DNA of 13,328 nt. Source: an uncultured Clostridiaceae bacterium. GTDB lineage: Bacteria; Bacillota; UBA994; PWPR01. The notes beneath the pieces are model-generated. The model saw nothing but the letters and a program-made list of their open reading frames with translations. It searched no databases and was not told the origin of the DNA. Location of the stretch: the NCBI GenBank assembly GCA_964497955.1, contig CAZCFQ010000050.1, positions 1 through 13,328 of the forward strand, read 5' to 3'. Made by a program: the position numbers and the translations under genes. Below are positions 1 through 13,328 of this stretch, piece after piece (the first letter of the stretch is position 1; each line of letters opens with the position of its first letter).

Positions 1-1289
1 TTTTTAAGAGAAACCTAGCTCCAATTTCAGACCAAGCTTGGACTGAAATCGATGAAAGAGCAGAAGAAGTTATTAACACACAACTAACAACAAGAAAATC
101 TTTAAAAATTAATGGCCCATTTGGATTATCTTATACATCTGTACCAACAGGTCGTTTAGATTTAGTTGAGAATAAATCTTCAAATGTTAAAATTGGATTA
201 TATAATAATAAAAATTTATTAGAAACAAGAATATCATTTGACTTATCAAAATGGGAGTTGGATAATCTATTGAGAGGCGCTAAAGATATTGAATTAGATG
301 CTTTAGAGGAAGCCGCTATGGAAATTGCTCGTTATGAAGATGATGTTATTTATGATTTAAATGAGTTATTCCCAGATGAAAAAGCTAATATGATTGAGCA
401 AAAAATATTAGTAACACCAGGAACAATGTTAAGTCCTTCACAAATAATATTTCAGTTAAGTAGAAGGAAAAGAATTATAAATAAAGTTTATGGCAAGGTT
501 ATGTCTATTGATAAAAATGTGATCAAAATATCCACATTCAAAATCAATAGCGAGCTTAAAGCTTATATTCCTGGAAAAGTAGTTGATACTAACCACAAAG
601 ATTCAATTACGGTTGAAGGAGAAGTATATCAGTTACAAGGAGCTTATGGCCTTGGAGGAGAAAAGCAAGGAAATTTAAAAGTTATAAATGTAAATAGGAA
701 ATTTCAAAAGAGTGACTTAGAAGAAGGTTATAAAAAGAAAATTTTATTTATACCTAATGGGCTTACTCTTGAAGCATTGAAAGCAGCAAATAAGTTAGGT
801 GTTAGTGGAATAATAACCAATGCACTATCTTTTTCTAATGTTAAAAATTTTGCAGGTATTGATTTTGTTCCAGGAATTACTGGCAATGAATCGATTAATA
901 CAACATTACTTTTAGTTAAAGGATTTATAGATCAGCCAATCGAGAAAGAAATAGTTGAGTTTGTAAATGATTATGAAGGTAAATGGGTTTCAATGCGTGG
1001 GACAACACATATAAGAGCTGGTGCAATAAGGCCGGAATTAATAATGTCTCCAGAAGATAACATAAAGAGAGATTTTCAGTTCTTAGAAGATGAAATAGCA
1101 GAAGGAAAAACAGTAGAAATAAAGAGAAGTGGAAAAATGCATGGTAAAAAAGGAACTTTAGTTAAAATACATAGCAAACCAGAGAAGCTGCCATCATTGA
1201 TTAAAGTATTAGTTGCAACTGTAGATATAGATGGAAAAGAAGTTACTGTTCCACTTACTAATCTAGTACCAGCAGGGAGGTTAGATTAA
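1..1289 (+). CDS. Chimeric protein, 5'-partial, ~429 codons in window. The N-terminal ~118 aa are a family-1 encapsulin (linocin M18/CFP29) shell-protein fragment. They are fused in-frame to an uncharacterised ~310-aa C-terminal region. The frame is open from the window edge, first full codon at nt 3.
   Basis: Own translation from nt 3 gives FKRNLAPISDQAWTEIDERAEEVINTQLTTRKSLKINGPFGLSYTSVPTGRLD...NVKIGLYNNKNLLETRISFDLSKWELDNLLRGAKDIELDALEEAAMEIARYEDDVIYD. This aligns motif-for-motif with the Thermotoga maritima and Mycobacterium tuberculosis encapsulin N-termini (LAPxxxxxWxEID, GRL, RxxFTLxxxExDxxxRG, EAAxKxAxxEDxxIF). After ...YEDDVIYD the sequence (LNELFPDEKANMIEQ...KVLVATVDIDGKEVTVPLTNLVPAGRLD) shows no encapsulin A-domain or C-terminal motifs (GPYxLVLxxD, RGGDFxLxxGQD, ETxTF). 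The ORF track's 258..1289 is this frame from its first TTG; no stop lies upstream. The stop TAA 1287-1289 overlaps the next gene's ATG. Confidence 0.75.
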   Translation, partial: FKRNLAPISDQAWTEIDERAEEVINTQLTTRKSLKINGPFGLSYTSVPTGRLDLVENKSSNVKIGLYNNKNLLETRISFDLSKWELDNLLRGAKDIELDALEEAAMEIARYEDDVIYDLNELFPDEKANMIEQKILVTPGTMLSPSQIIFQLSRRKRIINKVYGKVMSIDKNVIKISTFKINSELKAYIPGKVVDTNHKDSITVEGEVYQLQGAYGLGGEKQGNLKVINVNRKFQKSDLEEGYKKKILFIPNGLTLEALKAANKLGVSGIITNALSFSNVKNFAGIDFVPGITGNESINTTLLLVKGFIDQPIEKEIVEFVNDYEGKWVSMRGTTHIRAGAIRPELIMSPEDNIKRDFQFLEDEIAEGKTVEIKRSGKMHGKKGTLVKIHSKPEKLPSLIKVLVATVDIDGKEVTVPLTNLVPAGRLD

Positions 1290-2284
1290 TGGAATCAACA
1301 AGAGTTTTTCTAAGAGGTTTAGATGCACGAATGGCTATTGAGAAATATGATGGACCTTTATATAATGCTTTATTTCCAAGGGCTTTAAGATACATGTGTA
1401 AGTGGGAAACAGGAGAAAAAGAAGATTTTGAAACAATGGAAGAATGGTTATGGATGAATAATATTGTTGAAGCAGAAAATGGTGTTACTTATCCTAAAGT
1501 ACCTATACTAACCGCAGGTTTAGCAAGTGAAATTAAGAAAAAAATTGATAAAACTTTTTCCAATAAAGATTATTGCATAGATAAAATTAAGAGAATATCA
1601 AAACAATTTGATAATTGGGAAGAAGTTGGACGTAATTTTGTTTCTCAAATAATTATAGGAGTATTATGGCTAAATGCATGGATGAAATCTAGTGATAATC
1701 CATGTGATCCAGCAGCTTTGATAATAACAGATTTAGATTTGAGTCCAGTATTCATGTCAGGTATTTCACCGCTTAAAGGTAATGAGATAATATCATATTG
1801 GCAAACTAACCAGTTAGGACATCCTGATACTTTGCATGACATATTAAATAATAGGGCAGTTGTTAAATCTTTAGAATCGATTAAAGATGATTATACATTT
1901 AATTCTGTAGAAAACACACTTGTTTTACTAAATAAGTTGAAAATGTATAAGACAAAAACTGGAGATGCTAATATACCAGTACCTTATATTAACTTGCCAA
2001 AAATAAGTCTTGATGATGTTAAAACTAGTCATGATGAATTGGTTGATTTAGCGAGTAATTTTTTAGATAAGATTGATAAGTTAGATCATATAGCTAAAGC
2101 ATTTTATGAGAATAGACCAGCTATTTTGAAAAAAGTTGATTATTATAATTATAGAAATATGGTTTTTCTTGTCTATAGTTATTGTTCTATAGAAAAGTAT
2201 CTAAATGCTGGTGTCTTTGTTGAAGGTAAGCTAGCAAAGGATACTAAAAGTAAAAAGTCTAATCCAAAATGGACAATGCTATAA
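1289..2284 (+). CDS. Hypothetical protein, 331 aa. No family recognised. Predicted soluble. Translationally coupled to the upstream chimeric gene.
   Basis: The ATG at 1289 overlaps the upstream stop (TAATG). GGGAGG at 1275-1280 sits 8 nt upstream. It is a long uninterrupted ORF with coding-like composition. No motifs I can assign (contains ...SDNPCDPAA..., several Trp). Confidence 0.7.
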   Translation: MESTRVFLRGLDARMAIEKYDGPLYNALFPRALRYMCKWETGEKEDFETMEEWLWMNNIVEAENGVTYPKVPILTAGLASEIKKKIDKTFSNKDYCIDKIKRISKQFDNWEEVGRNFVSQIIIGVLWLNAWMKSSDNPCDPAALIITDLDLSPVFMSGISPLKGNEIISYWQTNQLGHPDTLHDILNNRAVVKSLESIKDDYTFNSVENTLVLLNKLKMYKTKTGDANIPVPYINLPKISLDDVKTSHDELVDLASNFLDKIDKLDHIAKAFYENRPAILKKVDYYNYRNMVFLVYSYCSIEKYLNAGVFVEGKLAKDTKSKKSNPKWTML

Positions 2285-2300
2285 TAGGGAGGTTATACAA

Positions 2301-2450
2301 ATGGGATTTTTTGATAAAATAAAAGAAATTTTTATAGGAAAACCTGTAACAGGGGTAGCCATCATTACTGATGTAGAAGAAGTAGAGAGTTATCTAGAAC
2401 AAATTGTAGATGAGACTATAAAAAAGAAAAATCAGGATAATAACCAGTGA
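2301..2450 (+). CDS. Small hypothetical protein, 49 aa, acidic (MGFFDKIKEIFIGKPVTGVAIITDVEEVESYLEQIVDETIKKKNQDNNQ).
   Basis: Not in the supplied ORF track (below its size cut-off) but seen in the sequence. ATG at 2301 is preceded by GGGAGG (2287-2292) with an 8-nt spacer, the same SD arrangement as the upstream gene. It lies 16 nt after the upstream stop and 21 nt before the EamA start. Confidence 0.5.
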   Translation: MGFFDKIKEIFIGKPVTGVAIITDVEEVESYLEQIVDETIKKKNQDNNQ

Positions 2451-2471
2451 ATTTAGAAAGTAGAGATTTAT

Positions 2472-3383
2472 TTGATAAAAGAATATAAACCATATTTGTC
2501 AGGCCTTATATATGCATCTATATTTGGCCTGTCCTTTATGGTTACAAAAAATGTTTTAAATTTTATAGAACCGTTTCATTTTTTAGGTTTAAGATTCTTA
2601 GCTGCAACAATATTAATGAGTTTATTAATATTCTTTAAAGTTATTAAAGTAGATTATAAAAAAAAGAGTATAAAGCCAATCTTAATGTTATCTATACTTC
2701 AACCAGTTATATATTTTACAGGAGAAATATATGGGGTGAAGAATATAACATCCTCACAAGCAGGTATGATGATTGCTTTGATACCAATTTTTGTTACTAT
2801 ATTAAGCGCAATTATTCTTAAAGAGTATGTAAATTTTCGTCAACTAATTTGCATTATATGTTCTGTTTTGGGAGTTATGTTAATTACCATAATGCAAAGT
2901 GGAGTAAATGGAGAAAGTAAACTAATTGGTTATTTTTTTATTTTAGCAGCTGTTTTAGCAGGAGCAGGATTTAGTGTATCATCTAGAAAACTATCTGTAG
3001 ATTATAAACCATTTGAGCTAACGTATATAATGATGATTGTGGGAGCTGTTTTTTTTAATATATTAGGAGTTTCACAAGTTGGCTTTGAAACATACTTCTT
3101 ACCTTTAAGTAATATTGATGTTTTACAAGCGTTAATATATCTAGCTTTTTTGTCCTCAATAATTGCTTTCGGTTTAATGAATTATACATTATCAAAAATA
3201 CCAGCTGCAAGAGCGGCACTATTTGCTAACTTAACAACAATTATATCTATTATTGCTGGTGTTGTTTTAAGAGGCGAGCCATTTTTCTGGTTTCATTTAA
3301 TTGGGGGATCAATGATATTATTTGGTGTAATTGGAGTTAACAGATTTGCTAATAAAAAAACAGTTGATTATTTTAAGAAATAA
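2472..3383 (+). CDS. EamA/DMT-superfamily (drug/metabolite transporter) permease, 303 aa, ~10 TM segments.
   Basis: Highly hydrophobic throughout, with two repeated 5-TM halves typical of EamA domains (LSGLIYASIFGLSFMVTK... / ...FILAAVLAGAGFSVSSRKL...). TTG start. Co-directional with the three upstream genes, separated from the last by a 21-nt gap. Confidence 0.8.
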   Translation: MIKEYKPYLSGLIYASIFGLSFMVTKNVLNFIEPFHFLGLRFLAATILMSLLIFFKVIKVDYKKKSIKPILMLSILQPVIYFTGEIYGVKNITSSQAGMMIALIPIFVTILSAIILKEYVNFRQLICIICSVLGVMLITIMQSGVNGESKLIGYFFILAAVLAGAGFSVSSRKLSVDYKPFELTYIMMIVGAVFFNILGVSQVGFETYFLPLSNIDVLQALIYLAFLSSIIAFGLMNYTLSKIPAARAALFANLTTIISIIAGVVLRGEPFFWFHLIGGSMILFGVIGVNRFANKKTVDYFKK

Positions 3384-3975
3384 TCAACTTTATTCCAAAA
3401 TATACTAGAATAATAGCAGATGCTTTATTAAGAATAATTTGTATATTTGAGTTTATTAAATTTTTACTATAAGAAACAACAAGAGACAAAATACTAAACC
3501 ATAAAAGTGAAGAGATTGAAAATCCTACTATAAAGAATGACCTGGATATTGAAGAAGTGAAAGAAGAGTACATGCTCCCCAATATTACTGAACCATCAAG
3601 TAAGGCTTGAGGGTTTAGCCAAGTTATCGCAAATGGAGTTAAAATAAGCTTTGATCTATTTAGGGTTTTGTCAGAGCTAGTATCTTTTGGCTTAGTGTTC
3701 CAGATATTATATGAAACTATTAAAATTGCAAAAAACCCTAAATATGATATATATGATGATAAAGATGAAAATTTTGTAATCAATCTTCCAATGCCTAAAA
3801 AACAAAACACAGCGAGACTAATATCATTTACAATTGTTAGAAAAACTGTTATTAGAAGTTCTTTCTTTGTATAGTTGATAGAACTATTAATTATGTACAT
3901 ATTTTGCATTCCAATGGGTGCCACATAAGCAAAACCCATTAATAATCCCTGAAATAGTATATTCAAATTAATCAC
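3373..3975 (-). CDS. LysE/ArgO (RhtB-superfamily) amino-acid exporter, 200 aa.
   Basis: The N-terminus ILFQGLLMGFAYVAPIGMQNMYII aligns with E. coli ArgO [24 protein letters not shown] and C. glutamicum LysE ITGLLLGASLLLSIGPQNVLVI. ITWLNPQALLDGSVILGS matches the ArgO TWLNPHVYLDTFVVLGS motif. GTG start at 3975. The 3' end overlaps the convergent EamA gene by 11 nt. Confidence 0.8.
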   Translation of the reverse strand: MINLNILFQGLLMGFAYVAPIGMQNMYIINSSINYTKKELLITVFLTIVNDISLAVFCFLGIGRLITKFSSLSSYISYLGFFAILIVSYNIWNTKPKDTSSDKTLNRSKLILTPFAITWLNPQALLDGSVILGSMYSSFTSSISRSFFIVGFSISSLLWFSILSLVVSYSKNLINSNIQIILNKASAIILVYFGIKLIIS

Positions 3976-3980
3976 CTGAA

Positions 3981-3993
3981 ATGTATTATACCA
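3981..3993. promoter_or_regulatory. Face-to-face overlapping extended -10 elements in the divergent LysE / PLP-enzyme intergenic region. TGtATTATA reads on the + strand and TGgTATAAT on the - strand, forming a partial palindrome TGTATTATACCA.
   Basis: Read directly from the sequence. The - strand TGGTATAAT lies only ~9 nt upstream of the LysE GTG, giving a near-leaderless transcript. The + strand element lies ~35-40 nt upstream of the ORF5 ATG (RBS AGAGGAAAA). No experimental support. Confidence 0.3.
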
Positions 3994-4029
3994 AAATAAT
4001 TTAATATTTAATAAGAAAAGAGGAAAAAA

Positions 4030-5160
4030 ATGAATTTTAAAAGCGTTAGGGAAATTGCTCCAATGGTTAACAAAGTATCTTATTTAGAAACACCTGCTAG
4101 AGGATTGAATCTAAAGCCAATAGTACAAAATTCCATAAATGCTATAACTGGTTGGGAAACATTCGATGAAGAAATTAGTAATGCAAAACTTAGAAAAGAA
4201 GTAAATGAAAAACTATCAAATCTATTAAAAGTTAGTGCTAATAATGTTACTTGTACTAATTGTACTTCTCATGGATTGAGTATTATTGCTAACTCTTTTC
4301 CATTTGAGAAAGGTGACAATATTATTATGTCAGAATCAGAACATCCAAATAACTTTTATCCATGGGCACAATTAAAAAATAAAGGCATAGATATTAGAAT
4401 AGCAAAGTCAAAAAATGGTTTTATTGACTTTGACAATATTGCTGACTTAGTAGACGAAAAGACAAAAATAATAGCTTTGTCATTAGTCAGTTTTTATCCT
4501 GGGTCATATAATGATGTTAAAATTTTAAAAGAAAAGATAAACAATAATAATGTATTTATTGTTTTGGATGTCATACAAGCACTTGGCTTTTTACCAATTT
4601 ATCCAGAAGAACTTGGTGTAGATGCAATAGCTTCTGCTTCATACAAAGGTCTTATGAGCCCTCACGGTGGCGGTATCCTATACGTTAGTGATAAACTGCT
4701 AAGTTTATTGGCACCTGATGAAGTAACTATGTTAAACGTATCAGATAGGTCTTTATTTCCTGTTTTAGATTATACTCTAATTGAATCAGCTGATAAGTTG
4801 CAGCCAATGCCAATTAATGTAGCACAATTAGCTTCTATGAGTGCTGCATTAGATATTATTTTAGATTTAGGTATAGAAAATATAGGAAAATATTTAAATG
4901 AGTTAGCTAGAAAAATGGTAGATGATTTAAATAATGTGGGTGTTAAAACAAAATTATCAAGTAATGATGATAGGCTTAAGCATATAGTATGTTTTGATGA
5001 AGAAAAAAATAAAGAATTAGCTCAATATGCAAAAGAAAATGGTGTATACATTAGTCCTAGAAGAACAGGAATACGAATGGGATTTCATATTTACAATAAC
5101 TTTGAAGATGTAGATAAAGCAGTGAAGGTAATAGATAAGTTTTATAAAAACAATAAGTAA
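4030..5160 (+). CDS. Aminotransferase class-V-fold PLP-dependent enzyme with SufS/CsdA-like architecture. It lacks the cysteine-desulfurase catalytic Cys. 376 aa.
   Basis: GDNIIMSESEHPNNFYPWAQL...EKTKIIALSLVSFYPGSYNDV...VFIVLDVIQALGFLPIYPEELGVDAIASASYKGLMSPHGGGILYVS aligns with SufS [21 protein letters not shown]...[21 protein letters not shown]...[40 protein letters not shown]. The PLP-Lys is retained (SASYK). The C-terminal RTGIRMGFHIYN replaces the SufS RTGHHCA loop, so there is no Cys. Confidence 0.75.
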   Translation: MNFKSVREIAPMVNKVSYLETPARGLNLKPIVQNSINAITGWETFDEEISNAKLRKEVNEKLSNLLKVSANNVTCTNCTSHGLSIIANSFPFEKGDNIIMSESEHPNNFYPWAQLKNKGIDIRIAKSKNGFIDFDNIADLVDEKTKIIALSLVSFYPGSYNDVKILKEKINNNNVFIVLDVIQALGFLPIYPEELGVDAIASASYKGLMSPHGGGILYVSDKLLSLLAPDEVTMLNVSDRSLFPVLDYTLIESADKLQPMPINVAQLASMSAALDIILDLGIENIGKYLNELARKMVDDLNNVGVKTKLSSNDDRLKHIVCFDEEKNKELAQYAKENGVYISPRRTGIRMGFHIYNNFEDVDKAVKVIDKFYKNNK

Positions 5161-5164
5161 ATAA

Positions 5165-5211
5165 AATGCCAATAACTGATAATTATAGTTATTGGCATTG
5201 TTTTATGTTTT
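5165..5211. terminator. Bidirectional rho-independent terminator between the convergent ORF5 and the tryptophanase-like gene.
   Basis: Perfect 13-bp inverted repeat AATGCCAATAACT (5165-5177) / AGTTATTGGCATT (5187-5199) with a 9-nt loop. It is followed on the + strand by GTTTTATGTTTTATATTTTTTT. On the - strand the transcript continues into TTTATTTA. Confidence 0.7.
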
Positions 5212-6583
5212 ATATTTTTTTAAATTTAGCTGTAAAATGTCTTAATATATCTGTTTCATATGTAATTTGTAAGCCTGTGATAGACTCTTTCCTATCGTAA
5301 ATATTTTTTAAGCCATTAGCTACTACGTCCATATGATTATTAGTATAGACTCTTCTTGGAATAGTTAATCTTAACAGTTCTAATTCTGGATAATCATGTT
5401 CACCAGTGTTAGGATCTCTACCAGCTAAAACTGTACCAATTTCCACTCCTCTAACACCAGCTTCAATGTATAACTCTACACCGAGAGCTTGAGCAGGAAA
5501 CTCATCTTGACTTAAGTGAGGTAAAAATCTTTTTGCATCTATATAGATAGCATGGCCTCCTGGTGGCTCCATTATTGGGATACCTGCTTCTAATAGTTTT
5601 TGACCTAAGTAATTAGTTTGACCAATTCTATATGATAAGTAACTTTCTTCTATAACTTCTTGTAAACCTCTTGAAATAGCTTCTAAATCTCTTCCAGCTA
5701 GTCCTCCATAAGTTGGAAAACCTTCAAATAATACAGCTAATGAACTCGCCTTTTGATACAAATCTTTATCTCTCAATGCTAAAAATCCACCGATGTTAAC
5801 GATCGCATCTTTTTTAGCACTCATTGTGCATCCATCTGCGTAACTAAACATTTCTCTTACAATTTCTTTTATGCTTTTGTTCTCAAAGCCTGGTTCTCTT
5901 TGTTTGATGAAATATGCATTTTCAGCAAATCTACATGCATCAATATAGAAAGGTAGATTATAACTTTTAGCAATCTCACTAACTCCTTTAATATTCCCCA
6001 TTGAAACTGGTTGTCCACCACCGCTGTTACAAGTAATTGTTAGAAGTATAAGAGGTATGTTATCTACTCCTTTGTCTTCAATAAAATTTTGGAGTTTATT
6101 TAGATCCATATTACCTTTAAAAGAGTAATTAGAAGTAGAATCATAAGCTTCATCTATGACTAAATCTACGGGGATACCTTTTTTATGTAGCACATGTGCT
6201 TTAGTTGTGTCAAAATGCATGTTATTAGGAATATAATCATTTTCATTAACTAATAATGATAATAAAAGGTTCTCTGCTGCTCGTCCTTGGTGAGTTGGTA
6301 CAAACTCTGGAAATCCTAATATATCTTTTATAGTTTCTTTAAGGTTAAAGAAATTTCTACTTCCAGCATATGATTCATCACCGATCATCATTCCTGCCCA
6401 TTGATAATCACTCATAGCATTTGTTCCACTATCTGTTAACAAATCGATATATACTTGGTCAGAACTAAGACTAAAAAGATTGTAATTAGCTTCTTTGATA
6501 TATTTGCTTCTTTCCTCCTTTGTAGTCATTTTGATTGGTTCAACAACTTTGATCTTAAATGGTTCTGCAGGATAATTCTGCAT
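5210..6583 (-). CDS. tnaA: Beta-eliminating lyase of the tryptophanase / tyrosine phenol-lyase family, 457 aa. Probably tryptophanase (tryptophan indole-lyase).
   Basis: Near end-to-end similarity to E. coli TnaA and Citrobacter TPL: YIDLLTDSGTNAMSD.QWAGMM.GDE.YAGS, PTHQGRAAE, GGQPVS, DACRFAENAYFIKQRE, EMFSYADGCTMSAKKD (PLP-Lys), FPTYGGLAGRD, PPGGHA, DEFPAQAL, LRLTIPRRVYT, LRHFTAKF. The residues discriminating the two enzymes are Trpase-like. HFDTT has Asp at the position of TnaA D137 where TPL has T124. VEIGTVL has Ile at the position of TnaA I396 where TPL has R381. That assignment is from memory and is inference. Confidence 0.85.
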   Translation of the reverse strand: MQNYPAEPFKIKVVEPIKMTTKEERSKYIKEANYNLFSLSSDQVYIDLLTDSGTNAMSDYQWAGMMIGDESYAGSRNFFNLKETIKDILGFPEFVPTHQGRAAENLLLSLLVNENDYIPNNMHFDTTKAHVLHKKGIPVDLVIDEAYDSTSNYSFKGNMDLNKLQNFIEDKGVDNIPLILLTITCNSGGGQPVSMGNIKGVSEIAKSYNLPFYIDACRFAENAYFIKQREPGFENKSIKEIVREMFSYADGCTMSAKKDAIVNIGGFLALRDKDLYQKASSLAVLFEGFPTYGGLAGRDLEAISRGLQEVIEESYLSYRIGQTNYLGQKLLEAGIPIMEPPGGHAIYIDAKRFLPHLSQDEFPAQALGVELYIEAGVRGVEIGTVLAGRDPNTGEHDYPELELLRLTIPRRVYTNNHMDVVANGLKNIYDRKESITGLQITYETDILRHFTAKFKKI

Positions 6584-6690
6584 ATTATCATTCCTTTCAG
6601 ATATTTTATTTAATATTAGACAAAAAGTTAAGAAATCCTTTATTTATAGAGTCATTAAAATATTTCTAATGATAACTCTTTTAAACAACA

Positions 6691-6716
6691 ACTATCTTTA
6701 GTATTATAAAGATAGT
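6691..6716. promoter_or_regulatory. Perfect 10-bp inverted repeat ACTATCTTTA-gtatta-TAAAGATAGT. Candidate operator or 5'-UTR hairpin in the divergent tnaA / S9-peptidase intergenic region.
   Basis: Read directly. It sits 22 nt upstream of the peptidase TTG start and 7 nt upstream of its AAGGAGGG RBS. On the - strand it reads TTTGACTATCTTTATAATACTAAAGATAGT, so it embeds TTGACT and TATAAT hexamers facing tnaA. Confidence 0.4.
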
Positions 6717-6737
6717 CAAATATAAGGAGGGTTTAGA

Positions 6738-8702
6738 TTGAATCTAAAACCAGAAGATATACTGAAATTTCAAGCAGCAGGAGACCAGCAATGGTTAGAT
6801 GAAAAGGGAGCATTTGTATTTGTAAAAAAGATTTATGATGATGGTAAATCTAAAAATGCAATTTTCTGTTATAGAAGTACTGGAGAGGTTAAACAGTTAA
6901 CTAATTATAATGAAAATGCTAATAAGCCTAGAATATCACCTTGTGGTAAGTACCTAGCCTTTGTAAAAAAAGATGATAATAAAAATGTTTTATCAATAAT
7001 GAAGCTAGATAATAATGAAGTTATTATTTCTCAGGATTCAAAAGGAATAGTAGGAGCTCCTGTTTGGTCAAATGATAGTAAAAAGATTGCATTTATTAAA
7101 AATGTAGAAGTTTTAAATGATGATTATAAGGGAAGTCCAAAATCTATAAATGAAAAATATTTATATGAAGATAAAGTTAAAGTTATAGATGATATCAGAT
7201 ATAGATATAATGAAAAAGGCTATTTTGGAAATAATAAAAACCAGCTCTTTGTTGTAAGCTTAAATGGCTTTGATTTGACAAAAGCAGAGAGAATTACTGA
7301 TTTTAACTTAGATATCTTAAGTCCTGTTTTTAGTAAAGACAATAGAAAAATCTATTTTATATCAAATCCACACTCAGAAGGTAAGAAAAATTTAATAAGT
7401 AATATATATTGTGTAGATATTAATTCTAAAAAAATTGAGTTGAAAGTAAAGGGCAAAGGTTCTATTAGTAATTTACAAATTTCACCCTCTGGAAAACTAT
7501 TATCATTTTTAGCACAAAATGATGAAACTATGGACTTATGGTTCGATTGTTTGTATGTTTATGATATTGGGCAACAAAATGACCTTGATGAAGTGAAAAA
7601 TGTAACTAAGAATTTAGATAGAATAGTTTGCAAGGTTCCAAGTAGTGGTGAGAGATATCCTTCATCACTTCCTAAATATAAATGGAATAGCAAAAGTAAT
7701 GGGTTTTATATAATATACCCAGAGGCAGGAGCTTCTGTATTAGCTGAAATTGATTTTTATGGTAAGCCATCAATTCTTTATTATGATCCCAATCAAACAG
7801 TTAGTTCATTCGATGAAGTAAATGGTAAATTTCTTATAACTTTAGGAGATGCTGAAAATACTGAGGATATATATGAGTTAGGTCAAAATCTAATAATAAA
7901 AGTACAAACCAATCAATGGTTAAATGAATATGAGTTAGGAAAAGTGAATCGATTTAGATTCAACGGTGATAGTTATATGCAAATAGATGGCTGGTACATA
8001 AAACCAGATGGTATCAAACAGCCAAACAAATCTATTCTATTCATTCACGGTGGACCACATGGTATGTATGGTAGTAGTTTTATGTTCCAAGCTCAAATTT
8101 TAGCTTCAAATGGTTTTACAGTTACATATATTAATCCAAGGGGCAGTGCTTCTTATGGCTTCGAATTTGCTAACATGGTATATCAAGACTGGGGAGGAGC
8201 AGATTTTAGAGACATTATGCTTGGCATAGACTATCTGATAGATAATGAAATTATAGATAAAGATAGAATTGGAGTTACTGGATGGAGTTATGGCGGATAC
8301 ATGACTTGTTGGACCATAAGTCAAACAAATAGATTTAAAGCAGCTTTAGCTGGCGCAAGTGTTGTCGACAGATATAGTATGTTTGGTACTAGTGATATAG
8401 GGTATAATTTTGGTTTTTATCATTTTGGTGGAACTCCTTGGGAAAATTCTCATAAATTAGTCGAGAGGTCTCCTATTAATTATGCATATAAAATTGATAC
8501 TCCATTACTTTTAATTCATGGTGAAGAAGACTACAGATGCCCAATTGGCCAATCAGAAGAAATTTTCACTGCTTTGAAATATTTAAATAAAGAGGTAGTT
8601 ATGGTTAGATATCCTAAAGAACCTCATAACTTTAAAAAACCATATCATTTAATCGATAGATATAGTAGGCTTTTAAGCTGGTTTGAGCATTATATTAAAT
8701 AG
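6738..8702 (+). CDS. S9-family serine peptidase (prolyl oligopeptidase / acylaminoacyl-peptidase type), 654 aa. N-terminal beta-propeller plus C-terminal alpha/beta-hydrolase domain.
   Basis: Catalytic Ser in GVTGWSYGGYMT (GxSxGG), Asp in LLLIHGEEDYRCP, His in YPKEPHNF. FIHGGPHG oxyanion-region motif. TTG start with AAGGAGGG (6724-6731) 6 nt upstream. Confidence 0.85.
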   Translation: MNLKPEDILKFQAAGDQQWLDEKGAFVFVKKIYDDGKSKNAIFCYRSTGEVKQLTNYNENANKPRISPCGKYLAFVKKDDNKNVLSIMKLDNNEVIISQDSKGIVGAPVWSNDSKKIAFIKNVEVLNDDYKGSPKSINEKYLYEDKVKVIDDIRYRYNEKGYFGNNKNQLFVVSLNGFDLTKAERITDFNLDILSPVFSKDNRKIYFISNPHSEGKKNLISNIYCVDINSKKIELKVKGKGSISNLQISPSGKLLSFLAQNDETMDLWFDCLYVYDIGQQNDLDEVKNVTKNLDRIVCKVPSSGERYPSSLPKYKWNSKSNGFYIIYPEAGASVLAEIDFYGKPSILYYDPNQTVSSFDEVNGKFLITLGDAENTEDIYELGQNLIIKVQTNQWLNEYELGKVNRFRFNGDSYMQIDGWYIKPDGIKQPNKSILFIHGGPHGMYGSSFMFQAQILASNGFTVTYINPRGSASYGFEFANMVYQDWGGADFRDIMLGIDYLIDNEIIDKDRIGVTGWSYGGYMTCWTISQTNRFKAALAGASVVDRYSMFGTSDIGYNFGFYHFGGTPWENSHKLVERSPINYAYKIDTPLLLIHGEEDYRCPIGQSEEIFTALKYLNKEVVMVRYPKEPHNFKKPYHLIDRYSRLLSWFEHYIK

Positions 8703-8717
8703 GGAGGAGACTTATAT

Positions 8718-9110
8718 ATGTGGTTATTGAAAACAGAACCAAGTGATTATTCTTATGAAGATCTAGAAAATGAAGGTAAAGCGATTTGGGACGGTGTAAA
8801 AAACCATCAAGCAGTAAACAACATGAAAAAAATGAAAAAAGGTGAGAAAGTATTTTTCTATCATACGGGTAGAAAACATCGTGAAATAGTAGCTATTTGT
8901 GAAGTTAGTAGAGAAAGTTATGAGTATGAAGATTATACAGTAGTTGAAGTTTCACCAGTTGGGAAATTAAATAGGCCTGTAACATTGAAAGAAATTAAGA
9001 GTGATGATTTCTTTGCCGAATGGGCATTAGTAAGACAAAGTAGATTATCAGTAGTACCTGTAAAGAAAGAGTATTGGAACAAGATAATTGAAATGTCCGA
9101 AGAAGAGTAA
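8718..9110 (+). CDS. EVE-domain (PUA-like) protein, 130 aa.
   Basis: MWLLKTEPSDYSYEDLENEGKAIWDGVKNHQAVNNMKKMKKGEKVFFYHTG...IVAICEV matches the EVE consensus WLMKSEP..YSIDDL......WDGVRNYQARNFMR.MK.GD.V.FYHS......IVGIAEV. GGGAGGA RBS at 8702-8708. It starts 15 nt after the peptidase stop, so it is likely co-transcribed. Confidence 0.8.
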   Translation: MWLLKTEPSDYSYEDLENEGKAIWDGVKNHQAVNNMKKMKKGEKVFFYHTGRKHREIVAICEVSRESYEYEDYTVVEVSPVGKLNRPVTLKEIKSDDFFAEWALVRQSRLSVVPVKKEYWNKIIEMSEEE

Positions 9111-9129
9111 TTGAAAATATACTTAGTAA

Positions 9130-9172
9130 CCCCCATATGTTAGAAATAAACATAAGGGGGCTTTGTATATAT
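9130..9172. terminator. Hairpin terminator between the convergent EVE gene and the amidohydrolase gene. Probably bidirectional.
   Basis: CCCCCaTATGTT (9130-9141) / AACATAaGGGGG (9149-9160): 11 of 12 positions pair, with a 7-nt loop. It is followed on the + strand by CTTTGTATATATT. The T-tract is weaker for the - strand. Confidence 0.5.
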
Positions 9173-9191
9173 TATAAGGGATTATTAGTTT

Positions 9192-10814
9192 TTAAAGATT
9201 ATTAAAAATTATTCTTCCATCTGTTATATTACAAAGAACATTTATATCCTTTATTTCTTTTTCTTCTACAGATAAAATATCTTTATCAATCACAATTAAA
9301 TCAGCAAGTTTACCTTTTTCTAATGAGCCAACTCTGTCCTCCATAAATGCTAATTTTGCGCCATTCAGAGTATACATTCTAATTGCATCTAATCTTGAAA
9401 CTCTCTCATCATTACCTAAACTTTTCCCTTGTGAGGTCTTTCTAGTAATTGCACTATATAAAACTAAGAAAGGATTATAATGTGCTGAAGTCATATCTGA
9501 ATTGATTGCCACTAATATATCATTTTTAAGATATGTGTTAAGTGGTTTAAAACTATACACCTTTTCTTCTTCTATAACATCAAAATATATGTCACCTTCA
9601 ACATAAATGAATCCAGGTTGAGCTGATATGGCTATATTGTTTTTATGCATTAAATGAAGGCTCTGTTCGCTTGGAAAATATCCGTGAATAATATTATGTC
9701 TGGCTTTTGGGTTATAGTTTTCTGTTATTACTTTATCAAAAGTTTTAACTGCGATATCTTGAGCCTTTTCTCCGCAGCAATGTATTCCAACAGACCAATG
9801 ATATTTTTGAGCAGTCTCAAAATAATAGGGCAATTTTTCAACATCAAGTCTTAAAGGAATTTCACTACTTGAACCATCTAAATATGGTTCATACATTAAT
9901 GCAGATTTACTCCCTAATCCGCCATCTATTGCCATTTTCAAAGCGCCTAAACTCAACCAATCGTCACCAAATCCATTTACAACACCCATGTTCTCTACCA
10001 TTGGTGTTAAGTCACTTCCTTTTGCAGCATACAAACCATTATAAACAGGCATCATATTGATTCGAATATCTAGCTGATTTTTGTCATATAAATCTTGATA
10101 CGCATATCTCCTTAAAGTAGTTACCCCGGGGTCAATGATGGTAGTGATTCCATACTTTTGATATTCTTTAAGCGCTCTTTTAATATCTTCCTGGGCTGAC
10201 TTAACAGTATTGCCAGCTTGTTCTGATGGAATAACATTACGAACTAGATTTGAAGCCTCATTATACAACACTCCTGTCGGGACTCCATTTTTATCTTTTG
10301 CAATTTGCCCTCTCCAAGGATTAGGAGTATTTTTATCTATACCCGCCAACTTTAAAGCAAGACTATTTGCTACAACAGCTCCAAATAGTCTTGATAAAAC
10401 AACTGGATTATCTGGAGAAACTTCATCAAGATCCCACCTTGTTGGCTCTCTATATTCTTCAAATTGACTTTCAATCCATCCTCCACCAAGAATCCATTCA
10501 CCTTTTCGTGATTTTCTAACTTTCTCATAAACTCTTTGGTTCATTTCACTAATATTCTTTGCACCAAAGAGCATGACACCTGAAAGTAGTTTTCCTGCTG
10601 CCCCTGTGTGGTTGTGGGAATCAACAATCCCAGGCATAACAGTTCTGCCTTTTAAATCAATCAATAAGGTATCACGATTCTGATATTCTTTTAATTTAGT
10701 AAACCTACCAGTATCAATAATTTTATTTTCTTTTAAAGCAATCGCCTCAGTAATAGTATCATTTTTGTCCACAGTTATTATTTTGCCATTATACATAATT
10801 AAACTTGCGTCCAT
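9192..10814 (-). CDS. Amidohydrolase-family (Amidohydro_3-type) metal-dependent hydrolase, 540 aa.
   Basis: N-terminal MYNGKIITVDKN...AIALKENKIIDTG...LIDLKGRTVMPGIVDSHNHTG, with the metal-binding HxH. C-terminal ...INSDMTSAHYNPF... is typical of the family. AGGAGG (rc of 10821-10826) lies 6 nt upstream of the ATG. Confidence 0.8.
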   Translation of the reverse strand: MDASLIMYNGKIITVDKNDTITEAIALKENKIIDTGRFTKLKEYQNRDTLLIDLKGRTVMPGIVDSHNHTGAAGKLLSGVMLFGAKNISEMNQRVYEKVRKSRKGEWILGGGWIESQFEEYREPTRWDLDEVSPDNPVVLSRLFGAVVANSLALKLAGIDKNTPNPWRGQIAKDKNGVPTGVLYNEASNLVRNVIPSEQAGNTVKSAQEDIKRALKEYQKYGITTIIDPGVTTLRRYAYQDLYDKNQLDIRINMMPVYNGLYAAKGSDLTPMVENMGVVNGFGDDWLSLGALKMAIDGGLGSKSALMYEPYLDGSSSEIPLRLDVEKLPYYFETAQKYHWSVGIHCCGEKAQDIAVKTFDKVITENYNPKARHNIIHGYFPSEQSLHLMHKNNIAISAQPGFIYVEGDIYFDVIEEEKVYSFKPLNTYLKNDILVAINSDMTSAHYNPFLVLYSAITRKTSQGKSLGNDERVSRLDAIRMYTLNGAKLAFMEDRVGSLEKGKLADLIVIDKDILSVEEKEIKDINVLCNITDGRIIFNNL

Positions 10815-10825
10815 TATATTCCTCC

Positions 10826-10854
10826 TTGTTAAAAATAGTCATAATAGTTATAAT
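10826..10854 (+). promoter_or_regulatory. Sigma-A-type promoter for the GAF/fRMsr gene. -35 TTGTTA (10826-10831), 17-nt spacer, perfect -10 TATAAT (10849-10854).
   Basis: Read directly. The predicted TSS is ~10861. That favours ATG 10882 (RBS AAGGGTGA) over GTG 10873 as the real start. The -35 overlaps the RBS of the divergent amidohydrolase gene. Confidence 0.45.
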
Positions 10855-10872
10855 TGAAAAAAAGTATTAAGG

Positions 10873-11376
10873 GTGATAAGTATGTTTAGACTAGAAAAGA
10901 AAAATTTCAAAAATAAATTAGAGTTGTACGAGTACATGAACAATATGTTAAAACATTTGATATCAGATGAAACGGATGCTATAGCTAATCTTTCAAATGC
11001 AGCTAGTTTATTTGGGCATATAATGCCTGAAATAAACTGGGCAGGTTTTTACCTTTATAGAAACAATGAATTAGTTCTAGGGCCATTCTGGGGTAAACCA
11101 GCTTGTACTAGGATTACAATGGGTGAAGGGGTTTGTGGTACAGCCGCAAAGTTTCAAAAAGTGCAATTAGTTGATAATGTTGATCTGTTTCCAGGACACA
11201 TTGCATGTGATTCAGCTTCTAAATCAGAAATAGTATTACCTATTGTTAAAGATGGTAAACTTAAAGCTGTTTTAGATATTGATAGCCCAATCTTAGCAAG
11301 ATTTAATCAAGAAGATAAAAAAGGTTTACTAAAAGCAATTGATATTTTACAAAGCATAAATTGGGATATGATATAA
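10873..11376 (+). CDS. GAF-domain free methionine-(R)-sulfoxide reductase (fRMsr, YebR/MsrC family). The true start is probably ATG 10882, giving 164 aa.
   Basis: NWAGFYLYRNNELVLGPFWGKPACTRITMGEGVCGTAAKFQKVQLVDNVDLFPGHIACDSASKSEIVLPIVKDGKLKAVLDIDSPILARFNQEDKKGL matches E. coli YebR WVGFYLL...ELVLGPFQGKIACVRIPVGRGVCGTAVARNQVQRIEDVHVFDGHIACDAASNSEIVLPLVV...GVLDIDS..FGRFTDEDEQGL, including the catalytic Cys residues. Confidence 0.85.
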   Translation: MISMFRLEKKNFKNKLELYEYMNNMLKHLISDETDAIANLSNAASLFGHIMPEINWAGFYLYRNNELVLGPFWGKPACTRITMGEGVCGTAAKFQKVQLVDNVDLFPGHIACDSASKSEIVLPIVKDGKLKAVLDIDSPILARFNQEDKKGLLKAIDILQSINWDMI

Positions 11377-11389
11377 AATTTCAATTTCC

Positions 11390-11412
11390 AGGCACACTAG
11401 TGCCTTTTTTAT
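11390..11412 (+). terminator. Rho-independent terminator after the fRMsr gene.
   Basis: AGGCAC-acta-GTGCCT stem-loop followed by TTTTTTATTTTATT. Confidence 0.65.
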
Positions 11413-11483
11413 TTTATTCTACAAAAGTATTAAATTACCTTTTTAACAAGAAGTATTTTATTATTACATAAGAATAACAGCCC

Positions 11484-11512
11484 TTGACTAATATAAAAAA
11501 CTCGTGTAAGTT
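11484..11512 (+). promoter_or_regulatory. Possible promoter for the MATE gene. -35 TTGACT (11484-11489), 17-nt spacer, weak -10 TAAGTT.
   Basis: A perfect -35 hexamer but a poor -10. Low confidence. The RBS AGGAG is at 11542-11546. Confidence 0.25.
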
Positions 11513-11555
11513 TTAGTAGTGATTATTTTTGTAGTCGAAATATAGGAGTTATATA

Positions 11556-12920
11556 ATGAATAAAAGAGTAGATGATGCATTGATAACAGAGAGCACAAAT
11601 TTAACAAAAACAGTTTGGCTACTAGCATGGCCTGTTATAGTAGAAATGTTATTGCTAACTCTAACTGGGATAGTAGACATGGCTATGGTAGGAAGATTGG
11701 GTCCAGCTGCTATTGCAGCAGTTGGTCTAGGTAATCAGTTTGTTATGCTAACAACAACAGCTTTTGCAGCAATTAGAACTGGTACAACTGCTTTGGTTGC
11801 AAGACATATTGGTGCAAAAGACTCAGAAGGAGCACATTTAATAGCTAGACAATCAATTATATTAACAATTATTTTAGCTCTTACTACAGTCATAAGTTTT
11901 TATTTTTTAGCAGAATGGGGATTAAAATTACTCGGTGCTGAAAAAGCGGTAATTGAGTTAGGTATTTGGTATATTAGACTTAGAACTTTTGGATTAGCTT
12001 TTCACTTTTTTACAATGATATTTACAAGTATGTTAAGGGGTAGTGGAGATACTAAAACGCCAATGGTAGTCAATATAATTATCAATATTGTAAACCCGAT
12101 ATTAAACTACGGTTTTATATTTGGGCATTTTGGTTTACCTCAATTAGGTGTTACTGGAGCAGCTTTAGCTACAGCTTTAGCACATATTATTGGTTTTATA
12201 ATTATCTCTAGAGTCATTTTTAGTGGAAAAAGTATTATTAAGTTAAGCCTTAAAGATGACTACAAGTTAGATAAATTACAGATCAAAAGAATACTTAATA
12301 TTGGGATACCAGCAATGGTAGAGTCAGTTGCAATGAGAATAGCACAAATTATATATACAATGATTTTAACATCATTAGGCACCGTCACTTATGCAGCTCA
12401 CCAAGTTGCAATAAGAGCAGAATCACTCTCTTTTATGCCAGGATGGGGTTTTGGGGTTGCAGCAACTACTTTAATAGGACAAAATTTAGGAGCACAAAAA
12501 CTACAAAGAGCTGAAAAAAGTGGCTATGTTGCAAGAAATATGGCTTTAGCAGTGGCTTGCACAATGGGAGTTCTGTTTTTCTTTTTCCCGGTTCATTTTG
12601 TTAGAATTTTCACTAATGATCCAGGTGTGATTGACCAAGCCTCTAGAGTTTTACGAATGATAGCTATCGCTCAACCTTCTACAGCTATTAACTTGGTTTT
12701 ATCAGCAGCTTTAAGAGGTGCTGGAGATACAAGATGGGTAACTTATATTACAAGTTCATCAGTATGGATAGTTAGGCTATCAATAGCAGCTTTCTGTGTA
12801 TTTGTACTTGAAATGGGAATCATAGGAGCTTGGTTAGGAATGCTAATTGATATGATTGTTAGGTCTATTTTATTCAGTATCAGATATGCTAAAGGAAAAT
12901 GGAAGCACATAAAAGTATAA
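11556..12920 (+). CDS. MATE-family (NorM-like) multidrug/toxic-compound efflux transporter, 454 aa, 12 TM.
   Basis: The N-terminus ...KTVWLLAWPVIVEMLLLTLTGIVDMAMVGRLGPAAIAAVGLGNQ is the MATE signature. Hydrophobic 12-TM profile with two repeated halves. ATG start with AGGAG 7 nt upstream. Confidence 0.85.
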   Translation: MNKRVDDALITESTNLTKTVWLLAWPVIVEMLLLTLTGIVDMAMVGRLGPAAIAAVGLGNQFVMLTTTAFAAIRTGTTALVARHIGAKDSEGAHLIARQSIILTIILALTTVISFYFLAEWGLKLLGAEKAVIELGIWYIRLRTFGLAFHFFTMIFTSMLRGSGDTKTPMVVNIIINIVNPILNYGFIFGHFGLPQLGVTGAALATALAHIIGFIIISRVIFSGKSIIKLSLKDDYKLDKLQIKRILNIGIPAMVESVAMRIAQIIYTMILTSLGTVTYAAHQVAIRAESLSFMPGWGFGVAATTLIGQNLGAQKLQRAEKSGYVARNMALAVACTMGVLFFFFPVHFVRIFTNDPGVIDQASRVLRMIAIAQPSTAINLVLSAALRGAGDTRWVTYITSSSVWIVRLSIAAFCVFVLEMGIIGAWLGMLIDMIVRSILFSIRYAKGKWKHIKV

Positions 12921-12926
12921 ATAAAC

Positions 12927-12958
12927 AAGTCAGCCATGAGCTGACTTATTTTTTATTG
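12927..12958 (+). terminator. Rho-independent terminator after the MATE gene.
   Basis: AAGTCAGC-catga-GCTGACTT perfect 8-bp stem followed by ATTTTTTATTG. Confidence 0.7.
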
Positions 12959-13080
12959 TATTAAAAATGTGTTAAAATATATATGTGAGTGTTTTTTAAA
13001 CATACTATTTAATAATAAATTTAAAACGTGATTAATCTTTTATTATTCATATATTAAATAGCCAAAAAGGAGGATTTTTT

Positions 13081-13328
13081 GTGTACTTAGATGATCTAAA
13101 TAAGGAGCAACGAGAAGCAGTTATTTATGACAAAGGGCCACTACTAATTTTAGCTGGTGCTGGGAGCGGGAAGACAAGAACAATTATATATCGTGTTGCA
13201 CATCTAATAAAACAAGGTGTTTCTCCATATGAAATCTTAGTTATGACTTTTACTAACAAAGCTGCTAATGAAATGAAAGAGAGAGTTCGCGGTATTTTAG
13301 ATTTAAAATTCCCAGGAATGTGGATAGG
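13081..13328 (+). CDS. pcrA: ATP-dependent DNA helicase PcrA/UvrD, N-terminal 82 codons. It runs off the 3' window edge.
   Basis: [69 protein letters not shown] carries the canonical UvrD/PcrA motifs: LNxEQxxAV, Walker A GAGSGKT, TFTNKAAxEMxER. GTG start with AAGGAGG (13067-13073) 7 nt upstream. Confidence 0.8.

What the first reader, a model, noticed from the sequence alone, without database searches (positions are those of the whole stretch)
1..1289. Family-1 encapsulin N-terminal fragment fused in-frame to an unrelated ~310-aa C-terminal region
The first ~118 residues are an unmistakable family-1 encapsulin N-terminus: N-terminal helix, E-loop and spine-helix motifs all line up with the T. 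maritima and M. tuberculosis encapsulins. The similarity stops after ...ARYEDDVIYD. The remaining ~310 residues (LNELFPDEKANMIEQ...GAYGLGGEKQG...ILFIPNGLTLEALKAANKLGVSGIIT...KVLVATVDIDGKEVTVPLTNLVPAGRLD) have none of the A-domain or C-terminal P-domain motifs. They are about twice the length of what they replace.

This does not look like a simple frameshift pseudogene. The frame stays open for ~430 codons with coding-like composition. The two alternative forward frames hit stops immediately after the break point (TGA 353-355, TAA 358-360). The gene ends in a TAATG-coupled overlap with the next gene.

Known encapsulin families are complete HK97 folds (families 1-3) or A-domain-only (family 4). 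I am not aware of an N-arm + E-loop + spine-helix-only fusion. In family-1 shells the N-terminal helix and P-domain form the pocket that binds cargo-loading peptides. A protein keeping only that part could be a cargo-peptide-binding or shell-docking module rather than a shell former. That last point is inference.
Basis: partly seen in the sequence, partly recalled or inferred. Interest (0 to 1): 0.75.

Follow-up and report, generated by a model that had tools for sequence, protein, structure and literature searches.

The report
One-off chimeric encapsulin hybrid at contig end
The open reading frame really does join the first 40% of an encapsulin shell gene to the last 70% of an unrelated gene, but the join is found on this contig alone, sits 353 bases from the contig end, and is most likely a chimeric artefact or a recent gene-breaking rearrangement, not a new kind of protein.

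Summary
Window 3-1289 is one open frame. Residues 2-118 are a family-1 encapsulin N-terminus (Pfam Linocin_M18 positions 5-121 of 253, E 1e-35), and the remaining 310 residues are unrelated to it.

Both parents can be identified. The 5' part is 93% (aa) / 87% (nt) identical to intact 264-aa encapsulins, which always sit in an opp-EncFtn-encapsulin-FBPase context. The 3' part is residues ~125-435 of a conserved 435-aa protein with a barrel-sandwich N-domain, a swivelling beta/beta/alpha domain and a KOW/SH3 C-domain. In syntenic relatives this protein is intact and follows a MutL-like ATPase gene.

The two sequences meet in an 18-nt stretch (336-353, GAAGATGATGTTATTTAT = EDDVIY) that both gene families encode in the same frame. 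That is why the frame stays open.

The window is a whole 13,328-bp contig, so the encapsulin piece is only its terminal 353 nt. None of 159 family representatives carries an encapsulin N-terminus. A ~99%-identical strain has the intact gene. No other assembly contains the junction.

Structure models show no HK97 completion.

Verdict: a one-off chimera. Artefact ~0.55, real recent non-functional rearrangement ~0.35, functional novel fusion ~0.05. Low interest.

The parts
1..335 (+). 5' part of a family-1 (EncFtn-type) encapsulin gene, from codon 3 to the spine helix. It is cut at its 5' side by the end of the contig.
   Evidence: Pfam Linocin_M18 positions 5-121/253, E 1e-35. NCBIfam encap_f1. 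93% aa identity to the intact 264-aa encapsulin P0179. 86.9% nt identity to its gene over window 3-353. 34 synonymous against 7 non-synonymous codon differences. Contig length equals window length.
336..353 (+). Junction interval: GAAGATGATGTTATTTAT (E-D-D-V-I-Y), a stretch encoded in the same frame by both parental gene families. The crossover lies somewhere inside it.
   Evidence: Codon-level comparison with the encapsulin relatives L005 and L012 (FEDDVIY-NG) and the parent-B relatives L002 and L003 (SEDDVVY-DLN). Synteny with L002 starts at 336. Encapsulin identity ends at 353.
354..1289 (+). 3' 72% (equivalent to residues ~125-435) of a conserved, unnamed 435-aa protein. The retained parts are a linker helix, small beta domains, a swivelling beta/beta/alpha domain and a KOW/SH3-like C-terminal domain. 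Its barrel-sandwich N-domain is missing.
1289..2284 (+). Translationally coupled 331-aa gene of unknown function. It is the conserved downstream partner of the 435-aa gene.
   Evidence: Same gene with the same TAATG overlap in L002, L003 and L010. No Pfam or NCBIfam hit.
2301..2450 (+). Conserved 49-aa ORF that closes the cassette (MGFFDKIKEI...VEEVE.YLE.IVDE).
   Evidence: Called in L001, L002, L003, L007 and L010, and the peptides align by eye. The exact protein is in NCBI, JGI and ENA on 5 contigs.

Best explanation
The ORF is a one-off hybrid with no evolutionary standing. The first ~117 codons come from an ordinary EncFtn-associated family-1 encapsulin gene. The last ~310 codons come from an ordinary 435-aa gene encoding a barrel-sandwich, swivelling-domain and KOW protein, the second gene of a conserved cassette (MutL-like ATPase, 435 aa, 331 aa, 49 aa) next to the hut operon. 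The two are joined inside an 18-nt stretch that both genes happen to encode identically (EDDV[I/V]Y), which makes the product in-frame by construction. The encapsulin piece is only the terminal 353 nt of a 13.3-kb metagenome-assembled contig, roughly the length of one sequencing-library fragment, and nothing else supports the junction. I therefore take it to be most likely a chimeric contig end: an in-vitro template-switch or chimeric fragment, or an assembler extension, at a low-coverage or strain-variable fork. On this reading it is not a gene that exists in the cell. What is shown: the parentage of both halves, the junction interval, the position at the contig end, the absence of the architecture elsewhere, and the intact gene in a near-identical strain. 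What is inferred: that the join arose outside the cell.
For: 1. The window equals the whole contig: proteins of this window are on record on an NCBI contig of 13,328 bp. The junction is therefore 336-353 nt from a contig end.
2. Syntenic relatives L002 (82% aa in this protein), L003/L004 (75%) and the complete genome CP063353 (L010, 55%) all have hut genes, a MutL-like gene of 596-599 aa, then an intact 433-435-aa gene, a 331-aa gene and a 47-49-aa gene. In L002, L003 and L004 these are followed by the same gene order as the window (EamA, LysE, aminotransferase and so on); in L010 a different set of genes follows the cassette. No encapsulin is present in any of them.
3. P0012, from run SRR6056297, carries the intact barrel-sandwich N-terminus. 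It is 53/55 identical to the window across and after the junction. The same run has the 331-aa gene at 243/245 identity.
4. The nearest encapsulins (P0179 93%, P0180 90%, P0173 89%) are all full-length at 264 aa. P0179, looked up on five contigs, sits each time in an opp, EncFtn, encapsulin, FBPase_2 context as far as those contigs reach.
5. phmmer of the encapsulin fragment against 159 representatives of the C-terminal family gives 0 hits at E<=10. The family's natural N-terminal fusions are to MutL (P0058, P0170).
6. No junction was found elsewhere. Exact-pattern scans of viral, JGI metagenome and GTDB genome collections gave 0 hits. The guessed full-length hybrid is absent from 15 billion proteins. 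Independent assemblies of the same strain (99.9% nt) stop at window 372 or 981.
7. The fragment shows 34 synonymous against 7 non-synonymous codon differences to an intact encapsulin gene. It was therefore part of a selected, intact gene until very recently.
8. The hybrid loses residues that are >=90% conserved across 150 family representatives (R10, G16, V26, G67). It also loses more than half of the HK97 fold.
Against: The shared stretch is at most 18 nt. With the closest known parent-B allele, which has Val instead of Ile, the exact identity would be only 12+5 nt. That is shorter than the k-1 of 20 or more that de Bruijn assemblers need, so a purely k-mer-driven misjoin is not expected. A physical chimeric molecule, formed in vitro or in vivo, is needed. 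GC content (0.307 against 0.307), tetranucleotide correlation (r = 0.96) and codon fit of the encapsulin piece are indistinguishable from the rest of the contig. The two parents could therefore lie in one genome, which is compatible with a real rearrangement. Two other assemblies break near the junction: L007 starts at window 372, and P0012's partial product ends at about window 503. That would also be expected if a real structural polymorphism existed there. No reads were available, so the artefact itself is not demonstrated.
Confidence: 0.55

Rival explanations
1. A genuine but recent, strain-specific genome rearrangement: a microhomology-mediated deletion or inversion between the encapsulin locus and the MutL-cassette locus of one genome. 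It destroys both genes and leaves an in-frame but non-functional hybrid ORF, in effect a pseudogene that has not yet decayed.
For: The join at a 5-18-nt microhomology is typical of illegitimate recombination and too short for k-mer misassembly. Composition and codon usage of both parts are indistinguishable. Contig breaks recur around 372-503 in other assemblies of the strain, compatible with a polymorphic fork. A relative (L005/L006) shows that this encapsulin operon decays in the lineage: it has an N-terminal deletion plus an in-frame TAA.
Against: There is no independent contig or protein with the junction. The contig stops 353 nt past the join instead of continuing into EncFtn. Labels that submitters gave the nearest relatives differ: Izemoplasmatales/Bacillota for the encapsulin, Clostridia for the backbone. 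A deletion would have to remove more than 18 kb including the hut operon, because no encapsulin lies within 10 kb upstream in relatives and no hut/MutL genes lie within 8 kb downstream of the related encapsulins.
Confidence: 0.35
2. A functional new fusion protein. The encapsulin N-helix, E-loop and spine helix act as a cargo-peptide-binding or shell-docking module tethered to the swivelling/KOW module.
For: The junction falls at domain boundaries in both parents. In the encapsulin it is the end of the spine helix at profile position 121/253. In the 435-aa protein it is the low-confidence linker around residues 111-120 after the barrel-sandwich domain. The frame is open, and the coupling to the downstream gene is kept.
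Against: The architecture occurs nowhere else. The retained encapsulin piece is not an autonomous domain, because the P-domain sheet needs C-terminal strands that are absent. In the AlphaFold2 model of the hybrid it is poorly predicted (pLDDT 26-69 over residues 1-120), while the C-terminal domains stay confident. Only four encapsulin sequences were in that alignment, so this point is weak. Foldseek aligns encapsulins over only ~120 columns, TM 0.13-0.22. The open frame is explained by the shared hexapeptide. Conserved N-terminal residues of the partner family are lost.
Confidence: 0.05
3. A complete but highly divergent encapsulin whose A and P domains are unrecognisable by sequence.
For: None beyond the N-terminal match.
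Confidence: 0.01

Closest known systems
Family 1 (classical) encapsulin shell protein, EncFtn-associated operon type (Pfam PF04454 Linocin_M18; NCBIfam NF041155). Classification as in Andreas & Giessen 2021, PMC8346489.
   Same: Residues 2-118 are a bona fide family-1 N-terminus. They are 93% identical to the intact 264-aa encapsulin P0179, whose gene follows an EncFtn-like gene.
   Different: Only profile positions 5-121 of 253 are present. The A-domain and the C-terminal part of the P-domain are absent from all six frames of the contig. The cargo gene cannot be seen because the contig ends.
Family 4 'A-domain' encapsulins (PF08967), the only described truncated HK97 derivative (PMC8346489).
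   Same: Both would be partial HK97 folds.
   Different: Family 4 keeps the A-domain, an autonomous domain, and is conserved in operons across Thermococci. Here the A-domain is exactly what is missing, and the architecture is not conserved anywhere.
Unnamed family of ~370-450-aa proteins (barrel-sandwich N-domain, swivelling beta/beta/alpha domain, KOW/SH3 C-domain) encoded next to, or fused to, MutL-like ASKHA ATPases (PF13941).
   Same: Window residues 112-428 align end to end with residues ~119-435 of P0001-P0009. They keep the invariant core (A194, G198, Q219-G220, G223, G225, G230, R345-A346-G347, R350-P351-E352, N427). The 331-aa and 49-aa downstream partners are kept.
   Different: The barrel-sandwich N-domain (residues 1-~113 of P0001, with conserved R10, G16, V26, G67) and the upstream MutL-like gene are replaced by encapsulin sequence.
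Chimeric contig ends and microhomology-mediated chimeras in metagenome assemblies (general knowledge, not a tool result).
   Same: A short foreign segment at the very end of a contig, joined at a short shared sequence, with no support from other assemblies.
   Different: 18 nt is shorter than the usual assembler k. A physical chimeric molecule, not a graph error, would be required. This was not demonstrated here.

Membership tests
Family 1 encapsulin shell protein | Complete HK97 fold (N-helix, P-domain, E-loop, A-domain) in a protein of ~260-300 aa that matches the whole Linocin_M18 / encap_f1 model | tested here: not met
   Only profile positions 5-121 of 253 (Pfam) and 2-118 of 261 (NCBIfam) match. 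No further encapsulin-like sequence is found in any frame of the window. Foldseek aligns encapsulins over only ~120 columns, TM 0.13-0.22.
Family 1 encapsulin shell protein | Adjacent cargo gene with a targeting peptide (here expected to be EncFtn immediately upstream) | not testable with these tools
   The contig begins in codon 3 of the encapsulin sequence. Relatives L012-L016 and L005/L006 have EncFtn-like (PF22277) directly upstream.
Family 1 encapsulin shell protein | Self-assembly into an icosahedral shell | not testable with these tools
   This needs experiment. From established HK97 structural knowledge, assembly is implausible without the A-domain, which forms the five-fold contacts (PMC8346489).
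Family 4 A-domain encapsulin | Consists of the HK97 A-domain (PF08967) | tested here: not met
   No PF08967 hit. The retained part is the N-terminal part of the encapsulin up to profile position 121, before the A-domain.
MutL-associated barrel-sandwich/swivel/KOW protein family (unnamed) | Conserved central and C-terminal domains with the invariant core motifs | tested here: met
   100% query coverage and 82-49% identity to P0001-P0009. Invariant columns are kept in alignments A2 and A3.
MutL-associated barrel-sandwich/swivel/KOW protein family (unnamed) | N-terminal barrel-sandwich hybrid domain (R10, G16, V26, G67 conserved in at least 90% of 150 representatives) | tested here: not met
   [not shown]
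MutL-associated barrel-sandwich/swivel/KOW protein family (unnamed) | Gene neighbourhood: a MutL-like (PF13941) gene directly upstream, and 331-aa and ~48-aa genes downstream | tested here: inconclusive
   The downstream half is met. The upstream half is absent on this contig, where encapsulin sequence stands in its place and the contig then ends.

The most novel reading that the evidence does not exclude
The junction is real in the cell, and the hybrid is expressed from the EncFtn-encapsulin operon. The N-helix, E-loop and spine helix of an encapsulin would then be tethered to a swivelling-domain/KOW module, giving a protein that binds EncFtn targeting peptides or intercalates into (or poisons) encapsulin shells. 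That would be a first example of an HK97 N-terminal fragment reused as a module.
Probability: 0.05. Interest if true: 0.5.

Novelty: not a real feature. Interest (0 to 1): 0.1.

Why it matters
Taken at face value it would be a fifth kind of encapsulin-derived architecture. The evidence instead shows a singleton junction at a contig end between two ordinary genes. Its practical value is as a caution: an open, in-frame, compositionally smooth fusion can arise trivially when two genes share a short peptide-coding stretch, and contig-terminal fusions in metagenome-assembled genomes need read-level support before they are interpreted. The only substantive lead is incidental. The partner gene belongs to a large family (about 3,000 representatives at 50% identity) that matches no Pfam or NCBIfam family model above its cutoff and is linked to MutL-like ATPases.

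Tried and rejected
1. Frameshift pseudogene. Rejected: the other frames stop at once, and no encapsulin remainder is found anywhere in the contig.

2. Divergent but complete encapsulin. Rejected by homology of the C-terminal part to a different family and by the fold searches.

3. Conserved architecture. Rejected.

4. Search for independent copies of the junction. An exact 38-mer on the encapsulin side was scanned against viral, JGI-metagenome and GTDB-genome collections. A degenerate 57-mer just after the junction was scanned against JGI metagenomes. All gave 0 hits. The source contig itself is not in those collections, so the negatives are weak.

5. The search for related loci with the 118-aa fragment in GTDB genomes found no relatives.

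6. The first protein search with the 118-aa fragment returned only 4 hits of 75% identity or less. This was a limit of the word index: a later search with a longer relative found 93%-identical full-length encapsulins.

7. Composition tests (GC, tetranucleotides, codon fit), used to decide whether both halves come from one genome, were uninformative. Both lineages are ~31% GC.

8. Look-up of P0012's contig: not on record.

9. Literature search for truncated or pseudogenised encapsulin fusions returned nothing relevant.

Full report
**1. Observation**

The frame starting at window nt 3 runs open for 428 codons to the TAA at 1287-1289.

hmmscan places residues 2-118 on Pfam Linocin_M18 positions 5-121 of 253 (E 1.2e-35). 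It also places them on NCBIfam encap_f1 positions 2-118 of 261 (E 6.9e-32). Nothing significant matches residues 119-428. tblastn with three encapsulins finds encapsulin-like coding sequence only at 3-362 in the whole window. The description is therefore correct.

**2. What the C-terminal 310 residues are**

A search of 5.8 billion protein clusters with residues 119-428 returned 13 proteins. The close ones (P0001-P0004 and P0006-P0009, 82-49% identity, 98-100% query coverage) are 433-459 aa long. Their own first ~125 residues are not encapsulin. They form a barrel-sandwich hybrid domain, seen as weak Biotin_lipoyl, RnfC_N and NQRA_N hits.

The alignment shows the window protein matching them continuously from ...EDDV(I/V)YDLNELFP... 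to the C-terminus, and not at all before that point.

An AlphaFold2 model of P0001 (pLDDT 82) has four parts:
- an N-terminal beta domain (residues 1-113);
- a low-confidence linker (~111-120);
- further beta domains and an alpha/beta domain (~250-355);
- a small C-terminal barrel.

- NqrA/RnfC N-terminal barrel-sandwich domains;
- the swivelling beta/beta/alpha domain of PEP-utilising enzymes, RraA, aconitase X and the diol-dehydratase reactivase;
- KOW/SH3 domains (Spt5, NusG, NdhS).

No HK97-fold protein is among the top 60 matches.

A profile search of 1.84 billion representatives finds 2980 relatives at E<=1e-3. This is a large family, and none of the members scanned reaches the cutoff of any Pfam or NCBIfam family model.

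**3. Genomic context of that family**

The locus looks the same in the syntenic relatives L002 (JGI), L003 (GCA_046542315.1), L004 and the complete genome CP063353 (L010). The order is hut genes, a MutL-like ASKHA ATPase (PF13941, 596-599 aa), the intact 433-435-aa gene, a 331-332-aa gene and a 47-49-aa gene.

In L002, L003 and L004 this is followed by exactly the window's gene order: EamA, LysE, class-V aminotransferase, beta-eliminating lyase, S9 peptidase, EVE, amidohydrolase, GAF. In L010 the genes after the cassette differ.

Nucleotide synteny with the window starts at window 336 (L002) or 332 (L003) and runs to about 11,300. Two representatives (P0058, P0170) are natural fusions of MutL to this family. 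The family's native partner is therefore the MutL-like ATPase, not an encapsulin.

**4. What the N-terminal part is**

A search seeded with a relative's encapsulin recovered many full-length 264-aa family-1 encapsulins. P0179 is 93% identical to window residues 1-118, P0180 90% and P0173 89%.

P0179's gene lies in a constant context on five contigs, as far as each contig reaches: opp ABC transporter, DUF3899, a 211-aa gene, EncFtn-like, encapsulin, class-3 FBPase. The more distant relative in L005/L006 sits in the same context.

At the DNA level, window 3-353 is 86.9% identical to the P0179 gene. Identity falls to 28% from nt 354 on. Codon differences are 34 synonymous against 7 non-synonymous. 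The fragment therefore comes from a gene that was under purifying selection as an intact encapsulin until very recently.

**5. The junction**

The codon-level comparison reads as follows:
- window: ...GCT CGT TAT | GAA GAT GAT GTT ATT TAT | GAT TTA AAT...
- encapsulin relatives: ...CGT TTT GAA GA(T/C) GAT GT(T/C) ATC TAT AAC GGT...
- relatives of the 435-aa gene: ...AAT TCA GAA GAT GAT GTT GTC TAT GAT CTT AAT...

Both gene families encode E-D-D-V-(I/V)-Y in the same frame. The crossover lies within window 336-353. This alone explains why the hybrid is in frame and why the composition is smooth. The open frame is thus not evidence for selection.

**6. Is the join a real gene?**

- *Position on the contig.* Exact look-ups show that proteins of this window are on record on an NCBI contig of 13,328 bp, which is the window length. 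The window is therefore a whole contig, and the encapsulin piece is its terminal 353 nt.
- *A near-identical strain.* P0012, from run SRR6056297, has the intact barrel-sandwich N-terminus. It is 53/55 identical to the window across and beyond the junction.
- *Other assemblies of the same strain.* L007 (ENA) covers window 372-4115 at 99.92% identity. L001 (JGI) covers 981-4115 at 99.90%. Neither contains the junction.
- *Database scans.* Pattern scans of three collections found no copy of the junction. The guessed full-length hybrid is absent from 15 billion proteins.
- *Family survey.* None of 159 family representatives has any similarity to the encapsulin fragment.

The architecture is therefore a singleton.

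**7. Artefact or rearrangement?**

Several points favour an artefact. The join is at a contig end. The foreign segment is about the length of one library fragment. There is no independent support, and a near-identical strain has the intact gene. The labels that submitters gave the nearest relatives also differ: Izemoplasmatales/Bacillota for the encapsulin, Clostridia for the backbone.

Other points weigh against a simple assembler error and keep a real event possible. The shared stretch is at most 18 nt, and only 12+5 nt with the closest known allele, which has Val for Ile. That is below the usual k, so a physical chimeric molecule is needed. Composition, tetranucleotide pattern and codon fit of the two parts are indistinguishable (GC 0.307 against 0.307, r = 0.96; codon log-likelihood -0.78, within the range of the contig's own genes). 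Two other assemblies break close to the junction. However, L001 and L007 also both break at window 4115, where nothing chimeric occurs, so such breaks are also produced by ordinary strain heterogeneity.

My estimates are 0.55 for an artefact, 0.35 for a real but recent and gene-destroying rearrangement, and 0.05 for a functional fusion.

**8. Would the hybrid work?**

The retained encapsulin part (N-helix, first P-domain strand, E-loop, spine helix) is not an autonomous domain. From established HK97 structural knowledge, the P-domain sheet is completed by C-terminal strands and the A-domain makes the capsomer contacts. Both are missing.

In an AlphaFold2 model of the hybrid, residues 1-120 have pLDDT 26-69, while the C-terminal domains remain confident. 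One caveat applies: only four encapsulin sequences were in that alignment. Foldseek aligns solved encapsulins over only ~120 columns, with TM 0.13-0.22.

On the other side, the hybrid lacks the barrel-sandwich domain with residues conserved in at least 90% of 150 representatives (R10, G16, V26, G67). It also lacks the upstream MutL-like partner.

The junction does fall at domain boundaries in both parents. That is the only point in favour of a viable fusion.

**9. Comparison with known kinds**

Encapsulins are classified into families 1-3, which have complete HK97 folds, and family 4, which is the A-domain only (PF08967) (PMC8346489). The window ORF fails the defining feature of family 1 (a complete fold) and of family 4 (the A-domain). 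It also lacks any conservation that would justify a new family. It is best described as a chimeric junction between a family-1 encapsulin gene and a gene of the MutL-associated barrel-sandwich/swivel/KOW family.

**10. Verdict**

The interpretation as a new encapsulin-derived module is not supported. Interest is low (0.1). Read-level evidence would settle whether the join is an artefact or a rearrangement, but neither outcome would make it more than a broken pair of ordinary genes unless expression and binding were also shown.

Noticed in passing
[not shown]
   Followed up: partly
window 2301-2450 (+): A 49-aa ORF (MGFFDKIKEIFIGKPVTGVAIITDVEEVESYLEQIVDE...) lies below the 60-aa ORF cutoff. It is conserved in L001, L002, L003, L007 and L010, and the exact protein is present on 5 contigs in NCBI, JGI and ENA.
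   Followed up: partly
L005 3239-4211 and L006 2954-3926: The EncFtn-encapsulin operon of a relative (75% aa identity) is decayed in two independent JGI samples. The first ~47 encapsulin codons are missing, with the EncFtn 3' end running into the gene in another frame. An in-frame TAA replaces the Tyr of ...EDDVIY..., the same codon at which the window's junction lies. Probably coincidence; not explained.
   Followed up: partly
window 372, 981 and 4115: Independent assemblies of the same strain (L007 from ENA MEGAHIT, L001 from JGI; 99.9% nt identity) both end exactly at window 4115, inside the aminotransferase gene. L007 begins at 372, 18 nt after the junction interval. Recurrent graph forks suggest co-existing strain variants at these points.
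   Followed up: partly
window 3-356 (tool behaviour): The word-indexed protein search with the 118-aa fragment returned only 4 hits of 75% identity or less, although 93%-identical full-length encapsulins are in the same database. Negative results from that tool with short queries should not be trusted.
   Followed up: yes
window ~12923-12955 and ~13085-13328 (+): Read by eye from the sequence printed and not tested with any tool. There is a hairpin plus T-run after the MATE gene (AAGTCAGCCATGAGCTGACTTATTTTTT). A partial ORF runs off the 3' end and begins [34 protein letters not shown]..., which looks like the start of a UvrD/PcrA-type helicase.
   Followed up: no
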